Part shown: positions 1 to 64,000 of the stretch, in pieces | Numbering within the stretch: the first letter of the stretch is position 1 | Layout: every line of letters begins with the position of its first letter | Assembly (NCBI GenBank): GCA_041394265.1 | Contig: JAWKIO010000005.1 | Location: 925,976 to 989,975, forward strand | From: Acidimicrobiales bacterium | Lineage (GTDB): Bacteria; Actinomycetota; Acidimicrobiia; Acidimicrobiales; SZUA-35 | Reading direction: 5' to 3' | Length of the DNA stretch: 64,000 bases | Translations under genes and position numbers: made by a program | Notes under the pieces: model-generated | What the model was told of the DNA's origin: nothing | Seen by the model: the letters and a program-made list of their open reading frames with translations, nothing else | Database searches by the model: none

Positions 1-3000
1 CGTCGTGGCGAATGCCCTCGAACGTGCGACGGCAACGGTCCACCGCCACCGCATTCCGGGCGATCCACGCCTCGACGAGGTCGGACGGCGCACCGTCGTC
101 GGACCGCTGCGCCCGTGACACCACCGTGGCCGTGAGTTCGGCGTGCTCCCGGAAGAAGTCGTCGCGCAGCGCGCTCCGGGCCAACGCCTCCCAGTGGTCA
201 CTTCGAGGCAGCGCCGTGATCCGCTCACGCAGCCACGACAAATCGAGTTCGGCGTCAAGTGCCCCGTAGATGGCCGCCACCTGCTCGAGTGACGAACCCG
301 TGCGAGACGCCACGTGTGACAAGTCGAGGAATCCGTAGGCCGCACCGAGCGTGGCAACCTGCGAGGCCAACGGGCCCGGAACCCCGGCCTCGATCAGCGC
401 CGATGCATCGACGTCGACCGAGACGATCGAGTGCAACACCTCGACGGGTTCCCGGTAGGCCTCGATGACTCGGCCGATGGCCAGCGGCTGCGACTCGTTG
501 CGAAGCAGCCAACGAGCCGCCCGCTCGCCGAGCCGCTTGACTTCCTGATCGATCGCAATCTGGGTCGCTGCCGACACCTGGTCGGCGAGGCCGCGCACCT
601 GAGCCTGGAGGTCGGCCAGGTCGTAGATCCTCCACGCGGCCAGGTGCGCCCGGGCCACGTCCGAGGTCGATGCCGAGGTCTCGCCGATCAGCCGGTGGGT
701 CATCGAGATGCCGCCGTGGTTCACGATGTCGTTGGCCACCAGCGTGCTGAGCAGCTCACGGCGTAGCGGGTGCGAGTGGATCAGCCCCTCGAAGTCGCGC
801 TGCAGCGACGGCGGGAAGTAGGCGAACAGCCGCTCCTCGAGCCACGGATCGTCGGGGAGATCGGAGCTCGACAGGTCGGCGGTCAGAAGGTTCTTCGTAT
901 AGGCGAGCAGCACGGCGAGTTCGGGCCGGGTGAGACCGTCGTTGTCGATGTGCCGGTGCAGGAGTTCGGCGTCGGTCGGCAGCGCCTCGAGCTCTCGGTC
1001 GAGACCCGCCCGCTCGCTCAGCCAATCGAGCAGGCGCAGGTGCACATCGACCATGCCGCCGGCCTGGACTTCGGCCGCATTGAGGGTCTCGTTCTGGACG
1101 ATGTTGTTGTCGAGCACGAGCCGGCACACGTCGTCGGCCATCGACTCGAGGAGGAGGTCACGCTGCTTGCGTGTGAGGTCGCCATCGCTCATCGCCTTCG
1201 ACAGCAAGATCTTGATGTTGACCTCGTGGTCCGAGCAGTCGACGCCACCCGAGTTGTCGATGGCGTCGGTGTTGATCCGTCCACCGGCTCGGGCGTACTC
1301 GATGCGGGCCTGCTGGGTGAATCCGAGGTTCCCGCCTTCCCCCACCACGCGGCATCGCAACTCGTTGGCGTCGGCTCGCACCGCGTCGTTGGCACGGTCG
1401 CCGACGTCGAGGTCGGTCTGGCTCGATGCCTTCACGTAGGTGCCGATACCCCCGTTCCACAGCAAGTCGACCGGCGCACACAAGATGGCGTGGATGAGCT
1501 CGTTGGGGCTGAGTGCCGAGACGCCGAGCGGCAAACCGAGCGCACTGACCATCTGCGGCGTGAGGGAGATCGACTTGAGCGTGCGGGGGAAGACCCCTCC
1601 GCCCTCGGAGATGAGGGTGCGGTCGTAGCTGTCCCAGCTGGACTGCGGGAGCTCGAACAGGCGCTGGCGCTCGACGAACGAGGTCGCGGCATCGGGAGTC
1701 GGATCGATGAAGACGTGGCGATGATCGAACGCGGCCACCAGCCGGATATGGGGGCTGCGAAGCATCCCGTTGCCGAACACGTCGCCCGACATGTCACCGA
1801 TGCCGACGACCGTGAAGTCCTCGGTGTCGGGGTCATGGCCGAGCTGGCGGAAGTGAGCTTCCACTGAGCACCACGCGCCACGGGCGGTGATCGCCAACGC
1901 CTTGTGGTCGTAGCCCGCGGAGCCGCCCGAGGCGAATGCGTCGTGCAGCCAGAAGCCTCGGTCGACCGCAATGGCGTTGGCTATGTCGGAGAACGTGGCC
2001 GTGCCCTTGTCGGCGGCGACCACGAGGTACGGATCGTCGCCGTCGAGACGGACGGTGTCGGGTGGCGGGACCACCTCGTCGCCGTCGAGGTTGTCGGTGA
2101 CGTCGAGGAGCGCCGAGACGAACATTTGGTAGCAGGCAACGACCTCCTCCTGAACCGCAGCGCGATCGCCGTCGGGAAGATGTCGACAGACGAACCCGCC
2201 CTTCGCGCCGACCGGCACGATGACGGAGTTCTTCACCGACTGCGCCTTCATGAGTCCCAAGACTTCGGTGCGATAGTCCTCCATCCGATCCGACCAGCGG
2301 AGACCACCGCGAGCGACGAGACCGGCCCGCAGGTGCACACCTTCGCTGCGAGGGCTGTAGACGAAGATCTCGGCTGCCGGCACGGGTTTGGGCATGCCGA
2401 GGATCTGCGAAGGGTCGAACTTGAGAGCGATCGCTCGGCTCGGGTCGTCGCCGATCTGCCACGCATTGGTACGCACGGTCGCCTCTACCAGGGACACCAG
2501 GGCCCTTAGGATCCGGTCGGCATCGAGGCTGGGGACCACGTCGATCGCTTCGAAGAGCGATGTCCGGACCGCCTGGGCCACGGATGGATCGGCATGCTCG
2601 GGGTCGAGCCGGGCCCGGAAGAGATCGATGAGCCCTCGGGCGATGTCGGCGTACTGGATCACGATCTCGTGCACATAGCTCGGGCTGAACCTGCCACCGA
2701 GCTGGGTGAGATACCTCGTGTAGGCCCGGAGCACCGAAACCCAGCGCCACTCGACGTCGGCGGTGGTGACCAAGCGGTTCAGCACGTCGCTCTCGGACGC
2801 GTGGTTGTGGACCGCCAAGAGCGCGCTGCGGAAGCGAGCGCGGTCCTCGGCGTCGATGGGGTTCGGGAACCGCAGACCGATGTCGTAGATGAAGGCGGGA
2901 CCCGCCGCTGGGATGTTGAGCTCGTACGGGCGCTCGTCGGTCACGATGGCGCCCAGATCGTGGAGGATCGGGATGAACTCCGACAACGTGATCGCTTCGG

Positions 3001-4741
3001 AACTGCGGTACACCTTGCAGCGCATCTCGCCGTTGCGGGCTTCGAGAGGACGCGACAACCAGGCGTCGAGATCGTCGGGCCCGAGGGCGTCGAGCCGCTC
3101 GATGTCGAACACCGCTGCTTCGGCGAGCACCGAGTTGCGGTAGCTGTCGCCGAACACCCGCCGGTAGCGGACGTACAGCGCGAGCCCGGCGTCTTCGCCG
3201 TGTTCCTCGACAATCGCCGCTCGCAGGTCGTCGTCCCAGTTGCGGATCACCCGGCTCAGGCGCTGCTGCAACGCTTCGGGGTCGGGGAGCGGGTGGGTGT
3301 TCCTCGGGTCGGTGTAGATCACCAGTTGCAGACGGGCGAGTGGCGCATCGCTGATCTCGGTCGAGAAACGACACGATGTGCCCCGGTAGGCCTCCATGAG
3401 GATGCGCTGGATCTCGAGCCGTACATCGGTGGTGTGGCGGTCACGGGGAACGAAGACCATGCAGACCAGGAACCGGCCGAAGTCGTCACGGCGAAGTAGC
3501 AGACTGACCTGGCGACGATCTCGCAGATCGAGCATCTCGAGCGACATCCGACTGATCGAATCGACGTCGGTCTGGAAGAGCTCATCGCGAGGATAGGTCT
3601 GCAAGATGTTGAGCAGCCGGCTCCGATCGTGGCTGCCGGCCGGGAACTTGGCTCGCTCGATGACACCCGCCACTCGCGCCCGCACGATCGGGATGTCCTG
3701 CACGCGGCCCGTGTACACGGTCGACGTGAAGAGCCCGATGAATCGACGCTCGCCGGTCACATGACCGTGCTCGTCGATCTCCTTGATCCCCACGTAGTCG
3801 AGCGGCACCGCTCGGTGCACGGTCGAGTACGAGTTGGCCTTGGTCAGGTTGCAGATGGTGGGCCGACGCGCCATCTCGGCGATCTGCGGTGGGAGTTCGC
3901 CGAAGTGGCGCACCGTCGGCTCGCTCTGTCGAAGCAGGCCGAGACCGGTGCTCGGGCGGGAAACGTTGCGAACGCCCTCGGCGTCGTCGACGAAGTCGTA
4001 CTCACGGTAGCCGGTGAAGGTGAAGAAGCCCTCGGCCATCCACCGCAGGAACGCAGCAACCTCGGCCGGATCGTTGCCGATCGATGATTCGTACCGGCGC
4101 GAACCCGTCGCCGCCTCGGCCGCCCAGCCGTCGAGTTCCTCGGCCAGCGTCAGCGCCTGATTGCGCATCGGGATCCAGTCCTCGACCGCCTTGCGGACGT
4201 CGGCGAGAACCGATTCGACCTCGCCTTGAAGGTCGCGGACTCCCGTGGTTCCCGACACCCGGTCGACCTCGAGGTGCACCAGCGACTCGTTCGGGCAGTC
4301 GTTCGACACGTCCTCGATCCGGACGATGTCGCCGTGCTCGTCGCGCTGGACATGAGCCATCGGATGCGCCAGCAGGTGGACCTGCAAGTCGAGTTGTTCG
4401 AGGAGGGCGAGGATCGAGTCGACGATGAAGGGCATGTCCTCACACACCACATCGATCACCGTATGTGGACTCGACCAGCCGTCGACCTCGGTGCGTGGGT
4501 TGTACACACTCACCAGCGTCTCGGCAGGCTGGCGGGTGTGGGCCATCTCGAGGTGGCGCACCGCCGAGGCGTACAGCTCGAGCGGCTCCTTGTCGGCAAG
4601 GTCGTGGGCGGGAATCCGGCGGTAGTACAGGCGCATCACCCGACTGCTCTCCGAAGGGTCATCACCGCGGTAGCGCCGCTGCGCCAGATCGACCACGGCA
4701 TCGACCAGGGCACCCTTGACCTGTGCGGACGAGTCAGACAT
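1..4741 (-). CDS. gdh: NAD-specific glutamate dehydrogenase, large (~1600 aa) bacterial type; C-terminus truncated by the left window edge
   Basis: Not in the ORF track because it has no in-window stop. Reverse complement from ATG 4741-4739 reads MSDSSAQVKGALVDAVVDLAQRRYRGDDPSESSRVMRLYYRRIPAHDLADKEPLELY... The same frame at ~1700-1800 reads GDMSGDVFGNGMLRSPHIRLVAAFDHRHVFIDP, the hallmark motif of the Bac_GDH family. No minus-strand ORF in this frame is listed between 1 and 4741, consistent with one uninterrupted ORF. The plus-strand ORFs here have the V/D/H/R/G-rich look of antisense shadows. Confidence 0.9.
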   Translation of the reverse strand, partial: MSDSSAQVKGALVDAVVDLAQRRYRGDDPSESSRVMRLYYRRIPAHDLADKEPLELYASAVRHLEMAHTRQPAETLVSVYNPRTEVDGWSSPHTVIDVVCEDMPFIVDSILALLEQLDLQVHLLAHPMAHVQRDEHGDIVRIEDVSNDCPNESLVHLEVDRVSGTTGVRDLQGEVESVLADVRKAVEDWIPMRNQALTLAEELDGWAAEAATGSRRYESSIGNDPAEVAAFLRWMAEGFFTFTGYREYDFVDDAEGVRNVSRPSTGLGLLRQSEPTVRHFGELPPQIAEMARRPTICNLTKANSYSTVHRAVPLDYVGIKEIDEHGHVTGERRFIGLFTSTVYTGRVQDIPIVRARVAGVIERAKFPAGSHDRSRLLNILQTYPRDELFQTDVDSISRMSLEMLDLRDRRQVSLLLRRDDFGRFLVCMVFVPRDRHTTDVRLEIQRILMEAYRGTSCRFSTEISDAPLARLQLVIYTDPRNTHPLPDPEALQQRLSRVIRNWDDDLRAAIVEEHGEDAGLALYVRYRRVFGDSYRNSVLAEAAVFDIERLDALGPDDLDAWLSRPLEARNGEMRCKVYRSSEAITLSEFIPILHDLGAIVTDERPYELNIPAAGPAFIYDIGLRFPNPIDAEDRARFRSALLAVHNHASESDVLNRLVTTADVEWRWVSVLRAYTRYLTQLGGRFSPSYVHEIVIQYADIARGLIDLFRARLDPEHADPSVAQAVRTSLFEAIDVVPSLDADRILRALVSLVEATVRTNAWQIGDDPSRAIALKFDPSQILGMPKPVPAAEIFVYSPRSEGVHLRAGLVARGGLRWSDRMEDYRTEVLGLMKAQSVKNSVIVPVGAKGGFVCRHLPDGDRAAVQEEVVACYQMFVSALLDVTDNLDGDEVVPPPDTVRLDGDDPYLVVAADKGTATFSDIANAIAVDRGFWLHDAFASGGSAGYDHKALAITARGAWCSVEAHFRQLGHDPDTEDFTVVGIGDMSGDVFGNGMLRSPHIRLVAAFDHRHVFIDPTPDAATSFVERQRLFELPQSSWDSYDRTLISEGGGVFPRTLKSISLTPQMVSALGLPLGVSALSPNELIHAILCAPVDLLWNGGIGTYVKASSQTDLDVGDRANDAVRADANELRCRVVGEGGNLGFTQQARIEYARAGGRINTDAIDNSGGVDCSDHEVNIKILLSKAMSDGDLTRKQRDLLLESMADDVCRLVLDNNIVQNETLNAAEVQAGGMVDVHLRLLDWLSERAGLDRELEALPTDAELLHRHIDNDGLTRPELAVLLAYTKNLLTADLSSSDLPDDPWLEERLFAYFPPSLQRDFEGLIHSHPLRRELLSTLVANDIVNHGGISMTHRLIGETSASTSDVARAHLAAWRIYDLADLQAQVRGLADQVSAATQIAIDQEVKRLGERAARWLLRNESQPLAIGRVIEAYREPVEVLHSIVSVDVDASALIEAGVPGPLASQVATLGAAYGFLDLSHVASRTGSSLEQVAAIYGALDAELDLSWLRERITALPRSDHWEALARSALRDDFFREHAELTATVVSRAQRSDDGAPSDLVEAWIARNAVAVDRCRRTFEGIRHD

Positions 4742-4911
4742 CGTTTCCCATCACCCCCCGGGCGATTCCGAGCGTAGACCACCCTGTCGCCTGGCATCGG
4801 CTGACGCCACATCGGGCGGCACGGGTTGCCCCTACCATCGGCGCTCGGACGACGGAGATGAGTCCGACGTCACACCCGGTGTCCGCCGGCCCGAGCAGAC
4901 CAACATCAACT

Positions 4912-4953
4912 GTTTGCCTGTTGGTCACATCGAGTTCATCCTCGCGCTAGCGT
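4912..4953 (+). promoter_or_regulatory. PHO-box-like 11-nt direct repeats plus a -10-like hexamer upstream of the Na/Pi cotransporter
   Basis: Contiguous 11-nt units GTTTGCCTGTT (4912-4922), GGTCACATCGA (4923-4933) and GTTCATCCTCG (4934-4944). They resemble the actinobacterial PhoP direct-repeat unit G(G/T)TCAYYYR(G/C)G. TAGCGT (4948-4953) fits TANNNT and lies 9 nt before the GTG at 4963. Confidence 0.35.
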
Positions 4954-4962
4954 TCCTGCGAC

Positions 4963-6105
4963 GTGAGTGCCACCACCGCCCCCTCGGAATCTGCCAGTCA
5001 TGAGCTCCCGACACCGGTTCGCTCGGTGCTCGTCGTCGGGTTCATCTACCTCTTCCTCGTCGGCGTCTCGAGCCTCGAGACCGGCATCAAGATCATGGGG
5101 GCCGACACCCAGGAACGGCTCTTCTCGGCGGTCACGAATCCGGTGGCCGGTCTCTGCGTCGGCGTTCTCGGGACGGTGCTGGTGCAGTCGTCGTCGGCCA
5201 GCACCTCGGTGATCGTCGGGCTCGTGGCGTCGGGGGCCATTTCGGTCGACCAGGCCGTCCCGATGGTCATGGGCGCCAACATCGGCACCACCGTCACCAA
5301 TACGCTCGTGTCGCTCGGTCACGTACGCCAGTCGGCCGAGTTCAAACGGGCGTTTGCCGCGGCCACGGTGCACGACTTCTTCAACGTCCTCGCCGTAGCG
5401 ACGCTGCTCCCACTCGAGTTGCTCACCGGCATCGTGTCGACGACCGCGCAGCGAATCTCCGAGACCTTGGTCGGCTCATCGGGATCGGAGTGGAAGTCAC
5501 CGGTCAAGGCTTGGGTCAAGTGGCCGGTCCAGGCGATCGAAGGGGTATGGGAGAACGTGGCCTCGGGCAATCTGCTCGGCACGCTCATGGTCATCTCAGG
5601 CTTGCTGATCGTGCTGGCCTCCTTGACCCTCATCACCAAGAACATGCGTACCCTGGTTGCCGATCGGGTCGAGCGATCCATGAACGCCGTGCTGTCGAAG
5701 GGCGGCGGAGTGATCGCATTGGTGCTCGGCCTGTCCATCACCATCGCCGTGCAGTCCTCGAGCATCACCACCTCGATTCTCATCCCACTCACCGCCGCCG
5801 GCGTACTTTCGCTGCGCAACGCCTATCCGGTGACCCTCGGCGCAAACGTGGGCACCACGATCACCGCCCTCCTCGCTGCCCTCGCGGCCTCGAGTCCGGA
5901 CTCACTCACCGTTGCGTTGGCGCACACCACCTTCAACGTGCTCGGCATCTTGTTCCTCTACGTCCTCCCCTTCGCCCGGGACGTACCGATCAGGCTCGCC
6001 GAAGGGCTGGCAACCATCGCCGTCCAGCGCCGCTCGCTCGCCTTCGGCTATGTCTTGGTGTCCTTCATCGTCCTCCCGCTGATCGGCGTGGTACTCCTCC
6101 GCTGA
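4963..6105 (+). CDS. Na+/phosphate cotransporter family protein (NptA/YjbB-like)
   Basis: 380 aa polytopic membrane protein with duplicated motifs typical of the Na_Pi_cotrans family (VQSSSASTSVIVGLV...GANIGTTVTN and VQSSSITTSILIPL...GANVGTTITA). Followed by a PhoU-domain gene. Confidence 0.85.
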   Translation: MSATTAPSESASHELPTPVRSVLVVGFIYLFLVGVSSLETGIKIMGADTQERLFSAVTNPVAGLCVGVLGTVLVQSSSASTSVIVGLVASGAISVDQAVPMVMGANIGTTVTNTLVSLGHVRQSAEFKRAFAAATVHDFFNVLAVATLLPLELLTGIVSTTAQRISETLVGSSGSEWKSPVKAWVKWPVQAIEGVWENVASGNLLGTLMVISGLLIVLASLTLITKNMRTLVADRVERSMNAVLSKGGGVIALVLGLSITIAVQSSSITTSILIPLTAAGVLSLRNAYPVTLGANVGTTITALLAALAASSPDSLTVALAHTTFNVLGILFLYVLPFARDVPIRLAEGLATIAVQRRSLAFGYVLVSFIVLPLIGVVLLR

Positions 6106-6136
6106 CCCCAGCGTTCTTCACAAGGCGGTAACGCAC

Positions 6137-6808
6137 ATGCTCTCCTTCTTCAAGAAGTCGCCCGGCGGCGGACTCGACCACATCGTGCACCGCTCGGTCA
6201 CGATGCTCGGCGACGCACGGCATTCGTTCGACCTGGCAACGCTGGCCCTGCTCACCGGCGCCGATGTCGACGCCGTCTCAGACGACATCCGCGAGACTGA
6301 CGCCCGCATCAACCGAGCCGAGCAGGAGCTGCGCTCCGAGCTCGTCGTGCACGTCACCGTGAAAGGCGCCACCGACATCGGCACGGTGCTCGGCCTGATC
6401 CTCCTGCTCAAGAAGATCGAGCGCATCGGCGACCAGGCGAAGAACATTCTCGACCTGGCCGAGGGCGGCGTCCTCTTGTCGAACCAGCCCGACACCGAGG
6501 CAATGCTCGCTCAACGCTCGACCGTGTCGGCGCTCTTCGCCGAGGCCGCCGAGATGCTCGCCAGTGCCGAAGAAGTGCCGACCGATGACTACGTCGCCCG
6601 CGCCAACACCATCGTCGCCGACACCCAGGCCAAGATCGACGAGTTCATGCGCTCGGATCGGCCCGGCCACGAGGTCGTCCCCCGCGCCATCTACTACCGA
6701 TACCTCAAGCGAATCGTGGCCAACCTGATCGGCATCGTTCGGACCTCGGTCGATCCGATCCAGTACGCCGACTACCTCGACCAGGGCACCGTCGACACCG
6801 ACGACTGA
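6137..6808 (+). CDS. PhoU-domain protein (partner of the Na/Pi cotransporter)
   Basis: 223 aa. Contains KKIERIGDQAKNI, matching the ERIGDxAxNI PhoU signature. Lies 31 nt downstream of the transporter on the same strand. Confidence 0.8.
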   Translation: MLSFFKKSPGGGLDHIVHRSVTMLGDARHSFDLATLALLTGADVDAVSDDIRETDARINRAEQELRSELVVHVTVKGATDIGTVLGLILLLKKIERIGDQAKNILDLAEGGVLLSNQPDTEAMLAQRSTVSALFAEAAEMLASAEEVPTDDYVARANTIVADTQAKIDEFMRSDRPGHEVVPRAIYYRYLKRIVANLIGIVRTSVDPIQYADYLDQGTVDTDD

Positions 6809-6830
6809 GCCTCCGGAGCCGCGGCCACCC

Positions 6831-6940
6831 GGCCAGCGGCGCCTCAGGCCTTGACTACCAGGCCAGCGGCGCCTCAGGCCTTGACTACCCGGCCAGCGGC
6901 GCCTCAGGCCTTGACTACCCGGCCAGCGGCGCCTCAGGCC
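6831..6940. repeat. 30-bp tandem repeat, about 3.7 copies (GGCCAGCGGCGCCTCAGGCCTTGACTACCC)
   Basis: Copies at 6831-6860 (one mismatch), 6861-6890, 6891-6920 and a partial copy at 6921-6940. The last copy contains the stop codon (TCA 6934-6936 = TGA on the minus strand) of the AIM24-like gene. The repeat fills the convergent intergenic space. Confidence 0.9.
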
Positions 6941-7830
6941 GTGGCAGTGGGAGCGATCCGCCCCTCGGCCGGCTGCACGATGACGATGCCGCTTCCGGTG
7001 AACGCCAACTGGAACGCCTCGCCCGAGCCGCGGCCGATCAGTGCCTTCGCCTTCACGGTCCGGTTGAGCGACGTCGACAACGACGAGCTCCAGGCGACCG
7101 CCGCATCGGGATCGGCGAACGTCGGCTGATCCGTCTTGAGCACGACCGGCTCACCCTGAGTGGTGATCGCGACCCACCCGTGACCCGCAATCTGCGTGTT
7201 GAACATGCCACCGGCGACCATGCCGGCCCCCGGCACACGAACGACGTCCCATTGCAGCGTCGGCTCGAAGGCAAGGACGTTCTTCCCGTTGATCGTGAGT
7301 CCGGCGCCCTCGAGATGCAGGATGTGGACCTGATCGGCCTCGTGAGCGAGGAACAGTTCGCCAGTACCGCTGCAGCGCATGAGCGGCACACCCTCGCCGG
7401 TGAGCGCCTTCTTCATGAACTTGCCGACGCTGCCCGACCCCTCGTAGTCGAAGTCGATGTCGCCTTGAAACGCCACCATCGATCCCTGGCGGGCGAGGAC
7501 CGGCTCCCCCAGGGTCACCTTCAGCATCTTGGTGTTCTGTCGGATGACTCGCTGGCCCGATCCCGACCCGACCTCGGCGTAGCGATCATCGAGAAGCTCC
7601 GAGCGGATGCCTCCGGTTCCTCCTCCCATCGGGGCGGAGGCTGAGGCCCCCGGACCCGGGGGCGGTGGGGTCGAACTCGGACCCGGAGGCGGAGGGGTCG
7701 GCTCGGCCGCTGGAGGCGGTGGGGTCGGCTGGGCGGGCTGTGTCTCGTTGGTCCAGGCCGTCCCGTCCCAGTAGCGGACGAGGGCAGGGTCACCTGCGGG
7801 ATCTGGATACCAACCGGCGGGTGTCGACAT
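6934..7830 (-). CDS. DUF2510 + AIM24-family (DUF124/TIGR00266-like) fusion protein with a Pro-rich linker
   Basis: From ATG 7830: MSTPAGWYPDPAGDPALVRYWDGTAWT (DUF2510 motif). This is followed by the linker PAQPTPPPPAAEPTPPPPGPSSTPPPPGPG and then an AIM24-like body (KMLKVTLGEPVLARQGSMVAFQGDIDFDY...GELFLA...GKNVLAFEPTLQWDV). The track start at 7884 is probably an upstream extension. Confidence 0.8.
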   Translation of the reverse strand: MSTPAGWYPDPAGDPALVRYWDGTAWTNETQPAQPTPPPPAAEPTPPPPGPSSTPPPPGPGASASAPMGGGTGGIRSELLDDRYAEVGSGSGQRVIRQNTKMLKVTLGEPVLARQGSMVAFQGDIDFDYEGSGSVGKFMKKALTGEGVPLMRCSGTGELFLAHEADQVHILHLEGAGLTINGKNVLAFEPTLQWDVVRVPGAGMVAGGMFNTQIAGHGWVAITTQGEPVVLKTDQPTFADPDAAVAWSSSLSTSLNRTVKAKALIGRGSGEAFQLAFTGSGIVIVQPAEGRIAPTATA

Positions 7831-7911
7831 GATGGCGATGGTAGCGACTCGACACGCCGGCATCCGGGCAGGCCACACCGACACTCGATGTCGTTACCCG
7901 GCGGGCCGGTG

Positions 7912-9147
7912 TCAGCCGTCGATCGCCACGGGGATCGACCGGGCGGAACGATCGCTGATCGTCGCCTTCCACTCGACGGGACCAGCAAGGCGTAGCGTCG
8001 GGAACCGTCGCAGGAGCGCCGGAATGGCGATGCTCGACTCGAGCCGAGCGAGGGACGCCCCGAGGCAGAAGTGGTGACCCCTCCCGAACGCCAGATGGGG
8101 ATTGGGATCTCGGCGCAGATCGAGACGCTCGGCACGTTCGAACACACGCGGATCTCGGTTGGCGGCGAGGATCGTGAAGAACACGGTCTGCCCCTGCTCG
8201 AAGCGACAGCCGTCGCGGTCGTGGGTCTCGGCGACCGTGCGCATCATCGCCTTCGCCGGACTCTCGAACCGTAGGAGTTCCTCGACGGCCGGCGCGATGT
8301 CGACATCACCGTGCCGGAGGTCGCGAGCCGCGTGTCCATCGTCGAGCAGTGCCGCGGTGGCGGAACCGAGGTGCGACGTCGTCGTGTCGTGACCGGCGAA
8401 GAGCAGAAGCGAACAGGCGCCCAGCATCTCTGCCGACGTCAGGCCGCTCGGATCCGACTCGGATTCGAGGAGGAGAGACAGCAGATTGTTCTCGGGCGCC
8501 CGGCGATAGCGCTCGATGAGCGCCCCTAGGTTCTGCTCCAGCTCCGAGCCGGCGGCACGAGCGAGTTCGTCGTAGTCGGCCCGGCCGGTCGCACCGAAGA
8601 CGACCACGCCGAACTTCTGTGACCAATCGGCAAGCCAGCGCCCTTCGTCCTCGGGGACACCGAAGAGCTCGGCGATCACGGCCGCCGGCAGTGGATGGGT
8701 GAATGCCTCGACCAGGTCGACGATCGCGCCGTCGGCGAGGTCGACCGCCAAGCGATCCAACAATCGTGTGACGTACCCCTCGATCGCCGATGTGAGCGGC
8801 GCAACGGCCCTCGGGGTGAACGATCGGGACAGCGGCGAACGGAGTCGTGTGTGATCCGGCGGCTCGTGGAACAGCATCCACCCTTCGAGGAGACGGATCG
8901 CGCCGTCGAGCGCCTCGGCCCGAGCGCCGCTCAGCCGGGAGCGAAAGCCGTCCATCCGTTCGGTCGACAGTCGCGGATCGGTGAAGGCGGCCTCGAGTTC
9001 GGGGTGACCGGTGATCACCCACGCGCGGTGTCGGTCGCTCCAAGCAATGGGCGCACGGTCTCGAACACGCCCCAGGTACTCGTGGGGACGATCGACGCAC
9101 TCGGCTGCCAACAGATCGATGTCGTGGTCCGTGGTCATCGGTGTCAC
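7912..9147 (-). CDS. cytochrome P450
   Basis: 411 aa. Heme-binding loop [17 protein letters not shown] (FxxGxHxCxG), an ExxR region (EELLRFESP) and an I-helix-like [10 protein letters not shown]. Confidence 0.9.
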
Positions 9148-9917
9148 CGGAGGCGAGATGGACTCATGCGCAGGCCTCCGTCGATGCGGATGATCTCACC
9201 GTTGAGCATCGGGTTCTCGATGATGTGGCGGGCGAGCCGTCCGTATTCGGCGGGATTGCCGAACCGGGGTGGGAACGGGGTCGAGTCGGCCATTGCCTCA
9301 CCGAACTCGGGGGGCATCCCGGCGACCATCGGGGTCTCGAACGATCCGGGAGCGATCGACATCACCCGGACGCCCTCGGGTGCGAGGTCACGAGCCATCG
9401 GAAGTGTCATCCCCGCAACGCCGCCCTTCGACGCCGAGTAAGCGACACCGCCGTCGACGCCGTCGAACGCTGCGATCGAGGAGGTGGTGACGATCACCCC
9501 CCGCTCGCCGTCGTCGCCCAGGGGCTCGGCGTCTCGCAACTCCCAGGCGAAGAGCCGGCACAGGTTGAACGTGCCGGTCAGGTTCACGCGCACGACCCGC
9601 TCGAACAGCTCGAGATCATGAGGCTGGCGACGCCCGACCATCCGCTTCCCTGCCCCGATGCCGGCGCAGCAGACGAGCGCTCGCGGGACACCGAGTTCGG
9701 TGACGACTCGTTCGATTGCGACCACCGCCGAGTCGCCCGATCCGACGTCGCACGCAACGAAGAGTCCATCGATCTCCTTCGCCACCTCGGGACCACGCTC
9801 TCGGTTCATGTCGAGGATCGCCACCGATGCGCCTGCCGCCGCCAGCTCCCGGGCTGTCGCCTCACCCAATCCCGATGCGCCTCCGGTGACGACAGCAACT
9901 GCGTTCTCGAGCTCCAT
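9144..9917 (-). CDS. SDR family oxidoreductase (3-hydroxyacyl-CoA dehydrogenase type II-like)
   Basis: 257 aa. TGGASGLG cofactor motif and a YSASK catalytic motif. Its stop overlaps the P450 start by 4 nt (same operon). Confidence 0.9.
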
Positions 9918-9997
9918 CTGCGCACTCTAGAGGGTCGACCATCGCCGACCCAGACGAGGTTCGGGCGCGTGGGGCTCGATCTCGGTACGTTCTCACC

Positions 9998-10963
9998 GTG
10001 ACTCATCGCGTTGGCATCATCGGTCTCGGAACGGTCGGCTCCCGCTTCGTCGAGCAGTTCTCGCTGCATCCTGCCTTCGAGGTCGTCGCCGCATGGGACC
10101 CGGATCCCAGTGCCTGCGACGCTCGGGCGCACGCCGTCGACATCAAGCCGGGCCCGACAGAGGTCATCGATGCCGCCGACATGGTGTACATCGCCGTACC
10201 ACCCCTCTTCCACGGCCAGTACGTCGAGGCGTGCATCGCCGCAGGAAAGGCGATCTTCTGCGAGAAGCCGCTCGGGATCGATGTTGCGGCGAGTCGCAAG
10301 CTGGTCGACGACGTGTCAGCGAGCGGCCTGCCCGCAGCTGTCAACTTCGTCTTCGGGGCTGCGCCGTCGGCGCTCCGTCTCGTCGACGCCGTCGAGCGGG
10401 GCGAACTCGGCGAGATCGTGCGGTGCGACCTCCGTCTGCACTTCGCTCACTGGCCGCGCATCTGGCACCAGAAGGCAGCGTGGCTGGCGCTGCGAGACCA
10501 AGGCGGCTGGATTCGCGAAGTCGTCTCACACTTCCTCTTCCTCGCCGGGCGGCTGCTCGGACCGCTGACACTCGAGCATTCGTCGGTCTCGTTCCCCGAT
10601 GGCACCGATGGCGTGGCGGCCGAGTGCGACGCCGTTGCCCGTCTCACCTCCGATCGTGGTCCGCTGACGATGATCGGAACCAGCGAGGGAGTCGGACCCG
10701 ACGTCGTCGATCTGACGGTGCGAGGACGCAGTCGATCGCTCCGGGTCCTCGACTGGTACCGCTTGCAGGCCACCGACGGAGGCGAGTGGGCCGACCTCCT
10801 CGGCGACGATCGCCTCGCACTTGGAACGTCGGCCTACCACTCACAACTGGATCAGTTGGCTCGAATGCTCGACGGGGAATCGCACACACTCGCCAACTTC
10901 GCCGAGGCGCTGGCCGTCCAGGAACTGGTCGAGAGCATGCTCACCGTTCCACCACCGTCCTAG
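9998..10963 (+). CDS. Gfo/Idh/MocA family oxidoreductase
   Basis: 321 aa. N-terminal Rossmann motif VGIIGLGTVGSRF and a CEKPL motif typical of the family. Confidence 0.85.
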   Translation: MTHRVGIIGLGTVGSRFVEQFSLHPAFEVVAAWDPDPSACDARAHAVDIKPGPTEVIDAADMVYIAVPPLFHGQYVEACIAAGKAIFCEKPLGIDVAASRKLVDDVSASGLPAAVNFVFGAAPSALRLVDAVERGELGEIVRCDLRLHFAHWPRIWHQKAAWLALRDQGGWIREVVSHFLFLAGRLLGPLTLEHSSVSFPDGTDGVAAECDAVARLTSDRGPLTMIGTSEGVGPDVVDLTVRGRSRSLRVLDWYRLQATDGGEWADLLGDDRLALGTSAYHSQLDQLARMLDGESHTLANFAEALAVQELVESMLTVPPPS

Positions 10964-11589
10964 CGAATGGCGACACCCCAGTAGATGGGATGGGCGGGGT
11001 TGAGCTTGCTGCCGAGAGTGTCTCGGGTGGCACGAACCTCGGCGAAGCCGGCGGCCTCGATGGCGTCGACGGTGTCGGGAGCCGGATCGCACCCATCACC
11101 GACCAGACCCCACGGCCAACGAATGGCTCGCTGGAGTCCACGTACCACCGGCTGCTCGGACGCCACGTGTTCGATGAAGAGGAAGCGGCCACCGGGCTCG
11201 AGAATCCGGTGGATCTCGCGCACCATGGCGATCTGATCGCCGACACTGCAGAGCACCAGGGTCGAAACAACAGCGGCGACGCTGCCATCGGCCAACCCCG
11301 CCTCCCGAAGGTCGTCCGATCGGATCTCGAGTTGGATCCCCGCGTCGACAGCAGCCCGGCGCAGACCATCGTGCATCGCCCGATTCGGCTCAAACGCCAG
11401 CACCGACGCGCCCGCCGGATAGCGGCGGAAGTTCGAACCGAGGCCCGGTCCGATCTCGATGATCCGGTCGGGCAGCGCCACGAGGGTCTCGTCCTTGTGC
11501 GGGCGGAACGTCGCGTCGATACCGCCGGCCAGATGGGACCAACAACGAGCGAAGAACCGGTCCTGCCAGCCGGGCGTGGTCGTGTTCAT
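10960..11589 (-). CDS. class I SAM-dependent methyltransferase
   Basis: Motif I IIEIGPGLGSN and post-I/II motifs (VVSTLVLCSV...LEPGGRFLFIEHV). I prefer the ATG at 11589 (MNTTTPGWQDRFF) over the track start at 11646. Confidence 0.85.
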   Translation of the reverse strand: MNTTTPGWQDRFFARCWSHLAGGIDATFRPHKDETLVALPDRIIEIGPGLGSNFRRYPAGASVLAFEPNRAMHDGLRRAAVDAGIQLEIRSDDLREAGLADGSVAAVVSTLVLCSVGDQIAMVREIHRILEPGGRFLFIEHVASEQPVVRGLQRAIRWPWGLVGDGCDPAPDTVDAIEAAGFAEVRATRDTLGSKLNPAHPIYWGVAIR

Positions 11590-11669
11590 GTGCGTGAGGG
11601 TACGGCCTCCGAACGGCGTGGGCCGCAGCCCAACTGGGGCGCGCACCGCCGGACCAGTAGGGTGCGACG

Positions 11670-12335
11670 ATGCGTGTCAACGTCACCACTGCCGGATCCG
11701 GCCCACCCATCGTCCTCCTGCACGGCATCGGGTCGAGCTCCGCCACCTGGGCGACCGGCATGTCACTGCTGCAGGATCGTTACACGGTGGCTGCCATCGA
11801 CCTCATGGGCCACGGAGCCTCACCGGTTCCCGACGATCCGGCCGAATACACACGTGACCGTGCCCTCGATGACATCGACGAACTGCTCGCCACCTTCGAC
11901 GAGCCGGCCGTGCTCGTCGGCCACTCGCTCGGCGGCTACCTGGCCCTGGCCCATGCGGCAACAAGGCCCGGTGTGGCCCGTGGCGTCGTGGTGCTCAACA
12001 CCGGCCCAGGGTTCCGTGATCCGGAGAAGCGAGAGGCGTGGAACGACCGCTCGCGCCGGAACGCCCACCGTTTCGGCGTGGTGCCGCAAGCCGCCGAACT
12101 CAACTTGCAGGAGGACTCGGTGGTCATGGATCGTGTGGCCGAGACGGCAACCCCGACCCTGGTGTTGGCCGGCGACGCCGACCGTCCCGAGTACGCAGGC
12201 GCCGGGCAGTACCTCGAGCGCAAGATGCCGAACGCTCGGTTCGTCTCGATCGCCGGTGGCGAGCACGCCATGCACGAGGACTCCCACGCCCAAGAGGTCG
12301 CCGACCTCATCGCCGAGTTCATCGAGGGTCTGTGA
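11670..12335 (+). CDS. alpha/beta hydrolase
   Basis: 221 aa. HG oxyanion motif (VLLHGIGSS), nucleophile elbow GHSLGG and a C-terminal His region. Confidence 0.85.
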   Translation: MRVNVTTAGSGPPIVLLHGIGSSSATWATGMSLLQDRYTVAAIDLMGHGASPVPDDPAEYTRDRALDDIDELLATFDEPAVLVGHSLGGYLALAHAATRPGVARGVVVLNTGPGFRDPEKREAWNDRSRRNAHRFGVVPQAAELNLQEDSVVMDRVAETATPTLVLAGDADRPEYAGAGQYLERKMPNARFVSIAGGEHAMHEDSHAQEVADLIAEFIEGL

Positions 12336-12967
12336 CCACGGGCAGCGGTGAGCAACAGCCACCGCTCATCGTCGGACTCACCGGTGGGATCGGCGCCGGC
12401 AAGTCGACCGTCGCCCGGGCCTTGGCCGAGCATGGGGCCGAGGTGATCGACATGGACGGTCTCGGCCACCTCGTGCTCGAGCCGGGCGGTCGGGCCTATC
12501 ACGCACTCATCGACGCGTTCGGTCCCGAGATCGTCGCCGACGACGGAACGATCAGCCGACCGGCGCTCGGCGGCAAGGTCTTCGGTGACCCCGAGGCGCT
12601 GGCCCGTCTCAACGCGATCAGCCACCCAGCTATCAACGCCGAACTCCTCGATCGACTGCAGGCGAGCACCAGTGAGATCGTCGTGCTCGACATGGCCATC
12701 CTCGTGGAGAGCCAACTCGGTCGCCTCGACCCGCCTTGGGGCTACACCACGGTCATCACCGTGGAGGCGCCGGTGGAGCTGCGCGTGACCCGAGCGGTCG
12801 AGCGCGGGATGGACGAGGCCGATGCACGTCGTCGAGTGGAGCGGCAGGCCTCCGAAGAGGATCGTCGAGCCGTCGCCGATCGGGTCATCACCAATGCTGC
12901 CGACGAGGCCGCACTTCGAGCGGAAGTCGATGCTTGCTGGACGTGGCTCTGTTCGCTTCGCGACTGA
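12332..12967 (+). CDS. coaE: dephospho-CoA kinase
   Basis: GTG 12332 overlaps the upstream TGA (GTGA). P-loop IVGLTGGIGAGKST, plus ...AISHPAI... typical of CoaE. The rest of track ORF 12038-12967 upstream is an Arg-rich out-of-frame read of the hydrolase gene. Confidence 0.85.
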   Translation: MTTGSGEQQPPLIVGLTGGIGAGKSTVARALAEHGAEVIDMDGLGHLVLEPGGRAYHALIDAFGPEIVADDGTISRPALGGKVFGDPEALARLNAISHPAINAELLDRLQASTSEIVVLDMAILVESQLGRLDPPWGYTTVITVEAPVELRVTRAVERGMDEADARRRVERQASEEDRRAVADRVITNAADEAALRAEVDACWTWLCSLRD

Positions 12968-12976
12968 CGTCGACCG

Positions 12977-14428
12977 TCAGGCGTCGGTGTCCGACCCATC
13001 GCCAGCCGTTACCGACGCTGGCCGCTTCCGCAGCGGTCCGGTCCGTCCGATCGAGCTGACAAAGCCCAGCCCGATCATCGCGACGACCATGGCAGCCACG
13101 TACGCCCGCCCGAAGGCCGTGGTGGTGGCGACGCCGCCGTAGACCGCAACGAGCAGGGAGATGCCGAGCGCGTTGCCCACCTGCTGCACCATCCGTTGGG
13201 TGGCGGTCGCCATCCCGATGGAGTCGTCGTCGACCGAATTCACGTAGATCGCACCGATCGACGGGCCCAGCGTTCCCATGGAGATGCCCTGGAGCACGAG
13301 GGCGACGGCGACGAGCGCGACGATCTCTCGGAAGGCAGCAATCGAGAACACTCCCATCGAGATCGTGAGGAGGACGACTCCGGACAGCGCCGCTCGTTGC
13401 TCCCCCACCTTGGCGCCGAGCTGACCTCCGACCGGCGAGGACAGGCTCAGCGCCGCCGGCCGCAACAGCATCATGAGCGCGACGGCCGACAGCTCCCATC
13501 GCAGCACGCCCCGCATCATCAGCGGTGTGACGACGAACGCCCCCATGTAGGCCGCGCTCGTGAAGAACTCGGTCCCGAGCGGCAGCACGAAGTGAGGGCG
13601 TCGAAGCAAGCCGAGTGGGAGCAGCGGTGATTCGGCTCGCCGTTCGACGGCGACGAACGCGAACCCGAAGACCGGTCCGAATCCGGCGGCCAGCAGCACC
13701 GCCGGATGTGTCCATCCCCACGCTCGACCTTGGGTCAGCGCAAACATGACGCCGCCGGCCGAGAGGGCCAGGGTGAGTGCGCCCAGCAAGTCGAAACTCC
13801 GTGACCCGTCGCTGGCCTCGACCTCCTCCAGCACGAACCAGGCAATGACCACGGGAAGGACCGAGAAGACCGCCTGGGCAACGAACACGTAGCGCCAACC
13901 GATCAGCTCGACCAGAGGCCCGCCGGCCGCGAGACCGAGGGCCGGCGATCCTGCGCCGACGAGTGACCACCAGCCCATGGCCTTCACCCGTTCTCGGCGA
14001 GGGATCTCGCGCATGATCAGCGCCATCGAACTCGGTCCGGTGCCGGCACCAATGACCTGCGACAGGGTGCGGAAGGCGATGAGCGAGAGGGCCGACCATG
14101 CCGCGGCCGTGAGCGCAGCGGTGACCGCCGACAGGAAGAAGCCGACCAGGAACACCCGGCGCTGGCCGATGATGTCGCCGAGTCGACCGAGAAGCGGAAG
14201 CGCGACCGCACCGGCGAGCATGGGCGCCGACACCACCCAGGCGATGGTGGTTTCCGAGGTGTCGAAGTCCTTGGCGATGTCGCCGAGCGACACGGTCAGG
14301 ATCGTGACGGGGAACGAGGTCGCAAAAACACCGACCAGACAGGTGATCAGCACCCATCGTTGGTAGGCGCCCCTGGCTCGCAGCCCAGCGACGGTGTCGG
14401 CGCGTCGCTGCTGCAGGGAAGTGGCCAC
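12977..14428 (-). CDS. MFS transporter, DHA2 (14-TMS, EmrB/QacA-like)
   Basis: 483 aa polytopic protein. MFS motif A-like GRLGDIIGQRRVF after TM2. Length fits the 14-TMS drug:H+ antiporter family. Confidence 0.85.
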   Translation of the reverse strand: MATSLQQRRADTVAGLRARGAYQRWVLITCLVGVFATSFPVTILTVSLGDIAKDFDTSETTIAWVVSAPMLAGAVALPLLGRLGDIIGQRRVFLVGFFLSAVTAALTAAAWSALSLIAFRTLSQVIGAGTGPSSMALIMREIPRRERVKAMGWWSLVGAGSPALGLAAGGPLVELIGWRYVFVAQAVFSVLPVVIAWFVLEEVEASDGSRSFDLLGALTLALSAGGVMFALTQGRAWGWTHPAVLLAAGFGPVFGFAFVAVERRAESPLLPLGLLRRPHFVLPLGTEFFTSAAYMGAFVVTPLMMRGVLRWELSAVALMMLLRPAALSLSSPVGGQLGAKVGEQRAALSGVVLLTISMGVFSIAAFREIVALVAVALVLQGISMGTLGPSIGAIYVNSVDDDSIGMATATQRMVQQVGNALGISLLVAVYGGVATTTAFGRAYVAAMVVAMIGLGFVSSIGRTGPLRKRPASVTAGDGSDTDA

Positions 14429-14503
14429 CGGCGCAGGCTACGCCCACCGCCGATGGCACCGACACTTCGACCCGCCGGCAGGCGAGGGTGTATACACAGC
14501 GTC

Positions 14504-15391
14504 ATGACGACCGATGCATCAGACGCTCCCGCCTCCGAGCCCACGCCGAGCGACTCACCAAATCGTGAGTGGAGCCGGGTGCGCTACGACGAGCCGGCCC
14601 CGGGCGTCGGACGCATCACGCTCGCACGGGCCGAGGCCGCCAACGCCCAGGACTACCAGATGCTGAGCGAACTCAACGAGGCGTTCGACGTTGCGGCTCG
14701 CGCCACCAACATCCGCGTCATCGTCCTTGCCGCCGACGGCAAACACTTCTCATCGGGTCACGACCTGCGCGACACCACCGACATCAACGATCTGCCGACG
14801 ATCGGCACCCAGTGCCATTTCGATGCACCCGGCGCCGAGGGCTACATGGCCCGGGAGGCCGAGATGTATGTGGGCCTGTGTTGGCGCTGGCGCAACCTCC
14901 CGAAACCGACGATCGCTTCGGTCCAGGGCAAGGTGATCGCCGGCGGATTGATGCTGGTGTGGCCGATGGACCTCATCATCTGCGCCGACGACGCCACGTT
15001 CTCCGATCCGGTCGTCGCCTTCGGCGTGAACGGCCACGAGTACTTCACCCATCCCTACGAGGTCGGGGCACGGCTCGCCAAGGAGATGCTCTTCACCGGC
15101 CGGGCGATCACCGCCGAAGAAGCCCATCGCCACGGCATGGTCACCAAGGTGGTGCCGCGTGACGAGCTGGAGTCCGCCACACTCGAGATGGCGGCCCACA
15201 TCGCCAAGCGCCCCATGATCGGGTTGACCCTCGCCAAGCAGAGCGTGAACAACACGCTCGATGCGATGGGCATGTACACCTCGCTCCAGTCGGCCTTCGG
15301 CCTCCACCATGTTGGCCACAGTCACAACAAGCTCATGTTCGACTCACTGGTCGACCCGAGCGGGGTCGACGTCATCCGCTCCGAAGCCTGA
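14504..15391 (+). CDS. enoyl-CoA hydratase/isomerase (crotonase) family protein
   Basis: From ATG 14504 (MTTDASD...). Crotonase signature regions: RVIVLAADGKHFSSGHDL, VQGKVIAGGLMLV. Confidence 0.85.
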   Translation: MTTDASDAPASEPTPSDSPNREWSRVRYDEPAPGVGRITLARAEAANAQDYQMLSELNEAFDVAARATNIRVIVLAADGKHFSSGHDLRDTTDINDLPTIGTQCHFDAPGAEGYMAREAEMYVGLCWRWRNLPKPTIASVQGKVIAGGLMLVWPMDLIICADDATFSDPVVAFGVNGHEYFTHPYEVGARLAKEMLFTGRAITAEEAHRHGMVTKVVPRDELESATLEMAAHIAKRPMIGLTLAKQSVNNTLDAMGMYTSLQSAFGLHHVGHSHNKLMFDSLVDPSGVDVIRSEA

Positions 15392-15526
15392 CCCGGACCG
15401 AACCCTCGGGGCTGCGTCCAAAACGCCACAACCTCCGGGGTTGCGCGTCGCTCCTCGTACGGTGCCCCGGAGCTTGGCTGGGATTGGACGGAGGCCCGAA
15501 GGTTGGCAGCGCTGGTATTGCGGGGC

Positions 15527-15566
15527 GGAAGCCGGCGGTGCGGTGTGGAAGCCGGCGGTGCGGTGT
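15527..15566. repeat. 20-bp tandem duplication (GGAAGCCGGCGGTGCGGTGT x2) in an intergenic region
   Basis: Identical copies at 15527-15546 and 15547-15566, followed by a partial GGAGCGG. Confidence 0.8.
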
Positions 15567-15580
15567 GGAGCGGAGCTCCG

Positions 15581-15940
15581 TCAGAGGCGTTGGTTGAACT
15601 CGACGAGGTTGCCGGACGGGTCGGAGCAGAACGTCTGGTGGCAGATGCCGTCCATGGTCGAGACCCGACCGGTCTTCACCCCGGCAGCATCGAGTTCGGT
15701 GACGACGGCCGCGATGTCGGCCACCTCGAACGCGAAGTGCTGACCCTTTCCCTCGGGCATGTCATTGAGCAAGAGGTGGATCTGACGACCGTCGGGGCAG
15801 CTCAGCCAGCGACCGGGGACAGCGATCGCATCGTCGGGCCGGTCGAGCAGCTCGAGCCCAAGGGTGTCGGTGTAGAAGGCGACGGTCTGGTCGAGATCAC
15901 TCACATTGATCGACACATGATGCACACCACGTAGCTCCAT
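15581..15940 (-). CDS. VOC/glyoxalase family protein
   Basis: From ATG 15940: MELRGVHHVSINVSDLDQTVAFYTDTLGLELL..., the typical glyoxalase-fold N-terminus. 119 aa. The track start at 16075 is an extension across the intergenic region. Confidence 0.8.
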   Translation of the reverse strand: MELRGVHHVSINVSDLDQTVAFYTDTLGLELLDRPDDAIAVPGRWLSCPDGRQIHLLLNDMPEGKGQHFAFEVADIAAVVTELDAAGVKTGRVSTMDGICHQTFCSDPSGNLVEFNQRL

Positions 15941-16020
15941 GGGCCGCACCCTACACGAGGGCCCGCTGCCGCCCGCCATGACACGAGGGCCGCTGCCGCC
16001 CACCAGGTCGGACATTTCAC

Positions 16021-16059
16021 TTGACATGTTGGAAAGTGAAGTATTCAATTTCCAACATG
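16021..16059 (+). promoter_or_regulatory. promoter plus operator: TTGACA -35, TATTCA -10-like, and inverted repeat CATGTTGGAAA-N13-TTTCCAACATG
   Basis: Perfect 11-bp arms at 16025-16035 and 16049-16059. The right arm contains the ATG (16057) of the downstream membrane-protein gene. TTGACA lies at 16021-16026 and TATTCA at 16042-16047 (15-nt spacer). The stretch is locally AT-rich in a GC-rich genome. Confidence 0.5.
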
Positions 16060-16524
16060 GAATCTGAAGCGGCACCCACTCCCCTCACGCAACTTGACGA
16101 TCTGCGCAAGGCACAGGTCCTTGCCCACACCCGATACCCGAAGCTCGGCCCGTGGTATCCACCACTGTTCGGCGCGGCGGCCGCCGGATGGGTGGCTGCC
16201 TATGCGCTCCCGGTGTGGGGTTCGTTGTTGGTCTGGGTCGTGCTGGGATCAACGGCCGGCGCCCTGATGCGTTGGTACGTCGCCAAGCGGGGTGCAGCAC
16301 CGAATCCCATGCAGGCGCCCGCCCCGATCAAGCACGAGATGGTGATCTACCTCGTGGGCCTGACGATCCTCATCGGGGCGATCCTCGCCGCCTACCTGGC
16401 GATCGGCTGGTGGGCAGGAGCGCTGGTTGCGTTCGTCGGGTTCACGATCGGCATTGCGGTCTATGAGCGTCGCTACGCCGAGGCCGCCCATCGCGCCGAG
16501 GTCGAGGCAGGGATCACCGCATGA
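16057..16524 (+). CDS. hypothetical integral membrane protein (about 4 TMS)
   Basis: From ATG 16057 (MESEAAPTPLTQLDD...). Hydrophobic segments AAAAGWVAAYALPVWGSLLVWVVLGSTAGAL and VIYLVGLTILIGAILAAYLAIGWWAGALVAFVGFTIGIAV. High GC3. Confidence 0.65.
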   Translation: MESEAAPTPLTQLDDLRKAQVLAHTRYPKLGPWYPPLFGAAAAGWVAAYALPVWGSLLVWVVLGSTAGALMRWYVAKRGAAPNPMQAPAPIKHEMVIYLVGLTILIGAILAAYLAIGWWAGALVAFVGFTIGIAVYERRYAEAAHRAEVEAGITA

Positions 16525-16549
16525 CCATCGACGAGCCCGAGGTCCTCCG

Positions 16550-16867
16550 ATGAGCCTCGATGACCTCGATCCGCTGCTCACCCAGCCCAAGCGGCTCGCA
16601 GCGCTCGGCGTGCTGGCGAACTCCAAGAACACCGAGTTCGCCTTCCTGCGTGAGGTGCTGGGCCTCAGCGACTCCGACCTGTCGAAACAGATGAGCGCCC
16701 TCACCGAGGCCGGCTACGTCACCGTCAAGAAGACGGGGCGAGGCCGGGACCGCCAGACCTGGTTCAAGATCACCAAGGACGGTCGATCGGCGATGCAGGG
16801 ACACGTCGATGCACTCAACGCGCTGGTGGCTGCGGCGCCCACCGCGCCCGACATGGTCGACAGCTGA
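16550..16867 (+). CDS. winged-helix transcriptional regulator (HTH_34/PadR-MarR-like)
   Basis: From ATG 16550: MSLDDLDPLLTQPKRLAALGVLANSKNTEFAFLREVLGLSDSDLSKQMSALTEAGYVTVKKTGRGRDRQTWFKITKDGR, a typical wHTH pattern. 25 nt downstream of the membrane-protein gene. Confidence 0.75.
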   Translation: MSLDDLDPLLTQPKRLAALGVLANSKNTEFAFLREVLGLSDSDLSKQMSALTEAGYVTVKKTGRGRDRQTWFKITKDGRSAMQGHVDALNALVAAAPTAPDMVDS

Positions 16868-16879
16868 GGCGGTCGCGCC

Positions 16880-18502
16880 TCAGCCCCCGTAGCCGATCCA
16901 CGCTCCCTGAGCGGCCTCGACGATCGACGGGTCGAGGATGGTCGAGGGCCGGGTGTCGACGTTCGAGCGGGCGACGTCGGGCGAGAAGTTCTGGGCCGCG
17001 GCGAACATCGCGGCAGTGAGGAACCGGTTGTCGGGCAGGGCCACGAACGTCGTCGGAGGCAACGAGTCGAGCGTGGCGAGGTGGAAGCCCCAATCGCCGA
17101 ATGACGGCACGTCGACGTGATACGGCAGCGTGACGAAGCCAGCCGCCTCGAGCGTGTCGGCACAGGTCCAGAACGCCTCGGGAGCAAAGAACGGCGATCC
17201 ACACTGGACGACGACCCGACCGTTGGGCCGCAGCAGTCGCCCCACTCGCTCGTACAACTCCACCGAGTAGAGCCGGCCCAATGCTGGAGTGTCGGGATCG
17301 GGGAAGTCGACGATCACCGCGTCGAAACCGACACGACCCTCGCTTGCCCTCCGGTCGACCCAGGTGAAGGCGTCGTCGTTGACGATCTGGAGGCGAGGAT
17401 CGTCGCACGCACCATTCGGGAGCACCGCCAGTTCCGGCACCGTACGCATCAACTCGACCACGCCGGAATCCAGCTCCACCATCGTGATCGACTCGACCTC
17501 GGGATGGCGCAAGATCTCTCGCGCCGCCAGGCAGTCGCCACCACCGAGGATCAGCACGTTGGCGGCGCCGGTCACGGCCGGATGCACCAGCGCCTCGTGG
17601 TAGCGGAACTCGTCGACACTCGACAGCTGGAGATCACCGTCGAGGAAGAGACGCGTGTCGACCACACCACCAGGGTGGGTTCGGGAGGTGACGACCAATT
17701 CCTGGATGCCGGAGTCGACGGCGGCCACGATCGGATCGCGGAACTGGGCCTGCTGGCCGTCGGCCACGATCGTCGGCGACACCAGCGCCAATGCGGCCAG
17801 CGCGCCGGCGCCACCGACGAGCAATGGCACCACCCGACGAGGGTCGGAGCCAGGGACGATCAACGCAACGGCCGCCGCCGCCAACAGGTTGACCACGGCC
17901 ACCAGCACCGTGCCCTCGACGATGCCGAAGAACGGTCGAACCACGAAGGCGAACGCGATGGCGCCGACGAGGGCACCGAAATAATCAGCGGCGGTGTAGT
18001 CGGCCACGACCTTGGTTGGCGATTGGGCAGCCAGCCGCTCGTTCAACGCCGCAAGGAGTGGCATCTCGGCTCCAATGCACACGCCGATCGCGAAGGCCAC
18101 ACCAAGCAGCGGACCCCAGAAGGCGTCGAGTCGGGCCCAGGTCCAGTAGAGCAGCGGTGCGGCGCCGGCGCCGAGGAGCGCCAACACCATCTCGACCCGG
18201 ATGAAGGCCGCCACCGGCCGGCCGGCCCAGCGGCCACCATTCGTTGCCCCGACCCCCATCCCGAGCATGGCGGTACCGAGCACGATGGCGTTGGCCCGCT
18301 CGGTACTGCCGATGGTCACCGTACCCAGCAGCATCAGCGACAGTTCGTAGGCGACGCCAGCCCCGGCGATGACGGCCGCGACGAAGAGCAGGAGCCGCCG
18401 GCGCCGGATCAGTTCGGCGCCGGAAGTCGACGGTTCGACGAGGTCAGGAGATGGCGGCGGCAACGACGAGAGCCAAGCCGATCTCGGCCCCGACCGCAAC
18501 AC
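16880..18502 (-). CDS. membrane-anchored spermidine synthase-like protein (polyamine aminopropyltransferase family)
   Basis: 540 aa. The N-terminal ~200 aa are polytopic. The C-terminal domain carries VLILGGGDCLAAREILRHP...VELD...DAVIVDFPDP, the SpeE-type methyltransferase-fold motifs. The start at 18502 overlaps the DUF350 gene by 59 nt and I saw no alternative ATG/GTG. Confidence 0.85.
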   Translation of the reverse strand: MLRSGPRSAWLSSLPPPSPDLVEPSTSGAELIRRRRLLLFVAAVIAGAGVAYELSLMLLGTVTIGSTERANAIVLGTAMLGMGVGATNGGRWAGRPVAAFIRVEMVLALLGAGAAPLLYWTWARLDAFWGPLLGVAFAIGVCIGAEMPLLAALNERLAAQSPTKVVADYTAADYFGALVGAIAFAFVVRPFFGIVEGTVLVAVVNLLAAAAVALIVPGSDPRRVVPLLVGGAGALAALALVSPTIVADGQQAQFRDPIVAAVDSGIQELVVTSRTHPGGVVDTRLFLDGDLQLSSVDEFRYHEALVHPAVTGAANVLILGGGDCLAAREILRHPEVESITMVELDSGVVELMRTVPELAVLPNGACDDPRLQIVNDDAFTWVDRRASEGRVGFDAVIVDFPDPDTPALGRLYSVELYERVGRLLRPNGRVVVQCGSPFFAPEAFWTCADTLEAAGFVTLPYHVDVPSFGDWGFHLATLDSLPPTTFVALPDNRFLTAAMFAAAQNFSPDVARSNVDTRPSTILDPSIVEAAQGAWIGYGG

Positions 18503-18860
18503 ACGTCGCCGGGTCGAACCGGTCTTCCTCCACCAATTGGCGGAGTCGCACCGGCAGGACGAGGTCGACGAGGAGGAAGACGATCGCCGACATGATCAAT
18601 CCCAGAACGCTGTACAGGACAGCATCGAGCAGTCCTTCGTCGAGGGCGTCGGGGGCAGTCCAGATGGCGACGAAGATGATGATCCCGACCGAGACCATCT
18701 TGCCGCCGACCAGCAGACCGGCATTGAGGTTCTGCGACACCTGGGCCCGGAGGTTGCCGGGCGTCAGGAGGTCGACGACCACGAATCCCAGCGCCATCAG
18801 CGCCATGGCCGTTCCCAACCAGGCGAAGGTGTTGCCGAGGTCGTTGATGAAATCACTCAT
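18444..18860 (-). CDS. DUF350 (YjfL-like) small membrane protein
   Basis: 138 aa with four hydrophobic helices and repeated DLLTP / DLVLP motifs typical of DUF350. Confidence 0.8.
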   Translation of the reverse strand: MSDFINDLGNTFAWLGTAMALMALGFVVVDLLTPGNLRAQVSQNLNAGLLVGGKMVSVGIIIFVAIWTAPDALDEGLLDAVLYSVLGLIMSAIVFLLVDLVLPVRLRQLVEEDRFDPATCVAVGAEIGLALVVAAAIS

Positions 18861-18921
18861 GTCGTTGGTCCCTCTGTCATTGCTCGAATCTCAGCGGCTT
18901 GGCCGGTTCCCTCGCCGACGA

Positions 18922-19419
18922 TCACTTACCGGACGACGACCCGCCGCCCCGGAAGCCGTTGCCGCTGTTGCTGCTGCTCGAACCGCTCGAACGGTAGGTG
19001 TTGATGCGGCTCCCCCACCGATTGCTGGCGAGCAAGACGCCACTGTGGCGGTTGTAGGCCTTGTCGTTGTCGGCATAGAGCACGACGTTCGAGCCGGTCT
19101 CGTTGGGCGAGAGCCACAGCGTTCCCGACTTGTAGAGCAGGAAGACGTCGCCGCCGGCGTCGTCGGTGCGCTCGTCGGGTTTCTCCTTGGCGGCGATGGC
19201 ATCGGCCACCGTGGCGGGCTCACCGTTGATCCGCCAGGTGCCCGTCACCTTGTCACCGGACGCATCGGTGGCGCTCACTCCGATATCCGACGGCGAGACC
19301 GACTCGGCACCCGGGATGTCCTTGACCGTGGTGGCGAGGTCGGGGCCTTTCGATCCGCAGGAGGCAGCGAACAGCAAGAAGACGATGACGATCCCGAACG
19401 GGCGGCGAAGAGCAGTCAT
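18922..19419 (-). CDS. DUF4247-like lipoprotein
   Basis: From ATG 19419: MTALRRPFGIVIVFLLFAASCGSKG (lipobox AASC). Gly/Ser-rich C-terminus ...FRGGGSSSGK, as I recall for DUF4247. The upstream 110 aa of the track ORF are Arg-rich junk. Confidence 0.7.
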   Translation of the reverse strand: MTALRRPFGIVIVFLLFAASCGSKGPDLATTVKDIPGAESVSPSDIGVSATDASGDKVTGTWRINGEPATVADAIAAKEKPDERTDDAGGDVFLLYKSGTLWLSPNETGSNVVLYADNDKAYNRHSGVLLASNRWGSRINTYRSSGSSSSNSGNGFRGGGSSSGK

Positions 19420-20066
19420 CGGACGAGGTCCTTTCGCTGGCGGTCGACGCTCATGGACGAGCGCGCACCCGCCGGCGGGCGAGCGACCGTATGGGTGATG
19501 ACGGCGTGCGGGTCGACACCCGGATAGAGATGCCATGAGTGCCAGGCCAGTTGAGCAGCTCCGCTGATGGGCAGCATCTGCAGGTCGGCAACGAGGGCCG
19601 TGAGGGCGAGGTCGTCGCCGGGGAACCGCCCGACGATCGCCGTCGGCACGTCGTGCAGATGTTCGAGTTGGCTGGCCGCCATCCGAACGGCGTCGTCGCC
19701 GACGACCGTCTTCGAGGTGAACTGCACCTCCCACTCGTTCACGCTCCACCCGTAGGTGCCCGGCAGGGTGTCGGCGTCGACAGCGTCATCGGAGGCGCCG
19801 CATGCCACCGTCTCCCTGACCAGCAGCTCGGTTGCCCCATCACCTGCTCGGACGGTGACTCGGTGCGAGGCGGAAAGAATGTCGAGATCGACTCGCCACG
19901 GACCCAGGTCGACGGCGAGTGTGCGAACGGCATGATGCGGTGTCGGACCGGTGTGCAGGCGAAGCGCTCGACCGTCGGTGTCGACGCTCTCTACGTCGAT
20001 CGCCAGTGCGGTGACCACGGGAGGCCGGACGCGAGGCGGTCGTCTGAGCATGATGCCTTGGCCCAT
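19416..20066 (-). CDS. DUF2617-like hypothetical protein
   Basis: From ATG 20066 (MGQGIMLRRPP...), preceded by GGAGGGAAC. Its stop overlaps the next gene start by 4 nt. Family assignment comes from position in the conserved cluster and from recollection, not a search. Confidence 0.6.
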   Translation of the reverse strand: MGQGIMLRRPPRVRPPVVTALAIDVESVDTDGRALRLHTGPTPHHAVRTLAVDLGPWRVDLDILSASHRVTVRAGDGATELLVRETVACGASDDAVDADTLPGTYGWSVNEWEVQFTSKTVVGDDAVRMAASQLEHLHDVPTAIVGRFPGDDLALTALVADLQMLPISGAAQLAWHSWHLYPGVDPHAVITHTVARPPAGARSSMSVDRQRKDLVR

Positions 20067-20188
20067 GGTTCCCTCCTGTGGCTCGGCGACGCCGAGAGTA
20101 GCGCAATCTCGCTCGTCGTGCCGGTGTAACCCAGCGCACCGATTAGTGTGCACCCACATCACATCAGCCAGACGGAGGGAGTCATCTG

Positions 20189-20809
20189 ATGTTCGGAAAG
20201 TTCGGCAAGGGCCGCGACCGCACGAAGAAGCTGGAGATGTTGGCGAACGCACCGATCGGCGCCGGCACATCGGTGAACGGCCGGCGGGGCGTCATCAAGG
20301 GGACGCTCCTGTTGTCCGAAGACGGCGACCGCTGGATCGAGCACCTCGTCGAGCACCAGGACGGCGAACGGCTGTGGGTGGCTGTCGAGAACTTCGATCG
20401 GACCCGAGCAACGCTGTGGTCCGACGTCGAGGTGTGGGACGTCAAGGGCGGTCCCGACGACAAGTCGATCACCTACAACGGCCAGTCGTTCCGGCGCAAC
20501 GAGAGCGGCACGGTGTCGTACACCTCGAAGGGCGAGGTCGATCTGTTCGCGTCCGGCACGATCGACTACGTCGACTTCAACGGACCCGACAACATGCGCA
20601 TCGGGTTCGAACGGTTCGGCGAGGAGGGGGCGGGGCGGCGCCGCCGGGCGACGTCGGGGTTGTGCCCGAACTGCCACGCTCCGCTCCATGCCGATGCCGC
20701 CAACAAGTGCAGCAGCTGCGGCTCCGACCTCATGGCCGACCATGGCCACTGGGGGTCGTGGGAGGTGGCGCTCGGCGTCGACGTCACCGACTCGGCCGGC
20801 CTGCAGTAG
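20189..20809 (+). CDS. DUF4178 domain protein with a C-terminal CxxC...CxxC zinc-ribbon-like tail
   Basis: 206 aa. GGAGGGAG RBS 8 nt upstream. Body ...ITYNGQSFRRNESGTVSYTSKGEVDLFASGTIDYVDF... resembles DUF4178. Tail: CPNCHAPLHADAANKCSSCG. Confidence 0.7.
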   Translation: MFGKFGKGRDRTKKLEMLANAPIGAGTSVNGRRGVIKGTLLLSEDGDRWIEHLVEHQDGERLWVAVENFDRTRATLWSDVEVWDVKGGPDDKSITYNGQSFRRNESGTVSYTSKGEVDLFASGTIDYVDFNGPDNMRIGFERFGEEGAGRRRRATSGLCPNCHAPLHADAANKCSSCGSDLMADHGHWGSWEVALGVDVTDSAGLQ

Positions 20810-20841
20810 CACCACTCGGGCCCCACCTGCGGTTCAAGGCA

Positions 20842-21519
20842 TCAGCGCTCCCGGCGTGCGACCCGTCCGGTCTCGTAGGCCCACATCACGATCTCGACCC
20901 GGTTTCGGGCACCCAGCTTGGTCATGAGGCTCGCCAGATGACTCTTGACGGTGCTGAGCGAGATGAACAACTCGTCGGCGATCTCGGCGTTGGTCCGGCC
21001 ACTGGCCACGGTGAGCAGCACCTCCTCTTCCCGCTCGGTAAGCGGCTCGATCGGCTGCACGGTGGTGGTCGGTGCTCCGGAGGCAAACGTCGCCAACAGC
21101 CGGGCCGTCACGCTGGGCGCAATCAGGGCGTCTCCATCGGCTGCGGCGTGGATGGCCTGGGCCAGCAGCGCCGGACCGGCGTCCTTCAGCAGGAAGCCTC
21201 GAGCACCGGCCTTCAGCGCGCCGTGCACGTACTCATCGAGATCGAACGTCGTGATCACCACGACCGCCAACGGGTCGACCACATCGGGCCCGGCAAGCAG
21301 GCGGGTGGCCTCGATCCCGTTGAGTTCGGGCATACGAATGTCGAGGAGGCAGACATCGGGCCGCAACCGTCGGGCGGTGTCGACCGCCTCGCGCCCGTTG
21401 GCCACCTGCGCCACCACCTCGATGCCCGGCTGGGCATCGAGAATCATGGTCAGACCGGTTCGTACCAGCTCCTGGTCGTCGGCGACCAACACTCGCCGCA
21501 GGGGCGCGCCGTCGCTCAT
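20842..21519 (-). CDS. response regulator, NarL/FixJ (LuxR HTH) family
   Basis: From ATG 21519 (ATGA overlap with the kinase stop): MSDGAPLRRVLVADDQELVRTGL...DVCLLDIRMPELNGIEA. C-terminal LTEREEEVLLTVASGRTNAEIADELFISLSTVKSHL. Confidence 0.9.
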   Translation of the reverse strand: MSDGAPLRRVLVADDQELVRTGLTMILDAQPGIEVVAQVANGREAVDTARRLRPDVCLLDIRMPELNGIEATRLLAGPDVVDPLAVVVITTFDLDEYVHGALKAGARGFLLKDAGPALLAQAIHAAADGDALIAPSVTARLLATFASGAPTTTVQPIEPLTEREEEVLLTVASGRTNAEIADELFISLSTVKSHLASLMTKLGARNRVEIVMWAYETGRVARRER

Positions 21520-22760
21520 CGTGCCGGCCACCGTGGAAGTTCGACCTCGACCTGCCAGCCGGCGCCTGGTCGCGGTCCGGCCCGGAACGTACCGCCGAGC
21601 AGATGCGCCCGCTCGGCCATGCCCAACAGACCGAACCCCTGGCCGTCGACGGGGCCCGAGACGGCGTTGCCGTCGTCATCGACGCGGACCCGAATCGTGC
21701 CGGGGTCGCCGTCGACCTGGATGTGAACGACGTTCGGATGGCGAGCATGACGCACGGTGTTCGTGATGGATTCCTGCGCAATCCGATAGATCGCCGAATC
21801 GACCGCAGGATCGACGACGCCAAGCGTGTCGGCAACCGTGACATCGAGCTGCAACGACGGGGGAACGATGTCGACGAGCAAGTGGAGATCCGCCGCACCG
21901 CGTCGCGGCGCCAGGTCGGCCTCGGCCCCGGCTCGCAGCGTCGACACGATCGTTCGCATCTCCGCCAACGTACGAGACGCTGCGCCTTCGATGGTTGCGA
22001 GGACGCGCAGGGCCCGCTCGGGATCCGTGGCGGCGATGGCCTGGCCCGCCTGGGCTTGGATGGCGATTGCCGACACGTGGTGGGCGACGGTGTCGTGTAG
22101 CTCCCGCGCCAGTAGCTCGCGTTCACGTGACTGGGCTTCGGACAGGGCACGCTTCTGGGCGGCAGCGCGGTACCGAACCATGAGTCCGATCTCGATCGGA
22201 AGGAGGAGCACGATCGTGCCACCGACGGCCTCGCCAATCGTGCCGGGATCGGTGAGAATGCCGACCACTCCGGCCCAGGCCATCACGGCTCCCCCGCGCA
22301 GCGCGTCGCGTCCCGATCCCCACCGGAACAGGGCGTAGCCAGAGATCAGGATCACGGCACTGGCCACGACCCCGCCGACGTGACCGGTGGCGACTCGGAC
22401 GATGACGCCGAACACCATGGTGGGGACGAACCCGACGACCACGGCTCGCAAGGGCGCGGTGCGACGAATCAGCAGCGAGTAGGGAGCGACGGCCAGGAAG
22501 ACGAGCATGGTCGCGGCCCGCCACGCGATCGAGAGACCCTCGAAGTCCGGATCTGTCCGAAAGATCACTTCCGCAAGGGCGATCGCGCTGCTGACGCCGA
22601 CGATCACCCAGTCACGGCTGACGCGTCGCGGTGCGTTCGGCACCGCGGGTTCCGCAGCGAACGCTCGCCAACTGGCCGGAATCACGGTTGCCATCGTAGG
22701 CAGCCAGTCAGCGACGTGGATCGGCCGAAAGGACGATCCGCGAACCCGCCGGTCGGCCAA
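21516..22760 (-). CDS. sensor histidine kinase (HisKA_3 / NarX-DesK type)
   Basis: Multi-TM N-terminus. H-box ELHDTVAHHVSAIAIQAQ and an HATPase region (ITNTVRHA...DDDG...GFGLLGMAERA). The start may be 22694 (MATVIPASW) instead. Confidence 0.85.
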   Translation of the reverse strand: MADRRVRGSSFRPIHVADWLPTMATVIPASWRAFAAEPAVPNAPRRVSRDWVIVGVSSAIALAEVIFRTDPDFEGLSIAWRAATMLVFLAVAPYSLLIRRTAPLRAVVVGFVPTMVFGVIVRVATGHVGGVVASAVILISGYALFRWGSGRDALRGGAVMAWAGVVGILTDPGTIGEAVGGTIVLLLPIEIGLMVRYRAAAQKRALSEAQSRERELLARELHDTVAHHVSAIAIQAQAGQAIAATDPERALRVLATIEGAASRTLAEMRTIVSTLRAGAEADLAPRRGAADLHLLVDIVPPSLQLDVTVADTLGVVDPAVDSAIYRIAQESITNTVRHARHPNVVHIQVDGDPGTIRVRVDDDGNAVSGPVDGQGFGLLGMAERAHLLGGTFRAGPRPGAGWQVEVELPRWPAR

Positions 22761-22837
22761 CCCGGAACGAGCCGATCACCCGATGCCGCCGGAACAGCCC
22801 GTCGCGACGATCGAGGTGACTTCTCGAAAGGACCGAC

Positions 22838-25033
22838 ATGACCGGCTTGCTCTATCGACTGGGGCGTTACTCCGCCCTGCGACCGTGGCGTGTGATCGGG
22901 CTGTGGCTCGCGGCTGCCGCACTTGTGATCACGGCATCGCTCAGCGTCGGCCGCCAGCTGGAAGACAGCTTCGATGCGCCCGGTGTCGACTCCCAGCTGG
23001 CGACCGAGCTGCTGTCCTCTGCCGGTTCCGACCGCGCCGGTGTGACAGCACGAGTGATCGCAGCAGCCCCGGCCGGCGCAAGCTTCGCCGACCCGACCGC
23101 TCAGGGCGACCTCGGCACGGTGGTGACGACTCTGTCCGCGTTGCCCAAGGTGATCAACGCCGTCCCGACCATTGCGCCGTCTGAGACCGTGGCCGTCGTC
23201 GAGGTGCAGTACCCCCTGCTTTCTGACATGGCGCCCGAGGATCTCGATCACCTGAAGAACGCGATGGTAGAGCTTCGCACCGAGGTCGACCTCCAGGTCG
23301 AGGCCGGGGGCGAGCTGTTCTTCACCTACGAGGAGCCGGCAGGGTCGGCGCACGAACTCATCGGCTTGGGCGCTGCCGTGGTCATCCTCCTCGTGGCGTT
23401 CGGATCCTTGATCGCCATGGGCCTGCCGATCGGCATCGCCGTGTTCGGTCTCGCCCTCGGTGTCTCGGCCATGCCCCTGGTGGCCTATCTCGTCCCGGTG
23501 TCGAGTTGGGCACCCGACGTCGGCGCAATGATCGGACTCGGCGTTGGCATCGACTACGCCCTCTTTCTCGTGACACGACATCGGGAGTTCCTGGCCCGAG
23601 GTTGCAGCGTGGAGGACGCAGCCGGGCGAGCGGTGGCCACCGCCGGTCAAGCGGTGCTGTTCGCTGGTGGCACCGTGGTCATCGCCATTCTCGGCCTGTC
23701 GATCGCCGGCCTTCCGTTCCTGACGGCGATGGCGGTGGCCGTCTCGTTGATCGTCGCCCTCATGGTGGTGGCCTCGTTGACCCTCCTGCCCGCCTTTCTC
23801 GGCCTCAGTGGCCAGTGGATCAATCGGCTCGGCCTCCACCGTCGCGGTCACGCCGCGGCATCGGGACCCAGCGCCGGATGGCGCCGATGGGGGGCACACG
23901 TATCGCGCCATGCCTGGACGTACGCCGTCGGCGTGACGGCCGCCCTCTTGCTTGCAGCGTCCCCGGTCGTCGCACTCGAGCTCGGCTTCCCCGACGAGGG
24001 GACCCAGCCCGAGTCCCGAACGGAGCGACGGGCGTACGATCTCGCTGCCGAGGGCTTCGGGCCCGGTGTCAACGGCCCGCTGGTCATCGCCGTCGACCTC
24101 GGTGACGACCCCGACACCGCGCCGGCGGTGGTCGACGCACTCGCTGCCGCGATCGCCACCGACCCTGGTGTCGCCGCCGTTGCGCCGGCCGAGATTGCGT
24201 CCGACGCCGGCATCGCCACGCTGGTGGCTTTCCCCACATCGGCGCCGCAGGACGACGCCACCTATGCCACCGTCGAGCGACTGCGCGCCGATGTCTTCCC
24301 CGGGGTGCTCGACGGCACCGGCGTCAGCGCGCACATCGGCGGGATGACGGCGAACTTCGGCGACGTGGCCAAGCGGGTCAGCGATCGACTCGTGCTGTTC
24401 GTGGCGTCCGTCGTGGTGCTGTCGTTCCTCCTGCTGACCGTGGTCTTCCGTTCGCTCCTGGTGCCGCTCAAGGCTGCGCTGCTGAACCTGCTCTCCATCG
24501 GCGCCGCTTATGGACTGCTCGTCGTCGTCTTCCAGTGGGGCTGGGGCGCATCACTCATCGGACTCGAGACGACGGTACCGATCGTGTCCTTCGTCCCCAT
24601 GTTCATGTTCGCCGTGCTGTTCGGATTGTCGATGGACTACGAGGTGTTCCTGCTGAGCCGAGTGCGTGAGGAGTACGTGGCCTCCGGCGACAACGAAGCC
24701 TCCGTGGTGGCCGGGCTGGCGGGCACCGGGCGGGTGATCACCTCGGCGGCCCTCATCATGATCTCGGTGTTCGGCGCCTTCTCGCTGGGCGACGATCCGG
24801 TCGTGAAGATGATGGGACTGGGGCTTGCCTCGGCCATCCTGATCGATGCCACCGTGGTGCGCTGCGTGCTGGTGCCGGCGACGATGAAGCTGCTCGGCGA
24901 TGCCAACTGGTGGCTCCCGGCCTGGCTTGACCGACTCCTTCCGACGATCGACATCGAAGGGGCCGATCTCGCGGTGCCAGACACCGTCACACCATCCGGG
25001 TCCCGGATGCAGCCGTACCCTCCGATCGCCTAG
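22838..25033 (+). CDS. MMPL family (RND superfamily) transporter
   Basis: 731 aa. Duplicated 6-TM bundles with the conserved GxGxDYALF motif (GLGVGIDYALFLVTRHRE and FGLSMDYEVFLLSRVREE). Confidence 0.9.
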   Translation: MTGLLYRLGRYSALRPWRVIGLWLAAAALVITASLSVGRQLEDSFDAPGVDSQLATELLSSAGSDRAGVTARVIAAAPAGASFADPTAQGDLGTVVTTLSALPKVINAVPTIAPSETVAVVEVQYPLLSDMAPEDLDHLKNAMVELRTEVDLQVEAGGELFFTYEEPAGSAHELIGLGAAVVILLVAFGSLIAMGLPIGIAVFGLALGVSAMPLVAYLVPVSSWAPDVGAMIGLGVGIDYALFLVTRHREFLARGCSVEDAAGRAVATAGQAVLFAGGTVVIAILGLSIAGLPFLTAMAVAVSLIVALMVVASLTLLPAFLGLSGQWINRLGLHRRGHAAASGPSAGWRRWGAHVSRHAWTYAVGVTAALLLAASPVVALELGFPDEGTQPESRTERRAYDLAAEGFGPGVNGPLVIAVDLGDDPDTAPAVVDALAAAIATDPGVAAVAPAEIASDAGIATLVAFPTSAPQDDATYATVERLRADVFPGVLDGTGVSAHIGGMTANFGDVAKRVSDRLVLFVASVVVLSFLLLTVVFRSLLVPLKAALLNLLSIGAAYGLLVVVFQWGWGASLIGLETTVPIVSFVPMFMFAVLFGLSMDYEVFLLSRVREEYVASGDNEASVVAGLAGTGRVITSAALIMISVFGAFSLGDDPVVKMMGLGLASAILIDATVVRCVLVPATMKLLGDANWWLPAWLDRLLPTIDIEGADLAVPDTVTPSGSRMQPYPPIA

Positions 25034-25073
25034 CGTCGCCGTCGCCGACATTCGCCTCGCAAGGAACCCGTCG

Positions 25074-26774
25074 ATGACCAACACCGAGACCTACCGTGCC
25101 GCCCGAGACCAGTTGTTCGCCCTGCGCGACGACTACGCCGCAGCATCGGCGGATTTCGAGTGGCCGAGACTGACCGGCACCTTCAATTGGGCGATCGACT
25201 GGTTCGAGCGCTACGCCCGCGGCAACGACGCCCCGGCGCTCTGGATCGTCGAAGAGGACGGCTCGGAAGACGTCTACAGCTTCGGAGACATGGTCGAGCG
25301 CTCCGATCGCATCGCAGCATGGCTGGCGGCGAACGGCGTGGCCAAGGGTGACCCGGTCATCGTGATGCTGGGCAACCAGGTCGAGCTGTGGGATGCCATG
25401 CTCGCCATCTTCAAGCTCGGAGCGGTGATCATGCCGACCACCACGGCGCTCCCCTCGTCCGACCTCGTCGACCGAATGGAACGGACGGGTACCAAACACG
25501 TGATCGTGGCGTCGGCGGAGGCCGCCAAGTTCGACGAGGTACCCGGGGAGTACACCCGGATCTCGGTCAGCGGAGCGGTCGACGGTTGGCTGCACTTCGC
25601 CGACGGCTACGACGTCGACCAACCCGAGCCATTCACCTCGGTCACTTCCGTCGACGATCCGCTCCTGCTCTACTTCACCTCCGGCACCACCAGCCGGCCC
25701 AAACTGGTCGAGCACACCCAGATCTCGTACCCGGTCGGACATTTGAGCACCATGTACTGGCTGGGTCTCGAGCCTGGCGACGTCCATCTCAACATCAGCT
25801 CGGCCGGTTGGGCGAAGCACGCCTGGAGCTGCTTCTTCGCCCCGTGGATCGCCGAAGCGTGTGTGTTCGTCTACAACTACACCCGGTTCGACGCCGCCGC
25901 ACTCCTGGCGCAACTCCGCACGAGCTCGGTCACCACCTTCTGTGCGCCACCCACCGTGTGGCGCATGCTGATCCAGGCCGACCTGGCCGACGGACCCGGC
26001 AGTCTCCGCGAGCTGATCTCGGCGGGCGAGCCGCTCAACCCCGAGGTGATCACCCAGGTCGAGCGGGCATGGGGACGCACCATCCGCGACGGGTTCGGCC
26101 AGACCGAGACCAGCGCACAGGTCGGGAACTCTCCTGGGCAGCCGATCAAGCCTGGCTCGATGGGTCGTGCCCTGCCCGGCGTGCCGGTCGTCATCGCCGA
26201 CCCCGTCACCGGCGAAGTCGGTGTCCGCGAAGGTGAAATCTGCATCGACCTGTCGTCGAATCCTGTCAACGTGATGACCGGGTATCTCGGCGACGCCGAG
26301 CGCACCAACGAGGTCATGGCCAACGGGCTCTACCACACGGGCGATGTCGCCGAGATCGATGACGAGGGTTACATCACCTTCGTTGGCCGCACCGACGACG
26401 TCTTCAAGGCCTCCGACTACAAGATCTCCCCGTTCGAGCTCGAGTCGGTGCTGATCGAGCACCCCGCCGTCGCCGAGGCCGCCGTCGTCCCGGCGCCCGA
26501 CGAGATCCGACTCGCGGTGCCCAAGGCCTACATCGCGTTGGCCGAAGGCCACGAGCCCAACGACGACACGGCGCTGTCGATCCTGCGGCACGCTCGCGAG
26601 AACCTCGCCCCGTTCCAGCGCGTCCGCCGGATCGAGTTCTACGAACTCCCCAAGACCGTCTCGGGCAAGATCCGTCGCATCGAGCTGCGCCAACGTGAGG
26701 AGGGCGACATCGCCGCTGCCGGGGGGAGGGAGTGGCGTGACGACCAGTTCCCCGAGCTCAAGTCGAACGGCTGA
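25074..26774 (+). CDS. AMP-dependent acyl-CoA synthetase/ligase (medium-chain/ACSM-like)
   Basis: From ATG 25074 (MTNTETYRAARDQ...). AMP-binding motifs LYFTSGTTSRPK, GYGQTE-like DGFGQTET, YHTGD and PKTVSGKIRR. Confidence 0.9.
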   Translation: MTNTETYRAARDQLFALRDDYAAASADFEWPRLTGTFNWAIDWFERYARGNDAPALWIVEEDGSEDVYSFGDMVERSDRIAAWLAANGVAKGDPVIVMLGNQVELWDAMLAIFKLGAVIMPTTTALPSSDLVDRMERTGTKHVIVASAEAAKFDEVPGEYTRISVSGAVDGWLHFADGYDVDQPEPFTSVTSVDDPLLLYFTSGTTSRPKLVEHTQISYPVGHLSTMYWLGLEPGDVHLNISSAGWAKHAWSCFFAPWIAEACVFVYNYTRFDAAALLAQLRTSSVTTFCAPPTVWRMLIQADLADGPGSLRELISAGEPLNPEVITQVERAWGRTIRDGFGQTETSAQVGNSPGQPIKPGSMGRALPGVPVVIADPVTGEVGVREGEICIDLSSNPVNVMTGYLGDAERTNEVMANGLYHTGDVAEIDDEGYITFVGRTDDVFKASDYKISPFELESVLIEHPAVAEAAVVPAPDEIRLAVPKAYIALAEGHEPNDDTALSILRHARENLAPFQRVRRIEFYELPKTVSGKIRRIELRQREEGDIAAAGGREWRDDQFPELKSNG

Positions 26775-26779
26775 GGTTC

Positions 26780-28381
26780 ATGGCACCGAAGAACGTCTGC
26801 GTCATCCTGCTCGACTCGTTGAACCGCCACATGCTCGGGTCGTACGGGTCGACCGAGTTCGAGACCCCGAATCTGGACCGCTTCGCCCGGGAGCGCGCCG
26901 CACGGTTCACGCGTCACGTCACCGGATCACTGCCCTGCATGCCTGCCCGTCACGACATCCTGGTCGGCGCGCTCGACTTCTTGTGGAAGCCGTGGGGCTC
27001 GATCGAGATCTGGGAGCAACCGATCACGCGAGTGCTGCGAGACAAGGGGATCACGAGCTACCTGGCCACCGATCATCCACACCTGTTCGAGACTGGTGGC
27101 GAGAACTACCACACCGACTTCTCCGCCTGGCACTACGTGCGAGGTCACGAGGGTGATCCGTGGCGAACCGTGCCCGACCCATCGTGGATCGGCAATCCCG
27201 AACGTCCCGCGGTGCCGGCGCAGGGTGGTGGCTGGTTCCTGTCGAAGATGCTGGGGCAGGAGGTGCACGACCGGCCGTACGACACGAGCCGCACCTGGTT
27301 CCGCGACGAGGCCGACTATCCCGGCCCACGCACCATGGTCGATGCTGCCCGCTTCCTCGAGGACGAAGCCCCACAGCACGATCGCTGGTTCTGTTTCGTC
27401 GACGAGTTCGACCCCCACGAGCCGTTCGACACACCCGAGCCATGGGCGTCGATGTACCAGGACGGTGGATCGTGGGACGCCGACTACATGATCTGGCCCC
27501 CGTACGTCCACGGAGGGGTCTCGAAGGGGCACCTCACCGAGGCCGAAGCCCGGCATCTGCGGGCCAACTACGGCGCCAAACTGTCGATGATCGACCACTG
27601 GTTCGGCCGGATCCTCGATGCGTTCGACCGCCGGAACCTGTGGGATGACACCGCCCTCATCGTGTGCACCGACCACGGCCACTACCTCGGTGACCCTCGT
27701 GAGGGCCACGACATCTGGGGCAAGCCCGGTGTACCTCAGTTCGAGCCGCTCGGTCACACGCCGCTGTTGATCCACTGGCCTGGGGCCAGCGGCGACCGCG
27801 GGGCGCGGCCCGGGGCCACGATCGATGCGCTCACCACCAATGTGGATCTGTTCGCCACGCTGGTCGATGTGTTCGACGTCGAGGTCGCACATCGGACCCA
27901 CGGTCGCTCACTCGTGCCGCTGCTCGACGGCTCGGCCGAGTCGGTGCGTGACTGGGCGATCGGCGGCGTGTGGGGCAACTGGATCCAGATCACGGACGGC
28001 CGGTACAAGTACGCTCGCGCCCCTGTCGAGTCGAACCTGCCGATCTCGATGTTCTCGAATCGTTGGTCGACCATGCCGGTGCACTTCCCGGGATTCGAGA
28101 CACTCCCCCTCCCCGACCAGCGAGCCTGGCTCGACACCATGCCCGGCTCCGAGCTCCCGGTGATCCGCCAGCCGTACGCCGCCGGCGACCGTATGCCGAT
28201 GTGGGCGGGAGGCCCTCACATCATCGGCCGGCACCACCTCTACGACCTCGCCAACGATCCCGACGAGCAGGAGAACCTCGCAGGCGGTCGCCTCGACGAA
28301 CAGCTGTGCGAGCTCATCCGATCTGCACTGGTCGAGTTGGAGGCGCCAACCGAACAGCTCGAACGAGTCGGACTCGGCTGA
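26780..28381 (+). CDS. sulfatase (formylglycine-dependent type)
   Basis: 533 aa. N-terminal VILLDSLNRH and sulfatase signature SLPCMPARHD (C-x-P-x-R). 5 nt after the ligase stop. Confidence 0.85.
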   Translation: MAPKNVCVILLDSLNRHMLGSYGSTEFETPNLDRFARERAARFTRHVTGSLPCMPARHDILVGALDFLWKPWGSIEIWEQPITRVLRDKGITSYLATDHPHLFETGGENYHTDFSAWHYVRGHEGDPWRTVPDPSWIGNPERPAVPAQGGGWFLSKMLGQEVHDRPYDTSRTWFRDEADYPGPRTMVDAARFLEDEAPQHDRWFCFVDEFDPHEPFDTPEPWASMYQDGGSWDADYMIWPPYVHGGVSKGHLTEAEARHLRANYGAKLSMIDHWFGRILDAFDRRNLWDDTALIVCTDHGHYLGDPREGHDIWGKPGVPQFEPLGHTPLLIHWPGASGDRGARPGATIDALTTNVDLFATLVDVFDVEVAHRTHGRSLVPLLDGSAESVRDWAIGGVWGNWIQITDGRYKYARAPVESNLPISMFSNRWSTMPVHFPGFETLPLPDQRAWLDTMPGSELPVIRQPYAAGDRMPMWAGGPHIIGRHHLYDLANDPDEQENLAGGRLDEQLCELIRSALVELEAPTEQLERVGLG

Positions 28382-28394
28382 ACGGCGCAGTGAC

Positions 28395-28718
28395 TCAGTA
28401 CCTGCCCACGTACTCGAACTCGGCGAACATCGTGGTGGCGTTGGGGAGGTCGGCGAGGGTGCCGTACTCACAACACGCGTCGTAGCGGCCCCACATCTCG
28501 AGCACCTCGGGATGGGAATGGGCAGCCTCGATGGCGTCGTGGCTCGCCCACTCGAAGTGCTCGATGATCGTGCCATCCGGGGCCCGGAGGACGAGCGACG
28601 GCGTGTCCGTCGCCAGACCGATGCGCCGCAGCAGCGGCACATGATCGAGCACCTCGGCCTCGAGGGCTTCCTGCCCGCCGGGCTTGGGTCGGTACACCGC
28701 AATGACGTGAACTCCCAT
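28395..28718 (-). CDS. small hypothetical protein, possibly ABM/Dabb ferredoxin-like fold
   Basis: 107 aa starting MGVHVIAVYRPKPGGQEALEAEVLDHVPLL...IEHFEWASHDAIEAAHSHPEV. GC3-rich. The fold call is only a resemblance. Confidence 0.5.
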   Translation of the reverse strand: MGVHVIAVYRPKPGGQEALEAEVLDHVPLLRRIGLATDTPSLVLRAPDGTIIEHFEWASHDAIEAAHSHPEVLEMWGRYDACCEYGTLADLPNATTMFAEFEYVGRY

Positions 28719-28835
28719 GGTCGCCGAGGTTAGTCAGCACCGAACACCGCGTCGCCACCACGTCGTTGGATCGTGGTGTTCACCGGACGCGCGGCTACGG
28801 TGCCGCCAACCATTTCCGAGGGAGGGAACCTCACC

Positions 28836-29489
28836 ATGAAGAAGTTGATGGCCGCGGCCTTTGCGGCGAGTTTGTTGATGAGTGCGTGCGGGAGTGGCAG
28901 CGACGAGGCTGCCGACGTCGTTGCGGCCGACGCAGCGAGCAGTGACGGCGCCGGTGAGGCGGTGACCGACACCGGGGCCGACGCCGAGGCAGCGACCGAC
29001 AACACCGCATCCGAAGAGACCACCGACGACACCGCAACCGAGGAGACCACCGACGACGCCGACGACGCCGAGAGCAGCGGCGACCTCTCGGCCGACGAAC
29101 AGGCACTGGCCGACGCGCTCACCGCGAGCTCGTACACCGAAGGCAACCCGTTCGAGAAGGCCGAGGTCCAATGTGCCAACGAGGCGCTCGTCTCATCGGT
29201 CGGTCTGGAGACGCTGAACAGTTACGGCATCACCGCCGACAACCCTGATGACACCCAACTGCCCGACGAATACGACGTCCAGCGCGTCGCGCTCGATGCC
29301 ATCCTGGGATGTGTCGACATTGCCGGCGCGATGCGGTCCATGGCCCCCGACTGCGAGATCGCCGTCAGCGACGACGAGATCGTGTTGGCGATGACCTACG
29401 AGTTCCTCGGAGGATTCCCGGAGTACGACGACCCGGACGCGGCGGCAGCCTCCGAAGCGATGGACACCGCAATGGGGGCATGCGGTTGA
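28836..29489 (+). CDS. acidic secreted lipoprotein, unknown function
   Basis: From ATG 28836 (GAGGGAGGGA RBS): MKKLMAAAFAASLLMSACGSG lipobox. A D/E/T-rich low-complexity region is followed by a ~110-aa domain with four Cys. Confidence 0.7.
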   Translation: MKKLMAAAFAASLLMSACGSGSDEAADVVAADAASSDGAGEAVTDTGADAEAATDNTASEETTDDTATEETTDDADDAESSGDLSADEQALADALTASSYTEGNPFEKAEVQCANEALVSSVGLETLNSYGITADNPDDTQLPDEYDVQRVALDAILGCVDIAGAMRSMAPDCEIAVSDDEIVLAMTYEFLGGFPEYDDPDAAAASEAMDTAMGACG

Positions 29490-29521
29490 TGCCGACCCCA
29501 TCGGTCGAGTGAACTGGCGGG

Positions 29522-30442
29522 GTGTCGAACGCTCCAACGCCCGCACCCGCCGACTATCTCGAGGCAACCCGATCGCTCTACGACAGCCTCGGCTACACGC
29601 CCTACCGCTGGGCCGAACGAACCGAGCCGGTGCCACTCGTGGCGCCGGCTCGATCGCTGTCGGACAGCCGAGTGCTGCTCATCGGATCCGGCGGGATCTA
29701 TCGCCACGGCCAAGTGGCCTTTGCCACCAAGGACGACACCTCCATCCGCACCATTGCCAGCGAGACGGCGGCCAGCGAACTGCGGACAGCGCATTTCGCC
29801 TACGACCAGACCGATGCCAGAGAAGATCCGAATTGTGTCTTCCCCCTCGGCCGGCTGCGTGAGCTCGCCGCCGAGGGTGTGATCGGCGGCATGACCGACC
29901 ATGCCGCGGCCTTCATGGGCGGCATCTACTCGGTCCGCCGGTTCGAGGCCGAGACCGTGCCCTCGCTGATCTCGCTCTGCGAGCAGGAAGAGCCCGACGT
30001 CGTCCTCCTCGTACCCGTCTGACCGGTCTGCCATCAGTCGGTCGGTCTGGCCGCACGCAGCATCGAAGCCGCCGGCTTCACCACCGTCACCCTCACGTCT
30101 GCCCTGTCCATCACCGAACGGGTCATGCCGCCTCGGTCGCTGTTCGTCGACGCACCACTGGGCCATACCGCCGGCCCCAAGCACGAGCCCGAGGTCGGGC
30201 GTGGGATCGTCGAGATGGCGCTCGGTCTGGTCGAACTCGACCTCCCGTCTGGTTCGATCGTCGACTCGGGTTACCGCTGGCCGAACGACGACTGGCGCGC
30301 CGACCCGCTGAGCTGGTCACGCAAACGAGAGGACGCCGGCGACGCGCCATCCGACCGTCCGAGCGGCGATACTCGCACCGAGCGCAGCGACGAGCCGCAG
30401 TATCAGAACAAGGCCGACCGACTGGCCGCCGAAGCAAGCTGA
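29522..30442 (+). CDS. GrdB/PrdB-family (glycine/sarcosine/betaine/D-proline reductase B-like) protein with in-frame TGA at 30020-30022: candidate selenoprotein, U167
   Basis: Track ORFs 29522-30022 and 30125-30442 are in the same frame (difference 603 = 3x201). Reading through the TGA gives ...PDVVLLVPV-U-PVCHQSVGLAARSIEAAGFTTVTLTSALSITERVMPPRSLFVDAPLGHTAG... with no further stop. The layout resembles GrdB around its Sec: beta strand, U-x-x-C, helix, E-x-x-G, PLG. A paralog at 47597-48823 has TGA at the same alignment position. Confidence 0.65.
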
Positions 30443-30478
30443 GGGCGACGCACTTCCCGATTCGACGCAACGGCGGGA

Positions 30479-30490
30479 ATGTACGTACAT
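30479..30490. promoter_or_regulatory. perfect 12-bp palindrome ATGTACGTACAT upstream of dps (candidate operator)
   Basis: Seen at 30479-30490, 45 nt before the dps GTG. A TATCGT -10-like hexamer lies at 30500-30505, which would put the palindrome over the -35 position. Confidence 0.3.
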
Positions 30491-30535
30491 CCAGCTCGGT
30501 TATCGTGAGTAGCAAGTTCACTTCTGGAGGTCATC

Positions 30536-31018
30536 GTGTCCGAATCCATCACCATCGACATCGGCATCAGCGAGGACGACCGCAAGGCGATTGCCGACGG
30601 CCTGTCCCGTCTCCTCGCCGACAGCTACACGCTCTACCTGAAGACCCACAACTATCACTGGAACGTGGTGGGCCCGATGTTCAACACGCTCCACCTCATG
30701 TTCGAGACCCATTACAACGAACTCGCCCTCGCGGTCGACCTCATCGCCGAGCGCATCCGCTCGCTGGGGGAGCCGGCACCCGGGACCTACCGCGAGTTCG
30801 CCGCCCTGTCCACGATCGACGAAGACACCGATCAACCCGACGCCACCGAGATGATCAGGCGGCTGGTGAAGGGCCACGAGGCAGTCGCCCGAACCGCACG
30901 CAGCGTCTACCCGATCGTCGAGAAGGCGAGCGACGAGCCGACGGCCGACCTCCTCACCCAGCGTCTACAGGTGCACGAGAAGACGGCATGGATGCTCCGC
31001 AGCATGCTCGAAGGCTGA
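30536..31018 (+). CDS. dps: DNA starvation/stationary-phase protection protein Dps (ferritin-like)
   Basis: 160 aa. [38 protein letters not shown] is the classic Dps ferroxidase-site region. GGAGG RBS 5 nt upstream of the GTG. Confidence 0.9.
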
Positions 31019-31050
31019 CAGTCACGACCCGACGGGCGTAGCCTCGGGGC

Positions 31051-31830
31051 ATGGCCCACAGCCCCTATCCCCCATTCCAAGGTGTCGAGCCCATCGACAC
31101 TGAGCGATCGATCGAAGCCGAGCGGGCCCACCGTAAGCGGATGTGCGCGCTCGGCTATCGCATCTTCGGTGCCCTGCGCTGGGGTCAACTCGGCGACGGG
31201 CACATCTCGGCCCGAGACCCCGAGTACACGGACCACTTCTGGGTGCTCGACTGGGGCATCCCGTTCCGGGCGGCCACCGTCGGCGATCTCGTGCTGGTGG
31301 GCCCTGACGGATCGGTGAAGAACGGTGACGGCGAAGCAACCGGAGCCGTCAACACCGCGGGCTACAACATTCACGCTCCGCTCCTCGCTGCTCGTCCCGA
31401 CGTTGTCAGCGCCGCTCACACCCACACCGGTTTCGGCACGCCGTGGTCGGCCAACGTCGAGCCGTTCCAGCCCATCAGCCAGGAGTCGTGCGCCTTCGTG
31501 TTCGATCAGGCGATCTTCGACGATGAAGAGGTCGAGGTGCTCTCCCCGGACGGCGGGAAGCGGATCGCCGCTGCCCTGGGCGAGAACAAGCTCTGCATCC
31601 TCCGCAACCATGGGCTGCTCACCGTCTCCCCCACGGTCGAGGGTGCGGTCGGGTTCTTCGTGATGGCCGAGCGGGTGGCCGAGGTGCATGTGAAAGCCCC
31701 CAACGCCAAGCCCATCTCCGAAGAGTCTGCTCGAATCGCGGCTTCGACCCTGCAACCAGCCGAGGTGGGGTGGCGCTTGTTCCAGTGGCTCGTGAAGGAC
31801 CTCGTGCCCGACCCGACGATCGTCGACTGA
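31051..31830 (+). CDS. class II aldolase/adducin family protein
   Basis: 259 aa. GHISARDP..., metal-binding histidines (NIHAPLLAARPDVVSAAHTHT), and ILRNHGLLTV. Confidence 0.85.
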   Translation: MAHSPYPPFQGVEPIDTERSIEAERAHRKRMCALGYRIFGALRWGQLGDGHISARDPEYTDHFWVLDWGIPFRAATVGDLVLVGPDGSVKNGDGEATGAVNTAGYNIHAPLLAARPDVVSAAHTHTGFGTPWSANVEPFQPISQESCAFVFDQAIFDDEEVEVLSPDGGKRIAAALGENKLCILRNHGLLTVSPTVEGAVGFFVMAERVAEVHVKAPNAKPISEESARIAASTLQPAEVGWRLFQWLVKDLVPDPTIVD

Positions 31831-31839
31831 GTCCGGCCG

Positions 31840-33438
31840 CTAGGAAAAGGGCTCGAAGCTGACGGTCGAGTCGCGTGCGAGCTGTTCGACGAGCGCGACC
31901 TCCCACGTGAGGTAGTCCTGCATGTGTTGCTCGGGGACATCGTCATCGTGGTCGTAGGGCTTGTACCAGATGTCGTCGATCTCGGTGGTGGGTCGGGTGA
32001 GTCCGAGCTCGGGTGCGCCGCCGACTGCGATCCACGCTCGGGTGCCGCCGGCGAGCACCGACACCGAGGCGTTCGGCCAACGGGTCGCCACCTCACCGGC
32101 GGCGAGCGCCGCAAGCGCACCATCGGACGAGGTCACGATGACGCGCTCGGCGTCACCGATCGCCGCCCTCGCCTCGGCCAGTCGGCTGCGGACCGCCCAG
32201 TAGGCGCCGGGTAGGTGGCCGTGCCTGCGGTAGGCGAGGCTCGACGCCAGGTCGATCACGACGGTGCCGTCGGGGACACCGTCGACGAGAGTGGTCGGAT
32301 CGACCGGCGCCAGTGGATCGGCAACGATTCGGGCAGAACCCGACGGCCCGGACTCCCCGATCCTCGGGGCAGGCGTCATCACCACCGCGTCGCGCCAACC
32401 CATCTGGCGCAGCCACGATGCGGTCATCGACGCACGGACGCCGTCGTCGTCGAACAGCACCACTCGCGCATTTCGGGTGCCGATGTACGTGTCGGTGGCC
32501 TGGACCAGCTGCCCGCCGGCGGCATGCCGGGTTCCCGGCCGGTGCGCCTCGAGGTATTCCTCGGGTGAGCGCACGTCGAACAGGTACGTGGTGCGGTCTC
32601 GGTCTTCGAGCCATTCCTCGAGGATTACGTCGTCGATCACCTCGACACCGAAGCGTTCCCGCACCCGGTCGGCCCGTTCGATCGCCCAGGCCCGACTGCT
32701 GTCGCTCGGCGCCGGTGCGGCGATCTCGAGCCCAGTGGCGACCTGATGTCCGGCGAGCTGCCACCCCATCGTGCCGTTCTCGAGCGCAACCACTCGGTTC
32801 TCGAGTCCGGCGTTGATCAGCGATTGGGCGCCGATGATGCTCCGGGTACGACCGGCGCAGTTGACGATCACGAGGGTGTCGGGATCGGGAGCGACCTCCT
32901 TGACTCGGTGCACGAGTTCGGCGCCCGGGCAATCGACACCGGCCGGGATCGACATGCGTCGAAACTCTCCGAGCGGCCGCGAATCGAGCACGACCACATC
33001 GGCTCCGGTGTCGAGCAGCTTCGCCACCTCGTCGGCGGGAAGACGCGGTGTGCCGTAGGTGTGCTCGACGAACTCGCCGAAGGCCTTCGAGGGCACGTTG
33101 ACACCGGCGTACAACTCGTGGCCGCTGGACTGCCAGCCCTCGGTGCCGCCGGTCAGGAGAAACTGGTTGCTCCAACCGAGTTCACCGGCTCGGGCTGCCG
33201 CTCGGCTCGCCAAGCCCGAGGCACCGTCGTCACACCAGACCAGCCGAGTATCGAACCGGGGCACCAGGTCGCCGAGCACGAGTTCGAGCTTCGACACCGG
33301 CACATTCGTGGCGTGGAAGAGATGCGACTGGAAGTAGACACCTTCCTCGCGAGCGTCGAGTAGGGCCAGTTCGTCGCCGTCGGTCAGCCAGGCGGCGAGC
33401 GTGTTCGGATCGACGGTCGAGACGGTGCCGTCATTCAT
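31840..33438 (-). CDS. multi-domain rhodanese-like sulfurtransferase (four tandem rhodanese domains)
   Basis: 532 aa. Active-site loop NCAGRTRS in domain 2 and a Cys loop WCDDGASG in domain 1. Domains 3 and 4 carry D/S at the catalytic position (FDDDGVRAS, TSSDGALAA), so they are probably inactive. Confidence 0.85.
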   Translation of the reverse strand: MNDGTVSTVDPNTLAAWLTDGDELALLDAREEGVYFQSHLFHATNVPVSKLELVLGDLVPRFDTRLVWCDDGASGLASRAAARAGELGWSNQFLLTGGTEGWQSSGHELYAGVNVPSKAFGEFVEHTYGTPRLPADEVAKLLDTGADVVVLDSRPLGEFRRMSIPAGVDCPGAELVHRVKEVAPDPDTLVIVNCAGRTRSIIGAQSLINAGLENRVVALENGTMGWQLAGHQVATGLEIAAPAPSDSSRAWAIERADRVRERFGVEVIDDVILEEWLEDRDRTTYLFDVRSPEEYLEAHRPGTRHAAGGQLVQATDTYIGTRNARVVLFDDDGVRASMTASWLRQMGWRDAVVMTPAPRIGESGPSGSARIVADPLAPVDPTTLVDGVPDGTVVIDLASSLAYRRHGHLPGAYWAVRSRLAEARAAIGDAERVIVTSSDGALAALAAGEVATRWPNASVSVLAGGTRAWIAVGGAPELGLTRPTTEIDDIWYKPYDHDDDVPEQHMQDYLTWEVALVEQLARDSTVSFEPFS

Positions 33439-33478
33439 GGCAACGGCGTGCGGTCGGGGCGGGCCACTGTGATGTCGC

Positions 33479-34066
33479 TCATGTCAGGAGGGTACGACCG
33501 GGGCGGGCCTCGGTGATGTCAGAGTGGGCAGGGAAGATCTTCCACTCATCGGTGCGTTCCGAGTAGTACTCGCGTCGGTCGAGACGTTCGAGGGCGAGCC
33601 CGTAGCAGTGAAAGTTGAGGGCGGGCCCGCCGATGTGGATCGAGTGGAGATCGTCCGGAAGCATCGCAACGCCGGTGCCCGCCTCGACCATGTGCTCGCC
33701 CTTCTGAGACACGCCCGAGCCGCTGCGATCGAAGAAGCGGTTCAGTTCCTGCCCATGGAAGCCGACGACCACGGCCCAGGTGGTGTGGTTGTGCACCGGG
33801 CTCGAAGCCGACCCTCGGCTGGCGTTGGCGTAGAGCACGAACCGGTCATCGTCGTCCTGGGCGATGCGGTAGAGGCGGCTCTTCGAGGGTTCGTCGGCCG
33901 ACGGCGGCGGGAAGTCCTCGAGCGGGAACAGGTCACGCTGCGCGGTGAGCGCCAGCAGACGATCTCTGATCGCTTCGACGCCCGATCGCGTCACGCCCTG
34001 CGTCGCTTCGATGTTGCGGATGTCTTCCATGCACTCGGCAATCGCCGTCTGCCGTTGCTCGCTCAT
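33479..34066 (-). CDS. cupin, cysteine-dioxygenase-like (COG5553-type) metal-dependent enzyme
   Basis: 195 aa. PVHNHTTWAVVVGFHGQE fits the cupin motif-1 H-x-H...E, and DDLHSIHIGG supplies the second His motif. 40 nt upstream of the rhodanese gene on the same strand. Confidence 0.65.
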   Translation of the reverse strand: MSEQRQTAIAECMEDIRNIEATQGVTRSGVEAIRDRLLALTAQRDLFPLEDFPPPSADEPSKSRLYRIAQDDDDRFVLYANASRGSASSPVHNHTTWAVVVGFHGQELNRFFDRSGSGVSQKGEHMVEAGTGVAMLPDDLHSIHIGGPALNFHCYGLALERLDRREYYSERTDEWKIFPAHSDITEARPGRTLLT

Positions 34067-34083
34067 GTCGCGCTCCTTGCGGG

Positions 34084-34857
34084 TCAGCCGATGTTTCGGC
34101 GGAACAGGTCGTGGAGGCGTTCCCAGTGTTGCTCCGAGGCCGCCTTGTCATAGCTGGGCCGCTGCGAGAACGCGTAGCCGTGCTCGGTGCCCGGGTTCCA
34201 CTCGACTCGGCCCCGGGTGCCGTGCTCGGCCATGGCCGCTTCGAACTCGGCGATGAGCTCGGGCGGCGCCCAATGATCGGTCTCGGCACATCCGATGTAG
34301 ACCTCGGCATTCGACCGGGCGAGGCTGCGGTGCGGCGAGTCGTCGAACTCGGTGGCGAGCCGAACGCCATGGATCGACGCCGCGGCCTTCACCTGATCGG
34401 GGAAGGCGGCGGCTGCGGTGATGGCGAACGGGCCGCTCATGCAATAGCCGACGGTGCCCACTCGGCTGGTGTCGGCCGCTGGATCGTGATGTCGGACAGC
34501 CGTGCCGGTCGCCAGATCCTTCGCCAGATGGGCGAGCAGGTCGCCGACATCGCCGTCGACCATCGTGTTGGACAACGAGTTCATCAACTCGAACATCGTG
34601 TCGCGATCCTCGGTCTCGAAGACGTTGAACTCTCGGACCTTGCGGTAGTAGAGCTGCGGAGCGATCAGGTAGTAGCCGGCCGAGGCGAGGCGGCGACACA
34701 TGTCACGCAGCTCCTCGCGCATGCCCGGTGCGTCCATCAAGAACACCACCACGGGGTAGGGCCCGTCGCCGTCGGGGCGGACGCTGAACACCGGCATGTC
34801 GCCGTCGGCGGTCGTGAGGTCGAAGAACTGTTCGATCATGGCGCCAGCTTTCCCCAT
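34084..34857 (-). CDS. dienelactone hydrolase family protein
   Basis: PVVVFLMDAPGMRE..., nucleophile region VGYCMSGPFA (Cys nucleophile as in DLH), ...GTEHGYAF. The start is ATG 34857 (MGKAGAMIEQ) or 34839. The track start at 35013 is an extension. Confidence 0.8.
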   Translation of the reverse strand: MGKAGAMIEQFFDLTTADGDMPVFSVRPDGDGPYPVVVFLMDAPGMREELRDMCRRLASAGYYLIAPQLYYRKVREFNVFETEDRDTMFELMNSLSNTMVDGDVGDLLAHLAKDLATGTAVRHHDPAADTSRVGTVGYCMSGPFAITAAAAFPDQVKAAASIHGVRLATEFDDSPHRSLARSNAEVYIGCAETDHWAPPELIAEFEAAMAEHGTRGRVEWNPGTEHGYAFSQRPSYDKAASEQHWERLHDLFRRNIG

Positions 34858-34930
34858 CGGTGGGCCGTGTGCGAGCCGAACGAGAATGCACAGGCTGGCA
34901 TGGCTGCGACCAGGCACGTAGGTTGCGTGC

Positions 34931-36139
34931 GTGACGGCACGCTCGGGGATCATCGCACGACGCCTGGGCGCTGCCGGACTCTCGACCGCAGCGGTGATCG
35001 TCCCTCTCACCACGATCGTGTCGCATTCGTTCGCGCGCTCGTCCTATCCGCTCCTCCTGCCGGCGATCAAGGACGACATGGTGTTGTCCAACACCCAGGC
35101 CGGGGTCGGAGGTACGGCCATCTTCGCCGCCTACCTCACGGGGGTGATCGTGGTGACGCTGGTGTCGGGAGCGGTCGAACCGGTCACGATCCTTCGCAGC
35201 GGGCTGGCCGTCTCCGGCCTCGGCCTGGTGCTGATCGCGCTCTCGCCATCGTTTCCGTTCCTACTGCTGGGGTTGGTGCTGTCGAGTTCGGGCGGCGCCG
35301 GCATCTGGATCACCGCCCCACTGCTCGCCACCGAAGGGGTTGCCGCCGACCGGCGAGGCATCGTGATCGGCCTGCTCACCGGCACCATCGGCCTCGGCAC
35401 TTCGGCCGTCGCGCTCGGCACTCGCCTGGCCCGCACCAGCACCGGCAACGCCGACCTGTGGCGACCGATCTATACCGTCGAGGCCGTCGTCACCGTGGCC
35501 GTGCTCCTCATCGTGCTTGGTGGCGTCCGCGCTCGGGTCACGGCCCGTACCCCCGGTGGCCGGATCTCCCTCGTCGGGCTGCGCACCGTTCCGGGCTGGA
35601 AGGCGATCACGATCGCGTACGTGATGTTCGGCGCCATTGCCTCGGGGTACACCTCGTTCCTCGCCGAGGCGCTCGAGGAGGACGGCGGGTTGTCTCGCTC
35701 CGCCGTGGCCAACATCTACATCGGCTTGGGGATCACGTCGCTGTTCGGCGCCCCGCTCATGGGGTGGATCTCGGATCGGGCCGGTCGGCGGCGGGCCCTG
35801 ATGGCCGTGATGATCATGATCATGATGGTGTCGACCACCGTCGCGCTCGTCACCGGCCCGCTGCTGGCGCTCACCGTGCTGACCGTCGGTGGCATGTGGG
35901 CCAGCTATCCGACGCTCACGGCCACGTACATGCGCGACCATCTCGAAGACCGCACGTTCGGCGCGGCGTACGGCACGATGACGATCTTCTACGCGATGGC
36001 CGCGGTGCCGCCACCATTCCTCGTCGGAGCGATCGCCGACTGGCGGGGATCGTTCACGGCTTCCTACCTCCTCGTGACGGCGCTGGCCGTCGCCGGACTC
36101 CTCGCCTTGCGCGGCCTGCCGAGGGAGAGCGCGACGTGA
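34931..36139 (+). CDS. MFS transporter (YbfB/YjiJ-like)
   Basis: 402 aa with about 12 hydrophobic helices. GTG start, divergent from the DLH operon. Confidence 0.8.
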   Translation: MTARSGIIARRLGAAGLSTAAVIVPLTTIVSHSFARSSYPLLLPAIKDDMVLSNTQAGVGGTAIFAAYLTGVIVVTLVSGAVEPVTILRSGLAVSGLGLVLIALSPSFPFLLLGLVLSSSGGAGIWITAPLLATEGVAADRRGIVIGLLTGTIGLGTSAVALGTRLARTSTGNADLWRPIYTVEAVVTVAVLLIVLGGVRARVTARTPGGRISLVGLRTVPGWKAITIAYVMFGAIASGYTSFLAEALEEDGGLSRSAVANIYIGLGITSLFGAPLMGWISDRAGRRRALMAVMIMIMMVSTTVALVTGPLLALTVLTVGGMWASYPTLTATYMRDHLEDRTFGAAYGTMTIFYAMAAVPPPFLVGAIADWRGSFTASYLLVTALAVAGLLALRGLPRESAT

Positions 36140-36182
36140 GCCACCCATGGGAGGCGCAGCGTGAGCCGCTACACAGGATGAC

Positions 36183-36977
36183 ATGACGCTCGATCCCGCC
36201 CTGACCGCTGCGCTCGACGATCTGGCGACCGCGCCCTCGCTCCTCGTCGCGTCGGACTTCGACGGCGTGATCGCACCGATCGTCGCCGACCCCGCCGCCG
36301 TGCAGGCTCGGCCGGGCTCACTCGAGGCGCTGGCCGCCCTCGGTTCGCTCGACAACACCGAGGTCGCGCTGGTCTCCGGGCGATCGCTCGACTTCCTTCA
36401 GAACATCCCCGGCGCACCCAGCGGTGTGTGGCTCGCCGGCAGCCACGGTGCCGAACTGGGTCATCGTCCGCCGGCGGCGTTGGAGCCGAAGCAACAACAC
36501 TTGCTCGATCTGGTCACCAGCGATCTTCGTACGCTCGCCAACTCGACCGACGGAGCGAGCGTCGAGGAAAAGAGTGGCAGCGTGGCGTTCCACTATCGCA
36601 ACGTCGACCCATCGCTGACGTCGTCGTTGCGCTCGACGGTGCTCGACGGCCCGGGAGCGTTGGCCGGCATCGAGACGAAGTTCGGGAAGATGGTCATCGA
36701 ACTGGCCGTGTTCACGGCGAACAAGGGGCACGCCATCGGGGCGATCCGCCACGACAGCGGTGTCGAGCGGGTGATGTATCTCGGCGACGACGTGACCGAC
36801 GAGGATGCGTTCGAGATCCTCGTCGAAGGCGATGTCGGCATCAAGGTCGGCGAAGGGGCGACCGCCGCGCCGTGGCGGGTGGCCGATCCCGACGAGGTGA
36901 CAATGGTGCTCGAGTATCTCCTCGACGCCCGACGCCGCCACTGGGTCCTGAACACCGGGTTGCCTACCGGCACCTGA
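36183..36977 (+). CDS. otsB: trehalose-phosphatase
   Basis: 264 aa. HAD motif I LLVASDFDGVIAPIV, motif SGRS, KGHAIGAI and GDDVTDEDAF, typical of OtsB. Confidence 0.85.
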   Translation: MTLDPALTAALDDLATAPSLLVASDFDGVIAPIVADPAAVQARPGSLEALAALGSLDNTEVALVSGRSLDFLQNIPGAPSGVWLAGSHGAELGHRPPAALEPKQQHLLDLVTSDLRTLANSTDGASVEEKSGSVAFHYRNVDPSLTSSLRSTVLDGPGALAGIETKFGKMVIELAVFTANKGHAIGAIRHDSGVERVMYLGDDVTDEDAFEILVEGDVGIKVGEGATAAPWRVADPDEVTMVLEYLLDARRRHWVLNTGLPTGT

Positions 36978-36995
36978 AGACGGCACCTGAAAACC

Positions 36996-37031
36996 GGACC
37001 ACCCCGCCAGCGGTGGCTGGCGGGGTGGTTC
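36996..37031. terminator. bidirectional intrinsic terminator hairpin between convergent otsB and the small basic-protein gene
   Basis: Perfect 14-bp stem ACCACCCCGCCAGC (36998-37011) / GCTGGCGGGGTGGT (37016-37029) with loop GGTG. On the minus strand it is followed by CCGGTTTTC (U-tract); on the plus strand by TTC. Confidence 0.6.
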
Positions 37032-37056
37032 GCTGCGTCGACCCGTTCGACCTCGT

Positions 37057-37365
37057 TCAGGCTGCTTCTTGGAGCAGACGCTCTTGCTCGAGGTTGCGAC
37101 GGCGGCGCTCGATCGTGCGGCGCTTCCACGCCTTGGTCTTCCAGTGCCTGGTCTTCTTCTTTTTCTTCGGCTTCACCCTGGGCGGGTGATCGAACTTCGG
37201 TCGGGTGAACACTTCACCCTCGGGATCGGCAACGGTGTGGAGTTCCTGTGTGGCACGATGCCGGGCCTTTCGGTGTTCCTTGGAGCGGAGGTCTTTGTCC
37301 GGCCGGAGAAGAATCTCGTCGGCTCGATCCGATCGAAGGGCGTCGGCCCGATGGCGTGTACTCAC
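37057..37365 (-). CDS. small, highly basic hypothetical protein (102 aa, KKKKK tract)
   Basis: GTG 37365 is preceded by AGGAG 8-12 nt upstream. Sequence: ...RPKFDHPPRVKPKKKKKTRHWKTKAWKRRTIERRRRNLEQERLLQEAA. Terminator just downstream. I recognise no family. Confidence 0.5.
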   Translation of the reverse strand: MSTRHRADALRSDRADEILLRPDKDLRSKEHRKARHRATQELHTVADPEGEVFTRPKFDHPPRVKPKKKKKTRHWKTKAWKRRTIERRRRNLEQERLLQEAA

Positions 37366-37749
37366 AGGAACTCGCTCCTATCTGCCAAGCTTGACTTGGC
37401 ACTTCAGCCCTGAGTCACCGGAGCGCACCAGGGCCTCACCGTTGTAGATATGCGTTATTCGTGTTCTGTATTTCCTTGGTGTTTCGCACCTGTTTCAGCT
37501 GGTGGGAGCCACCAGCTGCGCTTCGGTACGTCGTTCATTGGAGCACAAATCGACCCATTCCTCAATGGTTCTTTGGCCCCAATCACAAAACAGCATCGAC
37601 CAACTTGTGGCGATCTGTCACTCCTGGTGATGCTTGTCCAATGAGTGGGCCGCTCCACGAGGTCGGAAGCGTTGCGAGTTGTGAGCCCCAGCGAACAACT
37701 CGGTAAGAGAGCGAGCGCTAGCGAGCGAACGACAGCGAGCCGAACGACG

Positions 37750-38628
37750 CTAGCCGAAGCGACCCTCGACGTAGTCCTGCGTTGCCTGCTGCTTCGGGTT
37801 CGAGAAGATGACGACGGTGTCGTCCATCTCGACGAGCTTGCCCGGCTTGCCGGTGCCCTCGATGCTGAAGAAGCCGGTGCGGTCCGACACACGGGCGGCC
37901 TGCTGCATGTTGTGGGTCACGATGACGATGGTGTAGCGCTCCTTGAGCTCCATCATCAGCGACTCGACTGCAAGGGTCGAGATCGGATCGAGGGCCGAAC
38001 ACGGCTCGTCCATCAGGAGCACGTCGGGTTCGACGGCGATGGCCCGAGCGATGCACAGCCGCTGCTGCTGGCCGCCGGAGAGACCCGAGCCCGGCTTGTC
38101 GAGGCGATCCTTCACCTCATCCCACAGGTTCGCACCACGCAACGACGACTCGACCAGCTCGTCGGCGTCGGCCTTCTTGAGGCGCTTGGAGTTGAGTCGC
38201 TTGCCGGCGAGCACGTTCTCGGCGATCGACATCGTGGGGAACGGGTTCGGACGCTGGAACACCATGCCGACCTTGCGCCGTACCGCCACCGGATCGACAT
38301 CGGCACCGTACAGATCGATCCCGTTGAGTTCGATCGTGCCCTCGACACGGGCACCCGGGATCACCTCGTGCATCCGGTTGATCGACCGAAGGAACGTCGA
38401 CTTGCCACACCCCGATGGGCCGATGAGTGCAGTGATCGAGCGACCCTCGATGCGCATGTTGACGTCTTCCACCGCTCGGAAGTTGCCGTAGTAGATGTTG
38501 AGATTCGAGACCTCGATCCGGTGGTCGTCACCCGGGCGGTCGGCGATGATCACCGGTCCGGCGTCGGCTGCGGTCTCGGTCACGGTGATCTCTCCGGTGG
38601 CTGAGGTGGTCGAGGTGGAGGGGGTCAT
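37750..38628 (-). CDS. pstB: phosphate ABC transporter ATP-binding protein
   Basis: From ATG 38628 (ATGA overlap with the pstA stop). Walker [10 protein letters not shown], signature [14 protein letters not shown], Walker [12 protein letters not shown], and C-terminus DYVEGRFG typical of PstB. Confidence 0.95.
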
Positions 38629-39704
38629 CGGAGTCCCTTTGGTTTCAGAATGGTCGCCAGCACTCGAGCGAGTGTGAACAGGATGGCAACGACGATGATG
38701 AGGACGAGCGCCGCCCCCCACGCCCGATCGATCGAGAGCTCGGGCGGAAGCGTGGGCTGGGCGAAGCTGTAGTAGGCCTGAACCGGCAAGGTGGTCATAC
38801 GGCCGCTGAGCGGATTCCAGTTGGTGTCCTGCGCCAGGCCGGCGGTGACGAGCAATGGCGCCGTCTCGCCGATGACTCGGGCGATGGCGAGCGTGGCACC
38901 GGTGAGGATGCCGCCGATCGAGGTGGGCAGCACGACCTTCGTGATGGTCTTCCACTTCGGCACCCCGAGGGCGAGCGACGCCTCGCGGAGCTCGTTCTGC
39001 ACGAGCCGCAGCATCTCCTCGGACGATCGGATCACCACCGGGGTCATGAGCACGGTGAGAGCAACGGCGCCGGCCAGGCCCGACCGAGCGCCCGAACCCT
39101 GGAAGAGCACGAACAGTGAGTAGGCGAACAAGCCGGCAACGATCGATGGGATGCCGGTCATGACGTCGACCATCATCGTGATCACTCGGCTGAGCCGGGA
39201 CCCGGTGTCGCCGTACTCGACGAGGTAGACGGCGGTGAACAGGCCGAAGGGCACCGAGAACAGCGTGGCCAGCCCAGTGACGATCAACGTGCCGATCAGG
39301 GCGTGCTTGATACCGCCCCCTTCGCCGACGACGTTACGCATGGTGTCGGTGAAGAAGGTGGCGTCCATGCGTCCGGACCCGCGGGTGACGACGGTCCACA
39401 GCAGCGAGACCAGCGGGATCATCACCAGCCCGAACGCTCCGGTGACGGTGGCGGTGGCGACACGATCCTTCGCCTTGCGTGCACCCTCGACCGAGGCCGA
39501 GATGGCGTAGAGGAGACCGAGGAACAGCGGTGCAGCGATCAGCCCGGCCTTGACGGGATGGAAGCCGCCGAGCGCGGCCGCGAGTCCCGAGCCGACGGCA
39601 ATCGCTGCGATGCCGATACCGACGCTGGCGCCAGCGGGAAGATGGCCCGAGGTCATAGACATCGGCGAGCGTGAGCTGGTGTCGTGGCTGATGGCTGCAC
39701 TCAT
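38625..39704 (-). CDS. pstA: phosphate ABC transporter permease PstA
   Basis: 359 aa permease. Contains the EAA-type loop region ([20 protein letters not shown]). Sits within the pstSCAB order. Confidence 0.9.
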
Positions 39705-40711
39705 CCTGCTGCTCCCGAGAATCCGGCATTGGCGATGCGGCGGGCGGAGAAGTTCACGATGAAGGTGATGCCGAACAGGATCAGGCCACTTGCGATCAGG
39801 CGGTTGACCTCGAGGCCGTGTGACTCAGGGAATTTCAGCGCGATGTTGGCAGCAATGGTGTTCGGATTGGACACCGACACCAGGTTGGTGCTGATGAGTC
39901 CTTCGGTCGGCGACAGGATGATGGCCACCGCCATGGTCTCGCCGAGTGCTCGGCCGAGACCCAGCATGGCACCCGAGATCACGCCGGCTCGGCCGTAGGG
40001 GATGACCGCCTGCTGGATCATCTCCCACCGAGTGGCACCGAGGGCGAGCGAGGCCTCTTCGTGCAGCCTCGGCGTCTGCATGAAGACCTCGCGCGAGATG
40101 GCGGTGATGATGGGAAGGATCATGACGGCCAGCACCAGTGCGACGGTCAGCATCGTTCGACCGCTGGCAGCGGCCGGTCCCTTGAACAACGGGACGAACC
40201 CGGCGTTGTCCTCGAGCCAGGGATAGACATGCGTGCCCAACAGCGGTGCCAGGACGAAGATGCCCCACAGGCCGTAGACGACGCTGGGAATCGCAGCGAG
40301 GAGATCGACGAAGTAGCCGAGCGTCGCTGCCACCTTCTTCGGTGCGTAGTGGCTGAGGAAGAGCGCAACGGCAACGGCCATCGGCGTGGCGATCAGCAAC
40401 GCCAGCCCGGCCGCCCAGATGGTGCCGAAGATCAGCGGCACCACGTACTCGCCGAGCGTGCGATCGCCTTCGAGTTCGGTGAGGTCGTTGGTGAAGGCCG
40501 GAAGCGCCTCGCTCACCAGGAAGGTGGCAACTGCTGCCAAGGTCACGAGGATCAGGACCCCAGCGCCTCGTGAGAGGCTCCCGAAAACCCGATCGCCGAG
40601 TCGCGAGACCTGGTCGAGGCCTACCGGAGGGGTACGTTCGGCGGTGGTGGTCACCAGGGGGTCGCTTTCGTCGCCATCGGTGTCGAGTGCTCTCTCATCG
40701 TGGTGGGTCAA
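39701..40711 (-). CDS. pstC: phosphate ABC transporter permease PstC
   Basis: 336 aa permease with EASLALGATRWEMIQQAVIPYGR. 4-nt overlap with pstA. Confidence 0.9.
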   Translation of the reverse strand: MTHHDERALDTDGDESDPLVTTTAERTPPVGLDQVSRLGDRVFGSLSRGAGVLILVTLAAVATFLVSEALPAFTNDLTELEGDRTLGEYVVPLIFGTIWAAGLALLIATPMAVAVALFLSHYAPKKVAATLGYFVDLLAAIPSVVYGLWGIFVLAPLLGTHVYPWLEDNAGFVPLFKGPAAASGRTMLTVALVLAVMILPIITAISREVFMQTPRLHEEASLALGATRWEMIQQAVIPYGRAGVISGAMLGLGRALGETMAVAIILSPTEGLISTNLVSVSNPNTIAANIALKFPESHGLEVNRLIASGLILFGITFIVNFSARRIANAGFSGAAG

Positions 40712-40803
40712 TCGGGCGATGAGGTGTACATCAGGTGAACACTTGGGCGCAGCGAGACGAACAGTCCCGCTGCGCCCTGGTGTGCAACTGTTGACGACCG
40801 GGA

Positions 40804-41922
40804 TCAGCCGCCGGTGATCTGGTTGACGACCGCCTCGAGCTGGCCCCGCAGCGTGTCGGAGATCGGCGCCGAGCCGGCGGAGGCCGCAGCGGCCTCCTGG
40901 CCCTCGGCGGAGCCGACGTAGAGCATGAACTCGCGGACGAGATCAGCCGTGGCGGCGTCGGCGTACTCGAGACACACGATGTGGTAGGACACGAGCACGA
41001 TCGGATAGGTCCCCGATTCGGTGGTATCACGCACGAGCTCGAACGAGTAGTCGTTGTCGCTCAGGGCGACACGGTTGGAGACGTCCATGATCTTGGCGGC
41101 AGCCTCGGGGCTGTACGGAACGAAGTCCTCGCCGACCTGGATGGCGGCAGTGCCGAGCGAACCGACCTGCGAGGCGTCGGCGTAGCCGATCGATCCCTCG
41201 CCGGCGCCGATGGCAGCAACGACACCGGAGGTGCCCTGTGCGCCCTCGCCGCCGACGTCCGGCCACACCTCAATGGAGCCGAAGGTCCACACGTCGGGCT
41301 CGACCGCGCCGAGATAGTCGGTGAAGTTGGCGCTGGTGCCGGACTCGTCGGAGCGGTGCACCGGGTTGATGGTGAGGTCCGGCAGCTCGGCGTCGGGGTT
41401 GGCGTCGGCGATGGCCGGATCGTTCCAGTTGGTGATCTCACCGGCAAAGATGCCGGCGAGGGCGGCCGTGGTGAGCTTCAGGTCGGTGACGCTGGGGAGG
41501 TTGTAGGCCACTGCGATCGGCGAAATGTAGTGGGGCAGGTTGACCGCACCCTGATCGCCGGCGCAGACGTCCTTCGACGCGGTGTATTCCTCTTCGTTGA
41601 TCGCACGGTCGGAACCGGCGAAGCTCGAGCCGCCGGCAAGGAAGGTCTCACGACCGCCACCGGAACCGATCGGGTCGTACTCGACCGTGACGTCGGGGTT
41701 GGCCGTCTGGAAACCGGCCTGCCAACCCTGCATGGCGGCCGCCTGTGAGGAGGCACCGGCACCGACGAGCGTGCCGGACAGCCCGGATCCGCTGTCGCCA
41801 CCGCCGGCATCCGTCGCCGCATCTGAAGAGCTGCCGCCGCAGGCACTGGCCGAGAGCGCCAGTGCGGCAAGCAACGAGGTGATCTTCAGGAAGCGCCCCG
41901 ATTGGGCACTCGTGGTCATCAT
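40804..41922 (-). CDS. pstS: phosphate-binding lipoprotein PstS
   Basis: 372 aa. Lipobox LALSASAC. GAGASSQAAAMQGWQAGF...YDPIGSGGGRETF is the PstS signature region. Confidence 0.9.
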   Translation of the reverse strand: MMTTSAQSGRFLKITSLLAALALSASACGGSSSDAATDAGGGDSGSGLSGTLVGAGASSQAAAMQGWQAGFQTANPDVTVEYDPIGSGGGRETFLAGGSSFAGSDRAINEEEYTASKDVCAGDQGAVNLPHYISPIAVAYNLPSVTDLKLTTAALAGIFAGEITNWNDPAIADANPDAELPDLTINPVHRSDESGTSANFTDYLGAVEPDVWTFGSIEVWPDVGGEGAQGTSGVVAAIGAGEGSIGYADASQVGSLGTAAIQVGEDFVPYSPEAAAKIMDVSNRVALSDNDYSFELVRDTTESGTYPIVLVSYHIVCLEYADAATADLVREFMLYVGSAEGQEAAAASAGSAPISDTLRGQLEAVVNQITGG

Positions 41923-41985
41923 GTGAACCTCTCCTAGGTCATCGTGTGTCGTCAGGCCCGGCCTGACGGAATCGACGCTATGGGT

Positions 41986-42033
41986 GCCAGGTGAACCGCC
42001 AGGGGGACGAAGATGAACATCAGGTGCTGAACG
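41986..42033 (-). promoter_or_regulatory. PHO-box-like GTTCA direct repeats upstream of pstS
   Basis: Minus-strand reading: GTTCAGCACCT-GAT-GTTCATCTTCG-TCCCCCTGGCG-GTTCACCTGGC. The second and third GTTCA are 22 nt (2x11) apart; the first and second are 14 nt apart. The site lies about 65-110 nt upstream of the pstS ATG. Confidence 0.3.
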
Positions 42034-42149
42034 GGCAACGATCAGGCATCGGTGCGTCAGGCGTCACCCGAACGAGCCGCCAACACCAGCATCGACGTGC
42101 CCATCGTCACGGGCTGGAGGGATCGGGTGCGGTCCAATAGTGTGCGCCC

Positions 42150-43403
42150 ATGAGCACCGATGACCGTCCGACCGACCCCGACTCGATCGCCGTGCACGGA
42201 ACCCACCACCCAGACTTCGCTGCGGTGCGGCGCGAGTTCGAGCGCAACTTCGCCGAGCGGGGCGAGCTCGGCGCCGCCGTCGTGGTGATGGTCGACGGTG
42301 AACGAGTCGTCGATCTGTGGGGCGGTTCGGTCGCCGCGCCTCGTGAGGATCGCCCGGCCGCCGACTGGCAGCCCGACACGCTCGTCACCGTGTTCTCCTG
42401 CACGAAAGCGGCCACCGCCGCCTGTCTGCATCTGCTCGCCGACCGGGGTGAGGTCGACCTCCAGACGCCGCTCGCCGACATCTGGCCCGAGCTCCTCGCC
42501 GCCACCACGCCGGCGGCGAACGGGCCCACCCGAGTCCACATGGCACTCGACCACTCCCTCGGCCTCCCTGCGGTTCGACGACCATTGGGACCGCACGACT
42601 GCGTCGACTGGGACACCATGGTCGCAGCGCTCGAGGCCACCGAACCGTGGTGGACACCGGGCGAGGCCAATGGGTATCACATGCTCACCTTCGGATGGAC
42701 GGTGGGCGAGATCGTTCGCCGAGTGTCGGGGATGAGCCTCGGCGAGTACTTCCGCACACAGATCGCCGAGCCGGTCGGGGCCGACTTCCACATCGGGCTC
42801 GACCGGGCCGAACACCACCGCATGGCCAAGGTGTCGGCCTGGCGGCCCGAGCCGGGATGGTCGTCGTCGTTCACCGAGGCACTCGTCGCCGACCGTGAGG
42901 GCCTCCAGGCGAAGGCCTTGCTCAATGGTGGCGGCTTCAGCGCCAACGACCCGGCGGTGTGGGAGGCCGAGATCGGTGCCGCCAACGGCACGGCGTCGGC
43001 CCGAGGCCTCGCCACCTTCTACCGCCCGCTTGCGGCCAACGACTCCTCGCTGCTCTCACCCGAGTCGATCGAACGCCTCGCCCGACCCACCACCATCAGC
43101 GAGATCGACCGCACCCTCCTCGTGCGCACCCGATTCGGCGAAGGCTTCATGCTCTCGATGGACAATCGGGATCAGCCGGCCGGCCAACGCGACTCCGCCG
43201 TGATCGGGGCCGGTGCGTTCGGCCATGTCGGCGCTGGTGGTTCGATCGGGTTCGCCGACCCATCGGCCGGCCTGAGCTTCGCCTACGTCATGAATCAGCA
43301 GGGACCGGGCATCCTCCTCAACGAACGCGGACAGTCGTTGGTCGACGCCACCTACCGCTCGCTCGGCTTCACGCCCGGCGCCGACGGCAGCTGGACCCGG
43401 TGA
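42150..43403 (+). CDS. serine hydrolase, beta-lactamase/esterase (class C-like, EstB-type) family
   Basis: 417 aa. S-x-x-K motif in VFSCTKAATA, and a YH motif region (GYHMLTFGW). Confidence 0.85.
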   Translation: MSTDDRPTDPDSIAVHGTHHPDFAAVRREFERNFAERGELGAAVVVMVDGERVVDLWGGSVAAPREDRPAADWQPDTLVTVFSCTKAATAACLHLLADRGEVDLQTPLADIWPELLAATTPAANGPTRVHMALDHSLGLPAVRRPLGPHDCVDWDTMVAALEATEPWWTPGEANGYHMLTFGWTVGEIVRRVSGMSLGEYFRTQIAEPVGADFHIGLDRAEHHRMAKVSAWRPEPGWSSSFTEALVADREGLQAKALLNGGGFSANDPAVWEAEIGAANGTASARGLATFYRPLAANDSSLLSPESIERLARPTTISEIDRTLLVRTRFGEGFMLSMDNRDQPAGQRDSAVIGAGAFGHVGAGGSIGFADPSAGLSFAYVMNQQGPGILLNERGQSLVDATYRSLGFTPGADGSWTR

Positions 43404-44593
43404 CGCGAACGCGCTCCGACCGGGCGCCGGGTCTCGTCAACGGGGCCACGCTCCCCTACTACGTCGGCGGGTTCCTGGGCCCGTTCGGCACGCTGGTCGT
43501 CACGCCCATCTACCCCGAGCTCGAGAAGAGCTTCAGCGCATCGTCCGAGGCGGTCAACTGGGGTTTCAGCGGCTACTTCCTGCCGATGGCGGTGATGATG
43601 CTGGTGTCGGGCACGATCGGCGAGCGCTACGGTCGGGCCCGGGTGATGCGCATCACCTACATCGGCTACGCGATCGCCACGGTGCTCGCGATCCTTGCCC
43701 CGTCGCTCGGCTGGTTCATCGCCGCCCGGGTCCTGCAGGGGCTGGGCAACGCCTTCTTCACGCCGCTCATGCTGGCCGGGCTGGCCGACATCACCGAACC
43801 CAAGCGACTCGGTCGAGTCATGGGCATGTACTCGAGTTTCCAAGCCGCCGGCGGCGCACTCTCCCCCATCGCCGGCGGTCTGGCCGCCCGCTACGACTGG
43901 CGCTACGCCTTCGTCGTCATCGCCGCCATGTCGTTCCTTCTGAGCTTCCGGCCGCCTCCGGGCGAACCGCGCCCCGATGCCCAGGCGCCGCCAATCAAGC
44001 CGCTGCTGACGTGGCGCATGGTGCTGCTGTGGATCACCGGGTTCGCCGCCGCCACCGGCCCGGTGGGCATCGGCGTCGTGGTCGGGGTCGCCAGCCGCAA
44101 GGGTCTCGACGCCTCGTCGACCGAGAGCGGACTGCTGTTGCTCGCTGGCGGGTGCGGCGCAGCCATCGTCGGCCCGCGATGGGGTTCCCTGCTCGACCGG
44201 CTCGGGATCCGCACGTACTCGCTGATTGGCACGGCGGTCGCCAGCCTCATCGTTGCCACCCTCGGCTTCGCCGACACCCTGCCGCTCCTCGCCGTCGGCT
44301 GGTTCCTTGGCGCCTCACTCGTGCCCGCAGTGGTCGTCGCACTCACGCACCTCGCAGCGAGTGCCGTCCCGACCAATCGAGGCGGCGCCCTCTCGTCGGT
44401 GCTCGCCTTCCGCTTTCTCGGCCACGCCGTCGGACCGATCATCTTGGTGCCGATCTACCTCGACCACCATCGGCTTGCGTTCATCCTCGCCGGCGCACTC
44501 GGGTTGATCTCGCTCATCGGCTTCGCACTCGTGTCCACGAGTCCCGAGGCCGACACCGCCCCGTCGTCGGACGTCAGCCCAGCTTCTCGCTGA
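43400..44593 (+). CDS. MFS transporter
   Basis: GTG 43400 overlaps the upstream TGA (GTGA). 12-TMS pattern with motif GTIGERYGRARVM. The upstream part of track ORF 42959-44593 is an Arg-rich alternative frame of the hydrolase gene. Confidence 0.8.
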   Translation: MTRTRSDRAPGLVNGATLPYYVGGFLGPFGTLVVTPIYPELEKSFSASSEAVNWGFSGYFLPMAVMMLVSGTIGERYGRARVMRITYIGYAIATVLAILAPSLGWFIAARVLQGLGNAFFTPLMLAGLADITEPKRLGRVMGMYSSFQAAGGALSPIAGGLAARYDWRYAFVVIAAMSFLLSFRPPPGEPRPDAQAPPIKPLLTWRMVLLWITGFAAATGPVGIGVVVGVASRKGLDASSTESGLLLLAGGCGAAIVGPRWGSLLDRLGIRTYSLIGTAVASLIVATLGFADTLPLLAVGWFLGASLVPAVVVALTHLAASAVPTNRGGALSSVLAFRFLGHAVGPIILVPIYLDHHRLAFILAGALGLISLIGFALVSTSPEADTAPSSDVSPASR

Positions 44594-45263
44594 CGGCCGG
44601 GAGGAACGCTCGCACCCACGCGTCGTAGCCAGCGTCGTTCGGGTGGAACCCGTCAGGCGCCATCTTGCCCCGCCAGCCCGCCATCTCGGCCGAGACGTCG
44701 GCGACGGCCACACCTCGCTCCCGACCCGACGCGCGCACGACTGCGCTGAGCCGGCGAGCCAGCATCGATCCATGATCGGGCAGCGTGGCGACAACGGCAT
44801 TGACGGGGAGCACCTCGACCAGGCGGCGCATTCGAGCCGCGTGCGTTGCCGGGTTCAGACCTCGGAGCAGATCGTTGCTGCCGACGGTCACGGTCACCAC
44901 GGCCGGTTCGACGCCCAGACGCTCGAGGGTGGGCAGCTGCCGATCGAGCACGTCGGAGATCTTTGCTCCCGACGCCGAGAGGTTCAGCACCGTCGCTCGA
45001 TCCTGGAGTGCCTCGGCGAGGCGACCGACGTACCCGTGGTCGACCGAGGTCGCCCCGATGCCCTGCGCCAGGGAGTCGCCGAGCGCAACGAGCAGTGGTT
45101 GATCGGAATCGAGCGCAAGCAGGTTGCGGCGATGCCACTCGGCTGCGAACGCTTCGATCTGTTCACCCGTCCGGCGCACGCCGGGAACCACCGTGCCGAG
45201 GGTGCGCACCAGGAGGCCCGGTCGGACGGGCTCGGGCAGCGGGAGTCGGGTGGAGATGTCCAT
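44574..45263 (-). CDS. SGNH/GDSL hydrolase family protein
   Basis: From ATG 45263 (MDISTRLPLPEP). Block I LVALGDSLAQG, block III GSND, block V DGFHPNDAGY. Confidence 0.8.
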   Translation of the reverse strand: MDISTRLPLPEPVRPGLLVRTLGTVVPGVRRTGEQIEAFAAEWHRRNLLALDSDQPLLVALGDSLAQGIGATSVDHGYVGRLAEALQDRATVLNLSASGAKISDVLDRQLPTLERLGVEPAVVTVTVGSNDLLRGLNPATHAARMRRLVEVLPVNAVVATLPDHGSMLARRLSAVVRASGRERGVAVADVSAEMAGWRGKMAPDGFHPNDAGYDAWVRAFLPAVSEKLG

Positions 45264-45321
45264 TGCCCGAGTATCGGCCGGCGCGACCTCGTGCTGAAGA
45301 ACCGGGCGACGATCGCCCACG

Positions 45322-46734
45322 CTACGAGGTGACCTGACCCCGTCCGGCGCTCGTGCCCGCCGGGAAGCCAAAGGCGATCACCGCTGCGCTCAGGTAGTAC
45401 ATCGCCGTCACCCAGCCCCACGCGAGGCGGAAGCCCCCGATGCCCGAGCGAGAAGCGAGCAGGGTGATCACCACCGAGATCCCGAGGGCGTAGAACACCT
45501 GCTGAGTGGTGCGGATCGACGCATTCGCCGTACCGAATTGTGCCGGATCGACATCGCTCAGGCCGGCGCTCGACCAGGTCGAGATCGACGTCCCGACACC
45601 GAATCCGAGCAGCAGGCTGATGGGAACGTAGCGGTCGAACACGTGGGGCTCTGCGTCGAGTAGCAGCTGGAAGAGCAGGAAGGCCGTGCCACAGCACAGC
45701 GACCCGGCCATCAGGATCCAGCGGTGGCCGATCCGGTCGGCCATGCGCCCGGCGATCGGCGACAGGACCGCCGAGGTGCCGGCAGAGAAGACCAGCGCCT
45801 TGCCGGTGGTCGTGATCGACTGGTCCCACAGGTCCTGAAGCACGAGCGAATTGACCAGGAAGCCCGAGGTGAAGGCCATCGAGTAGAACGCCAAGCCGGC
45901 GTTCGTGCTCGAGAACGAACGCTTCCGGAACAGGTTGAGCTCGATCAGCGGCTCGGGATGGCGGCTCGATCGCCGGATCAGGACAGGAACGAGCGCCAAC
46001 CCGACGACGAACATGGCGAGGACACGCACATCGCCGATGCCACGGGTCTCGCTCTGCACGATCGCGAACATGACGAGGAAGACCGCCGCGGTGCCGATGG
46101 CAACGCCCAGAAGATCGATCTTCCCCGTGGCCGCCGGGTTCTTCGACTCGCGGAGCAATCTCGGACTCAACACCAAGACGACGAGACACAGTGGCACGTT
46201 GATGAAGAAGATGCCTCGCCACGACCAAACATCGATGAGCAGCGATCCGACGGCAGGCCCGAACACCCCGCCGAGCCCGGCGGTGGCGCCAGTGATCCCA
46301 ATCGCCATGCTGCGCTTCGCCACCGGGAACTCGGGGAGGACCACGGCGATCGCCGTCGGCGACACGATGGCCCCACCGATCGCCTGGACCACCCGAGCGA
46401 GGATCAGCACGTTCGTGTTGGGCGCCAGCCCGCACAACAGTGAACCCAGGCCGAAGATGGCGACGCCCGGCATGAACATCTTCTTGCGACCGAGGCTGTC
46501 GGCGAGGCGCCCGCTCACCATGAGCAGCGCAGCGACCGTGATGTTGTAGCCCGACAGAATCCAGCCAAGCGTGGTTTCATCGACCTCGAAGTCTCGGCCA
46601 ATCGACGGGAAGGCCACATTGACGGCCGAGACATCGACCACGACGAGGAAGAAGACGAGCGTGGCGATGATCAACGCCAGCCACGCCTCGCGCGGGATGT
46701 GGTCGGTTGCGTTGGGAGCAGCGGCGGTCGTCAC
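45322..46734 (-). CDS. MFS transporter, DHA2 (14-TMS) family
   Basis: 470 aa. VDVSAVNVAFPSIGRDF...GRLADSLGRKKMF motif A. 14-helix length. Confidence 0.85.
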   Translation of the reverse strand: MTTAAAPNATDHIPREAWLALIIATLVFFLVVVDVSAVNVAFPSIGRDFEVDETTLGWILSGYNITVAALLMVSGRLADSLGRKKMFMPGVAIFGLGSLLCGLAPNTNVLILARVVQAIGGAIVSPTAIAVVLPEFPVAKRSMAIGITGATAGLGGVFGPAVGSLLIDVWSWRGIFFINVPLCLVVLVLSPRLLRESKNPAATGKIDLLGVAIGTAAVFLVMFAIVQSETRGIGDVRVLAMFVVGLALVPVLIRRSSRHPEPLIELNLFRKRSFSSTNAGLAFYSMAFTSGFLVNSLVLQDLWDQSITTTGKALVFSAGTSAVLSPIAGRMADRIGHRWILMAGSLCCGTAFLLFQLLLDAEPHVFDRYVPISLLLGFGVGTSISTWSSAGLSDVDPAQFGTANASIRTTQQVFYALGISVVITLLASRSGIGGFRLAWGWVTAMYYLSAAVIAFGFPAGTSAGRGQVTS

Positions 46735-46774
46735 ACCGGCGTTCTAGCTCATTCTCCGACGCAAACGTCAACCC

Positions 46775-47551
46775 TCAGGTAGTGGCGCTCGAGCGGTCGA
46801 TCACCATGAACGCCGCTCCCCACGGATCGACCAGCGAGACGGACCGCCCAAAGGGTGTGTCCATCGGCGGCATCGTCACGGACCCTCCCCGGCTCGCCGT
46901 CAGTTCTGCTGCTGCGTCGGCGTCGGGCACCGAGAACGACACGCCCCAGTGAGAAGGAACGGCCGCGGGCACCTCATCGCCCATGGCCATCAACCCGGCA
47001 ATCGGCTGACCGCCGAGCTCGGCGACTCGGTAGTCCATCGGCCCATCCATCGCCGTGAACGACCAGCCGAACAGCGACCGGTAGAACGCCTCGGAAGCGT
47101 CGGCGTTGCGAGTCCGACAGTCGAACCAACACGGAGCGCCCGGTTCATCCAGCACTCTGATGCCGTTGTCGGCCGACCCTTCGAAGATCCCGAGTGCCGC
47201 GTTGGCCGGGTCGAGCACGATGGCAATCCGCTGCCCGTCGGCGTTGATCACGAACGGCGGCTGCGCCACCATGCCGCCGGCACCGGTGACGGCAGCTGCG
47301 GTGGCGTCGGCGTCATCGACGGCGACATAGACCGTCCACACCGGCGGCATTCCCGCCATCTCGGGCGTGATCTGCATCGCGCCGGCAACCGGCTGGTCAC
47401 CGCTCATGAACATTCGGTAGGGCGAACCTTCGACCTCGAACACCGACCATCCCATCAGGTCGCCGTAGAAGGAGGTGGCACCTTCGATGTCAGACGCGGC
47501 GAGATCGGTCCAACTGATGGTGTGCGTGGGGTGACGGTCGATTCGAGTCAT
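46775..47551 (-). CDS. VOC family protein (two glyoxalase-like domains)
   Basis: From ATG 47551 (MTRIDRHPTHTISWTDLAASD...). Two repeats of the pattern F-Y..L.GW......Y......G..V.G (FYGDLMGWSV..., FYRSLFGWSF...). Confidence 0.8.
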   Translation of the reverse strand: MTRIDRHPTHTISWTDLAASDIEGATSFYGDLMGWSVFEVEGSPYRMFMSGDQPVAGAMQITPEMAGMPPVWTVYVAVDDADATAAAVTGAGGMVAQPPFVINADGQRIAIVLDPANAALGIFEGSADNGIRVLDEPGAPCWFDCRTRNADASEAFYRSLFGWSFTAMDGPMDYRVAELGGQPIAGLMAMGDEVPAAVPSHWGVSFSVPDADAAAELTASRGGSVTMPPMDTPFGRSVSLVDPWGAAFMVIDRSSATT

Positions 47552-47596
47552 GGCGACACCGTAAGCGCGCCAACGACCGTCCCGCCCGACGAGCAA

Positions 47597-48823
47597 TCAA
47601 CGATGGCCAGGGGCCATGTAGAACCACACCGGATGCGGTGCACCCTGTTCCTTGATCGCCGCTCGGGCCGCCATGATGGTCTTGCCCGCCTCGGTCTGTT
47701 CGTAGAACCACGCCTCGGCGGCACGTCCATCGGGCGGCGGGCCGTCAACCAGTTCGAGCGCCGCCTCCTCGTAGTAGGTGCGGATGTCGTGACAGATCGC
47801 GGTGGTGTTGCCGCCCGGGATCCCCGCCTCCTTCCACGCCGCACCGTTGGCGATCGCGTCGAACACCGCAAGCGCTCCGGGAATGCCGTCGGGCTCGACG
47901 ACGCGTCCGACCGAGGTCACCCCGCGCCGGGCTCGAGCCCGGTCGAACGCCTTGCGAAGCCCGTTGGCCTCGTCGACCGAAGCCGGCAGCTTCGGGTCGA
48001 ATCGAGGCGGCAGCGTGCAGGTGAGCGGAATCTCGTCGGCAGTGATGGTGACCGGGTGGTCGACGAGCACGGGTCCCGACGGCTCGGCGAGCAGCGCGAA
48101 CGCACGAGTGAGCACGTCATGCTGGAACTCGCTGTCACTCGGCCGACCGAGTGGCCGACCGAGCGGGAAGTCGCAGTACAAGGCCCGAGGCGGAGCGATG
48201 CGCTCGGCGACCGAGCGGGTCGAGGCCAATACGACGGTGGCGATTCCGGCGGCTTCGAAGACGTGGGCGAGCGTACTCACGGTACGCGTGCAAAGCGGTC
48301 AAACGGGGGTGAGCACCACCACGTCGACACCGTCGGCGGCCAGCTCGCCCGCCGCTCGCGGCCCCGAGTCGAGGCGGATGGTCGAGACGTCGTCGGGCTG
48401 GTTGCCGGCGAACGAGGCGTGACGGGGTGCGACGGCGCCGATGATCCCCTGCGCCGCAAGCTCGTCGAGGCGATCGATCGGGTAGACGACATTGAGGTCG
48501 ATGGCCACGCCGGTGCGGTCGAAGTTCGGACTCCAATGACCGAGCACGAGGTCGCGTGCATCGGACGGGAGCAAGCGATAGCTGGTGTCACCAGCCGCGA
48601 AGGGGTCATCACTCGTTCGGTGCAACGCCGCGGAGGTGACGATGGCGACGGTCGACTCGCTCAGTGGTTTCGGCTGGACCCACGGCGTGGTGTCGAAGGT
48701 CGGCACCGGCAGTGCGTCGCCAAGGCTCCTCATCTTCGAATCGCCGGTGGCGCTGGACTCGCTGCTGGCTGACATCTCCTCAGCTTGCTGGACGCAAGGA
48801 GTCGAGGCAACTCGTTCGTTCAC
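47597..48823 (-). CDS. GrdB/PrdB-family protein with in-frame TGA at 48301-48299: second candidate selenoprotein (paralog of 29522-30442)
   Basis: Track ORFs 48299-48823 and 47597-48280 share one frame (48301-48280 = 21). Read-through gives ...VDVVVLTPV-U-PLCTRTVSTLAHVFEAAGIATVVLASTRSVAERIAPPRALYCDFPLGRPLGRP... It aligns with the other copy at D-VV-L-PV-U-P-x-C, EAAG, TV-L, ER--PPR-L and PLG. Start uncertain: GTG 48823, ATG 48775 or ATG 48733. Confidence 0.65.
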
Positions 48824-48863
48824 TCACCTGGTGCGCGACCGGGAGACCCGGCAGACTCACCGC

Positions 48864-49508
48864 ATGGAATTCGACCTCGCCCAGACCGACGCCCTCCTCT
48901 CGACCACCCGCGCCGTGCGCAAGCGCCTCGACTTCGACCGCGAGGTCCCCGACGACGTCCTGCTCGAGTGCCTGCAGCTCGCCGTGCAAGCACCGACGGG
49001 ATCCAACCGGCAGGGCTGGCGCTGGATGGTCATCCGCGACGCCGAGAAGAAGCTGGCGCTGGCCGACATCTACCGCCGTGTGGGTGGCGCCTACCTGGCC
49101 GAGGCGGCCAAGACCACCGAGGCCGGGTCGCAAACCGGACGCGTCATGGACTCGGCGAACTTCCTGGCCGAGAACCTCGAGCGTGTTCCGGTCATGGTGA
49201 TCCCGCTCATCATCGGACGACTCGACGACGGCACCACCAACTCGGCTGCGGGGCTCCTCGGATCGATCATTCCTGCCATGTGGAGCTTCCAACTGGCCCT
49301 GCGCAGCCGGGGATTGGGCAGCTGCTACACCACGCTCCATCTCGGCGCCGAAGCCGAGGCCGCCGAGCTCTTGGGCATCCCCGACCACATGACCCAGGCC
49401 GGGTTGCTGCCGGTCGCCTACACCCTCGGCACCGACTTCAAGCCGGCCAACCGTCCGCCCGTCGAGGAGATCACCTACCTCGACACCTACAAGAACCCCA
49501 TCCGCTGA
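48864..49508 (+). CDS. nitroreductase family protein
   Basis: From ATG 48864: MEFDLAQTDALLSTTRAVRKRLDFDREVPDDVLLECLQLAVQAPTGSNRQGWRWMVI is the classic nitroreductase N-terminus. 214 aa. Confidence 0.85.
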   Translation: MEFDLAQTDALLSTTRAVRKRLDFDREVPDDVLLECLQLAVQAPTGSNRQGWRWMVIRDAEKKLALADIYRRVGGAYLAEAAKTTEAGSQTGRVMDSANFLAENLERVPVMVIPLIIGRLDDGTTNSAAGLLGSIIPAMWSFQLALRSRGLGSCYTTLHLGAEAEAAELLGIPDHMTQAGLLPVAYTLGTDFKPANRPPVEEITYLDTYKNPIR

Positions 49509-49522
49509 GGCCCAGTCGTCGC

Positions 49523-49553
49523 CGCTCGGCGTCGCAAGTCGAGACGCCGAGCG
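49523..49553 (+). terminator. hairpin after the nitroreductase gene (candidate terminator)
   Basis: 11-bp perfect stem CGCTCGGCGTC (49523-49533) / GACGCCGAGCG (49543-49553), 9-nt loop, followed by ACATTTC (short T run). Begins 15 nt after the stop. Confidence 0.45.
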
Positions 49554-49598
49554 ACATTTCCCACCGTTTCGGAGACCCCGGGCGTCAGAACTGACGCT

Positions 49599-49653
49599 CA
49601 GGGTCTCGAGAACGGCAGGGTCTCGAGAACGGGCAGGGTTTCGGGAACGGCGG
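49599..49653. repeat. 17-20-bp imperfect tandem repeat x3 (CAGGGTCTCGAGAACGG)
   Basis: CAGGGTCTCGAGAACGG (49599-49615), CAGGGTCTCGAGAACGGG (49616-49633), CAGGGTTTCGGGAACGGCGG (49634-49653). Lies in the convergent intergenic region. Confidence 0.7.
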
Positions 49654-49656
49654 CGG

Positions 49657-50664
49657 TCAGGCGGGTTTGCGGCCGAACGTGCGGGTGAGGGTGCCGGCGA
49701 CGAAGTCGACGTTCTCGACATCGACGAAACCGGCGGCTTCGAAGTAGCCGATGCACTCGGCATCGGAATGAGCCCGACCGCCGCTGCCATAGTTGAGTTC
49801 GGCCAGACCCCACAGTGCCGCGTCGAGGGGTCCCACGCCGTCGGCGTCGAGCGTCTCACCGACGAGATGCATCTCACCGCCCGGCTCCAAGGCATCGAAG
49901 GCCTTGGCCACCACCTTGGCGATGTTCTTCGCGTCATAGATCGGCAGGTTCGATGCCATGACCACGACATCGCAGCCCTGCGGGAGCTCGTCGTTGATGA
50001 AGTCACCGCCGTGCGTCGTGACCCGGTCGGCCACGCCGTTCCGGTCGAGGTACTCCTGGGTGACCACCGTGACCGGCGGGAGGTCGAAGACGACGGCCGA
50101 CAGCCCAGGAAAGGCCTGCACGGCGTTGATCGAGTAGGCCCCCGATCCGCCACCGAGGTCGAGCAGCTTCGTTCGACCGCTCAGGTCGACCTGACGGCAG
50201 AACCGCCGGCCGGCTCCCATGCCGATGCTGTAGGTGGCAGCGTGATAGCGGCGGGCCTGCTCGACGGTGAGATCGTCGTACATGCCGAGCTCACGAGGCG
50301 GGGTCGGGTCGAGGAGCCGTTCGGTCATCGAGAACCACTGGGGTACCTCGGGCCGGGTGAAGTTCATCCACGCGCCGGCGTAGCGATCGGTGCCCTTGAC
50401 GAGGAACTTCTCGCAGTCGGCGGCATTGACGATGCGCCGCTCGTCGTCGTACTCGAGCAGGCCCATGGCCAGTGCCACCGTGACCAGCCGCTCGGCGTTG
50501 AGTTCGCTCATGCCGGTCGCCGTGGCGATCGATGCGATCGAGTCGGCGCCCGCCGAGATGTGGGAGAAGAGGTCGATGTCGATGGCGGCGTAGAACACCG
50601 CCGACTGGGTGAATGCACGGGCGAGGTGCTGGAGGCGGGTGGAGTCGACGCGGGGTTCGGCCAT
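49657..50664 (-). CDS. O-methyltransferase (family 2, with N-terminal dimerisation/wHTH domain)
   Basis: From ATG 50664 (GAAGGAAC RBS): MAEPRVDSTRLQHLARAF... SAM motif LLDLGGGSGAYSINAV and DVVVMASNL. The upstream 110 aa of the track ORF are junk. Confidence 0.85.
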   Translation of the reverse strand: MAEPRVDSTRLQHLARAFTQSAVFYAAIDIDLFSHISAGADSIASIATATGMSELNAERLVTVALAMGLLEYDDERRIVNAADCEKFLVKGTDRYAGAWMNFTRPEVPQWFSMTERLLDPTPPRELGMYDDLTVEQARRYHAATYSIGMGAGRRFCRQVDLSGRTKLLDLGGGSGAYSINAVQAFPGLSAVVFDLPPVTVVTQEYLDRNGVADRVTTHGGDFINDELPQGCDVVVMASNLPIYDAKNIAKVVAKAFDALEPGGEMHLVGETLDADGVGPLDAALWGLAELNYGSGGRAHSDAECIGYFEAAGFVDVENVDFVAGTLTRTFGRKPA

Positions 50665-50683
50665 CGTGAGAGTTCCTTCGGGT

Positions 50684-51556
50684 TCAGTCCTGTTCGGTGC
50701 GGTAGTAGTCGGGTTTGCCGAGCGGCCAGTACTCACCCCACACGTGTTCGCCACCGGTGACATCGAGATGGGTGCCGGTGACGAAGTTGCCCGACGGCGC
50801 CGCCAGATAGATCGCCGCCTGAGCGATGTCCCACACGTCGCCGAGGTGGCGCATCGGGTTGTGACCGAAGCTGGCCTTGGCCTCGGGCGGGTAGTTGGTG
50901 AGTCCCTCGCTGGCGACCACACCGACACCGATCGAGTTGACGCGGATGTCGTACTGGGCCCACTCGACCGCGAGGGTGCGGGTGAGCGCCACACCTCCCG
51001 CTCGAGCGGCCGTGGTGTGCGGAATGCCGATCGACCCTCGGCCCTGGATGGTCGAGATGTTGATGATGTTGCCAGGTGTGGCCTCGGCGGCCCACCGGCG
51101 CGCCGCCTCCTGCATCATGTACCACGGGCCGTAGAGATTGGTTTCGACGACGGCGTTCCATCCCTTCGGCGTGATGTCGAACGCCGGCGCCGAGAACTGA
51201 CCACCGGCGTTGTTGATCACATGGTCGAGCCGACCGTGCTCGGCCCAGGCCGCGTCGATGGTGGCTCGCACGGCGTCGGGATCGCGCACGGTCATCGGAA
51301 TGGTCTGGCAGCCCACGTCGATCGTCGACAGCTTGGCGGCGAGGTCATCGAGGGTTGCTTCGGTGCGCCCGGTGGCGACGATGGTGGCGCCAAGACGACC
51401 GAACAACACCGACATCGCCTGTCCGATCCCGCCGGCCGCACCGGTGATCAGGACCACCTGGTCGGTGAACAGACCGTCGCGGTACACCGTGTCGAGTGAG
51501 CACAGTTCCTCGAACGAGTGGCTGTGGTACGGGTCGACGTCGCGGCGGTTCGCCAT
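50684..51556 (-). CDS. SDR family oxidoreductase
   Basis: From ATG 51556 (MANRRDVDPYHS...). ITGAAGGIGQA cofactor motif and NNAG. Starts 2 nt after the amidase stop. Confidence 0.85.
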   Translation of the reverse strand: MANRRDVDPYHSHSFEELCSLDTVYRDGLFTDQVVLITGAAGGIGQAMSVLFGRLGATIVATGRTEATLDDLAAKLSTIDVGCQTIPMTVRDPDAVRATIDAAWAEHGRLDHVINNAGGQFSAPAFDITPKGWNAVVETNLYGPWYMMQEAARRWAAEATPGNIINISTIQGRGSIGIPHTTAARAGGVALTRTLAVEWAQYDIRVNSIGVGVVASEGLTNYPPEAKASFGHNPMRHLGDVWDIAQAAIYLAAPSGNFVTGTHLDVTGGEHVWGEYWPLGKPDYYRTEQD

Positions 51557-51558
51557 GC

Positions 51559-53049
51559 TCAACTCCAGGTGGGATCGATCGGGCCGGGGACGCCGCAATG
51601 TTGCTCCACCGCCTCGGCGGCGTCGAGACAGCGGTCCTCACGCCAGTGGCTGGAGTAGATCTGCACGCCGGTCGGCATACCGTCATGGACGCCATTGCTC
51701 ATGGCCACGACGGGGAGACCCAGGACGTTGGCAGGCACGATGAACCCGAGGTGGTCGTCGAGCACCCGCATCTCGTTGCCGTCGACGATGTCGGCGCCGT
51801 GCTCGAACGGCACTCGGTTCCACCCCGGCCCGACGACCACCGGCGTGTCGTTGAACATCTCCGCCCACAACCGCATCAGTCGGTGCCGCTCGATGAACAT
51901 GAGTTGGGGCGGGAGCTGGTCGAAGTCGCAGCTGTCGACCAACCGTTGCAGCACCCGGATCTCATCGCTGCCCATGATCGGTTCGAGCAGCGGGATCGAC
52001 ACCGCGAAGTCGAACCCGAGGAGATGGCGCCACAGGTCTTTCGTGCGTTCGATCTCGGGTGGCTCCACCTCGACGACCTCCCACCCCGCTGCCGCGAGAC
52101 CAGCGGCCGCCGCATCGAGTGCGTCGAGCTGTCCCGGTTCGAGTTCGGCGCCGGGCAGCGAGCGGACGAGACCGGCACGACGCAGATACTCACCGCCATC
52201 GACGGGCACCGGCGCGGTGCGGAGATCGAGCGATGTCGGTGGTGCGAGCAGATCGAGCAGGAGGCGAAGGTCCTCGACATGACGGGCGAGCGGGCCCTCG
52301 ACCGACATGAGAGCACCGGAGATCCCGGGATCCAACGGCGGGAGTGACGCCGCCCGCCCGATGCGTCCATAGCCCGGCTTGAGACCCATGACCCCGCAGC
52401 ACAGCGCCGGGTTGCGAATCGAGCCACCGATGTCGTTGCCGAGACCGAACGGCGACATGCCCGAGCCGATGGCCGAACCCTCGCCCCCGCTCGAACCACC
52501 GGCGGTGCGGTCGTGGTGCCATGGGTTGCGGGTCAAACCGCGAAAGGCATTGTCAGTGGATACCCGAAGCCCGAGTTCGGGCATGTTCGTGCGCCCGATC
52601 GGAATCGCGCCGGCCGCCAACACTCGTTCCACGGTCACGGCATCTCGTGGTGGGAACGCCTCGGCCAGTGCCGCCACCGCTTGGGTGGTCGGGAAGCCGA
52701 CCTGATCGATGTTCTCCTTGATCGTGAACGGCACACCGTGCAGCGGCCCGATCCGCTCGCCCAGTCCAGCTCCCTGACCGAAACCCGGGTCTTGGTGCGC
52801 CGTGATGGTGGCGTCCGCAGCGTCGGCGGCGGCCTGCGCTGACTCGGCCATCTCGACCGTGATCGCGTTGAGCCGTGGATTGACGGCGGCGATCCGTTCG
52901 AGGTGAGCATCGATGACCTCGCGGCTCTTCACCTGTTTCGTCTCGATCAGATGAGCGAGGTCGGTGGCTGATCGCTGCCACAGCGCTCGTGTGTCCCCCT
53001 CCCGTGCTGCTGGTACGCCGTCCTCTGTCGCTTCGTCGATTCCCCCCAT
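51559..53049 (-). CDS. amidase (amidase-signature family)
   Basis: From ATG 53049 (MGGIDEATEDG...). AS signature GGSSGGEGSAIGSGMSPFGLGNDIGGSIRNPA. The 213 aa upstream in the track ORF are G/D/V/R-rich non-coding-like sequence. Confidence 0.9.
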   Translation of the reverse strand: MGGIDEATEDGVPAAREGDTRALWQRSATDLAHLIETKQVKSREVIDAHLERIAAVNPRLNAITVEMAESAQAAADAADATITAHQDPGFGQGAGLGERIGPLHGVPFTIKENIDQVGFPTTQAVAALAEAFPPRDAVTVERVLAAGAIPIGRTNMPELGLRVSTDNAFRGLTRNPWHHDRTAGGSSGGEGSAIGSGMSPFGLGNDIGGSIRNPALCCGVMGLKPGYGRIGRAASLPPLDPGISGALMSVEGPLARHVEDLRLLLDLLAPPTSLDLRTAPVPVDGGEYLRRAGLVRSLPGAELEPGQLDALDAAAAGLAAAGWEVVEVEPPEIERTKDLWRHLLGFDFAVSIPLLEPIMGSDEIRVLQRLVDSCDFDQLPPQLMFIERHRLMRLWAEMFNDTPVVVGPGWNRVPFEHGADIVDGNEMRVLDDHLGFIVPANVLGLPVVAMSNGVHDGMPTGVQIYSSHWREDRCLDAAEAVEQHCGVPGPIDPTWS

Positions 53050-53136
53050 GGCGCGGACACTAGTGCATCCAGTCGGGTACTCACCCACGAAGGGGACGTG
53101 AAGACCACTTCGACCCTTCACCCCTGGAGTACCAAC

Positions 53137-53718
53137 ATGTTCAACCTTCGTGGCCTCTTGGCCTTCTTCTTCGCGCTCTCGATGGCGGCGGCTGCTTGCA
53201 GCTCTGACGACTCCGAGGGTGCAACCACCGAAACGACACCCGCTGCGGCCAACGACGAGGGCGCAGCGGAAGAGGAAGTCGTTGCGACCGACGCCGAGGC
53301 GTCGGGCACGATCGTGGACGTCGCCGTCGGCAACCCCGACTTCTCGATCCTGGTGAGTGCCCTCACCGAGGCCGGCTTGGTCGAGACCCTGTCCGGCGAC
53401 GGCCCCTTCACCGTGTTTGCTCCGACCAACGCCGCGTTCGAGCAAGCCCTCGCCGACCTCGGCGTCACCGCCGAAGACCTCCTCGCCCGTGACGACCTGG
53501 CGGACATCCTGACCTATCACGTCGTTCCCGGGAACGTGCTGGCGGCCGATGTCGTGGCGCTCGACGGCACGTCCGTCGCCACCGTCAACGGCGCCGAGGT
53601 CTCGATCAGCGTCGACGGCGACACGGTGATGATCAACGACGCCACCGTCACGACCACCGACATCATCGCGAGCAACGGCGTGATCCACGTGATCGACAGC
53701 GTCTTGCTCCCCGGGTGA
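53137..53718 (+). CDS. fasciclin (FAS1) domain lipoprotein
   Basis: From ATG 53137: MFNLRGLLAFFFALSMAAAAC lipobox. FAS1 motifs TVFAPTNAAF and VIHVIDSVLLP. Confidence 0.85.
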   Translation: MFNLRGLLAFFFALSMAAAACSSDDSEGATTETTPAAANDEGAAEEEVVATDAEASGTIVDVAVGNPDFSILVSALTEAGLVETLSGDGPFTVFAPTNAAFEQALADLGVTAEDLLARDDLADILTYHVVPGNVLAADVVALDGTSVATVNGAEVSISVDGDTVMINDATVTTTDIIASNGVIHVIDSVLLPG

Positions 53719-53749
53719 GCGCAGCGATACTCGTCGCCTCGGGCCGTTC

Positions 53750-54985
53750 CTAGCCGAGCGAGAGGTCGACCTCGACCGGTGCCAGGGCGCCGACTGCTGG
53801 CCCGAGCAGGGCCAGCAGTCCCGCTCGGACGGGGCCGCTCACTGTCGGACCATCGGTGATCTGCGAAACCACGACGTCGGGGTACAGCCGGAGATTGCGG
53901 CGCAAGCCGTCGTTCAACGAGCGAATGTAGGGCGCCAGCGCTCGACCAGTCGTGCCGTCGATGATGATGCGACTCGGGTCGATGAGTGCGCTCAGCGCAA
54001 CGATGCTCGAGATCACGTAGTCGAGGGTGTCATCGATCACGGCCATGCCCGCAGCGTCTCCGGTTTCGGCGGCATCGAGCACCCCGGCAACCGAGAGCTC
54101 TCGCTTGGCGAGCGCCGCCGGGTCGAAATCCGGATGTTGCTGCCAGCGCTCGACGATGCCTGCGGCGTTGATGAATCGCTCGAGCGGGCCACGCCCACCG
54201 GCACGACGGGAGTAGAGCTTGTCGATGCTCGAGATCAAGAAGCCGATCTCGCCAGCGGCGCCGTGGGCACCTCGCAGCAACGCTCCGCCGGAGAAGATGG
54301 CCGACCCCACGCGCTCACCAATCGAGAAGACCACGAAGCTCTCGAGGGCCACGGCTTGACCCTGCCAGTGGTGGGCGTAGGCACCGAGCGACACATCGTT
54401 CTCCACGATGAAGACGACCTCGTTGGGGTCGAAGTGACGCTCGAAGGTCGGGCCCAGCGGCACGTCGTTCCAGTCGAGGTTCGGGGCGTCGAGCGCCATT
54501 CCGCGGGCCGAGTCGACCAGTCCGGGGACCCCGATGGTCACGGCCCGAACCGGCAGCCCAAGGTCGGCCGCCAACGCCTTTGCCTCACCGAGCGTCACCG
54601 AACAGTACTCGAGCGCAAGGTCCTTGGTGAGCGAGCTTCCGAGATCATCCGGACGATGCTCCACTCGCCCGACGACGTCGCCACTGGCGTCGGCGACGAC
54701 TCCGGTCACGACACCGTCCTGGAAGCTGATGCCGAGGAGCGAGCCATACGCCGGGTTGTACTGCATTACCTCACCCGGTCGGCCCGGTCGGCTGGTGTCG
54801 GTCCCGGCGGCCACCACCTGCCCCGAGCCGAGGAGGTACTGGATGATCCGGGTGATCGTCGGCGACGACAACCCGGTGACCCGAGTGAGGTCCGCCCGGC
54901 TCATCGACCGCTCGACGAGCGCCGTCAGCACCAACGAGCGGTTCTGTTCTGAGACATCGATTTGCGAACGCGGTGGTGTGGCCAT
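53750..54985 (-). CDS. ROK family transcriptional regulator
   Basis: From ATG 54985 (MATPPRSQIDVSEQNRSLVLTALVERSMSRADLTRVTGLSSPTITRIIQYL = wHTH). The ROK sugar-kinase-like body follows (GISF..., GAHGAAGEIG). Confidence 0.85.
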   Translation of the reverse strand: MATPPRSQIDVSEQNRSLVLTALVERSMSRADLTRVTGLSSPTITRIIQYLLGSGQVVAAGTDTSRPGRPGEVMQYNPAYGSLLGISFQDGVVTGVVADASGDVVGRVEHRPDDLGSSLTKDLALEYCSVTLGEAKALAADLGLPVRAVTIGVPGLVDSARGMALDAPNLDWNDVPLGPTFERHFDPNEVVFIVENDVSLGAYAHHWQGQAVALESFVVFSIGERVGSAIFSGGALLRGAHGAAGEIGFLISSIDKLYSRRAGGRGPLERFINAAGIVERWQQHPDFDPAALAKRELSVAGVLDAAETGDAAGMAVIDDTLDYVISSIVALSALIDPSRIIIDGTTGRALAPYIRSLNDGLRRNLRLYPDVVVSQITDGPTVSGPVRAGLLALLGPAVGALAPVEVDLSLG

Positions 54986-55138
54986 GACTCCGAGGCAGGG
55001 AGAGTGGGGGCCGCCGGCAACCGAGCGTAGCAATTGACAAGAACGTTTCAATACCGCGTCAACTCGACCGTGTCGATCTCCCCTCACACGGCGCCGACAA
55101 CGTTCACAAGAAAGACATATTATTTTATGTGTATTTTA

Positions 55139-55167
55139 TTGCGTTGATTTTGATAGGTGTCTACATT
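55139..55167 (+). promoter_or_regulatory. candidate sigma-70-type promoter of the mrp operon (TTGCGT-17 nt-TACATT), implying a near-leaderless mrpA
   Basis: TTGCGT at 55139-55144, a 17-nt spacer, TACATT at 55162-55167. The mrpA ATG at 55176 is only 8 nt after the -10. Embedded in a ~25% GC island. Confidence 0.3.
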
Positions 55168-55175
55168 GATCGACG

Positions 55176-57455
55176 ATGATCGTTGCCCTTCTCGCACTCC
55201 ACGTTGCGGCCATTCCTGCCATCGCGCTGGCTGCGAACCGCCTCGGTCGACGTGGGCTGCTGATCGGTGCCGTGCCCACGCTCACAACAGCGCTCTGGGC
55301 TGCAGGCAACCCAGGAGCACCCACCGCCTCGGCGAGCTGGGTCCGCGGCCTCGATCTCTCGCTCACCTTCCAGCTCGGCCCGGTGGCGCGGCTCATGACC
55401 CTGCTCGTCGGCGGCATCGGTGCCCTCGTCTTCGTCTATGCCCACGGCTACTTCTCCGACACCGCCGCCAACCTCGGTCGGTTCGGCGCCACGCTCATGG
55501 CCTTCACGACCTCGATGCTCGGACTCGTCTGGGCCGACTCGGCGTGGACCCTCTTCATCTTCTGGGAGGCCACGTCGATCACCTCTTTCCTCCTCGTGGG
55601 ATTCAAGAACACCGATTCGGCGAGCCGAACGGCCGCTCGCCGAGCACTCACCATCACCGTTGCCGGAGGCCTCGCTCTCCTCGCCGGACTCGTCGTGCTG
55701 GTCGACGCCACCGGCACCGACCGGCTCAGCGAGATGGCCGCGGCCATCGCCAACGGCGCCGAGCTCCCGACCACCTCTGCCGCCGCGGCCGCTGCACTGA
55801 TCGTCGTTGGTGCCGCCACCAAGTCCGCCCAGTTCCCCTTCCACGTGTGGCTGCCGGGAGCCATGTCCGCCCCAACGCCGGTGAGCGCGTTCCTTCACTC
55901 CGCCACCATGGTCAAGGCGGGCGTATTGTTGTTGGCCCTCACGGCACCGATGCTCGCTTCGTCGAGTTGGTGGACCCCACTCGGTCTGTTCTTCGGTGGA
56001 ACGTCGATGCTCTGGGGTGCCATCGGTGCATTGCGCCACCACGACGCCAAGCTGATCTTGGCGTGGGGCACGGTGTCGCAGCTCGGCCTTCTGGTGTCAC
56101 TGCTCGCCATCGGCACGGCGAAGGCGGCCTTTGCCGCCATCTCACTGCTCTTCGCACACGCCATCTTCAAAGCCGCCCTCTTCATGGTCGTCGGCGAGAT
56201 CGACGTCCGCACCGGCACTCGCAACATCACCGAACTCCGTGGCCTCGCTCGCAGCATGCCCCTTGCGTTTGCGACCGCCGTTGCGGCCGGCGCCTCGATG
56301 GCCGGGGTGCCGCCATTGCTCGGCTTCGCCGCCAAGGAGGCGGCCGTCGAGGCCATCGTCAAACTCGAGGGAGCGGAACGGCTCTTCGTCGGCGGCATCG
56401 TCGTCGGGGGATCGGTGCTCACCGTGGCCTACACCGTGCGGTTCCTCCTCGGCGTCTTCGGCCCATTCGGCTCCAACCCGGGGGCGGCGCCGACCCCGGT
56501 CCAGAAGGCGCGACCCACGCTGGGACTCCCGTCGGTCGTGCTCGGCGCCACCGGAGTCATCGGCTACCTCTTCCTCGGGGTCGTCAACGACCTCGTGTCC
56601 CCCGCGGCCGTCCGAATCAACGCGGGTGCCGACGTCTACTCGCTCTACCGTTGGCCGGGGCTGACGGTGGGGCTGGCGCTCTCCGTTGCGATCGTCGCCG
56701 TCGGCAGCGCCGTTGGCTGGTCGATCGCCCGGCGTTCGACCACGGTGCCACGTCCGCTCGGGGCGTCACTCGTCGACGCTTCGATCGATGAAGCCATCTC
56801 GCGAGCACGCCGCGTCACCGGCCGCGTCCAACATGGTTCACTCCCGCTGTACGTGGCCACGATGGCGAGCGTTGCGGCCCTTGCGACCACACCGTTCCTC
56901 TGGAGTCTCGACACCTCGTCCCTGCGGTGGTGGGACCTCCCCGTCCAAGGTGCGCTGGCCCTGGCTGCCGTGGGCACCGCGTCGACCACCCTGCTCGTGA
57001 CCTCTCGACTGGGCGCCGCGCTGGCCCTGGGCAGTGTCGGCATCGCGGTGAGCGGGCTGTTCGTTGTCCACGGCGCCCCCGACCTCGTCCTCACCCAGCT
57101 CTTGGTCGAAACCGTCGTCGTCGTCGGGTTCGTCGTCGGCCTCGGCCATCTCGATCAGGAGTTCCCCCGCAGCGGCCAGGTGTGGAGAACGACGCGAGTG
57201 GTCGTGTCGGGTCTCGTCGGTGGCGGTGTCGCCATTGCGCTCGCCGCTACGGCCACCGCACCAACGGTTGCGTCGTCATCGGCCGAACTGGCCGACGGCG
57301 CCGTCAATGAGGGAGGGGGCAACAACCTCGTCAACGTCATCCTCACCGACCTTCGTGCGCTCGACACCGTCGGCGAGGTCGTGGTCCTCGCCGTCGTTGC
57401 GCTCGGAGTGCTCGCCCTTGCTCGACCCAGCAAAACAGCAGAGGACGCACCATGA
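55176..57455 (+). CDS. mrpA: Na+(K+)/H+ antiporter subunit A (Mrp/Mnh, NuoL-like)
   Basis: 759 aa. NuoL/MnhA-type motifs (WEATSITSFLLVGF, KSAQFPFHVWLPGAMSAPTPVSAFLHSATMVKAGV). First gene of a seven-gene overlapping operon. Confidence 0.9.
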   Translation: MIVALLALHVAAIPAIALAANRLGRRGLLIGAVPTLTTALWAAGNPGAPTASASWVRGLDLSLTFQLGPVARLMTLLVGGIGALVFVYAHGYFSDTAANLGRFGATLMAFTTSMLGLVWADSAWTLFIFWEATSITSFLLVGFKNTDSASRTAARRALTITVAGGLALLAGLVVLVDATGTDRLSEMAAAIANGAELPTTSAAAAAALIVVGAATKSAQFPFHVWLPGAMSAPTPVSAFLHSATMVKAGVLLLALTAPMLASSSWWTPLGLFFGGTSMLWGAIGALRHHDAKLILAWGTVSQLGLLVSLLAIGTAKAAFAAISLLFAHAIFKAALFMVVGEIDVRTGTRNITELRGLARSMPLAFATAVAAGASMAGVPPLLGFAAKEAAVEAIVKLEGAERLFVGGIVVGGSVLTVAYTVRFLLGVFGPFGSNPGAAPTPVQKARPTLGLPSVVLGATGVIGYLFLGVVNDLVSPAAVRINAGADVYSLYRWPGLTVGLALSVAIVAVGSAVGWSIARRSTTVPRPLGASLVDASIDEAISRARRVTGRVQHGSLPLYVATMASVAALATTPFLWSLDTSSLRWWDLPVQGALALAAVGTASTTLLVTSRLGAALALGSVGIAVSGLFVVHGAPDLVLTQLLVETVVVVGFVVGLGHLDQEFPRSGQVWRTTRVVVSGLVGGGVAIALAATATAPTVASSSAELADGAVNEGGGNNLVNVILTDLRALDTVGEVVVLAVVALGVLALARPSKTAEDAP

Positions 57456-57874
57456 TCGCCACCCGATCCCCCATTGTCCGGCTCGGGGTCCGAGCCGCCA
57501 CGCCGCCAGCACTGATGACGGCGACCTTCTTGTTCTTCGCTGGGCACAACCGTCCGGGCGGTGGTTTCGCCGCCGGCCTGCTCCTCGGCGCCGTCATTGC
57601 CCTGCGGACCGTTGCCGGCCTGCCGCTTCCCGCAGCGCCGACTCGCTTCCTCGCCGCCGGCATCGCCACGATCGCCCTCGTGGCGCTGGCGCCGATCGTC
57701 GGCGGCGCGGTCCTTCTCGATCAGGTCGTCGTCAAGACCAGCGTGCCGCTGCTCGGCACGGTGAAGGCCGGTTCCGCCCTCGTGTTCGACCTGGGCGTCA
57801 CACTCGTCGTCGTTGGCCTGATCGTCGCCGTCCTCGACGGGCTCGGTGCCGATGAGTTGGGAGCGGCCGAATGA
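57452..57874 (+). CDS. mrpB: Na+/H+ antiporter subunit B
   Basis: 140 aa. FFAGHNRPGGGFAAGL is the MnhB-domain signature. ATGA overlap with mrpA. Confidence 0.85.
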   Translation: MIATRSPIVRLGVRAATPPALMTATFLFFAGHNRPGGGFAAGLLLGAVIALRTVAGLPLPAAPTRFLAAGIATIALVALAPIVGGAVLLDQVVVKTSVPLLGTVKAGSALVFDLGVTLVVVGLIVAVLDGLGADELGAAE

Positions 57875-58302
57875 GTGCATCACTCATCTTCGCCATCGCC
57901 GGTCTCGCCACGATCGGCACCTACCTGATCACCTCGCGTTCACTCAGCCGGATCGTTCTCGGGTTCTCGCTCTTCGGCCACGCGACCGTGCTCGCCCTCC
58001 TGGCTGCGGGCGGACCGGCAGGCGATGCTCCGATCGCAGATCAGACCACCGTCGAAGCCGCGGCTGATCCGTTGCCCCAAGCGCTCGCCCTCACGGCGAT
58101 CGTGATCTCGTTCGGCCTCACCCTGTTCCTCCTCGCCCTCGCTCGGCGTCAGCAACAACTCACCGGCGACGACCTGGTCGAGGACGACCTCGAGGATCAC
58201 CGCGTTGCGGCCGATGCCGATGCCGAGGACGCTCGTGAGGCGGCCGCTCGGGCCGAGGCCGAACGAGTCGAAGCCAACCCGGGACCGGAGGTGTGGTCAT
58301 GA
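57871..58302 (+). CDS. mrpC: Na+/H+ antiporter subunit C (NuoK-like) with an acidic C-terminal extension
   Basis: 143 aa. Three TM helices (MSASLIFAIAGLATIGTYLITSRSL...), DPLPQALALTAIVI motif, then about 45 aa of D/E/A-rich tail. Confidence 0.85.
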   Translation: MSASLIFAIAGLATIGTYLITSRSLSRIVLGFSLFGHATVLALLAAGGPAGDAPIADQTTVEAAADPLPQALALTAIVISFGLTLFLLALARRQQQLTGDDLVEDDLEDHRVAADADAEDAREAAARAEAERVEANPGPEVWS

Positions 58303-59789
58303 CCACGTTGATGGCGCTCCTCGTCCTCGGGCCGCTGCTGGCGGCCGGTGTCGTGCTCGTCGCCGGCAACCGACACCTCGGACGCGATCTGGTCACCCTG
58401 ATCACACTGCTCTTCACCGCCGGGTCCAGCGCCGTGATCGCCGTCGACGTTGCTCGCAACGGCACCCAGGTGCTCAGGGTCGGCGGTTGGCGTCCCGATC
58501 TCGGCATCGTGCTGGTCGCCGACCTGTTCGCCGTGTTGGTCCTCGTCGTTGCGATGTGCACGATCCTGGTCGTCGAACTCTTCGCCATCGGCCAGCGTCG
58601 GACCATTGCCGGTGTCGACCCCTCCTTGGTCGGTCCGGTCCTCCTCGTCCTGACGGCTGGCGTTGCCCTGTCGATCCTCACCGGCGATCTGTTCACACTG
58701 TTCGTCGCGTTCGAGCTCATCCTCGTGTCGAGCTATGTCCTGTTGACCCATCAGGGGCAGCGGTCGCAGATTCGATCCGGCATGACCTACGTGGTGATCA
58801 ATCTGCTTGCGTCGACCTTCTTCCTCTTCGGCCTGGCGATCGTCTATGCCTCGACCGGCACGGTCAACATGGCGCTGCTCGCCGAGCGCATTCCTGACCT
58901 GCCAGATCCGCTTCGCCTCGGGATCGGGCTGTGGTTCCTCGTCGTGTTCGGCACGAAGGCGGCGATGTTCCCACTGTTCTCCTGGCTTCCTGATGCCTAC
59001 CCCACCGCCCCGACGACCATCACCGCCGTGTTCGCCGGGCTGCTCAGCAAGATCGGTGTCTACGTGATGATCCGATTCCAAGTACTCACCGGCATGGACG
59101 ACCTGGGTCCGATCGTGCTGGTGCTCGCCGGGGCGACGATGGTCGTCGGCGTCGTCGGCGCCCTTGCCCAGGACGACGTCAAGCGGATCCTGTCGTTCCA
59201 CGTCGTGAGCCAGATCGGCTACATGCTCATGGGCTTGGGGTTGTTCTCGGTGGCCGGCATTGCCGGCGCGATGCTCTTCCTCATCCACCACATGCCGGTG
59301 AAGACCGTGCTCTTCCTGGTCGGCGGTCTGGTCGAGGACGATCAGGGAACCAGTTCGCTCAAACGTGTCAGCGGGTTGGCAGCGCGCCGGCCGTACCTGG
59401 CGGCACTGTTCGCCCTGCCCGCGATGAACCTCGCCGGCCTGCCGCCCCTGTCCGGCTTCGTCGCCAAGCTCTCGCTCGTGGATGCGGGAATCGCCGTACG
59501 CTCGGTCCCGATTGTCGTCGTCTCGCTCGTCGTCAGCCTCTTCACCCTGCTGTCGATGTCCAAGATCTGGCTCGGCGTGTTCTGGGGGACACCGTCCGAG
59601 CCCGTCCCCGGTGCCCGTGCACGTTCTGCTTCAGGTACGTCGAAGTGGATCATGAATGGTGCCACCACCCTCGCCATCGCCGGCACGCTCGGTATCGCCC
59701 TGTTTGCCGGGACCCTGTTCGATCTCAGCGAGCGTGCCGCCATCGAGCTGATCGACGCCCGGCCCTACGTCGAGGCGGTCTGGCCATGA
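58293..59789 (+). CDS. mrpD: Na+/H+ antiporter subunit D (NuoN/NuoM-like)
   Basis: 498 aa. Proton-pump-subunit motifs (FELILVSSYVLL, KAAMFPLFSWLPDAYPTAPT, LSFHVVSQIGYML). Confidence 0.9.
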   Translation: MVMTTLMALLVLGPLLAAGVVLVAGNRHLGRDLVTLITLLFTAGSSAVIAVDVARNGTQVLRVGGWRPDLGIVLVADLFAVLVLVVAMCTILVVELFAIGQRRTIAGVDPSLVGPVLLVLTAGVALSILTGDLFTLFVAFELILVSSYVLLTHQGQRSQIRSGMTYVVINLLASTFFLFGLAIVYASTGTVNMALLAERIPDLPDPLRLGIGLWFLVVFGTKAAMFPLFSWLPDAYPTAPTTITAVFAGLLSKIGVYVMIRFQVLTGMDDLGPIVLVLAGATMVVGVVGALAQDDVKRILSFHVVSQIGYMLMGLGLFSVAGIAGAMLFLIHHMPVKTVLFLVGGLVEDDQGTSSLKRVSGLAARRPYLAALFALPAMNLAGLPPLSGFVAKLSLVDAGIAVRSVPIVVVSLVVSLFTLLSMSKIWLGVFWGTPSEPVPGARARSASGTSKWIMNGATTLAIAGTLGIALFAGTLFDLSERAAIELIDARPYVEAVWP

Positions 59790-60340
59790 GCAGTGACGCC
59801 GCCACCCATCGCGCTGCGCCGTGGCGCTCGCCACTGGCCATCGTTGGTGTCGCCGCGCTGATCCTCGTGTGGTGTGCACTCTGGGGTTCGTTCAGCTTTG
59901 CCAATGTTGCCTCCGGTTCGGTCGTCGCCGTCGTTGCCGCCTGGCCAGTCCTCGGACAGGCATCGCTCGCCGAGCGGGTCCGCCCGGTGGCTCTGCTGCG
60001 GCTCGTCGGCCCCGTGCTCGCCGATCTCGCCACCTCGACGGTGCACGTTGCGTGGGAGGCCCTTACACCGACCGACCACACCCAGGAGTCGGTCATCGAG
60101 GTCCCCCTCCCCAGCGAAGCACGGGCTCACCTCCTCGTCATGGTGATCGCGATCACCCTCACCCCGGGGACCGCCGTCGTCGATGCGGATCCCGACTCGG
60201 GTGTCCTCTACCTGCACCTGCTCCACGACGACCGCCGCAGCGCAACCACTCGACAAGTCGAACGGCTGGCAGCGCTCGTCGCTGCTGCGCTCCCGGCCGC
60301 CGACACCAGCTCCCAGACCCCGAAGGAGGCGACCTCATGA
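59786..60340 (+). CDS. mrpE: Na+/H+ antiporter subunit E
   Basis: ATG 59786 (ATGA overlap with the mrpD stop). 184 aa with MnhE-like LILVWCALWGSFSFANVASG...ITLTPGT. Confidence 0.8.
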   Translation: MSSDAATHRAAPWRSPLAIVGVAALILVWCALWGSFSFANVASGSVVAVVAAWPVLGQASLAERVRPVALLRLVGPVLADLATSTVHVAWEALTPTDHTQESVIEVPLPSEARAHLLVMVIAITLTPGTAVVDADPDSGVLYLHLLHDDRRSATTRQVERLAALVAAALPAADTSSQTPKEATS

Positions 60341-60624
60341 ACGTCGTGACCGTGATCGTCTACAGCGCACTCGGCATGACCGCTCTCGCCGGCGCAACGC
60401 GGGTGGCGCGCGGACCATCCCTCGCCGACCGCGTGGCAGCGCTCGACGTCATGCTGGTCGCGCTCATGGCCGCCATCGCCGCCGACGCCGGGTTCCGTCA
60501 GGACGCAACGAACCTCGCTCTGATCCTGGTCGTCGCCATCGTGGGCTTCACCGCAACCGTCGCTGCCAGCCGCTTCATCGAGCACGAGAGCTTCGGGCCC
60601 CAGCCGAACGGTGAGCGACCATGA
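60337..60624 (+). CDS. mrpF: Na+/H+ antiporter subunit F
   Basis: ATG 60337 (ATGA overlap). 95 aa. RGPSLADRVAALD motif typical of MnhF/PhaF. Confidence 0.8.
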   Translation: MNVVTVIVYSALGMTALAGATRVARGPSLADRVAALDVMLVALMAAIAADAGFRQDATNLALILVVAIVGFTATVAASRFIEHESFGPQPNGERP

Positions 60625-60998
60625 ACCCGGTCGGCGCAAGTCTCATGATCGCCGGTGCCCTTCTGGCCTTGTCCGCCGGCTTGGGCATGCTGCGGTTCCG
60701 CACGCCCTATGCCCGATTCCACGCGGCGGGCAAGGCAAGCCCGGTTGCGTTTATCCTCGTTGCCCTGGGCGCCATGACCGAACTGACGTGGGACGGCATC
60801 ATCCTGCTCGGCGTCGCCGTGGCTGCGATGATCCTCACCCTGCCCGTCGGTGTCCATCTCCTCTTCCGAGCCACTCACCGCACGACGTCGGGCACGCACC
60901 TGGTCACCGACGCCCTCGTCGGGGCCGAAGCGTTCGCGGCGGACCGGCGCCGCCGATCCACACGGTCCGTCGCTCGGCCGTCGGAGCAGGGGGAGTGA
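60621..60998 (+). CDS. mrpG: Na+/H+ antiporter subunit G
   Basis: 125 aa. GMLRFRTPYARFHAAGKA is the MnhG signature. ATGA overlap with mrpF. Confidence 0.85.
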   Translation: MNPVGASLMIAGALLALSAGLGMLRFRTPYARFHAAGKASPVAFILVALGAMTELTWDGIILLGVAVAAMILTLPVGVHLLFRATHRTTSGTHLVTDALVGAEAFAADRRRRSTRSVARPSEQGE

Positions 60999-60999
60999 G

Positions 61000-61353
61000 A
61001 TGGCGGAACCCGACGAGCACCGACACACCCAGCAGAATGCATATGATCGAGCAATGGCATTGCTCGATCTCGACACTCCGAAGCACGGTTGGACCTTTCT
61101 CACCAACCATGCGCACGTGTTGATCGCCATCAGCCGCAACGGCGACCTACGCCAGCGCGACATCTCACAGGTGGTCGGGATCACGCAGGGCGCCGTCCAG
61201 CGCATCCTCGATGATCTCGAAGAAGGCGGGTACATCCGACGCCAGCGCGTCGGACGTCGCAACCGCTACGAGATCGTCTCCGGCGTTGCGCTGCGGCACC
61301 CACTCGAGGAGAACCACACCATCGACGAGCTCCTCGCCACGCTGGAAGACTGA
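61000..61353 (+). CDS. winged-helix (MarR/ArsR-like) transcriptional regulator, apparently co-transcribed with mrp
   Basis: ATG 61000, 1 nt after the mrpG stop. LRQRDISQVVGITQGAVQRILDDLEEGGYIRRQRVGRRNRYEI is an HTH plus wing pattern. Confidence 0.7.
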   Translation: MAEPDEHRHTQQNAYDRAMALLDLDTPKHGWTFLTNHAHVLIAISRNGDLRQRDISQVVGITQGAVQRILDDLEEGGYIRRQRVGRRNRYEIVSGVALRHPLEENHTIDELLATLED

Positions 61354-61359
61354 ATCCGA

Positions 61360-62220
61360 GTGGTGCGCCGACGCTGCGCTCGTTCGGCCATTCTCGCCGG
61401 CGCCATCATGTGTGTCGCCGCCTCGTCGGGATGCTCCGACGACCGTGCCGCTGCCAACAGTGCCGCCGCCAACAGTGCCGCCGCAGCCGACACCGCCGCG
61501 TCGGTGACCCCAGCGACCGATGACGCAGACCTCCCAACCCCGTCGACGCCACCAACGAGCGAGTCACCGACGACCGTCCCTTCGAGCGCCCGCACCTCCG
61601 TCACCCTCCCCCCTCGATCGCTGTCACCGCTCGAGCTGACACCGCACGCCTTCACGTCATCGATCGATGAACTCGATGCCGTCGTACTCGATCGCATGGT
61701 CGGATCGAGCTGGACCGAGGGGTGCCCGTTCCCGCTCGACCAACTTCGCTACGTCCAGGTCACCCACCACACGCCCGATGGGGGGCAGGCCGTCGGCGAA
61801 CTGGTCGTTGATGCCGAAGTTGCCGAGGACATCGTCGCCGTCTTCGCCGAACTCTTCGCTGTCGCATTCCCGATCGAATCGCTGCGCCTGGTCGACGACT
61901 TCGGCGCCGACGACCTCCGCTCGATGCAGGCGAACAACACCTCCGCCTTCAACTGCCGCTTCGTCGCCGGCACGTCCACCTGGTCGTGGCATGCATTCGG
62001 CCGGGCGATCGACCTCAACCCGCTCGTCAACCCCTACGTGACGCCCAACGGCATCGACCCGCCCGAAGGATCGGCCTATGCCGATCGATCCCAGCAGGTG
62101 CCAGGCATGATCCAACCCGGTGATGCCGTCACGAGTGGCTTCGCCACCATCGGCTGGGCATGGGGCGGAAGCTGGGCCGGCGGACAGGATTATCAGCACT
62201 TCGACCGACGCGATGGCTGA
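61360..62220 (+). CDS. secreted M15-family metallopeptidase (D-Ala-D-Ala carboxypeptidase/VanY-like) lipoprotein
   Basis: GTG 61360. Lipobox VAASSGC. C-terminal WHAFGRAIDLNP...GWAWGGSW...DYQHFD resembles the H-x6-D...H Zn site of the M15 family. Confidence 0.75.
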   Translation: MVRRRCARSAILAGAIMCVAASSGCSDDRAAANSAAANSAAAADTAASVTPATDDADLPTPSTPPTSESPTTVPSSARTSVTLPPRSLSPLELTPHAFTSSIDELDAVVLDRMVGSSWTEGCPFPLDQLRYVQVTHHTPDGGQAVGELVVDAEVAEDIVAVFAELFAVAFPIESLRLVDDFGADDLRSMQANNTSAFNCRFVAGTSTWSWHAFGRAIDLNPLVNPYVTPNGIDPPEGSAYADRSQQVPGMIQPGDAVTSGFATIGWAWGGSWAGGQDYQHFDRRDG

Positions 62221-63217
62221 GCGCCGCCTCCGGCGTCGAGCCGCAACGGGCATCGTCGCCGTGATCACCCTCGGGCTGGCCGTGTTCGTTGGCTGCACGC
62301 CGGATTCGGCGGCGGACGAGACGACGATCACGAGCCGCCAGGGACCGGCCGCCACCCCAACGACGGCCGACGGGGCGACGCCGACCGTCGACGCTCCGAC
62401 AGCACCGCCCGTCGGTGGTCCGACAATGCCGACGGTCGGCGATTCGACAATGCCGACGGTCGGCGATTCGACAACGGCCACCGTGGTGGCGGTCATCGAC
62501 GGCGACACCTTCGACGTCAATATCGGTGGCGACATCGAACGCGTCCGGTTGATCGGCATCGACACGCCGGAACGCAGCGACTGTCTCTATGACGCCGCCA
62601 CCGATGCGCTCGCCGAACTCCTTGCCGGTCGTGACGTCGAACTCGTCGTCGACACCACCGATCGTGATCGGTTCGGCCGACTGCTGCGCTATGCCTGGGT
62701 CGGCGACGTCTTCGTCAACGAAACACAAGTCGCCAGCGGCTTCGCCGTTGCCCGCCGCTATCCCCCCGATGTCGCCGAAGCCGAGCGGCTCGAGGAAGCC
62801 GAGGCGTCGGCAGCAGCAGCGGTCCTCGGTCGCTGGGACCCCGACGCCTGCGGGCCGCGCTCGACCGACCTCGCCGGGGAACCGACCGACCTGAGGATCG
62901 ACCACATCGAGTTCGACGCCCCGGGTGACGACTCGATCGAGCTCAACGGTGAGTGGGTGCGGATCGTCAACGTTGGCCCGTCGCCCGTTGCGTTGGACGG
63001 GTGGCAGCTGCGCGATGACTCCTCGACCCATCGCTTCCTCTTCCCACCTATCGAGCTCGGATCCGGCGCGGACGTCGTCGTCTACTCCGGATGCGGTGAC
63101 GACACCGAAACCGAGCTCCACTGGTGCAGCACGACATCGGCCATTTGGAACAACGATGGCGACACGGCGTATCTGATCGATCCATCAGGCAACATCGCCA
63201 CGTCGTCGACCTACTGA
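62213..63217 (+). CDS. secreted thermonuclease (SNase) fused to a lamin-tail domain (LTD), lipoprotein
   Basis: ATG 62213 (8-nt overlap with the M15 gene). Lipobox AVFVGC. SNase motifs VIDGDTFDV...VRLIGIDTPE...DRFGRLLRY. C-terminal LTD-like IDHIEFDAPGDDSIELNGEWVRIVNVG...DGWQL. Internal 24-bp duplication (TMPTVGDS x2). Confidence 0.8.
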   Translation: MAERRLRRRAATGIVAVITLGLAVFVGCTPDSAADETTITSRQGPAATPTTADGATPTVDAPTAPPVGGPTMPTVGDSTMPTVGDSTTATVVAVIDGDTFDVNIGGDIERVRLIGIDTPERSDCLYDAATDALAELLAGRDVELVVDTTDRDRFGRLLRYAWVGDVFVNETQVASGFAVARRYPPDVAEAERLEEAEASAAAAVLGRWDPDACGPRSTDLAGEPTDLRIDHIEFDAPGDDSIELNGEWVRIVNVGPSPVALDGWQLRDDSSTHRFLFPPIELGSGADVVVYSGCGDDTETELHWCSTTSAIWNNDGDTAYLIDPSGNIATSSTY

Positions 63218-63227
63218 GGGCGCCACC

Positions 63228-63758
63228 ATGCACGTCGTGCTCGTCCATCCCGAAATCGCCCCGAACACGGGCAACATCATCCGCCTGTGCGCCAACGCCG
63301 GACTCCACCTCCATCTGGTGGAACCGCTGGGGTTCTCGCTCGATGAACGATCGCTGCGACGCGCCGGGCTCGACTACCACGAGCTGGTGGACGTGTCGGT
63401 GCACGCGAACCTCGACGCGGCCCGCCACCACCTGCCCGGACGCTGGTTCGCCTTCTCCTCATCGGGTATCACCCGGTACAGCGACATCGAGTACCAGACC
63501 GACGACGTGCTGGTGTTCGGCGCCGAACGAACGGGCCTGCCCGCGACCGTGCTGGAGGCCCTCTCGCCCGAGCGGATCCTCACGATTCCGATGGTGGCAG
63601 GCAACCGCAGCCTGAACCTCGCCAATGCCGTAGCGATCGTCGTCTATGAGGCGTGGCGGCAGCGAAACTTTCTTGGATCTGTCGTCCCCGCGCCGTCATC
63701 CGGCCAGGTCAGGGGACTCACCTCGGAATCGCCGGGCTCGACGCCCTTCGATGGCTGA
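63228..63758 (+). CDS. trmL: tRNA (cytidine/uridine-2'-O-)-methyltransferase TrmL (SpoU family)
   Basis: MHVVLVHPEIAPNTGNIIRLCANAG...LVFGAERTGLP...IPMVAGNRSLNLANAVAIVVYEAWRQ matches TrmL/YibK throughout. Confidence 0.85.
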   Translation: MHVVLVHPEIAPNTGNIIRLCANAGLHLHLVEPLGFSLDERSLRRAGLDYHELVDVSVHANLDAARHHLPGRWFAFSSSGITRYSDIEYQTDDVLVFGAERTGLPATVLEALSPERILTIPMVAGNRSLNLANAVAIVVYEAWRQRNFLGSVVPAPSSGQVRGLTSESPGSTPFDG

Positions 63759-63822
63759 ACCGGGCGCGTCAGGGATCGGCGAGATGCAAGGTACGCTCTC
63801 CCGTGGCAGCCCCAGGTGACCG

Positions 63823-64000
63823 ATGTCTCTTTCCCAGTTCAGCAACGACCCCGGCTCGGCCGAGTCGCAGCACGCCCCGGTGCCCGAGACCATCGTGGGC
63901 GAACTGCACGTCCACGAGGTACCGACGCGACGTGCGAGCAACGGACCGGTCGGCGTCATCGACTACGTCTACGACTTCCATCCCGGCCGGGTAGCGGTAC
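63823..64000 (+). CDS. hypothetical protein, N-terminal fragment (runs off the right edge)
   Basis: ATG 63823 opens a frame with no stop to the window end (MSLSQFSNDPGSAESQHAPVPETIVGELHVHEVPTRRASNGPVGVIDYVYDFHPGRVAV). Third codon positions are mostly G/C. No family recognised. Confidence 0.4.
   Translation, partial: MSLSQFSNDPGSAESQHAPVPETIVGELHVHEVPTRRASNGPVGVIDYVYDFHPGRVAV

Follow-up and report, generated by a model that had tools for sequence, protein, structure and literature searches.

A conserved hairpin 3' of an in-frame UGA is very probably the SECIS element of a PrdB-like selenoprotein gene in Acidimicrobiales

In Escherichia coli fdhF, the SECIS element is part of the coding sequence and follows the Sec UGA immediately on its 3' side. 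The bSECIS model of Zhang and Gladyshev (bSECISearch) describes bacterial elements of this kind as hairpins with a stem of 4-16 bp and a loop of 3-9 nt, a G as the first or second loop nucleotide, with G or U usually next, a distance of 16-37 nt from the UGA to the loop, and an energy of -7.5 kcal/mol or lower (PMC13188914). Among the selenoprotein families tabulated in metagenomic studies is PrdB, a UxxC family (PMC1088965, Table 3; PMC2398784, Table 2), whose environmental members, as these tabulations have it, occur more often in Sec than in Cys forms. Within the lineage considered here, Ilumatobacter coccineus and I. nonamiensis possess SelD, SelA, and SelB, together with 15 and 10 selenoproteins, respectively (PMC5029168, Tables S1 and S2), and Actinomarinales, which belong to the class Acidimicrobiia, carry selA, selB, selC, and selD (bioRxiv 10.64898/2026.04.03.716425).

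The DNA analyzed in this study is a stretch of 64,000 nt from an Acidimicrobiales bacterium (the window), which contains two paralogous PrdB-like genes with an internal UGA, gene 1 on the plus strand and gene 2 on the minus strand. In the minus-strand RNA of gene 2, a member of the PrdB/GrdB family, the hairpin GCGUAC-CGUGA-GUACGC (48287-48271) begins 11 nt 3' of the in-frame UGA at 48301-48299. A first-pass annotation had described this hairpin as SECIS-like, and re-reading of the minus strand reproduced its coordinates and sequence exactly. The features are as follows, with nucleotides (nt) counted from the U of the UGA as 1.

47597..48733, minus strand: gene 2, a PrdB-like selenoprotein gene, one frame with a single internal UGA
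48299..48301, minus strand: UGA predicted to be read as selenocysteine, motif ...TPV-U-PLC..., TGA in 81 of 81 orthologues
48288..48298, minus strand: 11-nt spacer CCGCUUUGCAC, comprising codons for Pro, Leu, and Cys and the AC of a Thr codon
48282..48287, minus strand: 5' arm GCGUAC, nt 15-20 (sequence, RNAfold, RNAalifold)
48277..48281, minus strand: apical loop CGUGA, nt 21-25, with G22 and U23 (loop counts in 81 sequences)
48271..48276, minus strand: 3' arm GUACGC, nt 26-31 (six standard pairs in 81 of 81 sequences)
48267..48291, minus strand: extended element, in which a 2x2 internal loop lies between the main stem and two outer pairs, G48291-C48267 and C48290-G48268 (RNAfold and RNAalifold)
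29522..30442, plus strand: gene 1, the paralogous PrdB-like selenoprotein gene (translation, family matches), start codon uncertain
30020-30022, plus strand: in-frame UGA of gene 1, motif ...LLVPV-U-PVC...
30035..30049, plus strand: candidate gene 1 SECIS CAGUC-GGUCG-GUCUG, nt 16-30, in the register of gene 2, with a U.U mismatch in the subgroup of this genome
30039-30053, plus strand: alternative gene 1 register CGGUC-GGUCU-GGCCG, paired in only 78.5% of cells

The bSECIS criteria were applied by hand, with the values given in PMC13188914. The stem of gene 2 comprises 6 bp and the loop 5 nt, with the same sizes in the RNAalifold consensus; the loop reads C-G-U-G-A, with G at position 2 followed by U; the distance from the UGA to the loop is 17 nt (the 11-nt spacer and the 6-nt arm); and the element lies within coding sequence, following directly on an in-frame UGA past which the frame continues. 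Its energy is -8.2 kcal/mol when evaluated in context and -9.3 kcal/mol with the outer pairs, while the bare 17-mer yields only -6.8 kcal/mol, so agreement with the energy limit depends on the segment boundaries. This geometry fits the published bSECIS model and is identical to that of the SECIS in E. coli fdhF, the fdhF sequence used for comparison having been verified as exact; the match in spacing proposed in the first-pass annotation is confirmed, with the hairpin occupying nt 15-31 in both. The element is almost certainly of a known kind, an ordinary bacterial SECIS signal, and we propose that the hairpin at 48287-48271 very probably serves as the bSECIS of the PrdB-like selenoprotein mRNA, where it would be bound by SelB and allow Sec incorporation.

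The reading frame of gene 2 starts at ATG 48733 (MRSLG...) or further upstream, up to GTG 48823, and ends in TGA, the usual stop codon in the window, where it terminates 42 of the 50 long ORFs with high GC3. Because TGA is an ordinary stop here, a local signal is needed at the internal UGA. A search of the window for other recoded UGAs with a crude GC3 filter returned the two PrdB-like genes and one candidate at 36320, which was judged implausible. Both proteins score above the gathering cut-off (22 bits) of Pfam PF07355 GRDB, with 25.4 bits for gene 2 and 35.7 bits for gene 1, and the best family match is to TIGR04483 PrdB (131 bits and E 4.6e-38 for gene 2, 130 bits for gene 1), below the equivalog cut-off of 300. 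The earlier designation of gene 2 as GrdB-like is roughly right. A sequence search of solved structures gave no relative.

Orthologues were compared in a set of 81 sequences, comprising the window gene and 80 genes (L001-L080) from Acidimicrobiales/Ilumatobacteraceae MAGs with 68-89% amino-acid identity, which align over gene 2 residues 1-378. TGA occupies the Sec codon in all 81 genes, and no other in-frame stop is present. The entropy at codon positions 1/2/3 amounts to 0.49/0.35/1.36 bits upstream of the UGA and 0.56/0.36/1.43 bits downstream, and in spacer codons +1 to +3 (P, L, C) to 0.11/0.00/1.36 bits. These spacer codons vary only synonymously and are therefore translated in this frame, and translation, as judged from the substitution patterns, runs on in frame past the UGA. 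In full-length homologues, the UGA is aligned with the first Cys of a CPxC motif, encoded by TGT or TGC in six of them (P0008, P0020, P0033, P0057, P0084, and P0087), which gives a Sec/Cys pair at this position.

In the public record, the window gene is represented by a 227-aa fragment (R2733_04680, 100% identical), and dozens of orthologues are annotated likewise. Such records would be consistent with a split gene, with the UGA closing a 174-aa N-terminal ORF, GUG 48280 opening the frame of a distinct 227-aa protein, and the conserved nucleotides acting as a re-initiation signal; GUG is found in 80 of the 81 sequences, and the exception, L037, has AUG, likewise a start codon. Nevertheless, the six codons that separate the UGA from the GUG encode conserved amino acids, with purely synonymous variation in the first three, the interval holds the second Cys of UxxC, aligned with the CPxC of unsplit homologues, and there is no purine-rich ribosome-binding site upstream of the GUG. 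Re-initiation would also leave unexplained both the compensatory changes in the stem and the different-sequence stem of the paralogue, which are described below. We consider a split gene very improbable; the public annotation almost certainly divides one PrdB-like selenoprotein gene wrongly in two.

The hairpin itself is retained throughout the orthologues. All six stem pairs are standard in 81 of 81 sequences, RNAalifold applied to the orthologues predicts exactly the hairpin at 48287-48271, and 99.7% of cells in the orthologue alignment are paired in this register compared to 1-72% in slid registers. Pair 4 (nt 18-28; alignment columns 24-34) is C-G in 61 and U-A in 20 of the 81 sequences, and among distinct sequences CG occurs 53 times and UA 20 times, with no broken pair. 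In this switch, Thr ACG goes with the Arg codon CGU and Val GUG with the synonymous CGC; a third state, in which CGC is combined with Ala GCG, is likewise paired. At least four changes of the pair 4 state are required by parsimony on an approximate neighbour-joining tree, and double changes within the gene 2 family concern one pair only, with few independent events. The outer pair in alignment columns 17-41 is GC in 81 of 81 sequences, while that in columns 18-40 is CG in 60, UG in 19, and broken in 2. The loop is CGUGA in 74 of 81 sequences, CGUGU in 5, CGUGG in 1, and CAUGA in 1 (L037, which has no G in the first two loop positions), so that G22 is found in 80 and U23 in all 81. The orthologues thus bear out the annotation's reading with regard to both conservation and covariation of the stem.

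The neighboring pair (nt 17-29; alignment columns 23-35) is G.U in 60 and G-C in 21 of the 81 sequences. Since the majority of stems contain this G.U pair, the element is a hairpin of the sense-strand RNA and not a DNA palindrome. The arms in the window do form a perfect palindrome in DNA, which would suit an inverted repeat recognized by a dimeric protein or an action of the opposite strand; the G.U-containing stems in 60 of 81 sequences are, in contrast, non-palindromic in DNA and place a C.A mismatch on the antisense strand. A DNA-level repeat would also have to keep a constant spacing to a recoded UGA, inside a coding region, in two paralogues with different sequences, and of all the alternatives we find it the hardest to credit.

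The constraint acting on the hairpin was also analyzed at the codon level. Only 5 of 323 scored codon columns lack synonymous variation, and these (+4, +6, +7, +8, and +9) all lie inside the hairpin. The lowest six-codon window has a mean entropy of 0.13 bits compared to a gene mean of 1.32 bits, a value reached in none of 20,000 permutations, and codons +4 to +10 have 0.23 bits of third-position entropy compared to approximately 1.4 bits elsewhere. Where Cys, Gly, or Ala takes the place of Sec, as in eight homologues, nearly the same peptide is encoded (T/S/P-R-T, followed by variable residues), but with varied codons and only 2-5 of the 6 pairs in register. Constraint at the nucleotide level is confined to the UGA-containing genes.

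These data bear on the possibility, raised in the first-pass annotation, that the palindrome is coincidental, that is, a chance product of GC-rich coding sequence kept through the conserved peptide TRTVS(T/V)L. A 6-bp Watson-Crick hairpin resembling the bSECIS model at an allowed distance occurs at approximately 1.6% of window positions and after 1.75% of TGA triplets, although the exact geometry is found at only 0.07% of positions; the folding energy is the same as that of shuffled sequences; and even Cys homologues retain the peptide. On the window sequence alone, the hairpin exceeds chance only weakly. It is more than chance because all 81 sequences retain the stem, with compensatory change, and because synonymous variation collapses over the stem. 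Peptide conservation would not account for the codon variation and broken stems of the Cys, Gly, and Ala homologues, for a loss of synonymous variation in the UGA genes restricted to the hairpin, or for a Thr/Val/Ala change coupled to a synonymous Arg codon change with pairing preserved in every sequence. The coincidence feared by the annotation is contradicted by this evidence, and we regard it as highly unlikely.

Folding of the single sequence gave a divided result. The hairpin is the minimum-free-energy structure in local folds of 40-47 nt, but the minimum-free-energy folds of 71 and 76 nt pair differently and do not contain it. Its pair probability is 0.16 in a 140-nt context, and z-scores against dinucleotide shuffles range from -0.06 to +0.48; with z near 0 in sequence of 67% GC, single-sequence folding was set aside as uninformative. 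A search of the entire window against Rfam returned no match at the gathering threshold, nor did one near the hairpin with E up to 10, as would be expected for a bacterial SECIS. The comparative evidence is decisive for the hairpin, and the alignments show it to be a real structure, conserved in the RNA of the sense strand.

Gene 1, a comparison suggested by the first-pass annotation, carries a stem of different sequence at the same nucleotides 3' of its UGA (30020). TGA is present at the Sec position in 80 of 80 metagenomic relatives of gene 1. The family-wide stem CAGUC/GACUG is paired in 96% of cells compared to 20-37% for slid controls, and codons CAG (+5) and CUG (+9) show zero synonymous variation in 66 of 66 sequences. 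Covariation within the gene 1 family is not significant for the 5-bp or the 8-bp stem in the same register, and RNAalifold on this family alone gives a weak consensus of -2.0 kcal/mol. The alternative register, CGGUC/GRYCG, was set aside as the family-wide structure, with 78.5% of cells paired. Owing to the U.U mismatch and the existence of this alternative register, the case for a gene 1 hairpin is weaker than that for gene 2.

Both paralogue families were combined in an ungapped alignment of 147 sequences, in which the gene 1 family is represented by gene 1 and 65 metagenomic relatives. In the loop, U23 is shared by all 147 of these sequences and G22 by 143. With RNAalifold, the hairpin columns are unchanged, and 4 of 8 pairs show double (compensatory) changes; three of these four pairs are doubly changed only between the gene 1 and gene 2 families, and such between-paralogue changes represent one deep split. 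In total, 95.8% of cells are paired in the combined alignment, compared to 77.5 ± 1.4% in shuffles and 20-51% in slid registers. Together with conservation and covariation in the orthologues and with the geometry, the paralogue stem supports the SECIS-like reading of the gene 2 hairpin.

If the hairpin acts as a bSECIS, arrival of the ribosome at the UGA (48301-48299) would coincide with formation of the 6-bp stem and 5-nt loop 11 nt downstream. The loop would offer G22 and U23, and SelB carrying Sec-tRNA(Sec) and GTP would bind the hairpin and, thus bound, be kept at the A site of the ribosome. Instead of acting as a stop, the UGA would specify selenocysteine, and the predicted full-length product is a protein of approximately 378 aa that contains a U-P-L-C selenenylsulfide redox motif.

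A conserved hairpin might also drive read-through or pausing at the UGA without SelB, by near-cognate suppression with Cys or Trp, or by an effect on mRNA stability or regulation. The data themselves consist of a conserved RNA structure beside a decoded UGA, from which the SelB and selenium step is inferred, and motif scans of the 64-kb window and the fetched flanks found no tRNA-Sec, selA, selB, or selD. Against this stands the fact that we know of no SelB-independent programmed UGA read-through of such a type established in bacteria. Moreover, the UGA is aligned with a redox Cys in a family listed among known UxxC selenoproteins (PMC2398784, as tabulated there), SelB-dependent bSECIS elements have the same loop size, 11-nt spacing, and G22/U23 (PMC13188914), and related genera have SelA, SelB, and SelD as well as many selenoproteins (PMC5029168). 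Read-through without SelB is therefore in our opinion unlikely, though less so than the other alternatives, and a SelB-dependent SECIS remains the preferred reading.

The genomic neighborhood was examined for a proline reductase context. The five ORFs scanned around gene 2 encode VOC/glyoxalase, MFS, nitroreductase, O-methyltransferase, and SDR proteins, and neither prdA nor any other prd gene is among them. None of the four window neighbors compared is kept at the 80 orthologous loci; the VOC gene next to gene 2, considered as a conserved operon partner, is absent from all 80 and was rejected as such. We tentatively suggest, as a possibility somewhat short of probable, that PrdB-like proteins of Acidimicrobiales are not subunits of proline reductase but stand-alone selenol/thiol (U-P-x-C) oxidoreductases, with two Sec paralogues per genome, and that their SECIS elements may define a lineage-specific SelB rule (pentaloop N-G-U-N-R at nt 21-25), which would dictate Thr, Val, or Ala nine residues after Sec.

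The hairpin leaves the known mechanism of Sec insertion unchanged. It points to a widespread annotation error, in which 227-aa "hypothetical proteins" cut at the UGA would be selenoproteins of approximately 380 aa, and it provides an unusually clean case of an RNA signal in a coding region that appears to constrain synonymous sites together with an amino-acid choice. Two paralogous SECIS elements of identical geometry could, in addition, seed a covariance model for selenoprotein discovery in Acidimicrobiia, of which Rfam has none.

Compared with known systems, the gene 2 element most resembles the SECIS of E. coli fdhF, which is likewise situated within the coding region and whose upper hairpin also spans nt 15-31, with an 11-nt spacer, a 6-bp stem, and adjacent G and U in the loop. 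The two differ in the loop, a pentaloop CGUGA (nt 21-25, G22/U23) in gene 2 and a tetraloop GGUC (nt 22-25, G23/U24) in fdhF, and the gene 2 hairpin is devoid of the bulged U17 of fdhF. Unlike in fdhF, no long lower helix around the UGA is predicted, only the two outer pairs, and the stem sequences are unrelated. At the protein level, PrdB selenoproteins of marine metagenomes (Sargasso Sea, GOS) share PF07355 and the UxxC motif with gene 2 (PMC1088965; PMC2398784); the family entries of these two papers list PrdB without describing the Acidimicrobiales subfamily, its C-terminal extension of approximately 150 aa, or SECIS covariation. The PrdB of clostridial D-proline reductase (TIGR04483) shares approximately 200 homologous residues with the gene 2 protein, including the Sec region, whereas the latter is approximately 140 aa longer and is encoded by Acidimicrobiales rather than by Stickland-fermenting clostridia.

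The hairpin in gene 2, a PrdB-like selenoprotein gene at 47597-48733 on the minus strand, is very probably a true and conserved bacterial SECIS element; the gene belongs to a selenoprotein family known since 2005. The first-pass annotation had described a SECIS-like hairpin 11 nt after the UGA of the second GrdB-like gene, possibly a coincidental palindrome, and the sequence and coordinates given there agree exactly with the minus strand. The elements are as follows:

48301-48299, minus strand: UGA, in frame and the sole internal stop of gene 2
48298-48288, minus strand: spacer CCGCUUUGCAC between the UGA and the hairpin
48287-48282, minus strand: 5' arm of the hairpin, GCGUAC
48281-48277, minus strand: loop of the hairpin, CGUGA
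48276-48271, minus strand: 3' arm of the hairpin, GUACGC

Seen in this single sequence, the hairpin is real and only mildly unusual, since 1.6% of the positions in the window carry a hairpin fitting the published bSECIS pattern, and 0.07% one of its exact geometry. Thermodynamic folding, proposed earlier as a check, was uninformative on the window sequence alone: the hairpin was the minimum-free-energy structure in 40- and 47-nt segments, other pairing was preferred in 71- and 76-nt folds, the stem pair probability was 0.16 in a 140-nt context, and the segments were not more stable than dinucleotide shuffles (all z-scores -0.06 to +0.48).

Gene 2 translates in one reading frame from ATG 48733 to 47597, with a possible GTG start at 48823, and reads ...VVVLTPV-U-PLCTRTVSTLAHVFEAAG... 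around the UGA. A scan limited to one genome per species yielded 80 orthologous loci (Acidimicrobiales/Ilumatobacteraceae MAGs, 68-89% identity); TGA occupies the Sec codon in all 81 sequences, including gene 2, and there are no other in-frame stops. Mean entropy at codon positions 1, 2 and 3 was 0.49, 0.35 and 1.36 bits upstream of the UGA and 0.56, 0.36 and 1.43 bits downstream, a codon pattern by which translation clearly runs on past the UGA. In the annotation of the source, identified by protein search as an Acidimicrobiales MAG, gene 2 is represented by its C-terminal 227 aa alone (R2733_04680, "hypothetical protein", 47597-48280, minus strand, start GTG 48280), and in the same search dozens of orthologues (72-89% identity) were stored as the same 227-aa fragment. 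The split gene implied by a GUG start at 48280 is excluded, because codons +1 to +3 after the UGA (Pro, Leu, Cys), which lie before that start, are under protein-level selection (0.11, 0.00 and 1.36 bits). TGA is the usual stop here, closing 42 of the 50 long high-GC3 ORFs in the window and gene 2 itself; a genome-wide reassignment of UGA is therefore excluded, and the internal UGA needs a local mark. A third in-frame TGA, at 36320 on the minus strand between two ORF segments, was flagged by a crude GC3 filter and rejected, its local translation (TEGGQRLE*ARPSLHGG) being unlike a real gene.

Both gene 2 and its paralogue, gene 1, exceed the gathering score of Pfam GRDB, which bears out the "GrdB-like" label in part, but PrdB-like is the preferred name. 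NCBIfam TIGR04483 (PrdB) matches with E about 1e-38 (131 and 130 bits for the gene 2/gene 1 pair), both under the equivalog cut-off of 300 bits; TIGR01918 is likewise matched by both under its cut-off. Because of this sub-threshold score and about 140 additional C-terminal residues relative to PrdB, the gene 2 protein should be called PrdB-like and not D-proline reductase. Full-length homologues found by protein search have 382-400 aa (50-57% identity), and in an alignment the UGA lines up with the first Cys of CPxC in six full-length sequences and with Gly or Ala in two. "Proline reductase PrdB" has been published as a selenoprotein family carrying the UxxC motif; in marine metagenomes it ranks among the most abundant such families (PMC1088965 Tables 1-3; PMC2398784 Table 2).

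Conservation carries the case for the RNA structure. Applied to all 81 sequences, RNAalifold returned exactly the six pairs noted earlier, plus two outer pairs past a 2x2 internal loop. Among 73 distinct sequences, 99.7% of stem cells were paired, compared with 1-72% in slid registers; pair 3 was G.U in 52 and G-C in 21, and pair 4 was C-G in 53, U-A in 20 and broken in none. The stem is thus kept, with compensatory change at pair 4. This switch ties a synonymous Arg codon to the amino acid four codons downstream: CGU occurs with Thr ACG, and CGC with Val GUG or, in one genome (L076), Ala GCG, with no mismatched combination among the orthologues. Parsimony on a neighbour-joining tree, approximate and built without the hairpin region, required four or more state changes; the association therefore arose more than once. 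A DNA palindrome is ruled out by the G.U pair of the majority stem, which therefore identifies a hairpin of the sense-strand RNA. One locus (L037:3427-3486), recorded as Bifidobacterium breve and looking like a mislabelled MAG, has AUG in place of GUG, giving the loop CAUGA without the conserved G22 (U of the UGA being nt 1); possible explanations are that the variant is tolerated, that the assembly is wrong here or that the gene is decaying.

The same region is constrained at the nucleotide level. Across 323 codon columns with a degenerate, conserved amino acid, only five lacked synonymous variation (codons +4, +6, +7, +8 and +9), all within the hairpin; in the lowest 6-codon window mean entropy fell to 0.13 bits, where the gene average is 1.32, and 0 of 20,000 permutations reached that low value. 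From codon +4 to +10, entropy at the third position was 0.23 bits versus about 1.4 elsewhere. In the DNA of eight non-UGA homologues, a small sample (five Cys, TGT/TGC; two Gly, GGA and GGG; one Ala, GCT), much the same peptide (T/S/P-R-T, then variable residues) is written in varied codons, and just 2-5 of the six in-register pairs form. By this stark contrast the constraint is specific to UGA genes. The Gly and Ala homologues (L161, GGA; L168, GGG; L162, GCT), full-length and about 55% identical, would be without the presumed catalytic residue at the first UxxC position; the GGA is one substitution from TGA. Separately, the Val codon directly 5' of the UGA (48302-48304, minus strand) is GUU in 75 of the 81 sequences despite high GC; GUU, GUC and GUG are all used in the gene 1 family. 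The UGA is always followed by C. Such a context may influence recoding.

Gene 1 (29522-30442, plus strand, UGA 30020-30022), a second PrdB-like selenoprotein gene about 18 kb away, was matched in soil, sediment and marine metagenomes by 80 relatives (48-82% identity), all with TGA in LLVPV-U-PVCHQSVGL. In 65 of these aligned with the window gene (66 sequences), a CAGUC/GACUG stem at nt 16-30 is 96% paired, against 20-37% in slid controls, and in most members it is extended to 8 bp, closing a GUG triloop. There is no variation at codons CAG (+5) and CUG (+9) (66/66), and no significant within-family covariation was found among the 66 sequences. In the subgroup that includes the window's gene 1, this stem has a U.U mismatch; a possible alternative register (CGGUC-GGUCU-GGCCG, 30039-30053) is not kept across the family. 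The two families align ungapped, and RNAalifold on the combined alignment selects the same columns, with double changes in four of the eight pairs: nt 15-31 (G-C in the gene 2 family, U-A in the gene 1 family), nt 17-29 (G-C or G.U, A-U), nt 18-28 (C-G or U-A, G-C) and nt 19-27 (A-U, U-A). Paired cells made up 95.8%, versus 77.5 +/- 1.4% in shuffles and 20-51% in slid registers; position 23 is U in 147/147 and position 22 is G in 143/147. The changes between the families represent one deep split and hence few events; even so, the comparison with the region 3' of the UGA at 30020 shows one structure built from different sequence at the same place. Downstream of gene 1, an ORF at 30536-31018 (plus strand) may be Dps/ferritin-like by eye; a Pfam query of the overlapping other-frame ORF 30505-31041 gave no match.

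A search of the 64-kb window and of the flanks of the fetched loci found no tRNA-Sec, selA, selB or selD. That relatives use Sec is supported by published data: Ilumatobacter coccineus and I. nonamiensis, to whose family many orthologous loci are assigned, are listed as SelD+, SelA+ and SelB+ and have 15 and 10 selenoproteins, respectively (PMC5029168 Tables S1, S2), and selA/B/C/D are reported in all Actinomarinales genomes examined in a 2026 preprint (10.64898/2026.04.03.716425). For gene 2, we infer SelB binding and selenium incorporation. Its flanks encode a two-domain VOC/glyoxalase, an MFS transporter, a nitroreductase, an O-methyltransferase and an SDR, with no PrdA homologue among the five scanned flanking genes. 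The VOC/glyoxalase gene (46775-47596, minus strand) begins directly after the gene 2 stop and is found in 0/80 orthologous loci; the other neighbours compared recur in just three of the 80, and there is thus no conserved operon. An MFS transporter directly follows the orthologue in two loci (L002, L006), and a glyoxalase-family gene lies just upstream of two non-Sec homologues (L162, L164). The SECIS of gene 2 adds no new biology; the value of the finding lies in a corrected annotation and a clear case of coding sequence constrained by an RNA signal.

The bSECIS limits are a loop of 3-9 nt, a stem of 4-16 bp, 16-37 nt from UGA to loop and an energy limit of -7.5 kcal/mol (PMC13188914). By these criteria the gene 2 hairpin falls within range, with a 5-nt loop, a 6-bp stem, G at loop position 2 followed by U, and 17 nt from UGA to loop; its energy of -8.2 to -9.3 kcal/mol passes, the isolated 17-mer reaching only -6.8. 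The sequence used for the E. coli fdhF SECIS is exact: it agrees fully with the best-listed fdhF matches (100% identity) and reaches 99% identity or more in 5,413 of the 5,420 E. coli records that matched. The fdhF upper hairpin spans nt 15-31, as in gene 2, and the likeness in spacing and G/U loop proposed earlier holds: adjacent G and U lie at G23 and U24 of the fdhF GGUC loop (nt 22-25) and at G22 and U23 of the CGUGA loop (nt 21-25) of gene 2. In contrast to gene 2, fdhF carries a bulged U17 and a long lower helix.
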